From contig CBDCYI010000005.1 of assembly GCA_965224085.1 (NCBI GenBank), forward strand, positions 864,001 to 928,000: a stretch of 64,000 bases of DNA. Reading direction: 5' to 3'. Source of the DNA: Candidatus Marinacidobacterales bacterium. GTDB lineage: Bacteria; Acidobacteriota; Vicinamibacteria; Marinacidobacterales; SMYC01. The translations under genes and the position numbers were made by a program. This document shows, in pieces, positions 1 to 64,000 of the stretch (position 1 is its first letter; each line of letters opens with the position of its first letter). The notes under the pieces are model-generated. The model was not told the DNA's origin. It saw only the letters and a list, made by a program, of their open reading frames with translations, and did not search any database.

Positions 1-569
1 CCGACCCGAAGACGGACAAAAGCGTGGCCGACAAGATATTCAAGGAAGAGGCTACGATTGACGACGTTCAAATCGAGGTCACGAAGTTCTTGACCGATCT
101 GCTCTCGGCGGAGCTGAGTCAAAACGTCGCAGAAGAAGCGCGTGCACAATTGAGATTGGCCGACGAGTTCGAATCCGTGAGTGACTATATTTCGAACGTT
201 CTCACGCTTTACTTGCGAATGCGTGAAGCAAGCGTGAATTTCACGGACGCACAGCAAGAAGAGCTGTTGGGACTACACGACCTGATAGCTTCCTATTACG
301 ACGCCGTCCACGCGGGTCTCGATCACGCTTCCGAACACTACTTGGCGGAAATTCGCCAAAGAAGTCGCGAAATCACGGATGAGATAAGAGAGCTCAGAGA
401 CCGACACTGGAATCGACTGTCCGAGGAAACCGTAGATCCGCTTATCAGTACCTCCTATATGGATATTGCGACTTCCTATCGCAGAATCAAGGATCACCTT
501 TTGAACATCGGTGAGGCGGTCGTCGGCGGTAAAACCGTTGCCCAACCACCGCCGAGCTCAGCAGCGTGA
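1..569 (+). CDS. C-terminal PhoU-like domain of a Na/Pi cotransporter family protein (starts before the window)
   Basis: Helical PhoU-type pattern E..ID...EVT.FL..L / ADEFESVSDY / Y.DI..SY.RIKDH.LNI.E; frame is open from the window start. Confidence 0.7.
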   Translation, partial: DPKTDKSVADKIFKEEATIDDVQIEVTKFLTDLLSAELSQNVAEEARAQLRLADEFESVSDYISNVLTLYLRMREASVNFTDAQQEELLGLHDLIASYYDAVHAGLDHASEHYLAEIRQRSREITDEIRELRDRHWNRLSEETVDPLISTSYMDIATSYRRIKDHLLNIGEAVVGGKTVAQPPPSSAA

Positions 570-934
570 TGGGCGCGCCGCAGGCGACACGCGCGTCCGG
601 CGAGCTATGCGTCGACCGCCATGGGACGACAGCGTGTAAGGAGATAGGCCTGCACCGCCGCATCTAGACCTTTAGGGGTTCTGGGATGTTCGGTGGCTCG
701 CATCTTCGGGTTGCACTATCATTGACGCCCGTATTTCGTGGAGCCCGTCTCCTGGATGGTTGCCAAGAAGCTCGCCTGCGTCGCTCTCGTCGTCCTTTCT
801 GCCCGGCTCCTCGCCGGATGCCTTGCCGGAACTCGCTCCGATCTCGTTCGCGGCGAGAATCCACGCCACGAATACGCGCTTGTCGGCGCGCCGGATCACG
901 ACGTCGTCGCCTATGCCGAGTTTTGTAAACGCGA

Positions 935-1334
935 GCTCGCTCGGAGAAAAGCCGACCGTGCCAACGTCGGACATGAACGCGAACGGATATTCGAAGATCG
1001 TGTCGTCGAGGAGTGTCACGACGACATGCTCTGGTGATCCGTCCCCGTCGCGCCGGATGCGCCCGCTCGTCAGTTGCGAGAAACGGGTCATGAAGTTGAT
1101 GTCGGAGTAGGGGTAGTCGGTGTTCCAGCCATAGCCGGAAGGCTCGCCGCGGACGCTCTCATAGAGGATGCGGCAAAACGTGAAGAGGTCGTTCGATGGA
1201 GTATTCGGCTGGGCGAATCGCGGCGGTACGCGGTTCCACCATCCGCGGCCCTGGCCGAGCGCGACACCGCCGAGGACGAGGGCCGAAAGCCCGAGCCCTA
1301 TCAGCCACGACCGAATGCGCGCGGAGCGAAGCAT
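935..1334 (-). pseudogene. DUF4159 domain protein, N-terminal part only
   Basis: Signal peptide then FTFCRILY...GWNTDYPYSDINF...FEYPFAFMSDVG; similarity stops abruptly near 935, where it joins an opposite-strand fragment. Confidence 0.65.
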
Positions 1335-1373
1335 GTGTTTGCGCCCTCGCCACCATGATACCCAAACGACGCG

Positions 1374-1530
1374 TCATTTGCGACGCGTGCGCTCGGGCTC
1401 GGCATGGAGCGCGCGCTGAAGCCGCTTCGGCATGACGAGACGATAGCTCTCCTGAACGAGCTCTTCGACTTCACGCCACTCGAGCGGCGCCCCATCGAGG
1501 CGTAACGACGTCCAACCGTGCTTGCCGATA
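1374..1530 (-). pseudogene. MmcQ/YjbR family protein, C-terminal fragment
   Basis: IGKHGWTSLRLDGAPLEWREVEELVQESYRLVMPKRL matches the MmcQ/YjbR C-terminus. Confidence 0.6.
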
Positions 1531-1620
1531 TCCATCACCGTTTTCGGCATCTTGGCATCCATGATGAAGTGGATCGTCGTTACGAGGTGCACGAACAAAT
1601 CCGTGGAAATGCCTCCGAGC
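1531..1620 (-). pseudogene. Internal fragment of a Gfo/Idh/MocA-type oxidoreductase, in frame with the MmcQ fragment
   Basis: GGISTDLFVHLVTTIHFIMDAKMPKTVM resembles the GG...D..VH motif region of Gfo/Idh/MocA proteins. Confidence 0.45.
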
Positions 1621-1710
1621 GACGTGACCCGCCAGTGGTCAAAATCACGATCACTGTATCAGACGCGAGGCGTTTGACCCCACTCCCATACCAAGGATAG
1701 TTTCAGCCTT

Positions 1711-1764
1711 ATGCAGATCATCCGCAGGCGCAAGACTTACGACGTCGCCGTGATCGGCTCCGGA
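1711..1764 (+). pseudogene. First 18 codons of an FAD-dependent (GMC-like) oxidoreductase, cut off by IS sequence
   Basis: ATG at 1711 gives MQIIRRRKTYDVAVIGSG, the start of a Rossmann GxGxxG motif; IS sequence follows immediately. Confidence 0.55.
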
Positions 1765-3449
1765 GAGGTTGAGAAAAAGGGAGTAATCGCAAATTTAGGG
1801 CTAGTCTTCTGAGGGGTTGTCCGCTTAGAATCGAAGTCGTCAAAAACAAGAGTCTAAACGACTTAACTCCAAAGGAGACCAGCCCTAAATGCGAAAAACA
1901 ATCATTCCACAACCAAGCCTATGCGAGCCCTGGCTGGAGGTGGAGCACGCGCGCGAGCTCGAAGCGATCTCGTCGGTGCTCGATGCCCATCCTAAGCTCA
2001 ATGAGCTGGTACTGCAAGACCTGAGGTCGGTCACCCCATCGGCAGGGAGCGATGTTGGTCGTGGGGGAGTGAGCGCGGAGCAGGTTCTCCGGGCGTTGTT
2101 GGTCAAGCAGCTGAATCAGTTCACCTATCGGGAGCTGGCGTTTCACTTGGCAGACTCTCGAAGCTATCGGACGTTTTGCCAGCTCGGCATCATAGAGCCG
2201 AGCCCGTCGAAGTCGACCCTAGCAGCAAACATCAAAGCCGTGAAGTTCGAAACGCTGGAGAAAATCAACCGAGAGCTGGTGAGTGTTGCCGAGAAGACCG
2301 CGATCGAAAAAGGAAGAAAAGTACGAGTGGACTGCACGGTAGTGGAGTCGAATATTCATTCTCCTACGGACTCCGAGCTTCTTTATGACTGCGTCCGAGT
2401 TCTCTTTATGACTGCGTCCGAGTTCTCACTCGCCTCATGTGCCGAACTCGCGAACTGCTGGGTACAGTAGTGGTCTTCGGCAATCGAACGCGTCGAGCGA
2501 AGAGACGTCGACTGGGAGTTCTAAACGCGAAGGATAAGGAACAAAGGCGTCGCGTCTATCGAGATCTACTGAAGGTGTCGGAAGAAACCTATCGCTCCGC
2601 TCAACGCGTTGCAGACCAGTTGGACGAGTCCGGCTTGACCGAGCCGGTGAAGCGAGCGAGTGCGGAGAAGATCGCCGCGGATTTTAAGCACTTTCTCGTC
2701 CTCACCGAAAAAGTCATCAACCAAACTCGGCGTAGAGTGATTGATGAAGAGCGTGTGCCTGCGGAGGAAAAGGTCGTTTCGATCTTCGAAGAACACACCG
2801 ACATTATTCGCAAAGACCGGCGCGAGACTCTCTACGGTCACAAGGTGTGTTTGACTGGTGGCTCGTCCTCGATGATTTTGGATTGCGTGATCTTGGATGG
2901 GAATCCGTCCGATTCAACTCTCGCGGAAACCATGATCGACCGTCAAGTCGAACTCTACGAACGGGCCCCGCGCCAGGTTGCCTACGATGGCGCGTTTTCT
3001 TCAAAGGCAAACTTGGAAGCCATCAAAGGCAAGGGAGTTGAAGATGTTGCCTTTACCAAGGCTCACTTCGCGGTGACCGATATGGTCAAGAGTTCCTGGG
3101 TCTATCAACGCCTACGGCGATTTCGCTGCGGAATCGAAGGCGTCATTTCGTTCTTGAAACGAGTCTTTGGTCTCGACCGATGCACATGGCGCTCATTGCC
3201 TTCTTTCAAATCCTACGTATGGAGTTCCATCATCACCTGCAACCTGTTGGTAATGGCAAGGCACCTATTACGATAATAATGATTGCTCTTACTGCGTTTA
3301 TAGCCATGGATTGCTGACGATTCGCCTCTCGTTTCGTCCAAGATTTTCATTCGCTTCCGAGCCTACGAGGTGCCGACTGAAAACGTATAATACCCACATC
3401 TTCGATAGGCCTCTCGTACACCACAAGTTATGGTGTTTCTGGACAGGAA
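1764..3449 (+). mobile_element. ISNCY/IS5-like insertion sequence, copy 1 (left terminal ~20 bp missing)
   Basis: Near-identical to 32588-33324 at both ends; right end TTTCTGGACAGGAA followed by CTAG; lacks the TACCCGTCCTGACAGG left end seen in copy 2. Confidence 0.85.
1889..3276 (+). pseudogene. ISNCY-family DDE transposase, frameshifted by a 23-bp tandem duplication
   Basis: RVDCTVVESNIHSPTDS, KVVSIFEEHTDIIRK, YGHK, AYDGAF, FRCGIEGVISFLKR; CTTTATGACTGCGTCCGAGTTCT occurs at 2381-2403 and 2404-2426. Confidence 0.88.
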
Positions 3450-3457
3450 CTAGCTAG

Positions 3458-5395
3458 AGCCTGTTGCAAAACGTAACCGCTTTCACCGTTGGTTTCAATC
3501 CGCGTCCAATCGGGCAGCTGACAGATCTGTGATTTGCCGGCGCCAAACGCGCCTGGATCGATCCGCAAGAATTTTCCCAACTATTTTGTATTTGGTCGTT
3601 TTTTTCTTGACTTGTAGCCTAAGGGATGATATTTATTAGGCGTTATAGGGACCGTTACCAGGCAGTCCGCCCTCTTCTACGTCAACTTCTCCAAACAGGC
3701 GTCGCTCATCAAGGATGATCTACTCGAACCCGTCGACACGCTCCTCGAGGACCCCGAGCTGATAGAACTGACGAGAGAATCGCTCGCTGGTCGTTTCCCG
3801 CTCTCACCGCGTACCGGCCGGGTGAGTATCGCGCCTGACCGCTTGCTCCGCAGCTGTGTACTCAAGCACATCAAAGGATGGTCCTTCCGAGTCCTCGAGC
3901 GGGAGATCCGTTCTAGCCTCGTGTATCGGCGCTTCACTCGCTTCGACGACGATTCGATTCCCAACTACTCCACATTCAGTCGCAACTTTTCCCTACTCGG
4001 TGATGCGTTCGTAGAGAAAATCCATGCCCGTGTGGTCGCTCAGGCTCGAGACGAAAAGGTGGCTACGGGACGCAAGTTACGCACGGATACGACGGTAGTG
4101 GAGAGCAACATCCATTACCCCACAGATAGCTCACTGCTTGCCGATGGCATCCGGGTGCTCACCCGTAGTCTGAAGTGTATTGCAAAGGCTTGTGCTCAAG
4201 GTGCGCTCAAGGTGGTGGACCACAGCCGATCAACGAAAAACAGGCAGCTTGAGATCGACCGCGCCAGCAAGTCGTTCACCGAATCGAGCCAAGTCAAGTT
4301 CAAGCAAAGTTATCGCAAGCTCATGGGCACGGCGCGCAGCGTGGTCCGGCAAGCCGACGAGGTTATTCAGTCGCTCAAGAGCGGAAAGCTTCCGGTCGTG
4401 GGTTCGCTGGTGAGCATCATAAGCAATCAGAGCCAACTCGAACATTATCTGCCACTGTGCAAAAAGGTGTTAGCTCAGACAAAGGCCCGTGTTTTAGGGG
4501 GCCATCGTCACCATCCGGACAAGATCGTCAGCCTGTTCGAGGAGCATACGGCCGTGATCCGAAAAGGCAAAACATGGAAGCCGACCGAGTTTGGACGACT
4601 CGTGCGAATTGATGAGGTGGAGAACGGCATTGTTAGCCACTACGAAGTTGCCGCAGGCAATCCGGCGGACCAAACTCAGTGGATGCCCGCGCTGGAGCAA
4701 CACAAAAAACAGTTCGCTCGTGCGCCGGAGATGGCGACCGCTGACCGCGGATTCTTTTCGGCAGACAATGAACGCAAGGCCATAGATCTCGGTGTAAAGA
4801 AAGTGGTGTTGCCGGCTCGAGGACGACCCTCGAAAAAACGAGCCAAGGTTCAAAAAAAGCGCTGGTTCCGTCGAGCCCTCAAGTGGCGCGGGGGCGTCGA
4901 GTCCCGCATCAGCACCCTCAAGCACCGCTTCGCTATGCTTCGCGCCACCTACAAGGGCGACCGAGGATTCAAGCGTTACGTCGGGTGGTGCGTTATCAGC
5001 CAAAACCTCATATCGATCGCTCGAGTCAAGCGGCGAAGAAAGGACAGCGAAAATGCCGAACCCTTCATTCCGATCCACGTAAACGTCGGGACCAGCTCCT
5101 ACAACAGATTCAACAATATGCGCGAAGGGCGATCTTCGGCACACCCTCCGAAACCTATCGTACCTGCGGTACGCCCACTTGTCGGTGCCACGGGCCCGGG
5201 CCAAAGCATGGCCCTCACCTCTATATCAATTTTCGTGGCAAGCACGGCAAGACTACCGGCTACTATGTGCCCCAAGCCGCACACAAGCGTATCCGCGAAG
5301 GCGTCGCCGCATGGCAGAGCTTGCAGGATTGTCTGCGAGAACTCGCGGACATCAACAAGCAAAATACGCTCGACCGTGCCCGACAGGCGCGGACG
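3458..5395 (+). mobile_element. Second, distinct ISNCY-like element next to copy 1; right end not found
   Basis: Begins AGCCTGTTGCAAAAC directly after CTAGCTAG; carries a transposase and a DUF6788-like ORF. Confidence 0.65.
3644..5082 (+). CDS. ISNCY-family transposase (start uncertain; native stop probably obscured by an indel near 5077)
   Basis: RTDTTVVESNIHYPTDSSLL, KIVSLFEEHTAVIRKGK..KPTEFG, TADRGF, WRGGVESRISTLK; frame is open upstream of GTG 3822 back to ~3630. Confidence 0.8.
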
Positions 5396-5407
5396 CCTTC
5401 TGGATGA
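5053..5407 (+). pseudogene. DUF6788-like small Cys/His protein associated with transposases, frameshifted near 5077
   Basis: GT.SETYRTCGTPTCRCHGPGPKHGPHLY motif; ATG 5053 is put in frame by removing 1 nt at ~5077. Confidence 0.6.
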
Positions 5408-5582
5408 TCGCGCTTCACGTAGAAGCGCAGGTTGACCTCGTCGAAATCGCGGTGGAACGGGATGGGGATCCCGCCAACGCGCGTCTTCAGGAACCGAAAG
5501 CCGACCATCGAGACGAACGTCTTGCCTCGCCACGCGTCGAGCTCGGTCCCCTGAGGCAAAAGCGCTCCGAGCACCTCCGGTC
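5390..5582 (-). pseudogene. DUF2071/YqjF family internal fragment
   Basis: LLPQGTELDAWRGKTFVSMVGFRFLKTRVGGIPIPFHRDFDEVNLRFYVKR. Confidence 0.75.
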
Positions 5583-5895
5583 CTTGGAGCTCTTCCTCGA
5601 GCCAATAGCCGATCTCAACGCGTTTATTGAGCCAGTCGACCCGGGAGAAGCCGATGATCCCCGCGATCTCTCCCCGGTACCGGATACAGCATTGAAAGCC
5701 GTCGCCGTCCGCATACTGCTTGTGCGAGGCGCGGGCGAACGCTTTCGAATCCTCCACCGAGGACGCCGCGTCGACCCAAGGAAGCCACTCTCTTAAATAC
5801 ATGCGCGAGACCTCGACGAGCGCGAAGATCTCGTCGGCATCGCGCATCTCGACCATCTCGAGCGTCGTATGGTCATCGACCACATGCACGAACAT
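5583..5895 (-). pseudogene. RimL-type GNAT N-acetyltransferase, N-terminal part
   Basis: YLREWLPWV...GIIGF..VDWLNKRVEIGYWLEEELQG; breaks inside the Q-G-x-G acetyl-CoA motif. Confidence 0.75.
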
Positions 5896-6063
5896 TATTT
5901 ATCCAGGCGTCTCAACATCGCGACCCATTCGATAGGACGCCTTACTTCAGTTCCGCCATGATACAGCGACCTCAGAGCCCTGTGCTTGGACTCCGGCTCC
6001 GGGTGGAGACGTCGTCTCTCGGAATTGACCAGGCGCCGCGTGATCTGCTAGAACGACGAGCCA

Positions 6064-7062
6064 ATGCGTATTGATTCGAATCAACTCATGGCTTGGACAG
6101 CGCTGCTATTTGCAGCGACAGCGCTCGGTGCCTGCAACGATGCTCAGATCCTTCGAGCGTCTCATCAATGGCCCGACGGCGACGTACGCGGGGAGCTTCT
6201 CGAGATCATCCGTAGCGAGCTCCAGGCAGAGAACACGGGTCTCGAGATGCGGATCTACCCGGGGCAGTCGCTTTTCGAAGCAACGGAGCAGTGGGCGGCG
6301 ATGACCCGCGGCCGTCTCGATATTTCCGTCTTTCCGCTCGCTTATGCCGCGGGCCGGCACGCCGAGTTCAACGTAACGCTCATGCCGGGATTGGTGAAGA
6401 GTCACGAGCACGCCCAGCGTGTCAACGCCTCGCCGTACATGGACGTGATCCGGAAGCGCATGGAAGAGCAGGGAGTCATCGTTCTCGCCGACGCTTGGCT
6501 CGCGGGCGGTTTTGCGTCGAAGAATGGCTGCATTCGCGAGCCTGACGACGTACGAGGGCAGACGATCCGCGGTGCGGGTAAGGCGTTCGAGCAGATGCTT
6601 CTCGGCGCGGGCGGTTCGATCACGTCCATGCCGAGCTCCGAGATTTACACCGCGATGCAGACCGGCGTTTTGGACGCAACGATTACGAGCAGCATCAGCT
6701 TCGTCTCCTTTCGTCTCTACGAGCAAGTGCAATGCTTCACTGCGCCAGGAGAAACCGCCCTTTGGTTCATGTACGAGCCGATCTTGATGGCCAAGCAAAG
6801 CTTCGACGCTTTGACCGACGACCAACAGGCCGCTCTCATGCGCGCGTCGAAAAAGGCGGAGAGCTTTTTCATGGAGCAAGCGAAAGAGCTCGACCGCAAA
6901 GCCGAAGAAGCGTTTCGGCAAGCGGGCGTCGAAGTGGCTCATTTGAGCGAAGAAGGCCTCGAGGCCTGGTACGCGCTCGCGCGAGAAACGTCGCACAAAC
7001 TCTTCGCCGAAGAAGTCGAGGGCGGCCGGGCGCTTCTCGATCAAGCGCTCGCGGTCGAATGA
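6064..7062 (+). CDS. dctP: TRAP transporter substrate-binding protein (probable lipoprotein)
   Basis: Lipobox-like LGAC; IYPGQSL, GQTIR, MPSSEIYTAMQTGVLDA; first gene of a TRAP triad. Confidence 0.9.
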   Translation: MRIDSNQLMAWTALLFAATALGACNDAQILRASHQWPDGDVRGELLEIIRSELQAENTGLEMRIYPGQSLFEATEQWAAMTRGRLDISVFPLAYAAGRHAEFNVTLMPGLVKSHEHAQRVNASPYMDVIRKRMEEQGVIVLADAWLAGGFASKNGCIREPDDVRGQTIRGAGKAFEQMLLGAGGSITSMPSSEIYTAMQTGVLDATITSSISFVSFRLYEQVQCFTAPGETALWFMYEPILMAKQSFDALTDDQQAALMRASKKAESFFMEQAKELDRKAEEAFRQAGVEVAHLSEEGLEAWYALARETSHKLFAEEVEGGRALLDQALAVE

Positions 7063-7072
7063 GAGCCGCTCG

Positions 7073-7573
7073 TTGAATCGCTCGCGCTTCATCGCCAGCG
7101 TTCGAAAGGCTTCCGAGTTCGCCGGCATCCTCGCCGCTGCCATGATCGGGATTTCGGTGCTGGTGGTCTGCCATCTCGTGTTCACGCGCTATGTCTTGCG
7201 CTCTCCGACCGTATGGCAGACCGAGCTCGTGACCTATTTACTTGTCGGTGCCACATTGATTGGAAGTCCCTACGTCCTGAAGATAGGTGGCCACGTGAGC
7301 GTCGACCTCCTGCCTCACTATCTTTCCGCCGACGGCAAGAAACGGCTCGCGTTCGTAAGCTCGCTCACGGGAATCTTCTTTTGCGGCGTGCTCCTTGTGT
7401 CGGGTCTCGACCTTTGGCACGAAGCCTGGGCTGGTCGTTGGCTCTCCGAGACCGTTTGGGCGGCGCCGCTCTTCATCCCGTATGCAGCACTCCCCCTGGG
7501 TTTTGGCCTGATGCTGCTTCAATATATTGCCGACCTGGCCACCCTGCTCCGAGGCGAGGCCGAAACGTCATGA
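7073..7573 (+). CDS. dctQ: TRAP transporter small permease
   Basis: Four TM helices, VFTRY..W..EL, GGHVSVDLL. Confidence 0.9.
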   Translation: MNRSRFIASVRKASEFAGILAAAMIGISVLVVCHLVFTRYVLRSPTVWQTELVTYLLVGATLIGSPYVLKIGGHVSVDLLPHYLSADGKKRLAFVSSLTGIFFCGVLLVSGLDLWHEAWAGRWLSETVWAAPLFIPYAALPLGFGLMLLQYIADLATLLRGEAETS

Positions 7574-8892
7574 GCCCACTCGTCACGGGTGTGCTCATCG
7601 GTATCGTCACCGTCGTCGTTTTGTTGTCGGGCGTTCCCGTCGCGGTCGGACTCGGCGTCGTGGCCATTTCCTTTCTTCTCATCTTCGAAGGGCCGTCGAG
7701 CTTGACGCTCATGGCGGAGCTTTTCTTCGGCAAGCTCGACGATTTCACCCTTCTCGCCATCCCGATGTTCATCGTGATGGGCGCGGCCATCGCCGCCTCG
7801 CAAGCCGGTGCCGATCTATACGACGCACTCGATCGTTGGCTCTACAAGATTCCAGGCGGGCTCGTGATCTCGAACCTCGGAGGCTGTGCCCTCTTCTCCG
7901 CGCTTTCCGGCTCCTCGCCCGCGACGTGCGCCGCAATCGGCAAGATGGGCATCCCCGCCATGCGCGAGCGCGGCTTCAGCGACAGCCTCGCCGCGGGCGC
8001 CATCGCGGCGGGCGGAACCTTGGGCATTCTCATCCCACCGAGCATCACAATGATCGTCTACGGCATCGCGACGGAGACGTCCATCGGCCGGCTCTTTCTC
8101 GCCGGCGTGATCCCCGGCCTGATGCTGACGACGCTCTTCATGATCTGGGCGCTCTTCGCCACCTGGCGCTTTGGTAGTGCCGCGGTCGAGGAGCGCGACG
8201 TGAGCTTTACCTTACAAGAAAAATTCCAGGCGCTCCCCAAAGTCTTGCCTTTTCTCACTATTATCGTCGCTGTCGTCTACGTGCTCTATGGAGGCGTCGC
8301 AACGCCGTCCGAGACCGCCGGGGTGGGCGCCTTCCTCGTTATCTTGCTGGTGATGCTGATCTATCGTGTGTGGCGGCCGTCAGCGCTCTGGAAGATCATG
8401 AAAGACTCGACGCGCGAGTCCGTGATGATCTTGTTCATCATCGCCGCATCCGGCCTCTTCAGCTTCATGTTGTCGAGCTTATACGTGACTCAGTCGCTCG
8501 CCGAGCTCATCGTGTCCCTGGACGCGGGCCGCTGGGTGTTGATGTTCTTCATAAACATCTTCTTGCTCGTCTCGGGCTTCTTTCTGCCTCCCGTGGCGGT
8601 CATTCTCATGGCCGCACCGATTCTGCTCCCCATCATCACCGAGGCGGGCTTCGACCCCTACTGGTTCGCCGTGGTCCTCACCGTGAACATGGAGATTGGC
8701 CTCATCACGCCGCCCGTAGGCTTGAACCTCTACGTGATCAACAGCATCGTGCCGGACATCGGACTGCCTCAAGTGCTAAAAGGCGCGCTCCCCTTTATGC
8801 TGTGTATGGTGCTGGGCATCGTCCTGCTCTGTTTCTTCCCGCAACTAGCTACGTGGCTCCCAAACACTCTGATGGGCGCGAGCCAACCCTGA
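7570..8892 (+). CDS. dctM: TRAP transporter large permease
   Basis: LLAIPMF, SGSSPAT, GGTLGILIPPS, ATPSE, ITPPVGLNLY; ATGA overlap with dctQ. Confidence 0.92.
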   Translation: MSPLVTGVLIGIVTVVVLLSGVPVAVGLGVVAISFLLIFEGPSSLTLMAELFFGKLDDFTLLAIPMFIVMGAAIAASQAGADLYDALDRWLYKIPGGLVISNLGGCALFSALSGSSPATCAAIGKMGIPAMRERGFSDSLAAGAIAAGGTLGILIPPSITMIVYGIATETSIGRLFLAGVIPGLMLTTLFMIWALFATWRFGSAAVEERDVSFTLQEKFQALPKVLPFLTIIVAVVYVLYGGVATPSETAGVGAFLVILLVMLIYRVWRPSALWKIMKDSTRESVMILFIIAASGLFSFMLSSLYVTQSLAELIVSLDAGRWVLMFFINIFLLVSGFFLPPVAVILMAAPILLPIITEAGFDPYWFAVVLTVNMEIGLITPPVGLNLYVINSIVPDIGLPQVLKGALPFMLCMVLGIVLLCFFPQLATWLPNTLMGASQP

Positions 8893-8992
8893 AAGAAAGA
8901 GAGCCAAACTCCGCCGTTTATGCTCCGTCTTCTCGTCATCGTCGTCTCTCGGGTGATCCGAGCCGCTCGAAGGAGGTTAACCCGCCGCACTC

Positions 8993-9135
8993 TTGTGGCT
9001 CGTCTTCGTCTCCCGCGGCGGTTTTACTCAGGACCTCGTCCTTCAAGGCAGCTTGGTGACGATGGCCGATGACGGCGTGATCGAGGATGGTAGCGTGTGG
9101 ATCCGAGACGGTGTCATCGATGCGGTTTTCGAAAC
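8993..9135 (+). pseudogene. Amidohydrolase-family N-terminal fragment
   Basis: DLVLQGSLVTMADDGVIEDGSVWIRDGVIDAV resembles the N-terminal beta-domain of amidohydrolases; breaks off afterwards. Confidence 0.45.
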
Positions 9136-9364
9136 GGACAGAGCGGTCGAGGAGGCGGTCGGGGCGAAGGAGGGGGCGCGCCTCCGCACCGCTAGAATCG
9201 GCGTCGGATGCGCATGACCCTTTCGCGTGGGCAGTGTGGAATTCCACGTTCGTTCACTGGCGCCAAGTAGGTCAAAGACCTCGTAGCCAGCAGGAAACCG
9301 ATCTCGCCGCTTTCGGCTACGACGCGACCGATAGAGTTTCATCGTTGGCTTCGGGCTTCATTGG

Positions 9365-9491
9365 CGAATGATACGGCTTTATTCAGGATGAAGAGCGGGA
9401 AGTGAGACCACTCCGCGCCGCGGAGGAGGAGGTAACGGACAACGGCATGGGCCAGGGCCCCGCCGAAAAGTGCGGCGAACCATCGCGCCAT
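9365..9491 (-). pseudogene. Membrane protein N-terminal fragment (possibly ferric-reductase-like)
   Basis: MARWFAALFGGALAHAVVRY...FPLFILNKAVSFA, then loses coherence. Confidence 0.3.
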
Positions 9492-9567
9492 GACCGGCTG
9501 CCACAGGCGGCTTTGCTTCGAGAACTCACTCGACGTCAAAGGGCGAATACTAGCCCCCGACCTGAGC

Positions 9568-10293
9568 TCAGTTGACGCCGCGCCAGGACACCTTGCTGCC
9601 GAACCAGTATCGAAGCACGACGGCGTGTTGCGGGCGCCAGTTTCCGCCACGGCCTTGCGTATGCTGGAATTGATACGCGAGTCGAAGCTGCCGCTCTCGC
9701 GCAAAATTCCAGAGGAAACCGACGCGCGTCCGGACGCGGAAGAAACCACGCGCATTGTCGAAGAAGAAATCCAGTTGGCCCCACGGCTCATTTCGAATTC
9801 CGTCTCCACGAAGCTCCAGCCTCGTCCGGTACACGTTGAAGTCCGGGATCGCGTCTCCGCGGAAATGGCGTTCGTAGAACAAACCACCACGAAATCGCAC
9901 ATCGTTGTTCCGGAACCGGAGAAGTGTCTTTCGAAGCAGGAGCTGAACCCGCTCGTCGATCACCACATCGTCGAACTCGGTTGCGTGTCCTATCAGGAAG
10001 AACCGGCCGCGGAAGTCCCAGTCCTCGGAAAAACGGACGGTCGCGTCGGTCGTCACGCGGGTCATGAACGAGGAGTTTAGCTCCTGCTCGTCGGTCCGTA
10101 GGGACGGCGTGACCACCCACGCAACCTTTTCCCACGTACGAATCGTGTAGATGAACTCGGCCCAGACAGCGAGCTCGTCCCAGAAACGCGCGTCCTGAGC
10201 CTGCCCCGAACGGGGAATGGAAAGAACCAGCAACAAGGCGCCCACGATTAACCCACGTTTCGTTGCCACCGTGTGATCCATCAGCCAACGCAT
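9568..10293 (-). CDS. DUF2490-like outer-membrane beta-barrel protein
   Basis: Signal peptide, alternating aromatic beta-strands, E.R / YERHF / YRTRLEL pattern, terminal VLRYWF. Confidence 0.6.
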   Translation of the reverse strand: MRWLMDHTVATKRGLIVGALLLVLSIPRSGQAQDARFWDELAVWAEFIYTIRTWEKVAWVVTPSLRTDEQELNSSFMTRVTTDATVRFSEDWDFRGRFFLIGHATEFDDVVIDERVQLLLRKTLLRFRNNDVRFRGGLFYERHFRGDAIPDFNVYRTRLELRGDGIRNEPWGQLDFFFDNARGFFRVRTRVGFLWNFARERQLRLAYQFQHTQGRGGNWRPQHAVVLRYWFGSKVSWRGVN

Positions 10294-10565
10294 CCATTGT
10301 CATTTTATAGTCCCTGACGCCTGGGAAGGCACGCATCAGTTCGGGGGCCTGGATGTCGACCGCCTTGCTGTGATCGATCGTTCCGTCGAGTTCCTGCGCC
10401 AGCTACGCTATCCACAACTTCTGGTTATATCTCACTTGCGGACCTCGAATTTTCGAACAGGCTGTGGTTGCTAAAGGGGATTCAATCGTGCAGAATGCCG
10501 CTCTTAATTCTGACGTCTAGGTAGACGGCTCACGAATGATAAGCGGTTAGCTGGGAGGAATTCAC

Positions 10566-12483
10566 TTGTCGCTCAAATATTGCTCGAAAGCGCGCTTTGA
10601 TCTATTGGCCGGTGTGTTGTTGTCTTTGACAACCTGTGCGGTTTTCGTATCAGCTCAGGAGCTGGTGGTGACCGAAGAGGATTTCGCGGAGGAAAGAGTC
10701 TACTCGCCCTACGCCGGAAGGGCGTATGCCGACCAGGTCTTTTTCGGCGACATGCATTTTCATACCGACCTTTCGTTCGATGCGGGGGCTGATCGGAACC
10801 ACGCTGGACGCGCATGACGGGTTTCGGATGGCGCGGGGCGAGAAAGTGTTTTCCAATACCGGCCAACAGGTGCAGCTTATCCGGCCATTGGACTTCCTGG
10901 CGATCACGGACCACGCTGAGATGATCGGCCTTGCGCCTGCGATCCGCGAATCGAGCCCGGTTCTGTTGGCAGAACCCTGGGGCAGATGGATGCATGAGAG
11001 GTTCAACGCCGGTCAGGAAGGCCGGATGGAAGCGGTGAGAGATGTCGTCACTAGAGGAACGTCGGGGGAAAACCCCTTCAGTTCTGACGAGCTGACACGT
11101 TCCATCTGGGGGCAGTTCATTGAAATCGCGGATCAGTACAACGAACCCGGTCGTTTCACCGCAATGATCGGCTTTGAATGAACATCTACACCTAACGGCA
11201 ACAATCTCCATCGTGTCGTTGTGTTCAGAGATGGCGCCGACAAGACCAGTCAGACCGTACCCTTCTCGTTGTTTGACAGTGATGACCCAGAGGACCTGTG
11301 GTCGTACTTGGCAACCTATGAGGAAAAGACAGGTGGGAGTGCCATGGCTATTCCTCACAATGGCAATCTCAGCAACGGCTTGATGTTCTCCGACAAGGTC
11401 CACTCGGGCGGAGCGATGGACCGGGCCTATGCTCAAGCACGGATTCGCTGGGAGCCCATCATGGAGATCTCGCAGATAAAAGGAGATGGCGAGACCCACC
11501 CGCTCTTGTCGACTGAGGACGAGTTCGCAAACTATGAAACCTGGGATGTCAGCAATATCGATGGGTCAGCGCCCAAGCAAGAGTGGATGCTGCAATATGA
11601 GTATGGCCGGTCGGCGCTCAAGCTCGGGCTCAAACTCGGCAACCAACTTGGTATAAACCCCTATCAATTTGGATTGACCGCAGCCACAGACGCTCACACT
11701 GCACTGGCGACGACCCGGGAGGAAAATTATTTCGGTAAGTATGCGCAGACCGAGCCATCCCCTGAGCGACACAACCGCGAGGTAATTCCCGCCGATGATC
11801 CCGCGCTGAGAGTGTTTACTTCGCAGGAAGTGGCTTCCGGCCTCACCGCTGTTTGGGCTCGAGAGAATACGCGTGAAGCGTTGTTCGATGCGATGAAGCG
11901 CAAAGAGGTGTATGGGACCACCGGGACTCGAATCAAGGTTCGCGTCTTCGGTGGGTGGGACTTCGAGGCCGATGAAGTGGTGCGGCCTGATTTTGTTTCC
12001 GAAGGCTACCGTCGTGGCGTGCCCATGGGTGGATCCCTGTTTGAAGCGCCCGATGGCGGAGCGCCGAGTTTCATGATCCGCGCGCTGAGTGATCCGGACG
12101 GCGCCAACCTCGATCGGATCCAGATCATCAAGGGCTGGCTCGCTGACGATGGAGAATTACACGAGCGCATCTACGACGCGGCCGTTTCCGATGGCCGGCA
12201 GATCGGTGTGGACGGCCGTGCCAGCCGGCCGGTCGGCAACACGGTGGATGTGGATAACGCGACGTATACGAATTCCATTGGTGATGCGTTTCTGACGGCG
12301 TACTGGCGGGACCCGGACTTTGATGCCGTCGAACACGCGTTCTACTACGTACGCGTATTGGAGATCCCGACGCCCCGCTGGACGACGTACGACGCCGCGT
12401 ATTTCGGGATAGCCCGCCCGGATAACGTGCCTGCCACCATCCAAGACCGAGTTTACACCTCGCCCATCTGGTATACGCCATAG
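10566..12483 (+). pseudogene. DUF3604 domain exported metallo-protein with a frameshift and a premature stop
   Basis: FGDMHFHT.LSFDA, PLDFLAITDHAE, GFE[W]TS...NLHR, IPHNGNLSNG, QIKGDGETHP, QDRVYTSPIWY; extra G in run 10784-10788; TGA 11179-11181 at the Trp position. Confidence 0.85.
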
Positions 12484-12519
12484 GCACGTCACCGGTCGGC
12501 GATACAGGCGAATGCAAGC

Positions 12520-12968
12520 ATGGCCATCGCCGGGCGGTACGGGACGACGAGCCTCGTCGAGATAGAGTGTGACACCGCCTTGTGAGAGGCGCGCGTTCAA
12601 GAACGGGGCCAGCTCGTCCCACGACGCGACGCGGTCGAGCTCCCAGGCGCGCGCCGAGGCCGAGCCGGGCTCGAGACTAACTCCCGCCACGGGAAAGCCG
12701 AACGATCGAGGCGCTTTAGGCACAAACAGGATGGCTTCGCGCTTGGGGCCGGCGAGCGCGAGGATAGCGGACGGTTGCGATGCGAGCCCGGTGAAATAGA
12801 AGAAGGACGCATCTTGTTTGAAACCGTTGGCTCGGAGCCCGGCGGCGGTGGAGCGCGCATGGAGAACAACGATGCCATCAGCGTGACGTGCCCATAGCCG
12901 CTCTCGACGTTCGCGAACTCGCTCGTCGGGACGGTCTGCAGGACGGCAAGAAGCATCAGTGCTAGCAC
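12520..12968 (-). pseudogene. Xaa-Pro aminopeptidase-like protein, N-terminal domain only, frameshifted
   Basis: Signal peptide, then after a shift near 12910 RRERL...GIVVL...FKQDASFFYFTGL...AILFVP; no catalytic domain. Confidence 0.6.
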
Positions 12969-13021
12969 GTCAAGGTTCTGTTGAAACTCCTTCGAGGCTC
13001 CTACGATAAACTACCCAGGAT

Positions 13022-14251
13022 ATGACAAGACATCAAAGAGGGGTCGTCGTCACCGGGGCGGGCGTATGCTGCCACTTTGGCGATGATCTCGAGCGGATTA
13101 CGGCGGATCTTCGCTGTGGCAACAACACTCCGTTCCCGGTCTACGAACCTGCCGTGCAATATGGCGGCCGGTGCCGAATCATCGGCCTTTACCCCGGCGA
13201 TCTCGATGCGGCGTCGCTCGGGCTCAGCAAGCAACAGGAGCGCTTCATGGGCCGCACCGCGCGCCTGGCGCTCAAAGCCGCGCGCCGCGCGCTCGCCGAG
13301 TCGGGCGTCGAGACGGAAAGGCTCGCGGTCGTCGCCGGAAGCGGCGCAGGGGATGTCGCAACCCACCGTGAGATTGCCGAAAAGCTCGAGAAATCGGGGA
13401 TGCGACGCGTATCCGCGACCGTCATCCCGAAGCTCATGGCCTCGACGGTATCGGCGAACCTCGTGAGCGCTCTTCGCACCAAGGGTCCGTCGTTTTCCGC
13501 GAGCGCGGCCTGTTCCGGAGGTGCTTACAACATCCTTCTCGCAGCCGGCCTCATCGAGACCGGCGTTGTAGACGCGGCGCTCGCGGGCGGTGTCGAGGTC
13601 GCGGACCCGCATTTCTATGCGGGCTTCGATTCGATGCGAGCCTATAACGGGCTAAGCAACGACGAGCCCGAGCGTGCCTCGCGTCCCTACGCGAAGGATC
13701 GTGCCGGGTTCATCTTCTCCGAAGGTGCCGGCATGATCGTGCTCGAGGCGCGGGAGGTTGCGGAAAAACGAGCGGCGCCGATCTTGGGCGTGCTGAAAGG
13801 CTACGGGATGAGCTCCGACGGCACGGGGGAGATGGTAGCGCCTTCCTCGGACGGCGCCGAGGCGGCCATGGCGCAGGCGCTTACCCATGCAGGGGTCGAA
13901 GCTACGGACATCGACTACGTCAACACCCACGGCACGTCCACGCCCCTCGGCGATCTATCTGAAGTACGCGCCATGCGCCGCGTCTTCGCCAAGCGCAAAC
14001 CTTATTACTCGTCCACCAAAGGCTATACCGGGCACCCTGTCAGCGCCGCAGGTGCCATCGAAGCTATTTTCACCATGGCGATGATCCGCGGTGGGTGGAT
14101 CGCGCCATCGGTGAACGCGACACCTCTCGACCCGGAGCTCGAGGACTATCAGCCCGTTCTCGAGCCCATGGAAGCCCACCTCCGCCTTGCTTTATCGAAC
14201 TCCTTTGGATTTGGCGGCACGAACGCATGCCTCGTATTGGGAGCGTCCTGA
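13022..14251 (+). CDS. fabB: Beta-ketoacyl-ACP synthase (KAS I/II)
   Basis: SAACSGG catalytic Cys, NTHGTSTPLGD, KGYTGH, SNSFGFGG; MASTVSANL is closer to FabB. Confidence 0.8.
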   Translation: MTRHQRGVVVTGAGVCCHFGDDLERITADLRCGNNTPFPVYEPAVQYGGRCRIIGLYPGDLDAASLGLSKQQERFMGRTARLALKAARRALAESGVETERLAVVAGSGAGDVATHREIAEKLEKSGMRRVSATVIPKLMASTVSANLVSALRTKGPSFSASAACSGGAYNILLAAGLIETGVVDAALAGGVEVADPHFYAGFDSMRAYNGLSNDEPERASRPYAKDRAGFIFSEGAGMIVLEAREVAEKRAAPILGVLKGYGMSSDGTGEMVAPSSDGAEAAMAQALTHAGVEATDIDYVNTHGTSTPLGDLSEVRAMRRVFAKRKPYYSSTKGYTGHPVSAAGAIEAIFTMAMIRGGWIAPSVNATPLDPELEDYQPVLEPMEAHLRLALSNSFGFGGTNACLVLGAS

Positions 14252-14256
14252 CGAGA

Positions 14257-14673
14257 ATGACAAAAACGGACCGACGCATCGAGCTCGAATGGGTCTCGAG
14301 TCAGCGTTTCGAGGCCAAAAGCGACAACGGCCTCGAAACGACTCTCGACGGCAACAGAAAAGACGGCTTCTCGCCCATGGACAGTCTTTTATCATCGCTC
14401 TCGGCTTGCATGGGCATCGATGTCGTCATGATCCTCGAAAAAATGCGCACCGGGCTCACCGGATTGCGCATATCCATTGAAGGCGAACGTATGGACGAGC
14501 CACCACGCTACTTTCACCGTGTTCGAATACACTTCGAGATCCAGGGCGACGTGGCGCGTGACAAGGCGCAACGGGCCGTCGACCTATCGTTCAAAAAATA
14601 TTGCAGCGTGTTCCACAGCTTGCGAAAAGACCTCGACGTCGACACCACGATCGATATCCAGGAGGCCAGATGA
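14257..14673 (+). CDS. OsmC family protein (YhfA-like)
   Basis: SPMD.LL..L.ACMGIDV, KYCSV. Confidence 0.85.
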   Translation: MTKTDRRIELEWVSSQRFEAKSDNGLETTLDGNRKDGFSPMDSLLSSLSACMGIDVVMILEKMRTGLTGLRISIEGERMDEPPRYFHRVRIHFEIQGDVARDKAQRAVDLSFKKYCSVFHSLRKDLDVDTTIDIQEAR

Positions 14674-14694
14674 GCCGCGCGTAGGAAAGGTCAC

Positions 14695-15262
14695 GTGATC
14701 GCGACCGCAGACCATCTCATCGTTTTCACGTTCGCCGTGCTACTCCCTTCTTATGCTCGGTACAACTACCCGAGGTTCAAACGTGCCCTCGAGTCGGGAG
14801 AGCCTGGCATCCGAAGCCGTCAATATCGGCGCACCCTTCTTCGGCAATGGGGCCTGGAGATTCTGGCGCTGACGATATGGTTGTCTTCCGGCCGGAGCCT
14901 CGGCGCGCTCGGCCTCGGCGTGCCCGCCGGCACGGCGTTCTTCATTGGGCTCGTTCTCGCGGCCGGGCTCGCTCAGTTTTGGCGCACACAGATCCGGGCG
15001 GCCCTCGGTCACGACAAGGCGCGTCGGCGGCTCGTCGAGCAGCTTCGCGCCATCGCACCGATTCTGCCCACGAGCGCTTTGGAGCTTCGTCTGTTCACGG
15101 CGCTTTCGCTCACGGCGGGCATCTGTGAGGAAATTCTTTTCCGAGGCTATTTGATCTGGTATCTCGAGATCACTATCGGGATCGCGGGGGCCATGATCCT
15201 ATCGAGCATCGTCTTCGGCATCGGCCACATTTATCAAGGCCGAAGACAAGCGTTCAAAGTGG
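14695..15262 (+). pseudogene. CPBP (Abi/CAAX) intramembrane metalloprotease, 3' end replaced by IS110 sequence
   Basis: GICEEILFRGY and FGIGHIYQG present; the last TM helices with the final His motif are absent. Confidence 0.75.
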
Positions 15263-15486
15263 GTCAGACTGCAAACATATCTACGGCCTCAGTGACGAGC
15301 TTCTTGTGTGCTCCGGGCCATGACGGAAAATCCGCGCGCGAGGAGCCAATCACTTTGAGCGACCTCTGAGGGCCAGTGTTGCTATCGGCTTGACCCCGCG
15401 CCGGTCCGACCGGTACGCCATCAGTTGGATGGGTATCGTCGCAGCCTCTGTTGGAAGAGAACATGGAAAACACGAAAGTGGAGCCT
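15263..15486 (-). ncRNA. Putative IS1111-type 3' non-coding region (seekRNA/bridge RNA candidate)
   Basis: ~220 nt non-coding stretch downstream of the IS110 transposase with blocks GATGGCG..CGGTCGGACCGG, AAGCCGAT, TGATTGGCT, CGCGGATT, ATGGCCCG, GAGGCCG, TTGCAGTC. Confidence 0.55.
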
Positions 15487-16330
15487 CTATGCGGCCGCAG
15501 GCACCGACTGGAATTCACTCTCGCGGGTGGAGACGGCCCAGACTATCCGGGCGAGTTTGTTGGCGACAGCAATCGCGGCTTTGTTGTGTCCCCGCGAGCG
15601 GTGGAGCTTCCGCGCCCAGGCGCGGAGCTTGTCGGGCGGGCTCTTGCTGACGTTGGCCGCTCGGAGCATGGCGCGTCCCCCCTGCGTGAGGAGCGTACGG
15701 AGGTAGGAGTCGCCACGCTTGGTGATGCGCCCGAGGCGGCGAATGTCACCACTGGAGTTCTCTTTGGGAACGAGGCCGAGGTAACTCGAGAAGCGGCGTC
15801 CCGATGGGAAGCGGCGCAGATCCCCAACGAAGCCGACGATGGCGGTCGCGGTCAGAAGTCCGATGCCGGGAATGGTGAGAAGTCGTTGCACCTCAGGAAG
15901 CTGCTTGGTGAGCGCCTTGAGCTCGTGCTCGATGCCAGCGCACTTGTCCTTGAGGTCTCGAATCTCGGAGCACGCATCACGCAGGTGCGGACGGAGCACG
16001 TCGGGCAAATCAGAATCAGCGTCTTCGACGAGCTCGGAGATGGCGGGCACGACGAAGTGAGCGCCCTTGGGGATGAAGAGTCCGAGCTCGCGCGGGATCC
16101 CGCGTACGGCATTGATGCGTGCGGTCCGTGTGGAGAGCCATCCTGTGGAGCGCGGCGAGGGTGTGCTGGCGCACGGACTTGATGGGCACCGAAAGAATCT
16201 CCTCGTTCCGGTGAGCCTCGAGCAAAGCTTTGGTGTCCGCGCGGTCGTTCTTGCTCCCGCGTCGATACGGCCTTACGAGGTGAGGTGGGAGCAGGACGAC
16301 GTCGTGTCCCAACCGTCGCAACGTCCTTGC
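15487..16330 (-). pseudogene. IS110-family (IS1111 subgroup) transposase lacking its N-terminus, with a frameshift near 16135
   Basis: LGHDVVLLPP..VRPY...KNDRAD, TIPGIG, YLGLVPKENSSG, LG.ITKRGDSYLRTLL, AVANKLARIVWA. Confidence 0.85.
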
Positions 16331-17012
16331 CGCGATGGCATTCATTGCAGTTTGCGGCGAGCATCGGCGCGATGTCCCGATGGTAGGTGACTTCGGAGGG
16401 GCCGTTGTTGGGCCAGGCCTCGAAAACACAACCTACTGGCTCCGTCTCGAAAATTTTGGGGCGTCTCCCTTCCGACGCGGCCGCGATCGCGTCTCGAAGA
16501 TCATGGGACGACACTTGGCTACGTACACGACCGGGCGTGAGGTACAGGTCGTTGATGCGGCCGCGATAGAGCATGCGGTCCTGTCCATCGACGACGAATG
16601 CTTCCGGCACCGCCTTTGGAGCGAGGCGTCGCGCGAGGTCACCCGAGCTGTCCCACAGGATAGGGAAGCGCATTCCAAAGTCGTCCCGGAATGCGCGTGC
16701 CTCATGCGGGGTTACGAGAGGATCCGAGATCACTCCGTAGAACGCCACGCCCCGTCGTTTCGCGTCGATGGACAGCGCATCGAGATCGGGCGCGAGTCGG
16801 CGCGAGATGGGGCAACCCGTTTCGAGCACGACGAGCACGACGGCGCCATACTCCGCGTCGGCTCCGAGGCGGTGGTGCTTACCGTCGACATCGAGAAGGC
16901 GCACATCCAGTATGCCCGCCGTTTTTGGTGAGACCGCCGCCATGGGCGCGAAGCCGCCGAGCGCCAATAGCGAAACGAGGGTTGCCACGATTGAGAAAAA
17001 AGTACGGGTCAT
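16330..17012 (-). pseudogene. Exported redoxin (AhpC/TSA-like) + c-type heme domain protein, N-terminal part
   Basis: Signal peptide, GCPIS, PEAFV, YRGRIND, PVGC, VTYHRDIAPML..NCNECHR; cut by the IS110 fragment. Confidence 0.75.
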
Positions 17013-17590
17013 TTCGCCTCCTTCGGAGATAAGCCATCGAGCAATGTGCGGAAGGCAAGAGCGGGCGCATCTCGCCGGGCGACGGTGCCGTCATTGACCG
17101 CCGACCAAGCCGCGTAGATGAGAGCGTCGACGGCGATCGCCACCCACGGTGTAGGAACGTCGCTTGCGATGCTTCCTTCGGACTTCGCGGCCTCGATCAA
17201 GCCTTCGAGCTCGCGCCGCTGCCGCTCAATCTCAGGCCGCACGTCCGGGTCATTCTCGAGATGGGATTCCATCAAGAGAAAGCGGTAGCGCTCGCCAAGC
17301 GGGACGACAACGCCAAATATCAGCTCTAGTGCGTGGCGCGCCGACGTCGCTTGGTGCTCGATGGGCGCGGTGCGCTCGTCTATCTCGCGGATCGACTCGA
17401 GGGTGAGCGCTTTCAAGAGCTTTTCACGTGAAGAGAAATGGCGGTAGAGGGTCGCCCGCCCAACGCCCGCCTCCTCCGCGATCCGGCTGAAGGACGCGCC
17501 CGGGTTTGCAAGAAGCACCGAAACGCTGGCCTCGAGCACCGCTCGTCGTGCTCTGGACGTTTCGTCTCTAATGAGACAATAATATCTCAA
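17009..17590 (-). CDS. TetR/AcrR family transcriptional regulator (start uncertain)
   Basis: HTH IAEEAGVGRATLYRHFSSREKL. Confidence 0.9.
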   Translation of the reverse strand: MRYYCLIRDETSRARRAVLEASVSVLLANPGASFSRIAEEAGVGRATLYRHFSSREKLLKALTLESIREIDERTAPIEHQATSARHALELIFGVVVPLGERYRFLLMESHLENDPDVRPEIERQRRELEGLIEAAKSEGSIASDVPTPWVAIAVDALIYAAWSAVNDGTVARRDAPALAFRTLLDGLSPKEAK

Positions 17591-17597
17591 CTGAGAC
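17564..17597. promoter_or_regulatory. Probable TetR operator array
   Basis: Alternating half-sites GTCTC / TGAGAC / ATCTCA / TGAGAC, including the imperfect palindrome TGAGACAATAATATCTCA (17572-17589) over the tetR 5' end. Confidence 0.5.
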
Positions 17598-17625
17598 GCT
17601 AAATCAACATTTTGGATTTGGATTT

Positions 17626-17940
17626 TTGGCGATGGCGGATCTCTCAGTCGCAGCGCATCGTCTCCACGGGGTGACTGATACTCTAATAACGGATAGGAGA
17701 TCGTTTTGTCGCCACGATGCGCCTAGCTTTCGTATCGCGGTTGTCGCTCTGATGGCGATTTTTTCGCCCTTCGTGCTGACCCCGCTGGGCGACAGCGTGG
17801 TCCCCTGGCTGCTCGAGACCCCTCAACGGGTGGCGTGGACGGCGTTCGGCTTCTTGCTCTTCGTCGAGCTCGGTGCCTTGGCCGTTGGCGTCGTCTTGCA
17901 CCGCAGCGCTAAACACGAGAGCGCGCCCGCCGACACTTAG
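17626..17940 (+). CDS. Small hypothetical membrane protein or fragment
   Basis: Two hydrophobic helices in the C-terminal half; N-terminus doubtful. Confidence 0.3.
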   Translation: MAMADLSVAAHRLHGVTDTLITDRRSFCRHDAPSFRIAVVALMAIFSPFVLTPLGDSVVPWLLETPQRVAWTAFGFLLFVELGALAVGVVLHRSAKHESAPADT

Positions 17941-18090
17941 GCACGCGTCGGACAGCTTTCGGCAGCGCGAATCCATCGTCCCTATGAGAGCGATATAAAT
18001 CGCGACACCGGTCACGAGGCACACGAGCGGCTCGGACGATTAGCCGCGAGCAACCCACTCCCGATCGAGCCCGTTGACCGCTAGACTAAA

Positions 18091-20016
18091 CGGAAGTTCC
18101 CGGCTTAGGCCAGACGTAATGTATTGAACGCGTGGAGTTTTTCATCAGGGAAGGTTTCCCGGCACTGGGAACAAACCGAGCAGTTGCATTGCGCGTTGTT
18201 GTGTTGAGTTGGCTTCGGTCACCATCTGGAATGGTGGAGCGGTCGGGTCGGCTTTGAGTTGGCAAAGGTTGAGACTGCGGGTAGCAAGCTCGGCAAGAAG
18301 CGTGGGGAAACTGTGAATAGGTAATCCGTCAGATGTGCGACGGACGCTCTTTTTGTTTTTGGCCGAAGTCGAGGGCAGAGCTGGCAAGACGGGGTCTCGG
18401 GTCTCGCGGTCGGCGTCAAGTTGCTCGTCGACGAAAAGTAGTGGAGCAAGGGCCTTTTTCATGTGCCATTGCACATAGTAGGCGAGCAAGCACAAGAAGA
18501 TGTGTGCCCGCACGCGTTGGGCATCGCGATGGCGGATGGGTCGTACTAAGGTCGATGCCCTTCAAACAACGAAAGGCTTGTTCAACCTGAGAGAGCCGCT
18601 TGTAGCTGCGCACGGTGTCCTCGGCCGAGAGATGCTCAAGCGGCTCGCTGGTGCGGATTACGTAGATGCCGTCGCGTTCCGATTCTCGGCGAATGCTTTC
18701 CTCGCGTCTGCTGTAGCTAAAAAGGCTATCTTCGATCTTCAGTGTGAAGTGCTTGCCCACTTTGTAATGGTTGAGCACCTTTCCGACCTTCTTGCCAATT
18801 TCAGCTTTGTCCAAAGGAGTTTTCGTTCGCCGGGCAACCTGTCGGCGGATCTTGTCGAACTTGGCCTCGGTCGCTTCAAGCAGGGCCTGGCGCTTCCTTC
18901 GCCTCTCTTCGGCCAGCAGAGGGTTGTAGCAAGCAATCAGTCGCTCACCGGGAAAATCAATAGAAGTGATCTCCGCCAGGTTTTTTTGGTCGAACAGCGA
19001 CAGCTGCAAACACTCCGTGTCCAGTAGTTTGCGAATCGCTGTCGAACGCAAGGCTGAGATCCAGCCAAGTCCTGGGTATTGCCTTAGAGCCTTAATCTGA
19101 GTCTGAGTGAGCAAGCCCCGGTCACCAACCAGCACCACCTGTTGAAGCTCAAAACGCTCACGAAGCTTTTGTACTTGATCCGGTAGTGTCGTCGGATCCC
19201 CTGTGCTCCCCGGGTAGACCTCCACGGCCACGGGACGTCCTTCGTGGTCCGTTAACACTCCATAGACAACGATGGGTTTGCCCTTTTTACCATCTCGGCC
19301 GTAGCCGAAAAGAGCCAGTGGACAGGTGCGTCCTTCATAGTAGCTACTGCTCACATCGTAAAGCACCTGTGCACCCTCGGAAAGGTGTCGACTCGCCAGC
19401 TTCTTTTCGATCCGAGACTGGCGCTGGATCAACCAATCCATTGCCGCATAGAGATCATCTTCGTCCGCATCGACCACGCCGAGCTCTTGCGCCAGCGTTG
19501 TCGTGTGCCACAGTCGTGTCGTGCCCAACTTCGAGCTGGGATGAATGAGTTGCTCGGCAATCATGGCGATAACCAGATCGCGTTCGCGACATCGTTTCGA
19601 CGCGATGAGTCTATCGAGTTCCAGTTGGTGGATGGTGCCGAGCACTGCCTCGACATGGCCGTGGGGCAGTGTCCGCTGCACGACGAACACATCCGACGGA
19701 GCCATCAAGGGCTCGTCTCTCAGTAAGCGTCGCAGGGCTTCGACCTTGGCCTTGGGCCACTCCGTCAGATTGGCGATGGTGCGCTTTCGGATGCGCTTTC
19801 CCTCTCGCCAACCCTCGCGCAACAAGATGGCTGGCCGGGAGTTCCGGTTGGGAACGATGTCGACATACATGGCAACAATAATACACATAAAAAGCTTAAT
19901 ATCAATATAAAACAGATCAATACATGGGAAAACTTGTGGGGCCACATTTTCTCGTTTCCCACTTAGAATCAATGAATTACACCCCGTTCTAGGTGTTTCT
20001 GTTAGGGGAACTTCTG
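18091..20016 (-). mobile_element. IS1634-family insertion sequence with both ends and a 6-bp target duplication
   Basis: Terminal IRs CGGAAGTTCCC / GGGAACTTCTG; ACTAAA at 18085-18090 and 20017-20022. Confidence 0.88.
18145..19870 (-). pseudogene. IS1634 transposase with a frameshift near 18547
   Basis: MYVDIVPNRNS, LYDVSSSYYEG, FGYGRDGK, VGDRG, VEQAFRCLK; continues in a shifted frame as VRPIRH..RVRAHIFLCLLAYYV. Confidence 0.88.
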
Positions 20017-20174
20017 ACTAAAGTGACGCGGCTCGCACTCTTTCCGCTGTGAACGGAATTTGTCGCAGCCGTCTCCCCGTCAGGTTAAACAAGGCGTTGC
20101 CGGCTCGCGTATCGGCTCAGGGACCAGTATCTTTGAGGTTGCGAGAGCCCGAAGTTTCTTAGGACGGGCGCTCC

Positions 20175-20585
20175 TTACGGTTGTTTCTCGCGCTCGGCCG
20201 CTTTGCTTTTGAGCGCACGCCCTTTGTCCGGAGTCGGATCGTCCACGGAGCCGTAGATGCCGCGACCTTCGTGTTCTTCGGGGAGATATTCCGTGATCGG
20301 TTGTCCCTCTTCGTTCACGAAGAGCAGACAATGACAGTATTTGTAGATCTGCATGTCGTCGCACGGGCAGAGCCATGTCCGATGCTTGATCTCTTCTTGC
20401 TTGTCGGGGTAGAAACGGCACGGGCATAGCGGTCTTCCCAGCTCGTCGACATGCCGGGCAAGACCGAGCACCACCGCCTCGGTGATCGTTTCGTCGGGAT
20501 GCGTGGTAGTGCCCGATTTCTTGGTGTAGCTGTCTACGAGATTTTCCATGCGCGCCATGCTCCGCGCACTTGGTCTTTTCGCCAT
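20175..20585 (-). CDS. ftrC: Ferredoxin:thioredoxin reductase catalytic subunit
   Basis: Diagnostic CPC...CPC...CHC motifs (LCPCR, LCPCDD, YCHCLLF). Confidence 0.88.
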   Translation of the reverse strand: MAKRPSARSMARMENLVDSYTKKSGTTTHPDETITEAVVLGLARHVDELGRPLCPCRFYPDKQEEIKHRTWLCPCDDMQIYKYCHCLLFVNEEGQPITEYLPEEHEGRGIYGSVDDPTPDKGRALKSKAAEREKQP

Positions 20586-20606
20586 CTTCTCTACCCTATG
20601 CTTAGT

Positions 20607-20713
20607 GCTCTCTCTCTTGACCTTGCGCGAAGCTCGCGGGGCGTGTCGTCGGCCTACTCAGGCCGGGCTCGCTCCGCTCGCGGGGTGCAGATGACCTTTC
20701 AGCATCCTGCCAG
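20607..20713 (+). repeat. ~110-bp intergenic repeat (MITE/REP-like), copy A
   Basis: Aligns with the reverse complement of 27909-28020; ends GGGTGCAGATGA(G)CCTTTCAGCAnCCTGC. Confidence 0.7.
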
Positions 20714-20719
20714 TGCCCA

Positions 20720-21457
20720 TTATATCTTTTCCATCTCGGTGCGGCGGATCCAGCCGGCGAGGCCGTTCGCGAGCGTGACCTGGAACCAGTCTTCACGCTC
20801 CGCTATCACGCGAACTTTGAGACCTTCGTGAACTTCCGCAAGGCGCGGACTGCCTTCGCCCGGGCCACTGCGCACATAGGCGTTGTCCGTGAGCACGATG
20901 GCTTCGACGCGATTCGCTTCGGCATTCAACTTAGCCAGGAGTGTCGCCCCCGATAAGAACGCCGTCGAACCACACAGGACGAGCGCCGAGATGGCCGCGG
21001 TGCGCCAGCTCGGCCACGCGTCGTAAAGAAAGATCGTCAACAAGGCGCCTGCTAGCACGAAAGAAAGACTCAGTACCCGTGCAAGGGTGTCGGGACGCAC
21101 GCGCTGGTAAAGCCTGACAAGCCAGCGGATCACGAGCGGTAGAGGCGCGGGCTCGACCGCGTCCGCGATCAGCTCAGTGGCAAAGGTCAAGTTTGTTCTC
21201 GTCTCTTCGTCGCCTGGCATGAGCTTGAGCGCACGCTCGTAGTTCAGAACCGCAAGGCCAATCTTTCCCGCCTTGAAATAGGCGTTGCCGAGGTTGTAGT
21301 AGAGAACGCCGTCTTCGATCGACAGGGCGCGCATCGCTTCGTACGCGACGATGGCGTCGTCGAAACGCTGCTCTTGGTAATGCGCCTCCGCGCGCGCGAA
21401 GGCCTCTTGCGGAGATTCAATCGCGACTTGAAGCAAGATCACGACGAACCAGGACAT
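20720..21457 (-). CDS. batE: BatE: TPR + TM + SH3 domain protein
   Basis: YYNLGNAYFK, A.LNYERAL, VRSGPG..EVHEGLKV..W...GWI. Confidence 0.85.
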   Translation of the reverse strand: MSWFVVILLQVAIESPQEAFARAEAHYQEQRFDDAIVAYEAMRALSIEDGVLYYNLGNAYFKAGKIGLAVLNYERALKLMPGDEETRTNLTFATELIADAVEPAPLPLVIRWLVRLYQRVRPDTLARVLSLSFVLAGALLTIFLYDAWPSWRTAAISALVLCGSTAFLSGATLLAKLNAEANRVEAIVLTDNAYVRSGPGEGSPRLAEVHEGLKVRVIAEREDWFQVTLANGLAGWIRRTEMEKI

Positions 21458-21458
21458 C

Positions 21459-23255
21459 TTAGAACTGCCGCTCCATCGAAACGATGAGCGCTTCGGCGCG
21501 CCTGAGCAGCGCGGTCATCTCCTCCTTCGTCCGAGCGCCCGGCGTGAAGCGCGCTTCTTCGCAGGCCGCAAGCACGGTGGCAAACCCCGTTCGGAGAACG
21601 TCATCGACGCGGCTTGCTTCGAGATGCTCGTCGATGCTCTCCATCGTGAGCCCCGAAGGACTCACGGATTTCTTGTCACCAACATAGCGATAGAGAGCCG
21701 CCGCGATTTCTTCGTAGAAATCCTTCGAGCCTTTCGACGCGAGCTTCGAGGCACTCTTCAGCCGTCCTCGAGCCATCCCGTGCGCGCGCCGGCTGCGGAA
21801 GAGCGTCGAGTGCGTCTTTTCTCGCTCTTTCCTTTTGAGGTAGAGCATGAAGCCGACGTTCCAAAACACGGGAAAGACCAGGCTCGCATAGAAAAGAAAG
21901 CTTCCGTAGAACCGTAATGTCGACACGCCCAGGCTGGCGGGCGCATCTTTGAGATAACGAATGTCCTCGCGAAGCAATTTGACATCCCCGCGAGGCGTCA
22001 CGATAGACGTCGCAGCGTTCGCCGAAGTCGAGGCGGCGGTGCCGGACACGCGCAGCAGCACGGGTCCCGCGGAGGCATTGGCATATTTGCTCGTGCTCGG
22101 GTCGAAATATTGAAAATTCCACGGCCCGATTTCCTTCGTGCCAGAGGACTCGGGCACGAGCACGTATTCCCACGTCTTCTCTCCAGCGAAGCCTGCCCCC
22201 GTTGCGCGGAGCTGTTCGTCCATTTTTGGATCGAAAGTGCGAAAGCCGGGCGTGTCCGGAAGCTCGGGAAGCTCGAGCGAGCGCAGATTGCCGCGGCCCC
22301 GGAGCGCGAGGGTCAGTGTCACCGGGTTCCCCGCTTCGACATCGTCATGGCTCAACAACGCGTGGAGCTCGTAGTCTCCCACCGCACCGGTGAAATCGCG
22401 GCCACGCCCCTCCGGCGGGAGCGGTTTCACATCGAGCGTCACCGCGCTCGAACGCAGCACGATCGGCCGTGAGGCTCTCGCGAAAAAGGCGTCGAACGGG
22501 TCCGAGGAGTTGATCCGAAAAGCCATCGACAACGTCAAAGGCGGGATCGTGCCCCCCCCCGTTCTCGCGGGGAAGACGACCCGCTGTTTCATCGGGAAGG
22601 TCAGGTATTCCTGTCCGTTCACGACCTGCCGCTCGATGCTCGGGTTCCCGAGATCGACTTCCTCGACCCAGAACCCGGTCAAGGGAGGGTCGTCATCCAC
22701 TTGAGGGCCGTGCGGCATGTACTTGCTGAACACGCGATAGGTGACGACCACGCCCTCGCCCTGATAGACCGAGCGCTTGGACACGTCGGCCCGGACGAAA
22801 ACGTCCTCGGCCTTAATCTCGGGCTCGCGCCGTCTTTGCTGGCCGAACGGATCGAAACTGCGGCTTCGAGGACGGCGCGGCAGAACCGACCCAGCTACCA
22901 CCTCGACGCGGATGGGCGCGGTCTCGTACGTCCGCCCCTCGACGTCGACAGGAATGGCCAGGATAGTAAAGGTCCCCTCCGACTGCGGTAGCAGTTGATA
23001 AGTGAACGAGCTCGTCGAGGACGTCCGACCGTTCACGATCGAGAATCGGCTGGACGTCGAAGGCCCACTGACCCGAAACCCGTCGATGCTCGGAAACCGC
23101 GGCGTCCCTTTGCCGCCGTTCACCGAAACGGTGAGCTCCAATACGTCGTCGATCCCAATCCGCCGAGCGTTGACGGTGGCCTCCACCGTTACCCGCTGCC
23201 CAAAAGCCAACCCCGCCGCGAGAACGACCAAGCCAACCAAAAGAAAACGCCTCAT
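21459..23255 (-). CDS. batD: BatD family protein
   Basis: S.SS.FSIVNG, VYQGE, GFWVEE, FTGAVG, G.GNL; position in the operon. Confidence 0.88.
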   Translation of the reverse strand: MRRFLLVGLVVLAAGLAFGQRVTVEATVNARRIGIDDVLELTVSVNGGKGTPRFPSIDGFRVSGPSTSSRFSIVNGRTSSTSSFTYQLLPQSEGTFTILAIPVDVEGRTYETAPIRVEVVAGSVLPRRPRSRSFDPFGQQRRREPEIKAEDVFVRADVSKRSVYQGEGVVVTYRVFSKYMPHGPQVDDDPPLTGFWVEEVDLGNPSIERQVVNGQEYLTFPMKQRVVFPARTGGGTIPPLTLSMAFRINSSDPFDAFFARASRPIVLRSSAVTLDVKPLPPEGRGRDFTGAVGDYELHALLSHDDVEAGNPVTLTLALRGRGNLRSLELPELPDTPGFRTFDPKMDEQLRATGAGFAGEKTWEYVLVPESSGTKEIGPWNFQYFDPSTSKYANASAGPVLLRVSGTAASTSANAATSIVTPRGDVKLLREDIRYLKDAPASLGVSTLRFYGSFLFYASLVFPVFWNVGFMLYLKRKEREKTHSTLFRSRRAHGMARGRLKSASKLASKGSKDFYEEIAAALYRYVGDKKSVSPSGLTMESIDEHLEASRVDDVLRTGFATVLAACEEARFTPGARTKEEMTALLRRAEALIVSMERQF

Positions 23256-23274
23256 AAAAGCCCTGAATCCTGAC

Positions 23275-23994
23275 CTACCAATACCGCCCCTTTCCCCGCG
23301 CCTTCGCTTTCTGTTTTTCCTGCTGCTCCATTTGTTGCTGCAGCTCCATCTGGGCGAGCGCTTGAAGAATTTGCTCGGCCTCTTCTTGGCTCATTTCCAT
23401 CGGCCGCGGCTCGGCATTCTGCTCATCGGCATCCTGCTCCTGCGGAGAAGGCTCGGGAGATTTTTCTTGCTCGGTTTGCTCTTCCGAGCTCGCGTCCTCC
23501 TCCTGGTTCTTGTCGTGCGACTGGTCTTCCTCTTCTTTATCCTTGTCCGAGTCGCCGCCACCGCCTTCCTGCTGCTGTTGTTGCTCGGAAAGCTTCTTCA
23601 AAGCAAGCTCGAGATTCTGCCGCGCGTCAATATCATCGGGGTCGACACGTAGCGCGTCGCTATACGACTTGACGGCGTCCTCCCACTCTTCACGGGTGTA
23701 GTGGATGTTGCCCACATTGAAATGCGCGCGCCGCTTGAGCTCGGGCTCGGCATCTAGCGCCATCTTGTACTGCTCGAGCGCTTTGTCGAGATCTTCTTTG
23801 CGAAACTGAACGTTTCCAATGTTGTAGTGGAGCTCGCGTGCATCCGGGTGCCCGACCTGCGCTTGGGTGTAGCTCGTCAGCGCCTCGTCCAGATCCCCGG
23901 CCACATAAGCCTCGTTACCTTCTTTGTTGCTGCCCTCTTCTACAGGCCCGAGAATCTGGGCCACGACCAACAGAGTCAAGCTCCAAAGTTTCAT
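23275..23994 (-). CDS. batC: BatC: TPR protein with Q/E-rich linker
   Basis: YNIGN, FNVGN, DARQNLELA, acidic linker, MSQEEAEQILQAL, terminal W. Confidence 0.82.
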   Translation of the reverse strand: MKLWSLTLLVVAQILGPVEEGSNKEGNEAYVAGDLDEALTSYTQAQVGHPDARELHYNIGNVQFRKEDLDKALEQYKMALDAEPELKRRAHFNVGNIHYTREEWEDAVKSYSDALRVDPDDIDARQNLELALKKLSEQQQQQEGGGGDSDKDKEEEDQSHDKNQEEDASSEEQTEQEKSPEPSPQEQDADEQNAEPRPMEMSQEEAEQILQALAQMELQQQMEQQEKQKAKARGKGRYW

Positions 23995-24998
23995 ACAACC
24001 TCCCGTCGTTGCCTCGGTAGGAGCGTATCTGCAAGCAAGAAAGCGATGGCTAATGCCAGCGCCCAATAGTAGCGCTCCCGGTAGCGCGTGAAGAGCTGCG
24101 ACTCCAAGTCCGCACCTTCCATGCCCATCACGAGCGACGTAATACCTTCTATCTCTTCGTCCTTCTCCGAAACGCGAAAATACTCGCCGCCGGTCGCGAG
24201 CGCGAGCTCACCCAGCGTCTTCTCATCGAGACGGCTCAATACCGGCTGCCCCTCCGCGTCACGCACGTAGTCCGAAACCTCGCCACGCTCGTTCCGTACG
24301 GGAATCGGCTCGCCGCCCGGCGTTCCCACGCCGACGGCATGGATCACGATCCCATCTTGGCGCGCCTCTTCGGCCACTGCCAACACGTCCCCGCTTTGCT
24401 GCTCCCCGTCCGTTAGCAGGACGATCACGCGATGTGTGGCGTTGCGAGAGACGAAACCGCGCTTCGCGGCCTCGAGCGCTTGCACGATATTCGTCCCCGG
24501 CTCGGAAATGACTCCCGTCGCCACGGTGTCGAGGAAGAGGCGCGCGGCACCGTAATCGAGCGTCAAAGGGCATTGGACGAAAGAGGTCCCCGAGAAAACA
24601 ACGAGGCCGAGGCGGTTTCCCTGCAGTTGGTCCATGAGCTGCGAGGCGATATAGCGCGCGCGCTCCATCCGCGAAGGAGCCACGTCGGTCGCGTCCATGC
24701 TGAATGACGTGTCGAGTACGAGAAACACATCCACGCCGCGTGCGAAGACTTCCTGCTGCCCTTGACCCCATTGGGGACGTGCGATAGCGAGCACGAGGAA
24801 GAATACCGCCGCACCCACGAGAGCGGGCTTCACAAGCTCACGCGTCGCGCTCACACGGAGCGAGAGCCGCTCGAGAAGCGCCAGATCACCGAGCTTTTCG
24901 ATCGCCTGACGGCGCCTCTTCTTGCTCCAGATGAGAAACCACGCGAGCGCCGGCAGAAGTAGCCACAAATAGAACGCGTCGGGCGTCGCGAATTGCAT
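23991..24998 (-). CDS. batB: BatB: VWA domain protein
   Basis: ARPQWG, LDTSFSM, DVAPSRM, PLTLDY, LLTDGE. Confidence 0.88.
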   Translation of the reverse strand: MQFATPDAFYLWLLLPALAWFLIWSKKRRRQAIEKLGDLALLERLSLRVSATRELVKPALVGAAVFFLVLAIARPQWGQGQQEVFARGVDVFLVLDTSFSMDATDVAPSRMERARYIASQLMDQLQGNRLGLVVFSGTSFVQCPLTLDYGAARLFLDTVATGVISEPGTNIVQALEAAKRGFVSRNATHRVIVLLTDGEQQSGDVLAVAEEARQDGIVIHAVGVGTPGGEPIPVRNERGEVSDYVRDAEGQPVLSRLDEKTLGELALATGGEYFRVSEKDEEIEGITSLVMGMEGADLESQLFTRYRERYYWALALAIAFLLADTLLPRQRREVV

Positions 24999-25987
24999 CA
25001 GGGATACCTCGCGAGCCTTGTTTTCGACAAGAGCGCTTCAGCGACAAGAAAGCCGAGCGCGAGCATCATAAAATACGGCGCGAGCTCCGAATAGAGCACA
25101 TATTGAATTTGCTCGATCTCTGTCCGCTCGAGCGCGTCGATTTCCTCGTAGACCGCTTCGAGAGATTCCGCATCGCGCGCTCGGAAAAACTGCGCGCCCG
25201 TGATCGTAGCGATCTCCGTTAGCGTTTCCTCATCGATCGAGATCTCGACGTTGCGGTAGACGGTGCCGTAGAGAGGATCGCGGAACGGGTAGGGCACCTC
25301 GCCGCCCCTGCCGACACCCACTGCGTAGACGCGGATGCCAAACGTCTTGGCGAGCTGGGCCGCGGTAATGGGATCGACTTCGCCCGCGGTGTTCTCGCCA
25401 TCGGTAAGAAGGATCATGATGCGGGACTCGGCATCGGATTCTTTCAACCGGTTGACCGCGGAGGCGATCGCGTTCCCGATGGCGGTGCCGTCGGCAATGG
25501 CGCCGATCTGAACGTCCTCCAGCTGCGCCAAGAGGATGTCGTGATCGAGAGTGAGCGGCGTTTTCGTGATCGCGTGACGCGCGAAAACCGTCATCCCGAG
25601 GCGATCGTTATCACGCCGCTTGATGAAATCGGAGACGACGTCCTTGCCGACCGACAGACGGTTGTTGGGTTTGAAGTCTTCCGCGAGCATGCTGCTCGAG
25701 ACATCGATGACGAGCATGATGTCGACGCCCTCGGCATGGATCTCTTCGCCCGCGGCGCCTTGCTGAGGCCGAGCGAGCGCTAGGATCAGGAGCGCCAATG
25801 AGAGCATCCTGAGCGCGAAAGGGACCCACACGAGACGCGCGGAGAGCGAGTGCTCTAGCCGCGCTAGACCCGAAACATCCGAATAGCGGAGCGCGGGGGT
25901 CCGGGCACCGAAGCGCACGCGCACATAGATGAGAAGCGGGACGATCGCGAGCAAGAGTGCGAGCCACGGGTAAGCGAGCCGCGTCAT
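24998..25987 (-). CDS. batA: BatA: VWA domain protein
   Basis: LARPQ, IDVSSSMLAEDF.PNNRL, PLTLDH, GTAIG, LLTDGEN. Confidence 0.9.
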   Translation of the reverse strand: MTRLAYPWLALLLAIVPLLIYVRVRFGARTPALRYSDVSGLARLEHSLSARLVWVPFALRMLSLALLILALARPQQGAAGEEIHAEGVDIMLVIDVSSSMLAEDFKPNNRLSVGKDVVSDFIKRRDNDRLGMTVFARHAITKTPLTLDHDILLAQLEDVQIGAIADGTAIGNAIASAVNRLKESDAESRIMILLTDGENTAGEVDPITAAQLAKTFGIRVYAVGVGRGGEVPYPFRDPLYGTVYRNVEISIDEETLTEIATITGAQFFRARDAESLEAVYEEIDALERTEIEQIQYVLYSELAPYFMMLALGFLVAEALLSKTRLARYP

Positions 25988-26967
25988 GCGGGCGCCTCCA
26001 TGGGCTCGTTGCTCGATGAAGGTGAAGACGGCGAGCGCGGCGGCGCCGGCTTCGTCGCCCGCACGAGCGCGCGCGCAAGGGCAAAAGAGCTCCGCGCCTC
26101 GTCCTGCTCGGGCATCGTTTTCGCAAACTTCACGAGATCGGCCGCCTCGAGGATGTCGCGGAGGCCTTTGACCGGCTGGTCCCGAAGGTCAGAAAGGATC
26201 TCGTCGGTCGTCCGCTCTAAATACGGTACGTCGAAACGTCTGCCAGCATAACGCTTCATGATGTCGGTCAGTTCCGTGAAAAAGAGCTCGAGCCTGAAAT
26301 TCTCGATGAGTTTTCTCTCCGCCAGGCGTGCGAGCGCGGCTTCCGCTTCGACATCAGGACGCGGCGGAGGCGGGGTCCAGACCGGAGCGGCCTTGGAATC
26401 GAGCTCTTTCCGAAATTTTCTATAAATAATGTAGGCGATGGCCGCCAGAAGGAGCGCCGCCAGAAGCCACCACAGAAGGCTCCAATCTCTCGATACGGTC
26501 AGGACCGCCTGACGCTTGATGTCGTGGATGTCGGTCACGTCCGGCGTCAAAGATGTCACGACGCGGATGGGGACGGGGTCGGTCTCGAGGACCGCTATCT
26601 CGCCGTCGTTCCCCTGGTAGCTCACTTGAAGAGCGCCCACTTCGAGATCGGCCGGAAGCTGATAGGCAGCGACGCGGTAATGCAGTCGGGTCTCGACCGG
26701 GGACACTTCCTCCCGCCAGTGCTCGATGACAGAGAACGGCTCGATCTCTGTTTCCGGCGGCGGCACGAAATGGCCTTCCGGTGGATGCGTGATGGCGAGC
26801 GTCAGGGTCACGTCGTCTCCAACCTCCACTTCCGAAACATCGGTCGAAGCTGACACGGACCACTCGATGGGGCCTTCGGGGATTTCGGCCGCCTCCTCGC
26901 GCGCGCATGCCACGGCGCCGATAACTATGACCAACCAACAAGCCGCGCGTGTCATCGTTGTCGTCAT
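25984..26967 (-). CDS. Bat-associated membrane protein (DUF4381-like)
   Basis: DIHDIK before a TM helix, LERTTDE, ADLVKFAK; usual position between DUF58 and batA. Confidence 0.75.
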   Translation of the reverse strand: MTTTMTRAACWLVIVIGAVACAREEAAEIPEGPIEWSVSASTDVSEVEVGDDVTLTLAITHPPEGHFVPPPETEIEPFSVIEHWREEVSPVETRLHYRVAAYQLPADLEVGALQVSYQGNDGEIAVLETDPVPIRVVTSLTPDVTDIHDIKRQAVLTVSRDWSLLWWLLAALLLAAIAYIIYRKFRKELDSKAAPVWTPPPPRPDVEAEAALARLAERKLIENFRLELFFTELTDIMKRYAGRRFDVPYLERTTDEILSDLRDQPVKGLRDILEAADLVKFAKTMPEQDEARSSFALARALVRATKPAPPRSPSSPSSSNEPMEAPA

Positions 26968-26969
26968 CT

Positions 26970-27851
26970 CTAGTGTCTAAGGCGCCTCGCGCGCATCTCG
27001 AAAAAGCGCATGAGCGGACGGTCATAGGGCACATCGGTCTGGACGTCGATGCGATCGATCGCCATGCTCTTGAGCTCGTCCTGTTGTTTCCGGCGGCGCG
27101 CCTCGAAGCCGGCCCGATAGGCTTTCATGGCTTTGCGATCGGACGTATCGAGCAAGAGGGTCCGGCCTGTCTCGGCATCTTCGAGCTCGACGAGGCCGAC
27201 GCCTGGAATCTTGCTCTCTCCGGGATCGGAGATGAATATCGACACCACGTCGTGTTTTTGGGCGGCGATGCGCAGCGGCTTCTCGAACTTCGAGTCGATA
27301 AAATCCGAGAGTACGAAAACCACCGCGCGTTTGCGCGCGATGCGATTCAAGTACTCGCACGCCTTGGCCACGTTGGTCCCCTTCCCTCTCGGCTCGAAGA
27401 AGAGTAAATCGCGGATGACGCGGAGCACGTGGCCGCGGCCTTTACGGGGGGGGATGTACATCTCGACATCGTCCGTGAACACGATGGCGCCGACGCGATC
27501 GTTGTTCTTGATGGCGCTGAACGCGATCAGGGCGCCAATCTCCGCCGCGACTTCGCGCTTGAACCGGGACCGCGTCCCGAAATCGGCGGAGCCACTGGCG
27601 TCGAGCATGAGCAAGACGGTGAGCTCCCGCTCTTCCGTGAATTTCTTGACGTGAAGATTTCCGGTGCGGGACGTGACGTTCCAGTCGATGGTCCGGATGT
27701 CATCTCCTATTTGATACTCGCGCACCTCGGAGAACTCCATCCCGCGCCCTTTGAAGATACTGTGATATTCCCCGGCGAGCGCGTCCGTAACCAAACGCCG
27801 AGTCTTGATCTCGATATGCCGAACCTTCTCGAGAACCTCGCGAGCAAGCAT
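26970..27851 (-). CDS. DUF58 domain protein
   Basis: GEYHSIFKGRGMEFSEVREYQIGDDIRTIDWNVT, EEREL, LSDF. Confidence 0.92.
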   Translation of the reverse strand: MLAREVLEKVRHIEIKTRRLVTDALAGEYHSIFKGRGMEFSEVREYQIGDDIRTIDWNVTSRTGNLHVKKFTEERELTVLLMLDASGSADFGTRSRFKREVAAEIGALIAFSAIKNNDRVGAIVFTDDVEMYIPPRKGRGHVLRVIRDLLFFEPRGKGTNVAKACEYLNRIARKRAVVFVLSDFIDSKFEKPLRIAAQKHDVVSIFISDPGESKIPGVGLVELEDAETGRTLLLDTSDRKAMKAYRAGFEARRRKQQDELKSMAIDRIDVQTDVPYDRPLMRFFEMRARRLRH

Positions 27852-27908
27852 TGAGAAACAGCTAATAGCGCAGCCAGCCGGTAGCCGGCGAAAAACGCAC
27901 GGGCCCCA

Positions 27909-28020
27909 CCAGCAGGGTGCTGAAAGGCTCATCTGCACCCTGCGCTCGCTTCGCTCCCCCGGCCCGAAAGGGCCGACGGCACGCCAGCCGAGCTCGGTGC
28001 AAGTTCAAGAGAGAGCGAGC
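27909..28020 (-). repeat. ~110-bp intergenic repeat, copy B (inverted relative to copy A)
   Basis: See copy A; internal hairpin GGCCC-GAAA-GGGCC. Confidence 0.7.
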
Positions 28021-28030
28021 ATTGAGCACA

Positions 28031-29017
28031 CTATGGAACCTCTACCGTGTCGAAAATGCGCTGAATGATCTCCTCGGGCTTCACGTTCTCCGCTTCGGCC
28101 TCGTAGGAAAGGATCAAACGATGGCGCAGAACGTCCGGCCCCACGGACTTCACATCCTCGGGTGTCACGTAACCGCGCGAGCGGATGAACGCGTGGGCCC
28201 GAGCCGCTTGCGCGAGAAAAAGCGTCGCCCTTGGCGAAGCGCCGAACTCGATGAGCGGTGCCAAATCGAGCCCGAGCTCGTCCGGGTTGCGGGTCGCAAA
28301 GACGATCTCGATGATGTACTCCTTGACGCGCTCGTCCATGTATACATTTTCGACGACCGTGCGGGCCTTGATGATGTCGGTGGCGTCGACGACTTTCCTC
28401 GTGCGCGGCTGGTCCTCCTTCGACATGCGGTCGAGGATCTCACGCTCTTGTTTGCGGTTGGGATAGTCGAGCTTGAGCTTGAGCATGAAGCGGTCGACTT
28501 GCGCTTCAGGAAGCGGGTAGGTTCCCTCCTGCTCGATGGGATTTTGTGTCGCGAGCACGACAAAGGGCTCCTCGAGCGGGTAGGTCGTATCGCCGATCGT
28601 GACTTGACGCTCCTGCATCGACTCGAGAAGCGCGCTCTGCACTTTCGCGGGCGCTCGATTGATCTCGTCCGCGAGCAGGAAGTTGGTGAAGATGGGTCCC
28701 TTCTTCGGAACGAACACGCCCTCTTTCTGGTTGTAGATGAGCGTCCCGACGAGGTCTGCCGGCAGCAAATCCGGCGTGAATTGGATCCGCTGAAACCGAG
28801 CGTGGATGGCGTCCGCGAGACTTTGCACGGCGAGCGTTTTCGCAAGCCCGGGAACGCCCTCGAGTAGGACGTGGCCCCGGCTGAGAAGGCCGATTAACAG
28901 CCGGTCCAGCATGTTCTGCTGGCCCACGATGACTTTGCGAAGCTCCGTCAGCAAGGTCTGGACGAAGACGGCTTCTTTTTTGACGGCGTCGTTGATCGCT
29001 TGAATTCCCGTTTCCAT
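28031..29017 (-). CDS. moxR: MoxR family AAA+ ATPase
   Basis: EGVPGLAKT, RIQFTPDLLPAD, LADEINRAPAKVQSALLE, ATQNPIEQEGTYPLPEAQ.DRF. Confidence 0.95.
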   Translation of the reverse strand: METGIQAINDAVKKEAVFVQTLLTELRKVIVGQQNMLDRLLIGLLSRGHVLLEGVPGLAKTLAVQSLADAIHARFQRIQFTPDLLPADLVGTLIYNQKEGVFVPKKGPIFTNFLLADEINRAPAKVQSALLESMQERQVTIGDTTYPLEEPFVVLATQNPIEQEGTYPLPEAQVDRFMLKLKLDYPNRKQEREILDRMSKEDQPRTRKVVDATDIIKARTVVENVYMDERVKEYIIEIVFATRNPDELGLDLAPLIEFGASPRATLFLAQAARAHAFIRSRGYVTPEDVKSVGPDVLRHRLILSYEAEAENVKPEEIIQRIFDTVEVP

Positions 29018-29146
29018 GACGACTGGGATTATAGCAGAAACACTTTTGCGGCCGCTTAACTCCTTCGCATGCAGCAGCTTGCGTCATTTGCCTTGAGCGA
29101 TCCAAAGCTATATGGTGAGCTTCGAGAAGAAGGAGGGTCAAAGGCC

Positions 29147-30203
29147 ATGACGAAGCAATTTTTTTTTATGTACAGCACTGTTGGGGCTGTTCGCCGTCGC
29201 GGTCGTTTGGGCGCAGAAGGCCGACGTCGTCGCGGGCGAGATGGCCACCGGCGCGAAACACCTTCTCGGCGCGCTAGACGCCGAGCAGCAGAAAACAGCC
29301 ACCATCCCATTCGCCGATGAAGAGCGCTACAACTTCCACTACATCCCGCGCGCGCGTCTCGGCATGTCCTACAAAGATATGGAGCCGGGCCAACGAAAAG
29401 TCGGCCTTTCGCTGCTCGCGAGCGGCCTCAGCGGCCGCGGCATGTCCCAAGCGCTCGACATCATGTATCTCGAGCAAATCCTGTTCGAGCTCGAAAAACA
29501 CCCTCGGCGGGATCCCGACGCCTATTTCTTTACCATCTTCGGGACGCCCGGGGAGTCAGAAGATTGGGGTTGGCGTTTCGAAGGCCACCACCTGTCGCTC
29601 AACTTCACTCTACGCGACGGTCGCATCGTCTCGGCGGCGCCAGCCTTTTGGGGCGTGAATCCAGCCAACGTTGTCGACGGCCCCAATAGAGGGATGCGCG
29701 TTCTCGAGAGCGAAGAGGTTTTGGGTCGCGCGCTCTTGAAATCTTTCGAGAACCGGAACAACGTGATCATCATGGCGGAAGCGCCGAGAGACATCGTCAC
29801 GACCACGGACCGCCGTGTCGAACTGGGAGCACCCGCAGGCGTTTCGCACGAGGACATGAACGCCGCCCAGAGAGAAGCGCTGCTTGCGCTCGTGTCTCAC
29901 TACGCGCAGCGGATGCGCCGGGAAATCGGGCAGTCAACGCTCGAGCGGATTCGCGAGGCGGGTGTCGAGAACATTCACTTCGCCTGGGCTGGCGGCGACG
30001 AGCCGGGAGAGCCGCATTACTACCGTATCCACGGCCCGACATTTCTCGTCGAGTACGACAATACGCAGAACGACGCGAACCACATCCACACCGTATGGCG
30101 CAACCTGGACGCGGACTTCGGGGACGTAGACCTACTATCCGACCACTATGCCCGAAGCCCTCACCACCAGCCCGGCGACCTAGGGGCGCGCGCCGGACAC
30201 TGA
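29147..30203 (+). CDS. DUF3500 domain exported protein; signal peptide out of frame at a T9 tract
   Basis: YFFTIFGTP, WGWRFEGHHLSLN, FAWAG, YYRIHGPTFLVEYDN, NHIHTVWR; AGGAGG then ATG 29147; T run 29159-29167. Confidence 0.85.
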
Positions 30204-30431
30204 GCCAAGCGCCAAACACTTCAAAGATGAGGAGCGCGGGAGGCCTCCCGCCGTCGGGGCGGCGGGAGTGCTCCACACGGTTGGGGAGCGACGTTTTGTT
30301 TCAGCATTCAAAGCACCCGGGGCTCGTTCGAGCACGTTGGGGCAAGACTAACCTATCCGACCGTCTATTGCTGTGACGCGGAGCAGGGGCGGAAGCACCA
30401 CGCAAAATGAGGGTGAAAATCCCCCGCCCTG

Positions 30432-31049
30432 TCAGAACCGGATGCCGATGCTTACAGAGGCCTCGACGTTATGCACCCGTGCCTCGGGGTTCGTGAGACC
30501 GATGATGTCTCCGATGGTCCCGAGCCCAAAATCGTCGAGCCCGAACGTCGTCACGTGATCGCGCACGTCGAATCGTAGCGCGAGGCGGCTGACGTTGAAC
30601 TTGATGCCCCCACCGAAATTCCATCCGAACCTCGCGTTGCTCAACGACAGGAAGTCCGCTAGATTGATATCGACATAGTGCAAGCCGATCCCGCCCGTGA
30701 CGAATGGGGAGATCGGGCCCGGCAAGACGATGATGAGAACGTTGGCCTCGGTGTAAAGAAGGTTCGCCGCCACTTCCTGATTGAAGGCGCCGACGACGAC
30801 CGCAGACGGGTTGAAGGTCAAGCTCCCCTCGAATCCAATCGGGAAACCATACTTGCCGACGCGAATGCCGTAAATCGGGCTGTTCTGGAACGACGCTCTT
30901 AGGTCAAGATTGGGATCCGTCAGGACGTTGAAGTTTCCGCCGAAGCCCGCGCCGAGAATAAAAGTGAGCTCGTTATGGGCGCGAGCCTCCCGCGGGGCAA
31001 CGCTCGAGCACAATAGAGCAGCGGCACAAACAAAGAACCACTTTTTCAA
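30432..31049 (-). CDS. Outer-membrane beta-barrel protein (OMP_b-brl-like)
   Basis: AGGAGG + TTG start, signal peptide, SPFVTGGIG, GWNFGGGIK, LRFDVRD, terminal Phe. Confidence 0.8.
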   Translation of the reverse strand: MKKWFFVCAAALLCSSVAPREARAHNELTFILGAGFGGNFNVLTDPNLDLRASFQNSPIYGIRVGKYGFPIGFEGSLTFNPSAVVVGAFNQEVAANLLYTEANVLIIVLPGPISPFVTGGIGLHYVDINLADFLSLSNARFGWNFGGGIKFNVSRLALRFDVRDHVTTFGLDDFGLGTIGDIIGLTNPEARVHNVEASVSIGIRF

Positions 31050-31138
31050 CGAAGCCTCCTCGTGTCTTAACCGGCGAACGCGCGGACTATAGCCTGAAAC
31101 GACCACGGCCGCTAGCATCGTATTAGAATGTTTGCGAC

Positions 31139-32515
31139 ATGAGACTGTCGGTAGGGCTGTGGATATCCTTCGTCGCGCTCGGTCGCAACTTTTTGCGAAG
31201 CGCGCTTGCCATGGTCGGGCTCATCATCGGCGTCGCGGCGGTGCTTACGATGGTGGCGCTCGGCGCCGGGGCGCGAGAGAGCGTCACCGACGATATGAGC
31301 TCGGCAGGAACGAATCTCGTTTTCATTCGCGCGGGCAACTACACGCGTGGAGGCGACGCGGTCAATATTCGCTCTGGCTACGGCAAAGCCACAACACTCA
31401 CGCTCGAGGACGCCGCAGCACTCGCGGAGCTCGCGAGCGTCGCCTATCTCACACCCGAGGTCGACGACCGAGCATTAATAATATCGACATCCGGCACATC
31501 CGACGAACGCGAGCATTTCGCGCCCCTCGTTGGGTGTGGCCCCGAGCTCGCGAGCGTCTACGAGCTCGAGCTCACCTCGGGGCGGTTTCTGGAAACCCAC
31601 GACTTGAGCGGCGAGGACAACGTCGCCGTGTTGAGCCGCACCGTCAGAGACGGGCTCTTCGAAACGACGGTGGATCCGGTGGGGCGGACGATCACGATTG
31701 GAGGCGAAGCCGCCAAAGTGATAGGAGTCGTGGACACGAGCGATGCCGCGGCACATCTCGACAGCGTGTTCGTGCCGCATCCGTTCTTGCAACGCGCGCT
31801 CGGGATCGAATACTTGCACGGCATCGCGATCGCGGCAGACCAAGCCGGCGACGCTTCGGCGATCGCGGAGGAGGTGCGCGCTCTCTTGCGGGAGCGCCAC
31901 GGCCTCGACGACTCCGAAGCGGCGGAGACGCTCCCGAAAGCCACGGGTGACTTCGCGATGAAGCTCGCGGCCGGTGTCCCCGACGATTTCACCGTGCGCA
32001 GCCAAGCTTCGAAAGCGTTGACCCAGGGACTCTACACGACAGCCGCGGCGTTCGCGCTCGCGAGCATGCCGCGTCTCGACGAGATCACGTCCGAGGAGAT
32101 GGTGAATACCCTCGAGAGCGCGAACCAAACGATGACACTCCTACTCGCGGGCATCGCTGCCGTGTCGCTCGTCGTCGGTGGGATCGGTATCATGAACATC
32201 ATGCTCCTCGCGGTGACCGAGCGCACGATGGAAGTTGGCCTGCGCATGTCGGTCGGCGCGCGCCGCCGGGATGTGTTGTCGCAGTTTCTGCTGGAAGCGA
32301 TTCTTCTGAGCCTCGCGGGAGGCTTTTTAGGGATTGGACTCGGCTTCACCTCCGCGGGAGCGCTAACGCAGTTTCTCGGATGGCCGACCTATATCTCGGC
32401 CCAAGCGGTCGCGCTGGCCTTCGGCCTCGCCTTCGCCGTTGGCGTCGTCTTCGGCTATTACCCTGCGATGCGGGCGGCCCGCCTCGACCCGATCGACGCG
32501 CTACGCTACGAATAG
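31139..32515 (+). CDS. MacB/FtsX-type ABC transporter permease
   Basis: RSALAMVGLIIGVAAV, SLVVGGIGIMNIML.AVTERT.EVG.RMSVGA, YPA.RAARLDPIDALRYE. Confidence 0.92.
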   Translation: MRLSVGLWISFVALGRNFLRSALAMVGLIIGVAAVLTMVALGAGARESVTDDMSSAGTNLVFIRAGNYTRGGDAVNIRSGYGKATTLTLEDAAALAELASVAYLTPEVDDRALIISTSGTSDEREHFAPLVGCGPELASVYELELTSGRFLETHDLSGEDNVAVLSRTVRDGLFETTVDPVGRTITIGGEAAKVIGVVDTSDAAAHLDSVFVPHPFLQRALGIEYLHGIAIAADQAGDASAIAEEVRALLRERHGLDDSEAAETLPKATGDFAMKLAAGVPDDFTVRSQASKALTQGLYTTAAAFALASMPRLDEITSEEMVNTLESANQTMTLLLAGIAAVSLVVGGIGIMNIMLLAVTERTMEVGLRMSVGARRRDVLSQFLLEAILLSLAGGFLGIGLGFTSAGALTQFLGWPTYISAQAVALAFGLAFAVGVVFGYYPAMRAARLDPIDALRYE

Positions 32516-32587
32516 AACCGCAAGGCCAGGCTACTCGGTGCCGACCTTTCGGCGATCAAAGCGTCTTAGTCGCCCGCACTAGCCTAG

Positions 32588-33324
32588 TACCCGTCCTGAC
32601 AGGTGTAAGAGGTTGAGAAAAAAGGGGTAATCGCAAATTTAGGGCTAGCCTTCTGAGGGAGTGTCGTTTAGTATCGAGTCGTCAAAAACAAGAGTCTAAA
32701 CGACTTAACTCCAAAGGAGACCAGCCCTAAATGCGAAAAACGATCAACCCACAACCAAGCCTTCGCGAGCCCTGGCTGGAGCTGGAGCACGCACGCGAAC
32801 TCGAAACGATATCATCGCTGCTCGATGCCCATCCTAAGCTCAATGAGCTGGTACTGCAAGACCTGAGGTCGGTCACCCCATCGGCAGGGAGCGATGTTGG
32901 TCGTGGGGGAATGAGCGCGGAGCAGGTTCTCCGGGCGTTGTTGCGCGGTGACCGATATGGTCAAGAGTTCCTGGGTCTATCAACGCCTACGGCGATTTCG
33001 CTGCGGAATCGAAGGCGTCATTTCGTTCTTGAAACGAGTCTTTGGTCTCGACCGATGCACATGGCGCTCATTGCCTTCTTTCAAATCCTACGTATGGAGT
33101 TCCATCATCACCTGCAACCTGTTGGTAATGGCAAGGCACCTATTACGATAATAATGATTGCTCTTACTGCGTTTATAGCCATGGATTGCTGACGATTCGC
33201 CTCTCGTTTCGTCCAAGATTTTCATTCGCTTCCGAGCCTACGAGGTGCCGACTGAAAACGTATAATACCCACGTCTTCGATAGGCCTCTCGTACACCACA
33301 AGTTATGGTGTTTCTGGACAGGAA
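32588..33324 (+). mobile_element. Internally deleted, non-autonomous derivative of the ISNCY element at 1764-3449
   Basis: Both ends present (TACCCGTCCTGACA / TTTCTGGACAGGAA); flanked by CTAGCCTAG at 32579-32587 and 33325-33333; junction 32943/32944 skips copy-1 positions 2102-3068. Confidence 0.9.
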
Positions 33325-33329
33325 CTAGC

Positions 33330-33809
33330 CTAGGGCGTCGTGTGCGGATCCGGTGCGGTCGAGTCCATCGGCTCGGCGACGAAGGGCAGGTCAATCTCGT
33401 AGGGCTCCCCTTCGTAAATGAAAGCAACGACGGCGCGGGCCTTTGAGTCTTCGACAGCACGGCCCGTCGCAACCCAGCTTTCACCGAACTCATCGATGAC
33501 GAGCTCGAGCGGTTCCGGATCTCCTTCTGTTCGCAGGATGGAGATCGTCACGTCCGTCGCGACAGCCGCGGGGAGCTCCACGCGATAGGCGTCGCTGAAA
33601 TACACGTGGTGCTCCCCTGATGCGCGCAGCACGACCTCGAAGTGAAGATCCCCATTCATCCACACCGTGCCGTCGTGTTTTGGATTGTGGTCGCCGTGAG
33701 CCATCGGGGTTATCGACGGTGCGCCCTCGACGGGCGGAGGCGGAGCCTCTTCCGCGCAACCGGAGCCAAGCAGCAACGTAAAGAAAGTGGCCGCTCTAAG
33801 AAACTTCAT
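33330..33809 (-). CDS. Hypothetical lipoprotein with an HGDHNPKH motif
   Basis: Lipobox LGSGC; MAHGDHNPKHDG....NGDLHFE. Confidence 0.7.
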   Translation of the reverse strand: MKFLRAATFFTLLLGSGCAEEAPPPPVEGAPSITPMAHGDHNPKHDGTVWMNGDLHFEVVLRASGEHHVYFSDAYRVELPAAVATDVTISILRTEGDPEPLELVIDEFGESWVATGRAVEDSKARAVVAFIYEGEPYEIDLPFVAEPMDSTAPDPHTTP

Positions 33810-34929
33810 CGTCTCCTCTCGCAAGCTCACCCCACGTTTTCCATGTATCGTCGGCTTCACGCCATGTGCGCTCGGCATAGGCCATCACGTAACCGCGATA
33901 GCGATCGACGAAACGCAGGAATCCCCAAGCGTCGGCCATGAGCGCGTGCTTCTCGAGCCAAAGTACGGCGCCCACGCGGTCCAAGCGTCCTTCAAGATAG
34001 CGCCGCGCCCCGTCCGCGGCGATTCTGCGCAGACACCGACCCAGTCGATCGATCTCGTTGCGCTCGCCGTCGCCGAGCGCGAGCTCAGCACCTTGGCTCG
34101 CGAGCGCCTCGAGCCGCCACCCATAGGGGCTGTGAAGCGTCTGAACAGAGAACTCCTTCAAGCCCCGTCGCCGCACGAGCTCCGTTTCGGCCAGGACGGT
34201 CAACGTATGGTGTCCCGGATAGCTTTCGTGGCACAGCGACTCCAACACGTCACGCGGCGTCCACGCTACGTCCTGGTTGATCTGCACCACGCTCAAAAAC
34301 GCGCCGCGATAGACGTGATAGGCCGCCCACGGCTTACCACGCACGTACTCCACGTCTACCCGCTCGCCCTCGGGGAGCTCCACGTGCTGAAGGGTACGGT
34401 GCCGGCACGTTTCGAGAGCCTTCGTCACGAGCTCTTCGAGCTCGTCGACAGCCACGATGGTTTGCCTATGATAGGCCGTGTAGCGGGCGAGAAGTGTCAC
34501 GTCTCCAGGCAGCAGCTCGTCCAAGCGCGCGTGTACGGCCTGAACCTTCGGCTCCCCGAGTGGAGGCAAGGTGACGCCGTACAAAGCTTCGAGCTCCTCG
34601 TCGAAGGAGAGTGACGCGCCTCTCAACACGCGCGTGCGCGTATGAAGCGCTGTGAGCTGCTCTCTCAAAAAGCGCGTGCGCGGCGATGCGGACATCCCTC
34701 CGAGCTCGCCCAGAAGTCGGCGGGCATCGTCCTCGATCGCTTCGAGCTCTAGTGGTAGGGGCTCGGGTCGCTTCGCACCTACATAGGCATCTACATATCC
34801 AGGGTCGTACGCATCGAGAGCCCATGCGAGCTGGATATAGCGCTCCGCGACAGCCTCGAGCGGAGCCCCGCCCGTCGAACAACCGAAAAACCCGCAAAGT
34901 CCGAGGGCCAATACGAACGAGCGCACCAT
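33796..34929 (-). CDS. Lipoprotein related to DUF885 (putative metallopeptidase)
   Basis: Lipobox FFGC, YVDAY.G, HESYPGHH, YRGYV.AY. Confidence 0.6.
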   Translation of the reverse strand: MVRSFVLALGLCGFFGCSTGGAPLEAVAERYIQLAWALDAYDPGYVDAYVGAKRPEPLPLELEAIEDDARRLLGELGGMSASPRTRFLREQLTALHTRTRVLRGASLSFDEELEALYGVTLPPLGEPKVQAVHARLDELLPGDVTLLARYTAYHRQTIVAVDELEELVTKALETCRHRTLQHVELPEGERVDVEYVRGKPWAAYHVYRGAFLSVVQINQDVAWTPRDVLESLCHESYPGHHTLTVLAETELVRRRGLKEFSVQTLHSPYGWRLEALASQGAELALGDGERNEIDRLGRCLRRIAADGARRYLEGRLDRVGAVLWLEKHALMADAWGFLRFVDRYRGYVMAYAERTWREADDTWKTWGELARGDDEVS

Positions 34930-35019
34930 CTCAACGGCAAGCTACCATCAAACTAGCGTTGCCGTCGAGAATAGGCTAGTGTCAGCGTCATTCTTCCTTC
35001 ATATAGACAGGAGGCCACA

Positions 35020-36684
35020 ATGAGATGGCATTGGGCAGTTCTGAGCATTCTCAGCATCAGTGTTTTCTTCTTCAGCTGCGCTCCTCCACAAAGTGATGCT
35101 CCCGCGGCAAGCGAATCTCGCTCCGCAACACCGGCCCTCGGGATCCGGGCCCATGCGGACGAAGAAATCTCGCCCGACTTGAGCTTGATTCCTGACGAGC
35201 TGAAGCAAGTCTACGACTTCATCGACGCGAACGTCGATGAGCATGTCGGAAACCTGCAGCGGTGGATCCAACAGCCGAGTGTCTCGAACTCCGGTGAAGG
35301 CATCCCGGAATCCGCACAGATGGTCCAAGGCTTCTTCGAGCAGCTCGGTTGCCAGGAGTCGCGCGTCTACGAAGTCCCGATGACCGAGTGGGGGCAGCCG
35401 GGCAATCCCGTCGTCTACGCGAAGTGCGACGAAGGCGCCGACAAGACACTTCTCATTTATTGGATGTACGACACGATGCCCATCACGCAACCCGATGCGT
35501 GGGTCTCCCCGCCTTTCGAGGCGCGCATCGTCGAGTACCCGCCCTTCAAGAAAGTGATCATCGGCCGCGGCGCGACGAACTCGAAAGGCCCACAAATGGT
35601 CCAATGGAACGCGTTCATGTCGCTGCGCGAGGTCGTCGGCAAGCTTCCCGTCAACCTCGTCATCGTCGCCGAGGGTGATGAAGAGCGTATGTCGATTGGC
35701 CTCCGTCAGTTCGTGCGCGAGCATGCTGAGCTTTTCGAAGGCATCGACGCGATGTATCGCTTCGGTCGCCAGGGACGTAGCGGCGGCGGTGGAATCTCGG
35801 GAGGCTCCGAGGGCTGCGTCTATATCGAGCTCACCACGAGCGGCGAAAAATGGGGACGGGGCCCCGTCGCCTCGAACATCCACGGCGCGAACAAGCGCTC
35901 GACCGACAGCCCCGCGTGGCGGCACATCAAGATGCTGAGCACGCTCGTCGCCGATAACGGCAACACGATCCTCGTTCCGGGCTTCGGCGACGGCGCCATA
36001 CCGCTCACTGAGGCGGAGCTCGCCAAACTGAAGGCATCCGCGGAAAAGATCGACATGGAGGTCGCCGCCAAGAATATCGGTGTGGCCCGTTTCATCAGCG
36101 ACGATCCTTTCGAGTACATGAAAATGGCCCGCTACGGCCTCTCGCTCAACCTCGACGGTATCTGGGGCGGCAACATGTATCCAGCGGGAGCCGGCGCCAT
36201 CCTCCCCAACAAAATCACCTCGAAGCACAACTTCCGTTACGTGCCCAACATGGACGGCCTCGAGATGGTGAAGCGCGTGCGCGAGCACCTCGATGCGCAG
36301 GGCTATGAAGATGTCGAAGTCACAATCATCGGCGATGTGCCGTGGTCGAAGATGCGCTACGACACCGACGCCGCGCGAGCTTTGATGAGAACCTATGACA
36401 TTTTCGGGATCAGCTACGGTGAGCCGCCTCAAGAGAACTCCATCCTAGGTCCGTATTGGCCGGCCTATCTCTTCGTGAACGACCAAGAGACGGGTATCAG
36501 CATGCCGATCGTCGGCGGCGCCGCGGGTCACGGTGGCGGCGCGCACGCGGCCAACGAGTTCTGGGTGGTCGAGGGCGCCGGCAAGGTCTATGGCATGGCG
36601 GGCGCCGAGAAATCCGTCGCGACCTTCCTCTACGCCTATGCCGGATTGCTGCCAGAGGAAAGCGGGGAGAGCACCGGGAATTGA
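35020..36684 (+). CDS. M20/M25/M40 family metallo-hydrolase (lipoprotein)
   Basis: Lipobox FFSC, QPSVSNSG, W.SPPFEA, GRGATNSKG, EGDEE, AHAANE. Confidence 0.85.
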   Translation: MRWHWAVLSILSISVFFFSCAPPQSDAPAASESRSATPALGIRAHADEEISPDLSLIPDELKQVYDFIDANVDEHVGNLQRWIQQPSVSNSGEGIPESAQMVQGFFEQLGCQESRVYEVPMTEWGQPGNPVVYAKCDEGADKTLLIYWMYDTMPITQPDAWVSPPFEARIVEYPPFKKVIIGRGATNSKGPQMVQWNAFMSLREVVGKLPVNLVIVAEGDEERMSIGLRQFVREHAELFEGIDAMYRFGRQGRSGGGGISGGSEGCVYIELTTSGEKWGRGPVASNIHGANKRSTDSPAWRHIKMLSTLVADNGNTILVPGFGDGAIPLTEAELAKLKASAEKIDMEVAAKNIGVARFISDDPFEYMKMARYGLSLNLDGIWGGNMYPAGAGAILPNKITSKHNFRYVPNMDGLEMVKRVREHLDAQGYEDVEVTIIGDVPWSKMRYDTDAARALMRTYDIFGISYGEPPQENSILGPYWPAYLFVNDQETGISMPIVGGAAGHGGGAHAANEFWVVEGAGKVYGMAGAEKSVATFLYAYAGLLPEESGESTGN

Positions 36685-37394
36685 TCCGCACCGAAGAGCT
36701 GACGAAGACGTACGCGCTCGGAGAAGTCTCGGTCGAGGCCCTTCGCGGGGTGTCGGTCGAGATCGAAGCGGGCGAGCTCGTCGCCGTCGTGGGGGCGTCC
36801 GGGTCCGGCAAGTCCACTCTGATGCATATCCTCGGTTGCCTGGATCGTCCCACGAACGGCAAGTACTTTCTCTCGGGAAAAGACGTCTCCGAGCTCTCGT
36901 CCGACGAGCAAGCCCGCATCCGAAACCAGCAGATCGGGTTTGTGTTCCAGAGCTTCAACTTGCTCCCGAGAACACCCGCTGTCGACAACGTCGAGCTGCC
37001 TCTTCTCTACAACGCCGAGAGGCTGACACGAAGCGAGCGACGCGACCGAGCTTTGGCGGCGCTCGACGCGGTCGGTCTTTCGGAGCGGGCGGCGCATCAC
37101 CCGAGCCAACTCTCCGGTGGACAGCAACAACGCGTCGCCATCGCGCGCGCTCTGATGAACGACCCGCGTCTCCTGCTCGCGGACGAGCCCACTGGAAATC
37201 TCGACACCAAAACGAGCGTCGACATTATGACGACACTCCATGCGCTCAATGAGAAGCGGGGACTCACAATCGTCATCATCACCCATGAGCGCGTCATTGC
37301 GGAATATGCCTCACGCATCATCGAGCTTTCCGACGGGCTGATTACGGAGGATCGTCCCATCGAGGCCGCCACGGCCCCTCTCGCTGGAGTCTGA
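36681..37394 (+). CDS. LolD/MacB-type ABC transporter ATP-binding protein
   Basis: GASGSGKST, IGFVFQSFNLL, LSGGQQQRVAIARAL, LADEPTGNLD, ITH. Confidence 0.95.
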   Translation: MIRTEELTKTYALGEVSVEALRGVSVEIEAGELVAVVGASGSGKSTLMHILGCLDRPTNGKYFLSGKDVSELSSDEQARIRNQQIGFVFQSFNLLPRTPAVDNVELPLLYNAERLTRSERRDRALAALDAVGLSERAAHHPSQLSGGQQQRVAIARALMNDPRLLLADEPTGNLDTKTSVDIMTTLHALNEKRGLTIVIITHERVIAEYASRIIELSDGLITEDRPIEAATAPLAGV

Positions 37395-37397
37395 ATC

Positions 37398-38852
37398 ATG
37401 CTGGACGCCCACACGTTCGAGATAGCACTTCAATCGCTCCGCCGCTTTCCGCTTCGTACGGTGCTCGCCCTCGTCGGTATGGCGATAGGCGTGGCGGCCG
37501 TGCTCGTCACGGTCGCGATCGGGACCGGAGCTCAGAGAGCTATCCGCGATCAGGTGCGCGCCGCAGGACTGAATGTCATTCAAGTCAAAGCCGGCAACTA
37601 TCGGACGAAAGGAGATGGCGACGGCGGCGTGCTAGCGCCCCACGCCTTCCTGATCTGGCTCGACAGGTGGCTCACGCCCACGGCGCACGCCCACCCGGAG
37701 AACGATCCGATGGAGAAGCACGATCACCCGACCGCAGCGGATCGACTCGGGGATAACAAAGCCGGCCTCGGCGGAGCGGCGACGCTAACGCAAGCGGATG
37801 CCGACGCGATCGCGGAGCTTCCCGGGGTCGCGAACGTCGCACCGGGCGTGCACGAGAACATCAAAGCCCATGCCGGCGAGCGTCGCTGGTTCACGCGGCT
37901 CCACGGGACCGATGTCGATCTCCCTTTGATCCGGCGCGCGCACGGCGTCGCCCAAGGACGTTTCTTTTCGCGGCGTGAGCTTCGACGTGCCGACCAAGTC
38001 GTCGTGCTCGGAAGCGTCGTGCGCGACAAGCTCTTCGGCGAGGGTGCCGATCCGGTCGGCGAAGGGCTGACGCTGTGGAACCAAACATTTCACATCGTGG
38101 GGGTCACCGAGAGCACGAATTGGATGACTCCCGGCACCGCGGGAGACGACGCGTTCGATGCCGTTTACGTGCCATTTACGACCATCCATCGTTTGCTGAA
38201 CGTCACTAACTTGAACACCATCACCGTGACGACGGAGTCGGCGGGCGAAGTCTCGACCATCGCCAAAGCGATCAGCGAGCTTCTGCGCGAGCGGCACGCG
38301 ATCCCCGATACTGCGCCCGAGGACTTCACCGTCACGACCCAGGCGAGCGAAGTCCTCGCAAGAGGGCTTCACCCCAATGTCGCGCGCGTTCTCGTAGGCA
38401 ACTTACCCAACCTCGAGCGTGCCACGCTTCAAGAGCTCTCGATGACGCTCGAGCGCGCAGGACGCACGATGAAAGCGCTCCTCGCCTCGATCGCCGCCGT
38501 TTCTCTCGTCGTTGGCGGGATCGGCATCACGAACATCATGCTGTTATCCGTGACGGAGCGGACGCGGGAAATTGGTGTGCGCATGTCCGTCGGCGCGCGC
38601 GCCCGCGACGTGGGCGCTCAGTTCTTCGCGGAAGCATTGACGCTCGCGCTCACCGGAGGCCTTCTCGGAATCGTGCTCGGCGTCCTCGCGTCGTGGACCT
38701 TACGACAGAGCTTGGGTTGGGCGATGGAAATCTCGCTCGGCGGCATAGCACTCGGCTTTGCCGTCGCGACCGCGATCGGCTTGCTCTCGGGCGTGTTCCC
38801 CGCGCGCCGCGCTTCGGCGCTCGATCCGATCCACGCACTGCGTTACGAATAG
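37398..38852 (+). CDS. MacB/FtsX-type ABC transporter permease with a His-rich insertion
   Basis: SLVVGGIGITNIMLLSVTERTREIG, LDPIHALRYE; insert TAHAHPENDPMEKHDHPT. Confidence 0.9.
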   Translation: MLDAHTFEIALQSLRRFPLRTVLALVGMAIGVAAVLVTVAIGTGAQRAIRDQVRAAGLNVIQVKAGNYRTKGDGDGGVLAPHAFLIWLDRWLTPTAHAHPENDPMEKHDHPTAADRLGDNKAGLGGAATLTQADADAIAELPGVANVAPGVHENIKAHAGERRWFTRLHGTDVDLPLIRRAHGVAQGRFFSRRELRRADQVVVLGSVVRDKLFGEGADPVGEGLTLWNQTFHIVGVTESTNWMTPGTAGDDAFDAVYVPFTTIHRLLNVTNLNTITVTTESAGEVSTIAKAISELLRERHAIPDTAPEDFTVTTQASEVLARGLHPNVARVLVGNLPNLERATLQELSMTLERAGRTMKALLASIAAVSLVVGGIGITNIMLLSVTERTREIGVRMSVGARARDVGAQFFAEALTLALTGGLLGIVLGVLASWTLRQSLGWAMEISLGGIALGFAVATAIGLLSGVFPARRASALDPIHALRYE

Positions 38853-38913
38853 CGGCTCAAACGACGAGCTCGCCATGCTATATTGCTGCCCGGTTCAAAC
38901 TGGGAGGTGAGCG

Positions 38914-39333
38914 ATGGAACGAATCAATTGGGCCCGCGTGTTCGCCGGCGGTCTCTTGGCGGGTCTCATCATCAATATTGGAGAATTCATCTTGAACGTG
39001 CCCCTCATGGGGGAGGAATTCGATGCGGTTGTCACGTCGATGAACCGTGAACCGCCAGGACCCAGCGCGATCATGGTTTTCGTTTTGATGGGATTCGCTC
39101 TCGGAATCTTGGCAGTGTGGCTTTACGCCGCGATCCGTCCGCGCCTCGGCGCCGGAGCGAAGACCGCAGCTTGTGCTGGCTCGACGGTATGGGCGCTGGC
39201 CTATCTCTACCCAAGCTTGGGGTTCATGGCGATGGACTTCTTCCCTACGAAGCTTATCTTGATTGGCACCGTTTGGGGATTTTTCGAGGTTACGTTGGCG
39301 ACGGTGGCGGGAGCGTGGATCTACAAAGAGTGA
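38914..39333 (+). CDS. Hypothetical four-TM membrane protein
   Basis: GGAGG RBS; hydrophobic helices; WLYAAIRPR.G.G.KTA; GAWIYKE terminus. Confidence 0.75.
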   Translation: MERINWARVFAGGLLAGLIINIGEFILNVPLMGEEFDAVVTSMNREPPGPSAIMVFVLMGFALGILAVWLYAAIRPRLGAGAKTAACAGSTVWALAYLYPSLGFMAMDFFPTKLILIGTVWGFFEVTLATVAGAWIYKE

Positions 39334-39506
39334 GTGGACTCAAGAAGGGCGGGTGGCACCTCCCTTGCGATCGTTGACTTGCACAACCGCTCTATTTCGT
39401 GATACTTCCACCTGCTAATGGGTGCACGGAGCTAGGCTAATGGAGTCGCACACCCTGACACATTTCCTACACGCTATACGTGTGTCGAAGGAGAGGTGAT
39501 CTTCCG

Positions 39507-40139
39507 ATGGCAGATCAGTTAGAAATGCTCGAAGAAACAGACAAGAGTCTATCGAGACGTAACTTCATCAAAGGGGTCATCGCCGGAGGCGCAGCGACGT
39601 ATTCCGCCGGCTACCTCTTCCGGACCGGCACGGTTCGAGCGCAGTCGGGCGCGGCGGGCTCCGTCGAACGCTTGATCACGCTCAACGTGAACGGCCAGGA
39701 ACGCCGCGTGGACGTCATGAAACAAGAGACGCTCGGGATGACGCTCCGCTACAAACTGGGATTGACCGGCACTAAAATGGGCTGCGATCGAGCTGAATGT
39801 GGCAGCTGTACGGTGCTCCTCGATGGAACAACGCACTACTCGTGCTCGGTGCTCACCCACTCGGTGCGCGGCCGCGAGGTCACCACGATCGAAGGTTTGG
39901 CCGACACAGATGGAACGCTTCATCCGGTGCAGCAGGCCGTCGTCGATGGGGCAGGTTTCCAATGCGCGTACTGCGCGCCCGGCTTCATCATGAGCATGGT
40001 TGCCATGGTGGACGCGAATCAGAGTCCGACGCGCGCCGAGGCAGCGCAGGCCCTTTCGGGCAATCTGTGCCGCTGCTGCGACTACAACAAAATCCTCGAC
40101 TGCGCCATGAGCGCCGCCGATTACACGCGGGGGGTTTAA
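39507..40139 (+). CDS. paoA: Xanthine dehydrogenase-family (2Fe-2S) subunit with a Tat signal (PaoA/YagT-like)
   Basis: SRRNFIK twin-Arg motif; GTKMGCDRAECGSCTV; QCAYCAPG; GNLCRC. Confidence 0.85.
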   Translation: MADQLEMLEETDKSLSRRNFIKGVIAGGAATYSAGYLFRTGTVRAQSGAAGSVERLITLNVNGQERRVDVMKQETLGMTLRYKLGLTGTKMGCDRAECGSCTVLLDGTTHYSCSVLTHSVRGREVTTIEGLADTDGTLHPVQQAVVDGAGFQCAYCAPGFIMSMVAMVDANQSPTRAEAAQALSGNLCRCCDYNKILDCAMSAADYTRGV

Positions 40140-40140
40140 C

Positions 40141-42546
40141 GTGGCCGACGGAAAATTGTTTGGAACCAATTACACTCCGCCCGATCTCGTTGCGAAAGTG
40201 ACAGGTCAGGCTAAGTACGCGGAAGACTTCCGGGCCGAAGGCATGCTTTTCACGAAGCTCCTCATGAGCCCGATGCCGCACGCGCGCGTCTTGGACATCG
40301 ACTATCGCGACGCGCTCGCGATGGAAGGTGTTGAGGGCATCATCACGGCCGACGATCTTCCGGAGACCGACAACTTGGTCGGTGGCGATCGCGCGCTGAC
40401 CATGGAGCCGATGTATCAAGGCGAGCCCATCCTCGCCGTCGCGGCGGTGGACGAGGCAACGGCGGCAGCCGCCATCGAGAAGATCAAAGTCGATTACGAG
40501 CCTCTCCCCTTCGTCATCGATCCTCTCGATAGCCTTCGCCCTGGCGGCCCCAATGCGCGTGTTGGCGGCAACACCGTCGTGGACCGGAAGGAAGTGGTCG
40601 AGATCAAATGGACTGCCCAAGACTTCGAGGAAGCCGGCGATGACATGCCTATGGGCCAGGCTGAAGTGGAGTGGGAAGTCGGTGACGTCGCGCAAGGTCT
40701 CGAAGAGGCCGACCTCGTCCTCGACGAAACGCTCTACCACCAGTCCCAGACCCATCACCCGCTCGAGACGCGAAGCTGCATGGCCTACTGGCAGAACGAC
40801 AAGCTCTACATCCACCCGTCGACCCAGAGCACCCAGCGCACAGCTCCGGGCGTCGCGAGAGCGGTTGGCATCGACCCGACACAGGTGGTCGTCGTCGCCG
40901 AATATTGCGGCGGCGGGTTCGGGAGCAAGATCCCCGGCACCGTGAACATGCCCATCGCCGCGCTGCTCTCGAAGAAGACCGGCCGGCCGGTGATGCACCG
41001 CGTGAGTCGTGAGGAAGAGAACGCTTATGGACGTGCACGGCCTGGCTTTCAGGGCCGCGTGAAGCTCGGGTTCAGAAACGACGGGCGCATCACGGCTATC
41101 GACTTGTACATCATCCAGGACAATGGCGGCTACGGCCGCCGGGGTGATTTCACCAGCGCGAGCCGCTGCGCTTCGCTCAACTACACACCGCTCAATATGC
41201 GTTTTCGCGGCATCTCGGTGCTCACGAACACGCCGACGCGGGCCGCGCAACGAGCGCCCGGCGGTGTCCAAATCACGGCCATGCTCGAGCCGGTCATCGA
41301 CAAGGCAGCCAAGGAGCTCGGTCTCGACCGGATCGAGATCCGCAAGATCAACGCCCCGGACAACGACACGACCTACGGCTCGAACGAACATCACGTCACG
41401 TCGGCTTACGTTCGCGAAGCGCTCGACAAAGCTGCTGAGGTCGCGAACTGGGAAGAGCTCAAGCAGCAGAGCGGCCAGACGAACGGGAGCAAGATTACCG
41501 GGGTCGGCATCGGGCTCTCGTCCTATGTCGCGGGAAGCCGCGGTTTCGACGGGCTCATGGTGCTGAAGCCGGACGGAAAGCTCTACATTCATCACGGCAT
41601 CGGTAACCTGGGTACGCACTCCGTCTTCGACACAGCGCGCGTCGCGTGCGACCACCTCGGCATGCCCTGGGAGAAGACGGAAGTGATCTGGGGCAACACC
41701 AGCAAACACCTCCCCCACTCCGCGGTGCAAGCCGGAAGCCAAACGGCCCACGCTCACAGCCGGGCGAACCTCGCTGCGGCGACCGACATGGAGAAAAAGC
41801 TCAAAGAGGTCGCTGCGCGCACGCTCGGCGGATCCCCGGAAAGCTACATGGTCGGCGGCGAGCGCGTCTTTCGCCGCGGCAACCGCGGGAGCGGTCTGAG
41901 TTTCGCGCAGGCCGCGGAAAAAGCCATCGAGCTCGGCGGGAAATTCGACGGGCACGAAGCGCCCGAGGACATCAACGACTGGACGAAGGGTGCTGTGGCC
42001 AGCTTGGCAGGACAAGGCCTCATGGGCGTGGCGAAAGATAACTACGGCGGTGAAGGCGACCTCTGGTCCTTCGTCGTCGGCGTCGCCAAAGTCGAAGTCG
42101 ATCGGGATACCGGTGCCGTCGAAATCCAGCACTACACCGCCGTCGCCGATACCGGCGCGGTGATGAACCCGAGAGGCCTCGCCGCGCAAATCCACGGCGG
42201 CGGCGTCCAGGGTTTCGGTCTCGCGCGGAGCCAGAAGTGGGTGTACGACCCGAAGTGGGGTGTACCTTTCACCCAAAGGCTCTACACGGCGAAGCCGCCG
42301 TCCATACTCGACATCCCACTCGACATGAAGGCGGGGGCGGCCGAGATGCCCGATCCGCAGAATCCCGTGGGTGCCAAAGGCATCGGCGAGGCGCCTTTCG
42401 GCGCCGGCGTGGCCGCGGTTCTCTGCGCCATCCAGGACGCCATTGGCGAGTTTGAGTTGAAGCGCTCGCCGATGACGACCGATTTGATTCTGAATCAGCT
42501 CGAGGGCGAACCGCAGCCCATCAACGTCCTTGCGACCGACGTTTAA
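40141..42546 (+). CDS. paoC: Xanthine dehydrogenase-family molybdopterin-binding subunit (PaoC/YagR-like)
   Basis: KVTGQAKYAED, GGGFGSK, RAPG, AQIHGG, KGIGEAP. Confidence 0.85.
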   Translation: MADGKLFGTNYTPPDLVAKVTGQAKYAEDFRAEGMLFTKLLMSPMPHARVLDIDYRDALAMEGVEGIITADDLPETDNLVGGDRALTMEPMYQGEPILAVAAVDEATAAAAIEKIKVDYEPLPFVIDPLDSLRPGGPNARVGGNTVVDRKEVVEIKWTAQDFEEAGDDMPMGQAEVEWEVGDVAQGLEEADLVLDETLYHQSQTHHPLETRSCMAYWQNDKLYIHPSTQSTQRTAPGVARAVGIDPTQVVVVAEYCGGGFGSKIPGTVNMPIAALLSKKTGRPVMHRVSREEENAYGRARPGFQGRVKLGFRNDGRITAIDLYIIQDNGGYGRRGDFTSASRCASLNYTPLNMRFRGISVLTNTPTRAAQRAPGGVQITAMLEPVIDKAAKELGLDRIEIRKINAPDNDTTYGSNEHHVTSAYVREALDKAAEVANWEELKQQSGQTNGSKITGVGIGLSSYVAGSRGFDGLMVLKPDGKLYIHHGIGNLGTHSVFDTARVACDHLGMPWEKTEVIWGNTSKHLPHSAVQAGSQTAHAHSRANLAAATDMEKKLKEVAARTLGGSPESYMVGGERVFRRGNRGSGLSFAQAAEKAIELGGKFDGHEAPEDINDWTKGAVASLAGQGLMGVAKDNYGGEGDLWSFVVGVAKVEVDRDTGAVEIQHYTAVADTGAVMNPRGLAAQIHGGGVQGFGLARSQKWVYDPKWGVPFTQRLYTAKPPSILDIPLDMKAGAAEMPDPQNPVGAKGIGEAPFGAGVAAVLCAIQDAIGEFELKRSPMTTDLILNQLEGEPQPINVLATDV

Positions 42547-42557
42547 GGAGACAAAAA

Positions 42558-43559
42558 ATGGCTGTGATTCGTGACACGATTCCGGAATTCGAGCTCTTTC
42601 AGCCGGCGAGTATCGACGATGCGCTGGCGCTCAAACGCCGCTACGGAAAAACATCCTGGGCCTTCGCCGGCGGTCTCGACAGCCTCGACTGGTTCAAAGA
42701 TCGCATTAAACGTCCCGATGTCGTGATCGACTTGAGCGCTGTCGACGCGATGCGCGGGATCCGCGACGTCGACGACGGTCTCGAGATGGGCGCGATGACG
42801 ACGCTCACCGAAGTCGCCGAACACGCGGGGATCCTCTCTCGCTTCGGCCTTCTCGCCGACGCGGCGTCCAAGGTGGCGACCCCGCAGATCCGCAACCAGG
42901 GCACCATTGGCGGCAACGTGACGCAAGACACCCGCTGCTGGTACTACCGGGGTGGATGGCCTTGCTATCGCGCTGGCGGCAACATTTGCTACGCGGATAC
43001 GCCGACGTCCATCAACCGGGAGCACGCTCTGTTCGAGTCGAACCGTTGCGTGGCGGTGAATCCGTCGGACACGGCCCCGGCGCTCGTAGCACTCGACGCC
43101 AAGTTCGTCATCATGGGCGGAAGCGGTGAGAAAGTCGTCGACGCGGAGGACTACTTCATCACCCCGGCGACCGACATCACGCGCATGACGATCTTGGAGC
43201 CTGGCGAGCTTCTGACGTCGATCCGCATCCCGGGAACGTGGGCCGGCTCGCGTTTCTACTTCGAGAAGGTGCGTGACCGCCAAGCGTGGGACTTCCCGCT
43301 CGTGAACATCGCCTCGGCAATGAAAGTCTCCGGCAATACGATCGAGGATATTCGCCTCGTCGTGAACGCCGTGGGGCCGCGGCCGCTGCGGCTCACAGAT
43401 GTGGAGCGTCAGCTGAAAGGCCAATCCGCGACCGCAGATGTTGGTAAGGCCGCAGGCGAGCTCGCGCTTCTCGGCGCCCGTCCGCTGCAGCACAACGCTT
43501 ACAAGATGCCGCTCATGCGGAATCTCGTGAAGCGCGCCATCAGCGGAACGGAGGCCTGA
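42558..43559 (+). CDS. paoB: FAD-binding subunit with a [4Fe-4S] insertion (PaoB/YagS-like)
   Basis: AGGLD, ATPQIRNQGTIGGN, RCWYYR..CYRAGGNIC..C..NPSDTAPAL, KVRDRQAWDF. Confidence 0.85.
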   Translation: MAVIRDTIPEFELFQPASIDDALALKRRYGKTSWAFAGGLDSLDWFKDRIKRPDVVIDLSAVDAMRGIRDVDDGLEMGAMTTLTEVAEHAGILSRFGLLADAASKVATPQIRNQGTIGGNVTQDTRCWYYRGGWPCYRAGGNICYADTPTSINREHALFESNRCVAVNPSDTAPALVALDAKFVIMGGSGEKVVDAEDYFITPATDITRMTILEPGELLTSIRIPGTWAGSRFYFEKVRDRQAWDFPLVNIASAMKVSGNTIEDIRLVVNAVGPRPLRLTDVERQLKGQSATADVGKAAGELALLGARPLQHNAYKMPLMRNLVKRAISGTEA

Positions 43560-43561
43560 GC

Positions 43562-44383
43562 ATGAGCATTTTCCAATGGGCACAGAATCCCTGGGGTCAG
43601 GAGGTCCTCGTCCGAATCTCCTGGGATCTGCTATATCTTGCGATCGCGGGCGGGCTAGGCTTCGTCATCGGCCACCTCGTCTACCGCGCCAAAAATCCGC
43701 CGAAGACCGCGGATGTGCCCGACGCGGGAGCCGCGGGGAAAGACATCCCGGAGAAAGTCGTCCGCCACTCCCTGGCAGCACGGCTGTTCCACTGGGTGAT
43801 GGCGGTGACGATGATCACACTTTTAGTCACCGCGTTTTTCCCCATCCTGGGTATTCAGTTCAATTGGGTGCCGATTCACTGGATGGCCGGCGTCGTGCTC
43901 ACGGCCGCCGTGATCTTCCACATCATTCACGCTTCTTTCTGGCTGAACTTGAGGAACATCTGGATCAGCGGCAAGGACTGGGCCGAGTGGAAGCAGGAGA
44001 TGGAGCACGCCCTCGGCAAAGGCGAGCCGCCTCCGAAGCCGGACAAGTACCCCGTCGATCATCGCCTTTATCACAACGCTGTCCTTGTTACGGGCTTGGG
44101 CGTGATCGTGACGGGCCTTTTGATGATGTCGCGTGTCGAGAACCTGATCTTCGCACGAAACTCCTATCTCTTGGCGGAGAGCACCTGGGGCTGGGTCTAC
44201 GTGATCCATGGCCTTTCGGCCGTGGGCCTCGTCGGGCTCATCATCACGCACATCTATTTCGCGATCCTGCCTGAGAAGCGTTGGATAACCAAGTCCATGA
44301 TTTGGGGCTTCATCACGAAGAAGGAGTTTCTCGCTAATCACGACCCGGAGCGCTGGGTCGTGACGGATAAAGCTTCCAAGTAA
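43562..44383 (+). CDS. Di-heme cytochrome b (FdnI / Ni-hydrogenase CytB-like membrane anchor)
   Basis: RH...RLFHW, IHW, HIIH, IHG, THIYFA, SMIWG......H. Confidence 0.8.
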   Translation: MSIFQWAQNPWGQEVLVRISWDLLYLAIAGGLGFVIGHLVYRAKNPPKTADVPDAGAAGKDIPEKVVRHSLAARLFHWVMAVTMITLLVTAFFPILGIQFNWVPIHWMAGVVLTAAVIFHIIHASFWLNLRNIWISGKDWAEWKQEMEHALGKGEPPPKPDKYPVDHRLYHNAVLVTGLGVIVTGLLMMSRVENLIFARNSYLLAESTWGWVYVIHGLSAVGLVGLIITHIYFAILPEKRWITKSMIWGFITKKEFLANHDPERWVVTDKASK

Positions 44384-44393
44384 CATCTTCCTC

Positions 44394-44430
44394 TCCCCTC
44401 TCCACCTCAACCGGTGGAGAGGGGATTTTT
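44394..44430 (+). terminator. Rho-independent terminator after the cytochrome b gene
   Basis: Perfect 13-bp stem TCCCCTCTCCACC / GGTGGAGAGGGGA, 6-nt loop, then TTTTT. Confidence 0.85.
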
Positions 44431-44440
44431 GTGCGTACTC

Positions 44441-44863
44441 ATGTCACTAGCCGATATAAAAACACGTATCGAAGTCATCGAAGAAACCTACGAGTTCATG
44501 CTCGCCTACGCCGCCCAGGGACTCGAAGGCGACAAGGGTAGCAAGACCGGCGGCCAGCTCCGCGATTTTCTGAAGAAAGCCGATGAAGCTATCGACCAGC
44601 TCGCGACCGAGCTCCGCGCTCTCGTGGAGAGCGAGGGGCTCGAGCCGAAGGAGCGCTACCTCGCTTATACCGACGTCGTCGAGCAGGATGCCCGCGCCGC
44701 GGGAGCGGGTCTCAAGCTCGTGCTCGCGCAGGATTCGTTAAGCTCCCAGCTCGTTGACAACATGAACGCCAGCATCCACCTGAGGGCGTTGCTAACGGAT
44801 TTGTTTCTCATTGACGAGATCGTCAAACGCTCTATTCGGCGGAGAAACGATGGACCGGGATAA
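44441..44863 (+). CDS. Hypothetical helical protein
   Basis: IEETYEFMLAYAAQG...SSQLVDNMNASIHLRALLTDLFLIDE; looks protein-like, function unknown. Confidence 0.7.
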   Translation: MSLADIKTRIEVIEETYEFMLAYAAQGLEGDKGSKTGGQLRDFLKKADEAIDQLATELRALVESEGLEPKERYLAYTDVVEQDARAAGAGLKLVLAQDSLSSQLVDNMNASIHLRALLTDLFLIDEIVKRSIRRRNDGPG

Positions 44864-45890
44864 ACTCGATCCATGCAGCGGGTTGTGAGAGTCTCAACTC
44901 GCTGCCGGACGGTAACCGCAAGGGGTTGGTGAGGGTATATTTTTCACGCCACTGAGCTCGGTAGTGCTCGATCACCAAGATCGGGTCGATGACTCCATCA
45001 GGGGTGACGACCTCGATACGGAGCGATCCGTTCACGTCGACCGGATCCGGGAAGAGGGCGACGAGCTCAATGTCTTCGTCGAAGGTGTGGATCGAGCTGG
45101 AAATGCGCGCCGATTGAACGGGAGTTGCGCCGCCTTCAAAGCGCAGTCCGATCTCGCTCCGGTCGGTGAATCGTTTCCCCTCGTCTTCCCAGCCTTTGAC
45201 GTAGAGAATCTCGACGGCCAAGTCGGCCCCTTTCGGGAGTACGTGGGCAAGCGTCACACTTCCCTGCCCCGGAAGCCACGTTGCGAGCAGCTTCGCGCTC
45301 GCGCAGGAGTCGCCGAGCCCGATCGTCGCACGGCGCATGAGCGTCGGCAGGCCGGGCTTGACCTCGAGCTCCGACACAGTGCGCGGCCCGGCCAAACCCG
45401 TGGGCAGCACGAGGCACTCCGTGAGCTCGTAATCGTCTTCGCCGATCACGATAGCGTCCGCGGGGGCCAATAGGAGGTCGGGCTTCTCCATTTGCCATCC
45501 CCCCGAGAACTCGGAAGCCTCGAGCTCCGCCGCTGTGAGAGGGGCTCCTTCCGGCGTCAAGCCCACCACCCAATCGATGATCATGTCGATCTCTTCGGGC
45601 GAGAGCGAGCGCGCATGCTGGAAAGAGCCAATACCATCCGCGGGGAGCCACGGAGGCATTTGCTCACCGAGAACCTGCATTTTGATCGCGTTGGCCCAAG
45701 GCACGGCCGATTGGTAGTCGAGCAGCGACATCGGCCCCGCGCCGCGTGCGTGGTGACAGCCACCGCAATGGGTTACGAATATGGGACGCAGGTGCCTCTT
45801 ATAGTTGTAGCGCGAGGGACTGCCCTCATGCGCGGCCACTTGCCCCGCGCAGGCGAGCGCCAAAAACGTCCATGTCCATCTAATGCCCAC
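44832..45890 (-). CDS. Exported cytochrome c domain + degenerate copper-monooxygenase-like domain protein
   Basis: Signal peptide, CGGCH, GPMSL, MPPW, W.M.KPDL, W.PG, LPSGS. Confidence 0.65.
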   Translation of the reverse strand: MGIRWTWTFLALACAGQVAAHEGSPSRYNYKRHLRPIFVTHCGGCHHARGAGPMSLLDYQSAVPWANAIKMQVLGEQMPPWLPADGIGSFQHARSLSPEEIDMIIDWVVGLTPEGAPLTAAELEASEFSGGWQMEKPDLLLAPADAIVIGEDDYELTECLVLPTGLAGPRTVSELEVKPGLPTLMRRATIGLGDSCASAKLLATWLPGQGSVTLAHVLPKGADLAVEILYVKGWEDEGKRFTDRSEIGLRFEGGATPVQSARISSSIHTFDEDIELVALFPDPVDVNGSLRIEVVTPDGVIDPILVIEHYRAQWREKYTLTNPLRLPSGSELRLSQPAAWIEFIPVHRFSAE

Positions 45891-46899
45891 GTGCCGCCTC
45901 CAACTCCTGGATCGATTGCTCGAACAGCCGGTAGGCTTTTTCGACCTCGAGACGATTCCCCATGTCGCCGTAGACGTCGAGAAGCCAGGCAGCGCGAACC
46001 AGTTTCTTGGCAGGAGCGCTTACGCGCCCGCCTTCTTTCTCGTGGAGTACGAGAACGAGGTCTTTGGCTTCGAGCGCAGGGATGTACAGATCCGGCCACA
46101 CACCGCGCGCGATGAGCTCTTGGACCCGGGCGTCCCGATGCAGGATCGCCTCGAAGATCCCATCGGCCGTTTCGGGTACACGGGGGAGCACGATGGTCCT
46201 CACCGTCTCTTTGGCGGCCGCCATCTCAGAGGCGAAAATGAAGTCGAACCGCGCTTCATCTTCGTGCGAACCCGGGAAGCCGACATGCACGACGAGCTCG
46301 GTCGGATAGCTTTCAGGCACGCCGAGATTCGCGGTCAGGATCGCCGCCTCCGGTGCGGAAACGAGGGGCGTATCGCCGACGCGCGCTTCGAAGCCGCTCG
46401 CGTCGATGGGCTTGGTGAAGTCGTTATAGACAAAGAGCTGGAACGTTCCAGCGTCGTCGAGCGTGCCTTCGATGTGGTGAAATCCGTTCGGCGCCATGAA
46501 CAGGATGCCGCCATGCTTCGGGTTGTGGTCCCCGTGCGCCATTGCGATGCTACGCATGTGCAGGAGACTGCCGTCGGGACATTCGCCGTCGGGAAGGCTC
46601 GACGTCCGTTCCGGTTGTTCGGGACAGAACCACTCGAGCTCGCGCGTCGTGGGCACGAGGTTCATGTTGCAGATGGGGCACGAGCCGCGATCGTCTTCAT
46701 CGATGTGCTGGTGCATCGGACAGGAATAGCTCGGGACCAAGAGGCGCTGCACCATCTCGCGATCGCAGACGGAACAGTGAACGGGCCCGGTCGCCTGCTA
46801 GTCCCGGTGGACCGGACAAAGCCAGACTTCGAACGACTCACGCTCCACCGTTTGGAGGGGGGCGCTCAGTGCGAACACCAGAAACCACGCACTTATCAT
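45880..46899 (-). CDS. Exported heavy-metal-binding-repeat protein with an HGDHNPKH motif; in-frame TAG at codon 34
   Basis: ATG 46899 + signal peptide; WLCPVH..CSVC, YSCPMH..CPIC.M.L, WFCPE..CP; MAHGDHNPKHGG; TAG at 46798-46800. Confidence 0.7.
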
Positions 46900-46906
46900 G
46901 ACGCGG

Positions 46907-47398
46907 TTATTCTAACGCAACGGGCCGATCACGTTCCGTCAGGTTAACTACAATGGCGCGCGCGGCGCGGACTAGATTCTGCGGCGTGATCAAAATCTCT
47001 TGTCCCCAAACGCCGGCACCGACCCCGAGAAGGGGCTCCTCCATCAATGCTCCATCCACAAAGGAACGGAAGCCCGTCGGCTGCCAATGAAACGGTGGCA
47101 CAGACCCGATTTTGTACCCCGTGACTTCCTCGACCACCTCGGGACGAGCCATCTTGATGTTCCGATCGCCGATGGCTTTCTTCAGATTTCCCGACACGGC
47201 GCTGCGGTCACCGCCCACCATGACGAGGACGCGCTCGCTCGTGCCCGATTCGAAGACCAAAGTCTTGACCATCTGGTGCTCGCGAAACCCGAGCACGCGG
47301 GCCACGTTGGCGGCACCTTTGTCCGTCGTATCGGGAAACGCGCGCGTCTCGTAAGCGATCGCTTGTTCGTCCAAATGGATATGGGCTGGGAGCCTCAT
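46907..47398 (-). CDS. ybaK: YbaK/EbsC family aminoacyl-tRNA deacylase
   Basis: QMVKTLV, VTGYKIGSVPPF, VGAG..G..I. Confidence 0.8.
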   Translation of the reverse strand: MRLPAHIHLDEQAIAYETRAFPDTTDKGAANVARVLGFREHQMVKTLVFESGTSERVLVMVGGDRSAVSGNLKKAIGDRNIKMARPEVVEEVTGYKIGSVPPFHWQPTGFRSFVDGALMEEPLLGVGAGVWGQEILITPQNLVRAARAIVVNLTERDRPVALE

Positions 47399-47453
47399 GG
47401 GGAAAGGGTATCAGGCAATCAGCCTTCAGGGTGCTCAGGCGGTGTGGTTTTGC

Positions 47454-47482
47454 TTGACACGCAGGCCGGCCGGCGTTAACTT
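47454..47482 (+). promoter_or_regulatory. Sigma70-type promoter upstream of the Met leader
   Basis: TTGACA (47454-47459), 17-bp spacer, TAACTT (47477-47482). Confidence 0.6.
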
Positions 47483-47531
47483 CAAGTTGTCTATTGGAGA
47501 TCAGGTTTTGAGATTGGCTAGGTTCCACCGA

Positions 47532-47591
47532 ATGTCGATGCCCGGCATGTTTATGCGCAGGCCGGGCAGCGCGCGTCGGCGGAGCGGATAA
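47532..47591 (+). CDS. Met-rich leader peptide MSMPGMFMRRPGSARRRSG
   Basis: Four ATG in the first eight codons; lies directly upstream of Met biosynthesis genes and overlaps alternative RNA pairings. Confidence 0.7.
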   Translation: MSMPGMFMRRPGSARRRSG

Positions 47592-47606
47592 CTACTTCTC
47601 GGCACT

Positions 47607-47691
47607 TCTCCTCTGGCGTCGCACCGCCCGGCTGTCCCCGCTGACACCGTCCGGTGCGCTTTTTGTTTCTAGACGTCATTTCCAGAGGAGA
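47607..47691 (+). terminator. Attenuator terminator nested in an SD-sequestering helix
   Basis: CGCACCG (47620-47626) / CGGTGCG (47652-47658), inner TGTC/GACA stem, then CTTTTTGTTT; TCTCCTCTGG (47607-47616) is the exact complement of CCAGAGGAGA (47682-47691). Confidence 0.7.
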
Positions 47692-47697
47692 TCCACG

Positions 47698-48456
47698 ATG
47701 TTCTATCCTTGTTTGGCTTCGGCCAATCTTCCCATCACCGTTCTCAAGTTTGGCGGCTCGGTCCTAGCGGGACCGGATGCACTGAGTGATGTCGTATCGG
47801 AGATCGAACGCACGGTTCGCCGTGGGCATCGCGTCGTCGCGGTCACGTCCGCCTTTGCGGGGGTTACTTCGCGGCTTCTCAAAAAAGCTCAGGAACGCTT
47901 TCGGGCGCCCGCGGAAAAATCGCTTGCGGGTCTTCTCGCCACAGGGGAGTCCCGCTCTGCGGCGTTTGTTTCCCTCGCCCTCGACGACGCCGGTATCCGG
48001 AACGAGCTGCTCGACCCGGATCGCATCAAGCTTCGCGTGCGCGGCGCTTGGCTCGACGCGGAGCCTATCGACGTCGACTTGGGCGCACTCGAAAAGGCGC
48101 TCATCGGGGCTCCTGTCATCGTCCTTCCGGGATACTTTGGACGCCGACGTGATGGCTCCCATGCCCTTCTCGGTCGAGGTGGCTCCGATCTCACGGCGCT
48201 ATTTCTCGCCGAGCGGCTCGGGGCTCGCGACTGCCGGCTCATCAAGGATGTCGACGGACTGTTCAATCGAGATCCAGCCACCGGCGGCGACGAGCTTCAA
48301 GCATTCACGGTCGCGAGCTTTCTGGAGCTTTCTGCGCTCGGCGGCGGACTCGTGCAGGCTAAAGCCATCGATTTCGCAAAAGCCCATGGGCTCGAGTTCA
48401 CGATCGCAACCCTTGCCTCGGATAGAGGGACGCTCATTGGCCCGGTGCGCTCGTGA
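47698..48456 (+). CDS. Aspartokinase-like protein, catalytic domain only (no ACT domains)
   Basis: VLKFGGSVL, VTSAF.G.T, LLATGE, LLGRGGSDLTA, IKDVDG. Confidence 0.82.
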   Translation: MFYPCLASANLPITVLKFGGSVLAGPDALSDVVSEIERTVRRGHRVVAVTSAFAGVTSRLLKKAQERFRAPAEKSLAGLLATGESRSAAFVSLALDDAGIRNELLDPDRIKLRVRGAWLDAEPIDVDLGALEKALIGAPVIVLPGYFGRRRDGSHALLGRGGSDLTALFLAERLGARDCRLIKDVDGLFNRDPATGGDELQAFTVASFLELSALGGGLVQAKAIDFAKAHGLEFTIATLASDRGTLIGPVRS

Positions 48457-49652
48457 GACGCCAGACCGAATATTTGCAATACGAGTCTTCGCCGGGAGAT
48501 CCACACCGCCCGAGTGCGACGCCTCTTTACCAAACGGCGACGTTCCGCCTCCAGGATGGCGCCGAGTTCGACTACTCCCGCTCCGGGAACCCGACGCGAT
48601 CGGTCGTCGAGGAGCAGCTTGCGGCCATCGAAAGGGGCACCGCGGGCTTCGCGTTTTCGAGCGGCATGGCAGCCCTCGATGCGGTGTGCTCGCTCGTCTC
48701 CGCCGGCGAAGAGATTGTCGCCTGTGTGGACTTGTATGGTGGTACATACCGGCTGCTATCCCACGTCGTCGCGCGGCGCGGGGTGCGGGTGCGTTTCGTG
48801 AACACGTCGGACGATTCGGTTCTCGTCGAAGCGCTCGAAAGAGCGCCCCGGCTCGTTCTCGTCGAAACGCCCACGAATCCTCTTCAGAGCGTAACCGATC
48901 TGTATCGATTGTCCGAGCTCGCGCGCGCACGTGGAAGCCTCGTTGCTGTCGACAACTCCTTGATGTCAGCCTATCTTCAAACACCGCTTCAATGTGGCGC
49001 GCATCTCGTGATCCACTCAGCGACGAAGTTTCTCAACGGGCATAGCGATGTGACCGCGGGCGCCGTGGTTACGAGCGACGCGGAGCTCGCGGAGAAAGTC
49101 CGCTTTCACCAAAACGCTACAGGGACCGCGCTCGCGCCATTCGAAGCCTGGCTTCTCGCGCGCGGCATGAAGACGCTCGCCCTCCGCCTCGACCGCCAGC
49201 AACGCAATGCCGAAGTGCTAGCTCGCTACCTGAGAGATCATGAAGCGGTGACCCGCGTTCACTATATCGGCCTCCCGGACCACCCCGGACGCGAGACCCA
49301 CAATCGCCAATCGCTCGGCCCCGGAGCCGTCATCGCGGTCGAGACGGGCTCGCTCGAGCGCTCCTTGGCTCTCGTCGAAGAAGCAAAGCTGTTCGACGTT
49401 ACCGTCAGCTTCGGCGGTGTGCGGTCGACGTTGAGCCTTCCCGCGAGGATGTCGCATGCGAGCATTCCCGAAGAAGTCCGCTCGAGGCGGCAATTCCCTG
49501 AAGATCTCATCAGGCTATCGATCGGGATCGAGCACCTCGAAGATCTTCGCGGCGACCTTTCTCGCGCACTCGATCGCGCGCTCGCCGCGTCGGAGCTTTT
49601 GGTTCGAAACGAGAACTCGCGGCTCGTATCCCGTGCTCGTGCACGTCGATAG
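48453..49652 (+). CDS. metC: PLP-dependent transsulfuration enzyme, probably cystathionine beta-lyase
   Basis: DYSRSGNPTR, SSGMAA, ETPTNP, HSATKFLNGHSDV, SFGGV.S, MSHASIP; metB cannot be excluded. Confidence 0.75.
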   Translation: MRRQTEYLQYESSPGDPHRPSATPLYQTATFRLQDGAEFDYSRSGNPTRSVVEEQLAAIERGTAGFAFSSGMAALDAVCSLVSAGEEIVACVDLYGGTYRLLSHVVARRGVRVRFVNTSDDSVLVEALERAPRLVLVETPTNPLQSVTDLYRLSELARARGSLVAVDNSLMSAYLQTPLQCGAHLVIHSATKFLNGHSDVTAGAVVTSDAELAEKVRFHQNATGTALAPFEAWLLARGMKTLALRLDRQQRNAEVLARYLRDHEAVTRVHYIGLPDHPGRETHNRQSLGPGAVIAVETGSLERSLALVEEAKLFDVTVSFGGVRSTLSLPARMSHASIPEEVRSRRQFPEDLIRLSIGIEHLEDLRGDLSRALDRALAASELLVRNENSRLVSRARARR

Positions 49653-49677
49653 GCTGCGCCGGTGGGATACTTCCTTG

Positions 49678-50550
49678 TCAGTTCTTCTTCCGGCGTCCAA
49701 AAAGACCTTCCAACGCGTCCCCGGCCGCTTCCGTCACTGCTTTTTTCGCTTCGCGCTTCGCGCCTTGTTTCGCCTGCGCGAGAAGCGCGCCGCTATCCGG
49801 TCGCACCTTGGCGGATTGAAGCATCCCACCAACCGTCATCGGAACAGGCACCCAGCCTTCGTCATCGGCGAGCACGTCGAGCGTTGCGCCTCCGATGCCC
49901 TGAATCTCGAGACCATCCCGCGGCGTCGCGACAGAGAACTCGAGGCCGATGGGTCCTTCGAGACTCACCGTGCCGCTCAGGTCGAGACGCGCGACGTCGC
50001 TCGTGAAACGGAAAGGCGACAAATGGATGACGTTGTTCTCGAGCGTGAAGCTCGCCTCCGTCGCTTCGTAAGCCGCTCCCACGAGTACCGGTTTTCCTAG
50101 TGCTTTGTCGACGCCCGTGAACATATCGATGTTGGGAAACTCTCCGGCGGCCAGCTGCAACCCGCCCGTCGCCTTGACGTCTTTGGTCTCTGCGCCCGAT
50201 CCTTCCGCTTCGAGGCGAACCGTCCCCGGCCCGAATCCCTCGGAAGCTCCCGTCATAGAGTTCAAGTCGAGCGGATCCCCCTGCGCCGACATGGTGTAAG
50301 TGAACGGAACGGGGTTGAAGTCGACTTGCGCATCCGCACCGAAATTTCCATGCGGCGTCCTGAACACAAGCTCCGTCAAATCGAACAGCGCGCGGGCGAG
50401 CTGAAACGTGCTCTTCAAATCGCTCACGGTGATCGTGTCGAGCACGATTTGCGTGATCGTCAGCTCCCCTTCGGCCGAGAGCGCCGCAAGAGATTCTGCA
50501 GTCGGTACTGAACACGAATTCGAGTCACTCCCCGGTCCGCCCGCACGGGC
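49678..50550 (-). pseudogene. AsmA-like protein C-terminal fragment, 5' part lost at the IS6 boundary
   Basis: Beta-taco-like repeats, LSGTVSL.G, VPMTVGG.L..KV.PD, helical tail. Confidence 0.55.
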
Positions 50551-50556
50551 GGTGCC

Positions 50557-51362
50557 ATTGCTGTCAAATTGAGCTGGTGACTGACAGAATGGTCCAATGA
50601 AGACCGATGCGCCAAGCTACCACGGCTATCGATTTCCACCGGAAATCATCAGCCACGCCGTCTGGCTCTACCACCGATTCTGCGTGAGCTTTCGAAACGT
50701 CGAAGAGCTGCTTGCTCAGCGAGGCATCACGGTTTCCTACGAAGCGATCCGACTTTGGTGCATCAAGTTCGGGCCGGAATACGCTCGGCGACTGAAGCGT
50801 CGGCAGGGTCGCCTTGGTGACACGTGGCACCTGGACGAGGTCTTCATAAAGATACAAGGCGAACGCCAATACCTCTGGCGCGCGGTAGACCAAGATGGTG
50901 ATGTGATTGATATCCTCGTCCAGCCTCGCCGTGATCAGAAAGCCGCCAAACGATTCTTCCGCAAGCTGTTGAAAGGGCAAGGCCGTCCGCCCTGGCAGCT
51001 GGTCACCGACAAACTGAGAAGCTACAGCGCCGCTCACCGCGAGGTCATGCCGTCCGTCGTCCACGACACTGACCAGTACAGAAACAACCTAGCCGAAGTC
51101 TCGCACGAACCGACGCGACAACGGGAACGACAGATGCGGAAGTTTAAAACTCCTTGGCAGGCGCAACGATTCTTGACCGTGCATGGACTCGTGCAAAACC
51201 TCTTTCGCGTCGGACGGCATTTGTTGCAAGCGCATCATCATCGGGAGCTACGAGACCGCGCTTTCATCGTCTGGCAGGAGGTAACCTGTGCCGTCCGATG
51301 AGAGCAAAGGAAATCAGCTCGACGCAATAGGTTCGCTCGCTCAACGTCAACTTGACAATACC
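50557..51362 (+). mobile_element. IS6-family insertion sequence
   Basis: Imperfect IRs TGCTGTCAAATTGA / TCAACTTGACAATACC; no target duplication seen. Confidence 0.85.
50597..51301 (+). CDS. IS6-family transposase (intact)
   Basis: GYRFPPEII..AVWLY.RF, WHLDEVF, YLWRAVDQDG, VTDKL.SY, NNLAEVSH. Confidence 0.95.
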   Translation: MKTDAPSYHGYRFPPEIISHAVWLYHRFCVSFRNVEELLAQRGITVSYEAIRLWCIKFGPEYARRLKRRQGRLGDTWHLDEVFIKIQGERQYLWRAVDQDGDVIDILVQPRRDQKAAKRFFRKLLKGQGRPPWQLVTDKLRSYSAAHREVMPSVVHDTDQYRNNLAEVSHEPTRQRERQMRKFKTPWQAQRFLTVHGLVQNLFRVGRHLLQAHHHRELRDRAFIVWQEVTCAVR

Positions 51363-51435
51363 TCGACGAGTCCTCGGAGTGGTGAGCGCCTCCTCGAAAT
51401 GCCACGCGCGTGACCTTCTTGCGTACGGCCGTCGA

Positions 51436-52104
51436 CTATACCAGCGTGCGGAGCCAGTGGCCTATGTCGGCGATCTCCTGCGGCGACACGCTGTGCGGCA
51501 TCGGATAGCTATGCCATTCGACGGCGTAGCCATTTTCCTCGAGGGTCGCGACGGTCCGCTCCGCAAGATGGATAGGCACCACGGCATCTTGTGAGCCGTG
51601 GGCCATGAAGATGGGGACAGCCCGGTTCGCCTCGGAGGCGCGCTCTTTAATAAGGTTGGGAAGAGGGTGGTAGCAGGAGAGCGCAAGGATGCCGCCGAGA
51701 CGCTCTTCGGCCTGGAGTCCCGCATAGAGGACGATGGCGCCGCCTTGGGAGAAACCGGCCACCACGATTTTCTCGCTCGCTATGCCGAGCGCGCGTTCGT
51801 GCGCGATCCATGCCTCGAGCTGTTCTCCGGACTCTTCGAGATGCGCCTCTTCGACATGCCGTTCGAGGTCGAGCGTCTTGATGTCGTACCAGGCGCGCAT
51901 GACCGCACCCCCATTGATGGTCACGGGACGCATCGGCGCGTGCGGGAAAACGAAACGCACGCTGGCAGCCTCCGGAATACGGAGCTCGGGAACGATCGGT
52001 CCGAAGTCATGACCGTCCGCCCCCAGGCCATGCAGCCAAATGACGGAGGCTTTTGGCTCGGAGGACGGGTTCAGTTCGATGGCGGGAAGCAGTTCGGCAG
52101 TCAT
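51436..52104 (-). CDS. Phospholipase/carboxylesterase (alpha/beta hydrolase)
   Basis: WLHGLGADGHDF, PVTINGG..MRAWYD, GFSQGG, HGSQD.VV, MPHSV. Confidence 0.92.
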   Translation of the reverse strand: MTAELLPAIELNPSSEPKASVIWLHGLGADGHDFGPIVPELRIPEAASVRFVFPHAPMRPVTINGGAVMRAWYDIKTLDLERHVEEAHLEESGEQLEAWIAHERALGIASEKIVVAGFSQGGAIVLYAGLQAEERLGGILALSCYHPLPNLIKERASEANRAVPIFMAHGSQDAVVPIHLAERTVATLEENGYAVEWHSYPMPHSVSPQEIADIGHWLRTLV

Positions 52105-55100
52105 CGTTTCAGGAAATCCTCTTTCAGAACGTCGCGAAGGCGGTCGAGAAACTGGTCGGCGTTTGCTTTGGTGAAGACGAGAGGCGGCTTGAGCTTGATG
52201 ACGTTTTCGAGAGGCCCGTCGGTGCTGTTGAGAACCCCGCCGTCTTTCATGCGGTTGACGAGATAGGTCGCCTCTTCCGCCGCCGGCTCGAGCGTCTCTC
52301 GGCTGCGCACGAGCTCGAACCCGAGAAAGAGCCCTCGCCCCCGCACGTCCCCGATGATGGGGTGCTCGGCTTGCAGTTCGCGCAAACCGTTCAAGAGGCG
52401 TTCGCCGAGCACATGCGCGTTCGCCTGCAGCTTTTCTTCCTCGATCACGTCGAGCACCGACAGTCCGATCGCACACGAGACCGGATTGCCGCCAAACGTG
52501 TTGAAATATTCCATCCCGGTATGGAAAGACTCCGCGATCGCGCGGGTTGTAACGACGGCGGCCAACGGGTGGCCGTTCCCGATGGGCTTTCCCATGGTGA
52601 CGATATCGGGCACCGCGTGCTGGGTCTCGAACGCCCAGAAATGCGAGCCGACGCGTCCGAAACCCACTTGAACTTCGTCCGCGATAGAGACGCCGCCCGC
52701 TTCGCGGACGAGCCCGTAGAGCCCTTTCAGATAATCGGGAGGCAAAACGATTTGGCCGCCGCAGCTCAAGATCGACTCGGCGATGAGAGCGCCCACGGGC
52801 CGTCCATCTTTTGCAAGACGTTCGATCAAAGCGCGCGCGTCGTGTAGATAGCGTTCTCCGAATTCGGGATCCGAAGCGCGATGCTGGCCGCGGTATCCGT
52901 CCGGCATGGCGAGCTTGTGCACGTGCCGCGGCGCGCCGCGGCCGCCGCGGCCATCGAACTTGTACGGGCTCATCTCGATGAGTGATGTCAGGTTCCCATG
53001 ATAGGCGCCGTCGAGTACGAGCGTGTCCTTGCGGCCGGAATGCGTACTGGCCAGGCGCAGCGCGAGATCGTTGGCCTCGCTCCCCGAGTTCACGAAGAAG
53101 CAAACTTCGAGGGGAGCGGGGAGCTTAGCCGTCAAGCGCTCGGCATAGTCCACGATGTTGGGATGGAGATAGCGCGTGTTCGTGTTCAAGACGGCGATTT
53201 GATTTTGGGCCGCGCGGACGACGCGCGGATGGCAGTGGCCCACATGGCAGACGTTGTTGACCATGTCCAGATAAGGACGGGCCTCCCTGTCGTAGAGAAA
53301 GACGCGGTGGCCGCGAACGATAGAGAGCGGTTCGCGATAGGACAGACTGAGCGTCCCGGATAGATGTTGTCGCCTTGTTGCGCGGATGGCCTCTTTCGTC
53401 ATCCGCGGATCTTGTGGCGCCGATTCGGCAAGCCCGAGCACGTCGCGCGGATTCGGAGACAGCGCGAGCCATAGCGTTCTCTCGGACGGTTTAGCCACGC
53501 CGGGGAAGTCACCTTTGCGGTCGAGCAAGTCGAGGATAATTTGAAAGTGAAGATGCGGCGGCCAATTGCCGTTTTTCGGGTAGCTTCCGACCACGGCGAA
53601 GACTTCGCCGCGGTCGATGGACTTAGAGCACTCGAGTGCGGAAAGCGAGTCTTCCGAGAGATGGCCGTAGAGCGTCCAGAATCTCTCGCCTTCGTCCGTC
53701 TCGTGCTCGAGGATGATTGTGGGGCCGTAATCGAGCGGTGCGTCGTTCACTTGGAAACTGTGCACGCGGCCCGCGAACGGGGCCGCGAGGCTCGTGCCCG
53801 CTTCGACGAACAAATCGATGCCGATGTGGATCGTGCGCGGCTCGAACCCTTCTCCGAGGCCCGGCCAGAATGCCTCGCTCGTGTAGAGAGCGCGCGCCTC
53901 GTCGTAGCGTCCGATCCCGACGCACGCGCCAGCGTCTCGCATCGCGGTGAAGACGTGTCCGGTGAAGCGCTCGACGTCGTCGAGCACGTCGAGACCGCCA
54001 AGCTCCGTGCTCGAAACACTCAAGTCGAGCTCGTGCCCCCCCCCATCCATCAACGCATCCGGGAGGACGCGCGCGGCGTCCTCGGCGTGCGCGTCGAGCC
54101 AATCCACGACCGCGTGGGCGTGCGGGAGAGGTGCGAGCCCGCACGCGTCGCGAAAGCGGTAGTGAGCAAGCCTCGGGCATATCGACTTTAGCTTCTCGAT
54201 CATCTGCCACGCCGCGCGCTCGCTCACCCTCAGATAGTCTTTGTCGGGCTCGTCCTTCGCTTGGCGTGCCGCGTTCGCGACGCTCATCGCGAGGCGGGTA
54301 CAGATGAGAGGGAAGACGAGCTCGAGCTCGGTAGCACAGAGCGGCCGTGCCTCGTTATAGCCCGCGACGACATGGGACGCGACTTTGACCGGGTCGTCTT
54401 TGTCGAGTATGCAATAGGCGGCCGTGTTCGCCACTTCGAAGACAAGTGCGCTCGAGACCATGTCGCCGAAATCGAGAATTCCAGCCATCTCGCCATCGCG
54501 CACGAGAATGTTGTGGTCGTTCCCATCGTTGTGGATGACGCCTTTCGGGAGTGTTTTGAGCCTCGGCGCAACCTCCTCTTCGAAGCTCCGGAGATAGTAC
54601 TCGACGAGTCCGCGCTTGTGTTTGTCTTTCTTAGTGCCTGGCTTAGTGCCCGCGATATATTCGAGCCCTTCTCGGATGGTGGCTGCGGCGTGTTTCGAGT
54701 CCCAATACAGATAGCGATCCTGCGCGTCATGAGAGAAGCCTTCGAGCGCCTTATCGAGGCGGCCCATGAAGCGTCCCACACCGCGGAGGAGTGCTTCGCG
54801 ATGAGGTCTCGTATCCGCAAGCGGTTTTCCCGGGATAAAATTCAGGAGCCGGCACATGTGGCCGCCTTCGATCGTCTCGATAAGACAGCCCGAGAGTGCG
54901 GTGCGGATCCGGGGGATCGACAGCTCTGGGTCTTTTTGCGCGATGTGGGTGAGCGCTTGATTCTGAAATTCCAGGATCGCGTGCTCTTCGCCGAGGTTCG
55001 CGACTTTCAACACGTGCTTTCCCGTCGAGGTCTCGGCGAGAAAGTTCTGGTCGCGCTCGCTCGCGAGCTCCTCGATCTCTCTCGCTTCGACCCCGTAGAC

Positions 55101-55163
55101 CGCTTTCAGAACGGTCCGCGCTCGGTCGAAGCCGAGCCGCGGCCGCGTCGTGTTCAACATCAT
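52101..55163 (-). CDS. Fusion of APH/choline-kinase-like phosphotransferase, M23-like domain and class III PLP aminotransferase/phospho-lyase
   Basis: HNDGNDHN + DFGD; HIGIDL, LYGHL, HLHFQ; LNTNTRYLH, IADEVQVGFGR, MGKPIGNG. Confidence 0.88.
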   Translation of the reverse strand: MMLNTTRPRLGFDRARTVLKAVYGVEAREIEELASERDQNFLAETSTGKHVLKVANLGEEHAILEFQNQALTHIAQKDPELSIPRIRTALSGCLIETIEGGHMCRLLNFIPGKPLADTRPHREALLRGVGRFMGRLDKALEGFSHDAQDRYLYWDSKHAAATIREGLEYIAGTKPGTKKDKHKRGLVEYYLRSFEEEVAPRLKTLPKGVIHNDGNDHNILVRDGEMAGILDFGDMVSSALVFEVANTAAYCILDKDDPVKVASHVVAGYNEARPLCATELELVFPLICTRLAMSVANAARQAKDEPDKDYLRVSERAAWQMIEKLKSICPRLAHYRFRDACGLAPLPHAHAVVDWLDAHAEDAARVLPDALMDGGGHELDLSVSSTELGGLDVLDDVERFTGHVFTAMRDAGACVGIGRYDEARALYTSEAFWPGLGEGFEPRTIHIGIDLFVEAGTSLAAPFAGRVHSFQVNDAPLDYGPTIILEHETDEGERFWTLYGHLSEDSLSALECSKSIDRGEVFAVVGSYPKNGNWPPHLHFQIILDLLDRKGDFPGVAKPSERTLWLALSPNPRDVLGLAESAPQDPRMTKEAIRATRRQHLSGTLSLSYREPLSIVRGHRVFLYDREARPYLDMVNNVCHVGHCHPRVVRAAQNQIAVLNTNTRYLHPNIVDYAERLTAKLPAPLEVCFFVNSGSEANDLALRLASTHSGRKDTLVLDGAYHGNLTSLIEMSPYKFDGRGGRGAPRHVHKLAMPDGYRGQHRASDPEFGERYLHDARALIERLAKDGRPVGALIAESILSCGGQIVLPPDYLKGLYGLVREAGGVSIADEVQVGFGRVGSHFWAFETQHAVPDIVTMGKPIGNGHPLAAVVTTRAIAESFHTGMEYFNTFGGNPVSCAIGLSVLDVIEEEKLQANAHVLGERLLNGLRELQAEHPIIGDVRGRGLFLGFELVRSRETLEPAAEEATYLVNRMKDGGVLNSTDGPLENVIKLKPPLVFTKANADQFLDRLRDVLKEDFLKR

Positions 55164-56557
55164 TTCATCAGCATCTTCAGCCAGCGGAGCTTGCCTCCAT
55201 ACGGCGGGTAGCGGATGGGTGGATCGAAGAGCGTGCTGCCTTCGACGACCGATTTCTTGTGCGAGAAAGTCTCGAAGCCGTAGCGGCCGTGATAGCTTCC
55301 GCTGCCGCTGCCGCCCCGGCCGCCAAAGGGTAGGGCCGGATTCGAGAACTGGATCAACGCATCGTTGATGGCGCCGCCTCCAAACGGAATCTCCTGCATC
55401 ACGCGCTCTTGACGCTTGCGGTCTTTCGAAAAGAAGTAGAGCGCGAGAGGATTGGGGTGGCGCAGCGTCGTCTCGATCGCTTCGTCGAGGTTTCGATAGG
55501 TGAGCACTGGTAGGATGGGGCCAAAGATCTCCTCATCGAGAGATCTAGCACCTTCCGGGATCTCCGCGAGGATCGTGGGTGCGATGTAGCGTTCGTCGCG
55601 TTCCGTCTCGCCCCCAGTGACGATGCGACCGTCTTCTAGATAGCCCGAAAGCCTATCGAAGTGGCGGTGGTTGACGATACGCGCGAAGTCGGGGCTCGTT
55701 CTCGGATCGTCCCCAAAAAATCGTCGGACGTTCTTCTTCATCAGAGACAGAAAATCCTCGGCCAACGTCTCCGGCACGAGCAAGTAGTCGGGCGCGATGC
55801 AGGTTTGCCCCGCATTCAGAAACTTGCCCCAGGTCAGTCGGCGCGCGGCGACTTCGAGATCGACTTTCTCGTCGACGATGGCCGGACTCTTACCGCCCAG
55901 CTCTAGGGTAGCAGGAGTGAGATGCTTGGCGGCGGCGGTAGCGACGATACGTCCGGCCTCCATTCCTCCCGTGAAGAAGATGTGATCGAAACGCTCGGCG
56001 AGGAGCGCCTCAGCGATCTTGGCGTCGCCAACTACCGTGCTCGCGATCTCCGCGGGAAAATAGCTCGCCGCGAGCTCCGCCAGGAGCTCCGATGTGTGGA
56101 CTGCAGTCTCGGACGGTTTCAAGAGCGCGCAGTTTCCGGCGGCGAGGGCGGCGGCGAGAGGCGCCATCACGAGCTGGAAGGGGTAGTTCCATGGAGCGAT
56201 GATGAGCACGAGTCCCAAGGGCTCGTGACGGATGAAACTCTTCGACGGAAAAAACGTGAGCGGCGTTTTGACCCGCTCGGGCTCCATCCACGTCTCGAGA
56301 TGCTCGAGTGCGTGCGAGCACTCGGCGATGACGAAACCGGTCTCCGAGGCGAAGGCTTCGAACGCGGGCTTTCCCAAATCCGCAGCGAGTGCTTCGTGAA
56401 TCCGTCCCTCGTGATCACGCACGAGAGCGCGGAGGTTTCGCAGCTGTTGCCGCCGGAACGCGTAGGGGCGTGTCGCGCCAGAGCGAAAGAAACGCCGCTG
56501 CTGGTCGAGGACCGCCGCGATGTCGAGCTCGGTGTGTTGGTTTTGGCTCGCGTTCAC
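55160..56557 (-). CDS. Aldehyde dehydrogenase (family 3-like)
   Basis: IAPWNYP, LKPSE, FFTG, LELGGKSP, NAGQTCIAPDY, EEIFGP, PFGG. Confidence 0.95.
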   Translation of the reverse strand: MNASQNQHTELDIAAVLDQQRRFFRSGATRPYAFRRQQLRNLRALVRDHEGRIHEALAADLGKPAFEAFASETGFVIAECSHALEHLETWMEPERVKTPLTFFPSKSFIRHEPLGLVLIIAPWNYPFQLVMAPLAAALAAGNCALLKPSETAVHTSELLAELAASYFPAEIASTVVGDAKIAEALLAERFDHIFFTGGMEAGRIVATAAAKHLTPATLELGGKSPAIVDEKVDLEVAARRLTWGKFLNAGQTCIAPDYLLVPETLAEDFLSLMKKNVRRFFGDDPRTSPDFARIVNHRHFDRLSGYLEDGRIVTGGETERDERYIAPTILAEIPEGARSLDEEIFGPILPVLTYRNLDEAIETTLRHPNPLALYFFSKDRKRQERVMQEIPFGGGAINDALIQFSNPALPFGGRGGSGSGSYHGRYGFETFSHKKSVVEGSTLFDPPIRYPPYGGKLRWLKMLMK

Positions 56558-56569
56558 AATGCGAGCATG

Positions 56570-57310
56570 TTACTCGATCTCGAGTTCGGCAATCAGTGGA
56601 AGGTGATCGGAAGCGCGGCGCGCCAGTCGAAGCCGCGCCCGGTAGACATGGCTCAGACGCACGTCGCCGCGTACGTAGATGGCGTCGAGCGCTCGCACGG
56701 GACCCCAGGCGGGAAACGTCTTTATCGGCGGACCGACGCCGCCGAAACCGGAGGGCTCCAAGAGCTTTCTTCCGAGCGTGCCCCACACATCGTTGAAGTC
56801 TCCCGCAACCACGATCGGCGTTCGATGATGAAGCCCGACGAACGGATGACTCTCGAGAAACTTACGAAGCTGGATCTTTCGTTCGATTCCGGAAAGTCCA
56901 AGGTGGAGGTTGTAGACGTGCAATGTACGCATGTGACGCCCGAGCGAGCCGTTGAGGCGCACCCGATAGCGCGCGTGAAGAACGCTGCGCCGTTTTTTGG
57001 GTGGCACGGTGACGTCGATGTTGGACGTCTCCGTCAGCGGGAACCGGCTCAAGATGGCGTTCCCGTAAGCGCCGCCGCTCCTTATTTTCACGTTCGGAAA
57101 ATAGGTGCGGTGTCGAAGGCCCAAGAAGTCGCCCAGTAGATCGACTTGGCGATCGGCGTTCGACCTGCGGGCGTGCTGGTCGACCTCCTGCAACATGACG
57201 AGGTCTGGATCGTATCGAGCGATAACGTTGGCGACGCGCAACGGATCGTAGAGCCGGTCGACGCCGCCGATGCACTTGTGGATGTTGTAGCTAAGGATCT
57301 TGAAGCGCAC
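56570..57310 (-). CDS. Endonuclease/exonuclease/phosphatase family protein
   Basis: SYNIHK, LQEVD, GNAILS, GDFND, LDAIY, ASDHLP. Confidence 0.92.
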
Positions 57311-57474
57311 GTTAGTTCTGAAAAGCGATCAGTTAACAAATGATACCACGCCGATCGTCGAGAACGACGATTTCGAGAGTTAAAAGCGTCGGCCGAGTCT
57401 GCTATGATGCTGGCGCAGCGAGGTTTTGAGGGGCCTTCCTCGTTCCTCGAGCGAAGCCGTGCGGGCGTACGAAT

Positions 57475-57807
57475 ATGACGCGAAGCGGAAACAGGGGAGG
57501 GCTATCCCTAGCGGATCCGATTGTCGTCACGACACAAGATCCACGAAGTCATCGGTTCACTTTGAGCGGCCCTGCCGGTGATGGCCTCTTGCTCATCGAG
57601 GGTGGCCGCATCGTGCACGTGACCTATGGTGAGCTTCCGCCGCTCGATGCCGCGCACGTTCTTGTGACCGAGCAGAGCGTAGACTTTGAGCTCGAAGCCG
57701 ACGCCGAGATCGCTGGCCACACGACGTCGGTGCCCAGGAGCTTCTGATGGAAGCGATGCGGCGGCTCGACGAAGGACTTTTGAAGCGTCTTGTTCCAATA
57801 AAGTGAT
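57475..57807 (+). pseudogene. DUF4388-like domain remnant, frameshifted
   Basis: GLLLIEGGRIVHVTYG then, in another frame, ELLMEAMRRLDEG. Confidence 0.5.
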
Positions 57808-57944
57808 GACCGACGTCACAATGAGGCGCGTGGGTTTTGGCTTTCGCGGGAGCGTCTGAGCAGCGCGGCGCGGCCGATCCTGGAGGAGGCACCGAGTGTT
57901 AGCGTTTGGATCCGGGGACCCGAGGAGCGCACCGAGAACGGAAC

Positions 57945-59511
57945 GGGCGCGCGGTCGTGCGACGCTTCTCGAGCCGACAGTACCAGGAGGGAAACGGGTG
58001 GCGCGGCTTCCCGGGCGCTCTGTGCTCGACGGGATCGACACACTTCGAAACGCGACGTGGAGCTTCGAAGATTTCGGGCTCGACGCCGTCGCGCGCGAGC
58101 TTCTCGGGCGGGGGAAGCTCATCGAGGAGGGAACCTCGAATCGGATCGAGGAGATCAAGCGTCTCTTCCGCGAGGCCCTTGGGATCTGTTGCGCTACAAC
58201 CTCGAAGATTGTCGTCTTGTGGAGGCCATCTTCGAGAAAACACACCTCATCGATTTCTCCCTCGAGCGCGCGGAGCTCACCGGGCTCGCACTCGATCGGG
58301 TCGGGGGATCGGTAGCCGCCTTCGACAGCTTGTATCTGCCGCGCCTCCATCGTCGAGGCCGGGTGGCGCGAGACATCGAGGAGCGCTCGCTCGACGACCT
58401 CAGCCCGGGCGGCTACGTCATGGATTCCGAGCCGGGTCTGTTCCGAAACGTGATCGTGCTTGATTTCAAGAGTCTCTACCCAAGCATCATTCGAACCTTT
58501 CTCGTCGACCCACTCGGCCTTGCCGAAGCCGGGGAGGACAGCGTTCCAGGTTTCAAAGGCGGGAAGTTCTCACGCGACACGCACATCCTTCCCGGAATCA
58601 TCGAACGTCTTTGGAATGCGCGCGACAAGGCCAAACGGGCAGGCCACAAAGCGACGTCGCGCGCGATCAAGATCATCATGAACTCCTTTTACGGCGTTCT
58701 CGGAACGCCCGCTTGCCGTTTCTTCGAGCCGCGCCTCGCCTCGAGCATCACGCTGCGCGGGCACGAGATCATCACGAAGAGCCGTGCGTTCATCGAGTCG
58801 GAGGGCTATCGGGTCATCTATGGCGACACCGATTCGCTGTTCGTGCTGCTCGATGAAGCGAAGAACGAAGAGCGTTGCCTCGTGCTCGGGAGAGAGCTCG
58901 CGAAGCAGCTGAACACGTTCTGGAGTCAGAGACTGCAAGAAGAGCACCGACTCGACTCGCATCTCGAAGTCGAGCTCGAAACGCACTATTTGCGTTTTTT
59001 CATGCCGGCTATCCGAGGCTCGGAGCTAGGCAGTAAGAAACGCTACGCGGGGCTCGTGCGCTGTGGCGACGAGATAGGCCTCACGTTCACTGGACTCGAA
59101 GCGGTACGCTCGGATTGGACGCCCCTCGCGCGCGAGTTTCAACGTGAGCTCTACCGTCGGGTCTTCCACGACGAGGTTTTTGAAGACTACGTGAAGCAGA
59201 CGGCGGACGATTTGTTCTCGGGCAAGCGCGATGGAGACCTCGTCTACCGGAAGCGGCTTCGGCGCAAGCTCGAAGACTATACGAAGAACGTGCCGCCCCA
59301 TGCGCGCGCGGCGCAGAAATCGAAACGCTCGCGCAGATGGGTAAGATACGTCATCACCACGAATGGACCAGAACCGCTCGACAACAACCCGTCGCCTCTC
59401 GACTATCAACGCTATCTCGACCGTCAGCTCGCGCCAGCCGCCGACGCCTTGTTGCTGGTGAAAGGCACTTCCGTGAGTAAAATCTTGGACAAGCAGTTGA
59501 GTCTTTTTTGA
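57945..59511 (+). pseudogene. polB: DNA polymerase II, 5'-truncated and frameshifted near 58175
   Basis: VLDGID.LR, YNLEDC, SPGGYVMDS.PG, DFKSLYPSII, KIIMNSFYG, YGDTDS, KKRYAG. Confidence 0.88.
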
Positions 59512-59858
59512 TGACGCGCACTCGGTGGGCCTTCGGGATCACGGTTTTCGTCATGGCGGTCTTCTTCGTAGACTTCTGCGCTTTGGTCTTTCAATGCGGC
59601 TGCCGATCGCTCTGGAACGGAATCTCTACTTATTGCAACATCCACGCGGCTAGCGCGCCGCATTGTCCGTGGTGCGAGCGTCCTCTCGCGGGAGGCGGCG
59701 TCGCCTTCGGCTCGGCTCTCCTGGCTCAGTGCGCAGCTTTCTTCTTACCCAAGAACGTAAGCTTCGGGAAACGATGGCTGCTCGCGGTGATCGCGTTTCC
59801 CCTGGCCGCCGCTATCGTCGCGCTTGCGCAAGGGCTCGTCTGGGGGTATTGGCGGTAG
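59511..59858 (+). CDS. Small Cys-rich membrane protein
   Basis: C...FQCGC..W.G....CNIH.....CPWC plus three hydrophobic helices. Confidence 0.65.
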   Translation: MTRTRWAFGITVFVMAVFFVDFCALVFQCGCRSLWNGISTYCNIHAASAPHCPWCERPLAGGGVAFGSALLAQCAAFFLPKNVSFGKRWLLAVIAFPLAAAIVALAQGLVWGYWR

Positions 59859-59910
59859 GAGGCGAGCCCTCTCCCGTCGCCGTCGACGCAGAGAGGGCAC
59901 TGACAGACTG

Positions 59911-60437
59911 CTAGCGAATTTGTCCCCGGATCTCTCCAGACGGGACGCGCAACGTGTGCACGTTCACGTAGCCAGCTCCCGCGCCAAGAGCGCGGATGAA
60001 CTCGCGAAATTCTCCTCTGGCGATGCCCTGCTCGCCGGGGCCAACAACGTCGTCGGCGGTGATGGTGCCGGATATTGTTCCGTCGGCGTCGATGCAGGAA
60101 CGTGCGTGCTCCGCGGGGTCGACCTCGAGCTGGGCCGAGCAGAGGCGAACCATGAGGCCGCCCTCCGTCTTGGACTGGCCGAAGTGGATGTGCGCCCGTA
60201 TCACTGGGGTCGAAAGACCTGCGAGCTCAGCGTGAATGCGAGGGACGTGCCGTCTTCGCTGACTCGCGCCGCGAAAAGCCCGTGGCCAGCGGTCGACACT
60301 GACGGCACTTCGTTATACCCATGCAGTCGAGTGCCGAAATCTGTCTGGACTTCGTCTTCGGCATATGTTGCGAAAGACAGGGTTGCCCCGAGCATCGCGC
60401 CGGCCACCAACAAGGTAAGAGCAAGTTTTTTCACCAT
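59911..60437 (-). pseudogene. CHRD domain exported protein, frameshift near 60224
   Basis: L.GYNEVP.V.T.G.G, AHIH.G, YVNVHT...PSGEIRGQI. Confidence 0.8.
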
Positions 60438-60574
60438 GACGTTCTCCTCCATCGAAGGTGTTTACCCGAGCGAAGAGCCTCTTGCTCTCGCTCCTCTGTT
60501 TTTTCGACGACTACAAGACCGTCATAGAGGTGAAAAGGATTAATAAAGATTTCGCTGACGAGGGTTTTTTCTGT

Positions 60575-61195
60575 TCACGGTGCGTCGACTCTCGTGCGGT
60601 AGAGCGCCAGGCGAAACCCCGGCGCACCAGAGAGGCGTTCGATCGGAAGCTCTTCGTCGTGGTCGAGACCTGCGATGCGAAACCCGTGATCGGGAGTGAG
60701 CACGACTAGAAATGCACGGCGGCGAGCGTGGCTCGCTAGGAATGCTGCGAGCTCGTGCTCGTTGCCATCCGGGTAGTTGAAGAACGCGTCGATGTCTTGG
60801 ACTTGAATACCGAGACTCGCATAGGTCTCGCTATCCAAGTAGTCGCCTTCGCACGCGCGCCAAATTCTTGGCAAGCCCCGCTCCGAGAGAGCGCACAAGT
60901 TCTCGTTTGCGAGCTCCGAAAGCTCATGGTGGCTTTCGATCCCGTAAGCGCGAAGGTTTTCGTCCACTGCGCAAAGCGACGCGACGATGCGGCCGTCGCC
61001 CATACCGGCGTCGAGAACCTTCGGCGCGTCGCCGAGCCGCTTCCAGAAACCCACCCTGCTCAGCGCCTGCATGGCTGCCGCGACGACGTCGAGTGGTGCA
61101 GGAAGCCAAATCCCCGCGCCGGTCAAGCGGACGGGCTGCCCGCCGAAGGCTCGTGTCTCAGACTGTTCGAACGTAGCTGTGAAATCCGGGCTCAC
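60575..61195 (-). CDS. Class I SAM-dependent methyltransferase-like protein
   Basis: VLDAGMGDGR, YGIE, EGDY, FFNY. Confidence 0.65.
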   Translation of the reverse strand: MSPDFTATFEQSETRAFGGQPVRLTGAGIWLPAPLDVVAAAMQALSRVGFWKRLGDAPKVLDAGMGDGRIVASLCAVDENLRAYGIESHHELSELANENLCALSERGLPRIWRACEGDYLDSETYASLGIQVQDIDAFFNYPDGNEHELAAFLASHARRRAFLVVLTPDHGFRIAGLDHDEELPIERLSGAPGFRLALYRTRVDAP

Positions 61196-61485
61196 GGAGC
61201 AACGCTGGCCTTCCGCGTGTAGTCGAGCTTTGGAGACTTGGCGCGTAGCCGGACGTGAAACCGTTCGGGAGTCTTTTTGGCGAAAGTCTCGTGGTTCGGA
61301 TCTCGAAATGCCGCTTCAACGAGGAGCGCCACGACACGGAACATGGTCGCAATTATATGTCAAGCCGTCGCTCCTCTTTGGTATCTTCTCGACAGAACCA
61401 TCGCACAGAGTTGACGAAGCGAGGCGTGTGATACGAGACGAAACATGCTTGCGATCCTGTCCCCCTGCCGGGTAGCTTTGTCTTC

Positions 61486-62211
61486 ATGACGGAAGAGAAA
61501 ATTACGAAGTCCGGCCAGGTGCGAAAGCTTCTGAAAGTGCAAGCGGATCCGGAAAAAGCCGCGTTCTTCCCGCGCTTTTTCAAAACCGGACGGGGTGAGT
61601 ACGGGGAAGGGGACCGTTTCCTCGGTGTTACCGTTCCTAAGTGCAGGCAAATCGCGCGCGCGGCACGCGAGATGGAGCTCTCCGAGATCACGAAGCTTCT
61701 GGGCTCGCCATGGCACGAAGAATGGGAAGTGGCAATATTCATCCTCGTCGAGGCGTTCAAACGGGCAAAGAGCGACAAGGCTCGTGGAGACATCTATCGC
61801 TTCTATGTTGAGCATCTCGATCGCGTCAACAACTGGGATCTGGTCGACGGAAGCGCGCCGACCATCGTCGGCGGCTTTCTCGAAGACAAGGATCGAAAAC
61901 AGCTCTATCGTTGGGCGCGGAGCCGCGACTTGTGGGAGCGGCGCATCGCCATGCTGGCAACGTTGTGCTACATCAAGAAAAATGACTTCAAGGACGCGCT
62001 CGCAATCGCCGCCATCTTGAGAGATGACGAAGAAGATCTCATCCACAAAGCGGTGGGCTGGATGATCCGCGAGATTGGCAATCGTGACCGTGCGGCTGAG
62101 GAACGTTTTCTCGACCGGCACTACAAGAGGATGCCGCGTACGATGTTGCGCTACGCCATCGATAAGTTCCCCGACAAGAAGCGCCAGGCTTACTTGAAGG
62201 GCAACGTCTGA
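61486..62211 (+). CDS. DNA alkylation repair protein (AlkD-like)
   Basis: FFKTG.GEYGEGD.FLGV.VP, VNNWDLVD, LWERR, DLIHKAVGWM.REIG, MPRTMLRYAI. Confidence 0.9.
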   Translation: MTEEKITKSGQVRKLLKVQADPEKAAFFPRFFKTGRGEYGEGDRFLGVTVPKCRQIARAAREMELSEITKLLGSPWHEEWEVAIFILVEAFKRAKSDKARGDIYRFYVEHLDRVNNWDLVDGSAPTIVGGFLEDKDRKQLYRWARSRDLWERRIAMLATLCYIKKNDFKDALAIAAILRDDEEDLIHKAVGWMIREIGNRDRAAEERFLDRHYKRMPRTMLRYAIDKFPDKKRQAYLKGNV

Positions 62212-62703
62212 CGGCTTTCTTTGAATCTCGCGATCGTGCGCCGCGCGGCGCGTTGGGTCACGATCAGAATCAACATGCTGAGAACGAGACAGATGGGGGT
62301 CACCCAGTAGCCGCCGATGACTTCGGTCCCTTCCGATAACGGGAACTGCGCCAATGGCCCGCGGGATGCCGTCGCGCACCAAAAGGCCCACGTTGTCGGG
62401 AAAGAGGAGCTTGAGAGGCGCTAGCGCTAGAAGAGCCAGCCCCGTCATGTAACCCGTGAAGTACACGAGCGACTTGGCGAATCCCGATAGGGTCGTCGCG
62501 GCGAGAAGCCACAGCGAGCGCAATAGAGGCGCGACGTATCCCGTCGTCGCCGCCTCGTCGAGCGTGAACTCAGAGGCGAAGACGCGGGCAAGCTCGAGCG
62601 GCGGCTCAATGCCCGCGAGGACCCGCTCGACCCCCTCGCGCTCGTCACCGTTGTTTCCGAGCTCCTCGAGTCGCTCGCGAATATGAGATTCGACTTCGCG
62701 CAC
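62212..62703 (-). pseudogene. HAAS/DUF1700-like membrane protein fragment
   Basis: VREVESHIRER...VL..I..P.ELA then TM helices, KLLFPDNVG; frameshift near 62335. Confidence 0.45.
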
Positions 62704-63250
62704 CGAAGGCGAGGGCACGTCCGCTCGGAGCGAGGTCCACGGTCCACCCCGGTACACGGGTCGAAGGCTCCGGAACGTCCAATCGGTTTCCCGCGCGATC
62801 CATCCATGCGTGCTCGTTGAACGTAGGCCGATGGTATACGAGGTTGGTCGCAGAGACCGAATAGCCGTCCCCCAACGGCCCTCCCCGAACGCCCGGCGCG
62901 ACGGTCAGGGGTTCTCCATCGAATACGAGACGATCCAAATCGAATCGGCGTGCGAACAAAGTTCCCGTCAAGCGAGCAGTGTTCGAGCCGAATTCGGCGT
63001 AGAGAATGTATCCGGGGTCCACGTACATCGCGGTGCGCGAGTCCCGGATGAGCTCTTTAGCTTCGCCGGTCGACAGATCGCCGAGCCACACGCGTACCGG
63101 TGGCGGCGTGAGCGAATCGAACAAGAAGTGCCGACCGTGAGGGAGGAAATACGGACGGTTATGATACCCATCCTCCTCCGCTCTACGCGTGACCGGCACC
63201 GCTTCTCCGCCAGATGCGGCGACGCGGTACAAAACCCCGCCAGGACTAGA
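62704..63250 (-). pseudogene. PD40/TolB-like repeat fragment (typical C-terminus of acidobacterial Ser/Thr kinases)
   Basis: LYRV.ASGG...PVT, P.FLP.GRHFLF, GTLFARRFD, WMDRAG, LAPSGR.LAF. Confidence 0.6.
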
Positions 63251-63274
63251 TCAAATCGAACGGAAGCAAAGGGT

Positions 63275-63703
63275 TCAGTCGCGGCACGGGTCGACGACCA
63301 CGACATCGAAACGCGCGAAATCGCGATCCGACGTACACACGCTGGCTCCGTTCTCGATGGCGAGTGCTGCTATCGCTGCGTCGGTAACCAAGGGACCGGA
63401 GACTTGTGCGTCCAACAACAAGTTGCTGAAGATCCGCCAGTACTGCTCCCCGGGCGCCACGGCGCGAACGGGGGTCGTCTCGAACCAAGAGGATACGATG
63501 GTCTCGGCCTCTTTCATCGTCAGTGGTTTTTCGAACGCCCGCGGGTTCGTACTAATGCGAAGAAACGCCCAGACGGTGAGCCATGGCAGACCCACTGGGG
63601 ACGGTGACGAAAACTTGTCTTCGATCCATCGACGGCAAGGTTCGTGGAACTCGGATCGAGGATTGTAGGCGTAAAGAACTATGTTGGCGTCAACGAGGAT
63701 CAC
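63275..63703 (-). CDS. vapC: VapC PIN-domain toxin
   Basis: MILVDANIVLYA, FLRISTNPR, LVTDAAIAALAIE, TSDRDFARF. Confidence 0.92.
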   Translation of the reverse strand: MILVDANIVLYAYNPRSEFHEPCRRWIEDKFSSPSPVGLPWLTVWAFLRISTNPRAFEKPLTMKEAETIVSSWFETTPVRAVAPGEQYWRIFSNLLLDAQVSGPLVTDAAIAALAIENGASVCTSDRDFARFDVVVVDPCRD

Positions 63704-63948
63704 CGGTTCGTCGATCCCTCTGTTTGCTCCAAGAACTCGCCGATATTGTCGAGGCTGAGTCCTGGACGAAGCTCTCCCAAATCCCTCGCTTGCACGCGAA
63801 AAGGGGTGGGTCTACGATCGCTCTTCTTCGCGAGGAAACCCAGCCGCAGATATTCGTTCACGATCTCCTTGAGCGACCGCCCGGTTCGCTTGGACTCCGC
63901 TTTGAGTTTCGCCGCAACATCGTCCTCGAGTGTCAGCGTCGTTCTCAT
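63700..63948 (-). CDS. vapB: VapB ribbon-helix-helix antitoxin
   Basis: MRTTLTLEDDV...SLKEIVNE.LR.G; 4-bp overlap with vapC. Confidence 0.88.
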   Translation of the reverse strand: MRTTLTLEDDVAAKLKAESKRTGRSLKEIVNEYLRLGFLAKKSDRRPTPFRVQARDLGELRPGLSLDNIGEFLEQTEGSTNR

Positions 63949-63952
63949 ATAG

Positions 63953-63983
63953 TGACGCTATCAGACGAGCATCATGATGTCAA
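63953..63983 (-). promoter_or_regulatory. vapBC promoter with overlapping operator palindromes
   Basis: Minus-strand TTGACA (63983-63978), 17 bp, TAGCGT (63960-63955); palindrome CATCATGATG (63970-63979); inverted pair TGACGCT / AGCATCA. Confidence 0.6.
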
Positions 63984-64000
63984 ATTAAAGAAGTTCTGAT

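What the first reader, a model, noticed from the sequence alone, without database searches (positions are those of the whole stretch)
47454..49652. Candidate methionine-sensing leader-peptide attenuator controlling an aspartokinase-metC operon
Seen: a TTGACA-17-TAACTT promoter, then a 19-aa ORF (47532-47591, MSMPGMFMRRPGSARRRSG) with Met at codons 1, 3, 6 and 8. Segment 1 TGCCCGGC (47539-47546, among the Met codons) is complementary to segment 2 GCCGGGCA (47561-47568). Segment 2 can instead pair with a second GCCCGGC (47626-47632), which lies inside the 5' arm of a U-tailed hairpin (47620-47658). Known: this 1:2 / 2:3 / 3:4 layout is that of the trp/his/thr/leu attenuators, whereas Met genes are classically controlled by MetJ/MetR, SAM riboswitches or T-boxes. 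Inference: ribosome stalling on internal Met codons masks segment 1, frees segment 2 to break the terminator and switches on the Met genes, so the element would read elongator Met-tRNA charging directly. I do not know a characterised example but cannot exclude earlier computational predictions.
Basis: partly seen in the sequence, partly recalled or inferred. Interest (0 to 1): 0.88.

Follow-up and report, generated by a model that had tools for sequence, protein, structure and literature searches.

The report
Methionine-codon leader peptide attenuator
A short, methionine-rich upstream reading frame followed by a terminator hairpin sits in front of two methionine-pathway genes and is conserved in related bacteria, so it is probably a switch that reads methionine supply through ribosome stalling, which has hardly ever been proposed for methionine.

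Summary
Everything described sits at the stated coordinates. The leader ORF most likely starts earlier, at a conserved TTG (47508) with a GGAGA Shine-Dalgarno, so the Met codons are codons 9, 11, 14 and 16 of a 27-codon peptide.

- **Conservation:** the same leader precedes the orthologous ACT-less aspartokinase gene in 8 genomes of 4 genera of one acidobacterial family. A ninth genome keeps an orphan remnant.
- **Coding signs:** all 30 ATG triplets in the 8 ORFs are in frame. The gaps that MAFFT places inside the ORF are multiples of three.
- **Structure:** the terminator-state fold is 94% paired, against 37-50% when partners are slid, with 8 compensated pairs.
- **Known RNA families:** no Rfam family matches.
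- **Sister family:** there, a homologous kinase operon carries a SAM-I/IV riboswitch instead.

Weak points:
- There are no expression data.
- The antiterminator shows no covariation.
- Equilibrium folding supports the switch only in the window's own genus.

The only earlier proposal I found is an unvalidated 'metL' peptide in Streptomyces lividans.

The parts
47454..47482 (+). Promoter-like site: TTGACA (47454-47459), 17 nt, TAACTT (47477-47482)
   Evidence: Read. The position and both boxes recur in all 8 related leaders. It is not reported by the consensus scan, because the -10 box matches only 3 of 6 positions.
47496..47500 (+). Shine-Dalgarno GGAGA of the leader ORF
   Evidence: A GGAG-type motif lies 7-10 nt before the conserved TTG in all 8 leaders.
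47508..47591 (+). Leader ORF of 27 codons plus TAA. Table 11 reads LRLARFHRMSMPGMFMRRPGSARRRSG, with M in place of L if TTG is the start.
   Evidence: TTG is invariant in 8 of 8 leaders. The frame is open from TTG to the stop in 8 of 8. All alignment gaps inside the ORF are 3, 12 or 15 columns long.
47532..47555 (+). Met codon cluster: ATG at 47532, 47538, 47547 and 47553 (codons 9, 11, 14, 16). The last two lie in the apical loop region of hairpin 1:2.
   Evidence: The M-x-M pair is kept in 8 of 8 leaders, and further Met codons sit upstream at varying positions. Across the 8 ORFs, 30 of 30 ATG triplets are in frame.
47521..47586 (+). Hairpin 1:2. The 5' arm includes segment 1 (47539-47546); the 3' arm includes segment 2 (47561-47572).
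   Evidence: Seen in the MFE and the consensus fold. Helices 1-3 are 87-96% paired, and 6 pairs carry changes on both sides.
47561..47572 (+). Segment 2 (GCCGGGCAGCGC). It pairs either with segment 1 or with segment 3.
   Evidence: With a ribosome on a Met codon, the truncated transcript pairs 8-10 of the 12 nt of segment 3 with this stretch. Pairing potential is 93% across the 8 leaders, against 18-53% when partners are slid.
47607..47619 (+). Anti-Shine-Dalgarno arm (UCUCCU ... UGGCGU) of the outer helix
   Evidence: It pairs with 47673-47678 and 47686-47691. Helices 4 and 5 are 96% and 100% paired, and 2 pairs carry changes on both sides.
47620..47668 (+). Intrinsic terminator. Stem 47620-47658; segment 3 (GCACCGCCCGGC, 47621-47632) forms its 5' arm; T tract from 47660.
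   Evidence: Helix 6 is 100% paired in 8 of 8 leaders.
47673..47691 (+). 3' arm of the outer helix, containing the Shine-Dalgarno (GAGGAGA, 47685-47691) of the kinase gene
   Evidence: In the free fold the SD pairs with the anti-SD CUCC in 7 of 8 leaders. In G009 it pairs with another CUCC.
47698..48456 (+). Aspartokinase catalytic domain without ACT domains (252 aa)
   Evidence: Pfam AA_kinase, 1.9e-30. NCBIfam aspartate kinase models align only to their positions about 3-241 of 407 and score below their cut-offs.
48453..49652 (+). Cys/Met-metabolism PLP enzyme (399 aa), closest to cystathionine beta-lyase. It overlaps the kinase gene's stop by 4 nt.
   Evidence: Pfam Cys_Met_Meta_PP, 1.8e-123. 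TIGR01329 scores 454.4 bits against a cut-off of 487.5.

Best explanation
This is a ribosome-mediated (trp/his/thr-type) transcription attenuator whose regulatory codons are Met codons.

**Proposed layout.** Transcription starts a few bases after TAACTT. A ribosome initiates at TTG 47508 and translates a 27-codon leader.

**Methionine plentiful.** The ribosome runs to the TAA. The upper part of hairpin 1:2 re-forms behind it and holds segment 2. Segment 3 is then free to pair with segment 4, and RNA polymerase terminates at the T tract near 47660-47668.

**Charged elongator Met-tRNA scarce.** The ribosome stalls on the Met codons (47532-47555) and sits on the 5' arm of hairpin 1:2. Segment 2 (47561-47572) pairs with segment 3 (47621-47632) as that emerges, the terminator cannot form, and the kinase and PLP-enzyme genes are transcribed.

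**Possible second layer.** A conserved helix also pairs an anti-SD with the kinase gene's Shine-Dalgarno. This probably adds translational control or shuts off read-through transcripts.

**Shown versus inferred.** Shown: the sequence elements, their conservation, the pairing potential, and the family membership of the downstream genes. Inferred: translation of the ORF, stalling, termination, and the response to methionine.
For: **Anatomy.** All elements are present. The leader folds more stably than shuffles, z = -2.94.

**Conservation.**
- The orthologous kinase gene (64-94% identity) in G002, G003, G004, G009, G010, G013 and G016 carries the same leader.
- Covariance model R1 finds exactly one copy per genome.
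- It is found in 9 of 19 genomes of the family, in no other family of the order (55 genomes), and in 0 of 150 other genomes sampled from the phylum.

**Signs of translation.**
- An invariant TTG stands 7-10 nt after a GGAG motif in 8 of 8 leaders.
- The frame is open in 8 of 8.
- Gaps inside the ORF are 3, 12 or 15 columns long, while gaps outside it are 1, 2, 4, 8-10 and 13.

**Met enrichment.**
- Each leader has 3-5 internal Met in 26-33 codons, against 1.58% ATG in the genome's long ORFs. The binomial P per leader is 1.6e-4 to 8.7e-3.
- 30 of 30 ATG triplets in the ORFs are in frame.
- The upstream Met codons sit at different positions in different genera, which a purely structural constraint would not require.

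**Structure.**
- The terminator-state structure is 94.0% paired, against 37-50% when partners are slid.
- 8 of 40 pairs carry changes on both sides, and 0 of 500 shuffles reach the covariation score.

**Switch.** In the window's genus, on transcripts cut just after segment 3:
- The 2:3 helix is absent without a ribosome in 4 of 4 genomes.
- It is present with the A site on a Met codon in 4 of 4 codons (G000), 4 of 4 (G002), 3 of 4 (G003) and 2 of 3 (G004).
- It is absent with the A site on the stop codon in G000 and G002.
- On full leaders, a ribosome at the stop gives the terminator in 8 of 8.

**Function of the operon.**
- The genes are an aspartokinase catalytic domain and a Cys/Met PLP enzyme.
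- In the sister family, a homologous ACT-less kinase (43-44% identity) heads a kinase, aspartate-semialdehyde dehydrogenase, Cys/Met PLP enzyme operon.
- In 4 of 4 loci examined, that operon follows a SAM-I/IV riboswitch.
- The riboswitch occurs in 19 of 28 genomes of that family and in 0 of 19 genomes of the window's family.

**Exclusion of known elements.** There is no Rfam match. G000 has no SAM-I, SAM-I/IV or SAM-IV riboswitch.
Against: - **No expression data.** No RNA run holds the stretch, so translation, stalling and termination are all untested.
- **No covariation in the antiterminator.** Both sides of 2:3 are nearly invariant, so the helix rests on conserved complementarity alone (0 pairs changed on both sides).
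- **Folding does not discriminate outside the window's genus.** In G009, G010, G013 and G016 the truncated transcript pairs 2:3 in almost every state, including no ribosome and ribosome at the stop. On full leaders, G009 keeps the terminator in every state, and G013 and G016 fold as antiterminator even without a ribosome.
- **G004 is weaker.** It has lost one Met codon and carries changes in segments 1 and 2. No antiterminator was predicted on its full leader.
- **The conserved M-x-M pair could be structural.** It lies in a self-complementary GCAUG-N-N-U-AUGC stretch, so part of the ATG conservation could serve a hairpin tip rather than coding.
- **Footprint dependence.** With a longer ribosome footprint (-15 to +14), stalling at the last two Met codons covers segment 2 and the terminator persists in G000.
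- **Few independent lineages.** The 8 leaders come from about 3 sequence types in one family.
- **Severe starvation.** Methionine starvation also lowers initiator tRNA charging, which in a trp-type layout would favour termination. This is general knowledge, recalled.
- **SD release not consistent.** Release of the kinase gene's SD on stalling is not consistently predicted.
Confidence: 0.72

Rival explanations
1. A ligand-binding riboswitch (for SAM, methionine or a related metabolite) of an undescribed class. Hairpin 1:2 would be the aptamer, and the ORF and its ATG triplets would be by-products of structure.
For: - The leader is highly structured, with compensatory changes.
- The two best conserved ATG triplets pair with each other in a palindromic hairpin tip.
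- A SAM riboswitch holds the equivalent position in the sister family.
- The terminator plus SD-sequestering layout is a common riboswitch expression platform (general knowledge, recalled).
Against: - There is no Rfam match even at E up to 10.
- The conserved positions are accounted for by the start codon, the SD, helices and Met codons. I saw no conserved unpaired core.
- 30 of 30 ATG triplets are in one frame, the frame is open in 8 of 8, and gaps inside the ORF are multiples of three.
- The upstream Met codons move between genera.
Confidence: 0.08
2. A nascent-peptide arrest sensor of the TnaC or SpeFL kind. The conserved peptide core (M-x-M, then P/R-x-P-G) would stall the ribosome in response to a free small molecule, rather than to tRNA charging.
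For: - A peptide motif is conserved across genera: G-M-[FYG]-M-[RP]-x-[PQ]-G.
- P-G is invariant in 7 of 8 leaders.
- The RNA layout would serve equally well for arrest-driven antitermination.
Against: - The P-G codons coincide with segment 2 (CCGGGC), which is constrained by pairing, so the amino-acid conservation may be secondary.
- The peptide outside the core varies freely.
- Met enrichment with movable positions fits codon sensing better.
Confidence: 0.07
3. A general translation-coupled leader. The ORF, terminator and SD-sequestering helix would tie operon expression to overall ribosome traffic (or to leader translation as such), and the Met codons would carry no specific signal.
For: - The anti-SD:SD helix and the terminator are conserved.
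- Equilibrium folding does not separate the stalled and unstalled states in 4 of 8 genomes.
Against: - Met enrichment is conserved and in frame.
- The operon is a methionine-branch operon, and its relative is under a SAM riboswitch.
Confidence: 0.08

Closest known systems
Classical leader-peptide attenuators of amino-acid operons (trpL, hisL, thrL, leuL, pheL, ilvL; Rfam Trp_leader, His_leader, Thr_leader, Leu_leader)
   Same: - A short translated leader ORF enriched in codons for the pathway's end product.
- 1:2, 2:3 and 3:4 alternative pairings.
- An intrinsic terminator before the first structural gene.
- Like thrLABC, it controls an aspartokinase isozyme (E. coli example recalled).
   Different: - The regulatory codons are Met codons.
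- There is no sequence or model match to any Rfam leader family.
- The start codon is TTG.
- The last two regulatory codons lie in the apical loop region between segments 1 and 2.
- An extra anti-SD:SD helix encloses the terminator.
- The host is an acidobacterial family.
'metL' leader peptide upstream of metNIQ in Streptomyces lividans TK24 (PMC8079986; passages read)
   Same: It is proposed as a methionine-dependent leader peptide in front of methionine-related genes.
   Different: - It is a leaderless 29-aa peptide with two internal Met codons.
- The authors state that a typical Rho-independent terminator is missing.
- It controls an importer, not biosynthesis.
- In the passages I read it rests on a single genome, with no comparative or functional test. 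Supplements were not seen.
- It has no sequence relation to the present leader.
SAM-I/IV riboswitch (RF01725) in front of the homologous kinase operon in the sister family
   Same: It holds the same genomic role: a 5' leader controlling an ACT-less aspartokinase together with a Cys/Met PLP enzyme.
   Different: - It senses SAM directly by RNA and has no ORF.
- It is absent from all 19 genomes of the window's family.
- The two PLP enzymes are only 32% identical, so the operons are related through the kinase, not as wholes.
E. coli metBL under MetJ (recalled, not tested here)
   Same: A methionine-specific aspartokinase isozyme sits in one operon with a Cys/Met-family PLP enzyme. It is regulated at the level of expression rather than by allosteric domains.
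   Different: - It is controlled by a protein repressor with SAM as corepressor, not by a leader RNA.
- MetL is fused to homoserine dehydrogenase.
- The gene order is reversed.
Polycysteine leader ORFs of mycobacterial cys operons (PMC1262725, passages read; bioRxiv 10.1101/834739, abstract seen in the listing)
   Same: They are leader ORFs that read a sulfur amino acid through its codons.
   Different: They use Cys runs, have no conserved terminator hairpin, and occur in a different phylum.

Membership tests
Ribosome-mediated leader-peptide transcription attenuators | Short ORF in the 5' leader with a credible translation start | tested here: met
   A GGAG motif lies 7-10 nt before an invariant TTG in 8 of 8 leaders, and the frame is open to a stop in 8 of 8.
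Ribosome-mediated leader-peptide transcription attenuators | Enrichment of codons for the amino acid made by the operon | tested here: met
   Each leader has 3-5 internal Met in 26-33 codons, against 1.58% genome-wide. 30 of 30 ATG triplets are in frame.
Ribosome-mediated leader-peptide transcription attenuators | Intrinsic terminator between the leader ORF and the first structural gene | tested here: met
   A hairpin plus T tract is present. The terminator stem is 100% paired in 8 of 8 leaders.
Ribosome-mediated leader-peptide transcription attenuators | Antiterminator (2:3) that excludes the terminator and is itself held by a 1:2 hairpin | tested here: inconclusive
   The complementarity is conserved (93% paired, against 18-53% when slid) but shows no covariation. 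The 1:2 hairpin is supported by compensatory changes.
Ribosome-mediated leader-peptide transcription attenuators | A ribosome stalled on the regulatory codons frees segment 2, and a ribosome at the stop does not | tested here: inconclusive
   Masked folding fits in the window's genus. It does not discriminate in the other four genomes, and the result depends on the assumed footprint.
Ribosome-mediated leader-peptide transcription attenuators | Downstream genes belong to the pathway of the sensed amino acid | tested here: met
   The genes are an aspartokinase domain and a Cys_Met_Meta_PP enzyme. The homologous kinase operon in the sister family is under a SAM-I/IV riboswitch.
Ribosome-mediated leader-peptide transcription attenuators | Read-through rises on starvation for the amino acid and depends on leader translation | not testable with these tools
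   No RNA run holds the stretch. This needs reporter, Term-seq or in vitro assays.
SAM riboswitches and T-box leaders (Rfam families) | Match to the family's covariance model | tested here: not met
   There are 0 matches at gathering score in the window and 0 at E up to 10 in 47380-47760. RF00162, RF01725 and RF00634 have no match in the whole of G000.

The most novel reading that the evidence does not exclude
This is the first comparatively supported attenuator that reads elongator Met-tRNA charging through a Met-codon leader peptide. It would have replaced (or been replaced by) a SAM riboswitch in front of the same methionine-branch aspartokinase within a single bacterial order. Closely related bacteria would then monitor the same pathway at two different points, charged tRNA versus SAM. 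The element would also combine termination control with Shine-Dalgarno sequestration.
Probability: 0.6. Interest if true: 0.78.

Novelty: new variant of a known kind. Interest (0 to 1): 0.68.

Why it matters
Leader-peptide attenuation is textbook for Trp, His, Thr, Leu, Phe and Ile/Val. Methionine genes, by contrast, are known to be run by MetJ/MetR-type proteins, SAM riboswitches and T-boxes.

A Met-codon attenuator would show that methionine supply can also be read directly at the ribosome. This matters because every ORF needs initiator Met-tRNA, which is a plausible reason why such elements are rare.

The contrast within one order offers a natural experiment on why a lineage senses charged tRNA rather than the cofactor. 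One family uses a Met leader and the sister family uses a SAM-I/IV riboswitch, both in front of a homologous ACT-less aspartokinase.

The finding also extends leader-peptide attenuation to Acidobacteriota. A 2010 survey noted that almost no predicted attenuators in that phylum had an assigned function (PMC2965389, passages read).

The element is small (about 210 nt) and self-contained, so it can be tested directly in a reporter or a cell-free system.

Tried and rejected
**Rfam.** Scans of the window and of the leader at E up to 10 found nothing.

**Metagenome scan.** A scan with the kinase protein gave only 2 weak relatives (25% and 40% identity over parts) and no new leader.

**Pattern scan of genome contigs.**
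- It returned 36 stretches.
- I looked at the 6 with acidobacterial titles. Four carry the leader (L032, L054, L056, L059).
- Two (L038, L058) show no start, terminator or other leader feature and look like chance matches.
- The other 30 (other phyla) were not inspected and are assumed to be chance.

**Weak R1 hits.** Five hits in the order (E 0.01-0.045, 21-22.5 bits) were not examined and are treated as chance.

**First genome-wide Met-cluster scan.** It missed the window's own leader, because the frame is open further upstream. I replaced it with a stop-anchored scan.

**Automatic terminator/antiterminator label.** The rule was crude: it called G000 with the A site at M14 a terminator although the drawn structure shows 2:3. 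I therefore rely and on the drawn structures.

**SD release on stalling.** This was tested and is not consistently predicted. I do not claim it.

**Sequencing runs.**
- No RNA holder was listed for the stretch.
- Contigs of four runs laid on the leader gave short, low-depth pieces of relatives.
- One loose end in X12 reads ATG where the window has the TTG start. Its agreement is only 0.7 over two records, so I give it no weight.
- X10 laid nothing.

**Other paralogues.** The upstream regions of the three other Cys_Met_Meta_PP genes in G000 were read by eye. I saw no Met-rich uORF.

**Tools.**
- Supplementary files of papers are closed. The supplements of PMC8079986, PMC2965389 and PMC4833913 might list further leader peptides that I could not see.

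**Literature searches for a methionine leader-peptide attenuator**.
- They found none apart from the S. lividans 'metL' annotation.
- The 2010 Russian-group survey cited in PMC4833913 (Mol Biol 44:128) is not in the library and was not read.

**Unpublished genome.** G027 is flagged unpublished. It enters only as one of the genomes without the leader or riboswitch in the tallies, and no positive claim rests on it.


Full report
**1. What is in the sequence.**
- TTGACA (47454-47459), 17 nt, TAACTT (47477-47482).
- An ORF from ATG 47532 to TAA 47589-47591, with ATG at its codons 1, 3, 6 and 8.
- TGCCCGGC (47539-47546), complementary to GCCGGGCA (47561-47568).
- A second GCCCGGC (47626-47632), inside the 5' arm of a hairpin (47620-47658) that is followed by TTTTTGTTT.

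The 216-nt leader folds at -88.1 kcal/mol, against -75.4 ± 4.3 for shuffles (z = -2.94; 1 of 200 shuffles as stable).

The consensus scan reports no promoter, because TAACTT matches TATAAT at only 3 of 6 positions. It reports only the upper part of the terminator.

Downstream lie two genes:
- A 252-aa protein that is an aspartokinase catalytic domain without ACT domains. Pfam AA_kinase scores 1.9e-30. NCBIfam aspartate kinase models align only to about positions 3-241 of 407 and fall below their cut-offs.
- A 399-aa Cys/Met-metabolism PLP enzyme that overlaps the kinase gene's stop by 4 nt. Its best model is cystathionine beta-lyase TIGR01329, at 454 bits against a cut-off of 487.5.

Upstream, on the other strand, is a YbaK-like deacylase gene.

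**2. Related genomes.** A search of 41 genomes with the kinase protein found two groups of homologues:
- Orthologues at 64-94% identity in three genomes of the same genus (G002, G003, G004) and four genomes of three other genera of the family (G009, G010, G013, G016).
- Homologues at 43-44% identity in four genomes of a sister family.

All seven orthologous loci carry the same leader as the window. It comprises:
- a TTGAC[A/T] box and a TAnnnT box;
- a GGAG motif;
- an invariant TTG;
- a Met-rich frame;
- GGCCGGGC (GGCAGGGC in G004);
- an anti-SD stretch;
- GCACCGCCCGGC ... CGGTGC followed by a T tract;
- the kinase gene's Shine-Dalgarno.

Record titles returned by a pattern scan place leaders of this kind in Acidobacteriota. 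Two of those records are titled Candidatus Marinacidobacterales.

**3. The ORF is longer than stated and looks translated.** From that TTG the frame is open for 27-34 codons in all 8. Reading M for the start codon, the three sequence types are:
- MRLARFHRMSMPGMFMRRPGSARRRSG (window)
- MSLQATSSRSSQMARQMPGMGMPWPGCAARLVMK (G009)
- MNLLATPRKHMCSMYMPGPGRAARARET (G013)

Gaps inside the ORF in alignment A1 are 3, 12 or 15 columns long. Gaps outside it are 1, 2, 4, 8-10 and 13.

Each leader has 3-5 internal Met codons in 26-33 codons, against 1.58% ATG in the genome's long ORFs. The binomial P per leader is 1.6e-4 to 8.7e-3. The leaders are kin, so these values cannot be multiplied.

All 30 ATG triplets within the 8 ORFs are in frame, with none in the other two frames. 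The 82-104 nt of leader after each ORF hold 0 or 1 ATG.

The M-x-M pair is fixed. The Met codons upstream of it sit at different positions in different genera. That pattern fits selection for Met codons more easily than selection for a fixed structure.

**4. Structure.** RNAalifold on the 8 leaders gives three elements:
- A long hairpin 1:2 (window 47521-47586) with the M-x-M codons near its tip.
- The terminator.
- An outer helix that pairs UCUCCU/UGGCGU (47607-47619) with ACGUCA/AGGAGA (47673-47691). This sequesters the kinase gene's Shine-Dalgarno.

Counted on the alignment:
- 94.0% of cells pair, against 37-50% when the 3' partners are slid by 1-3 columns.
- 8 of 40 pairs have changes on both sides: 4 in the base of 1:2, one each in its two upper helices, and 2 in the outer helix.
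- 0 of 500 shuffles reach the observed covariation score.

GCCGGGC-N-G[C/U/G]GC (47561-47572) can pair with GCACCGCCCGGC (47621-47632). It is 93.2% paired across the 8 leaders, against 18-53% when slid. Both sides are almost invariant, so there is no covariation. The terminator's 5' arm stays invariant while its loop and upper 3' arm change between genera. A segment with two alternative partners would be expected to behave this way.

**5. Does the geometry work?** I folded the leaders with a ribosome mask.

With the A-site codon masked from -15 to +9 nt, and the transcript cut just after segment 3 (the moment of decision), the four genomes of the window's genus behave like a trp-type switch:
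- Without a ribosome, segment 3 does not pair with segment 2 (4 of 4 genomes).
- With the A site on a Met codon, 8-10 of its 12 nt pair with segment 2: 4 of 4 codons in G000, 4 of 4 in G002, 3 of 4 in G003 and 2 of 3 in G004.
- With the A site on the stop codon, the upper part of 1:2 re-forms behind the ribosome and 2:3 is absent in G000 and G002. G003 and G004 gave scattered partners that I did not resolve.

In the other four genomes, equilibrium folding pairs 2:3 in nearly all states, so it does not discriminate.

On full leaders:
- A ribosome at the stop gives the terminator in 8 of 8.
- G009 and G004 never show the antiterminator.
- G013 and G016 show it even without a ribosome.

With a longer mask (-15 to +14), stalling on the last two Met codons covers segment 2. 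The footprint values are recalled from the ribosome literature, not computed here.

Co-transcriptional kinetics would favour 1:2 forming first. These tools do not model that.

**6. Distribution and chance.**
- Covariance model R1 (152 positions) finds one copy in G000.
- It finds the leader in 9 of 19 genomes of the family.
- It finds no convincing hit in the other two families of the order. Among 55 genomes there were five hits at E 0.01-0.045, which I did not examine.
- It finds nothing in 150 other genomes sampled across the phylum.
- The ninth genome (G001) keeps the promoter and the leader ORF, but the terminator and both genes are gone and a gene on the opposite strand follows.

In G000, 50 ORF tails have at least 4 ATG in 8 codons. 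Four of them have a terminator-like hairpin within 170 nt. The other three lie under long ORFs.

**7. Independent evidence that the operon is under methionine-type control.** In the sister family, the homologous ACT-less kinase has an N-terminal extension. It is followed by aspartate-semialdehyde dehydrogenase and a 452-aa Cys_Met_Meta_PP enzyme. In 4 of 4 loci examined, the operon is preceded by a SAM-I/IV riboswitch scoring 44.5-61 bits against a gathering score of 41.1.

Across the order, RF01725 occurs in 19 of 28 genomes of that family, in 0 of 19 genomes of the window's family, and in 0 of 8 genomes of the third family. The Met leader shows the converse pattern.

G000 has no SAM-I, SAM-I/IV or SAM-IV match anywhere. 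It has four Cys_Met_Meta_PP genes.

The two PLP enzymes are only 32% identical. What the two operons share is therefore the kinase and the type of partner, not the whole operon. An expression-regulated aspartokinase isozyme without allosteric domains, placed next to a Cys/Met PLP enzyme, recalls E. coli metBL (recalled, not tested).

**8. Comparison with what is known.** The layout matches the classical leader-peptide attenuators. Membership by sequence in any Rfam leader family is excluded, and so is membership in SAM or T-box families.

Full-text searches for a methionine leader-peptide attenuator gave one precedent. A transcriptome-based reannotation of Streptomyces lividans lists a leaderless 29-aa 'metL' peptide upstream of metNIQ. 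It notes that a typical terminator is missing (PMC8079986, passages read).

- The actinobacterial survey found no conserved RNA structures upstream of methionine operons (PMC1262725, passages).
- The 2010 premature-terminator survey does not mention a methionine leader in the passages I read (PMC2965389).
- Supplements were closed.

I therefore class this as a new variant of a known kind: the mechanism is known, and the amino-acid specificity is new or nearly new, with comparative support.

**9. Verdict.** My confidence is 0.72 in a Met-codon, ribosome-mediated attenuator. The rivals are an unknown riboswitch (0.08), a nascent-peptide arrest sensor (0.07) and a non-specific translation-coupled leader (0.08). 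Interest is 0.68.

G027, flagged unpublished, enters only as a negative in the tallies.

Noticed in passing
L009 915-1027, L010 2690-2802 (-), L011 1006-1107, L012 2690-2792 (-): A SAM-I/IV riboswitch (RF01725, 44.5-61 bits) stands in front of a kinase (ACT-less, with an N-terminal extension of about 115 aa of no known family), aspartate-semialdehyde dehydrogenase and Cys/Met PLP enzyme operon. This is in the sister family of the same order.
   Followed up: yes
L075 (G001), reverse strand, around the Met motif at position 1542 of the reverse complement: This is an orphan leader. The promoter, SD, TTG and Met-rich ORF are intact, but the terminator and both genes are missing, and a 454-aa ORF on the opposite strand follows. 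It appears to be a deletion remnant.
   Followed up: partly
window 50597-51301 (+): An IS-type transposase (DDE_Tnp_IS240, 8.8e-38) lies about 950 nt downstream of the PLP enzyme gene. Between them is a 255-aa minus-strand ORF with no Pfam match (weak GspN-like NCBIfam hit, E 1.3e-4).
   Followed up: no
G003:C1:3537672-3538417 and G010:C1:4945934-4946675: In these two single-contig genomes the kinase gene matches in two pieces that meet near residues 81-82 and 199-200. This could be a frameshift or an assembly error. The leaders in front of them are intact.
   Followed up: no
G000 C4:1482231-1482311, C5:1762957-1763037, C11:764690-764770: An identical 26-codon ORF (MAMGRMRSMTPLRALAWLWPASRSRS), with a terminator-like hairpin 6 nt after its stop, occurs at three places in the genome. 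It is probably part of a repeated element.
   Followed up: no
window 47515 (loose end of run X12): Contigs of a relative in a sediment metagenome read ATG where the window has the TTG start of the leader ORF. The consensus agreement is only 0.7 over two records.
   Followed up: no
window 45880-46755 (-) and 46907-47398 (-): The upstream neighbours on the other strand are a protein with a heavy-metal-binding HMBD domain and a YbaK/EbsC-like aminoacyl-tRNA deacylase. The deacylase gene is the conserved divergent neighbour of the leader in the related genomes.
   Followed up: no
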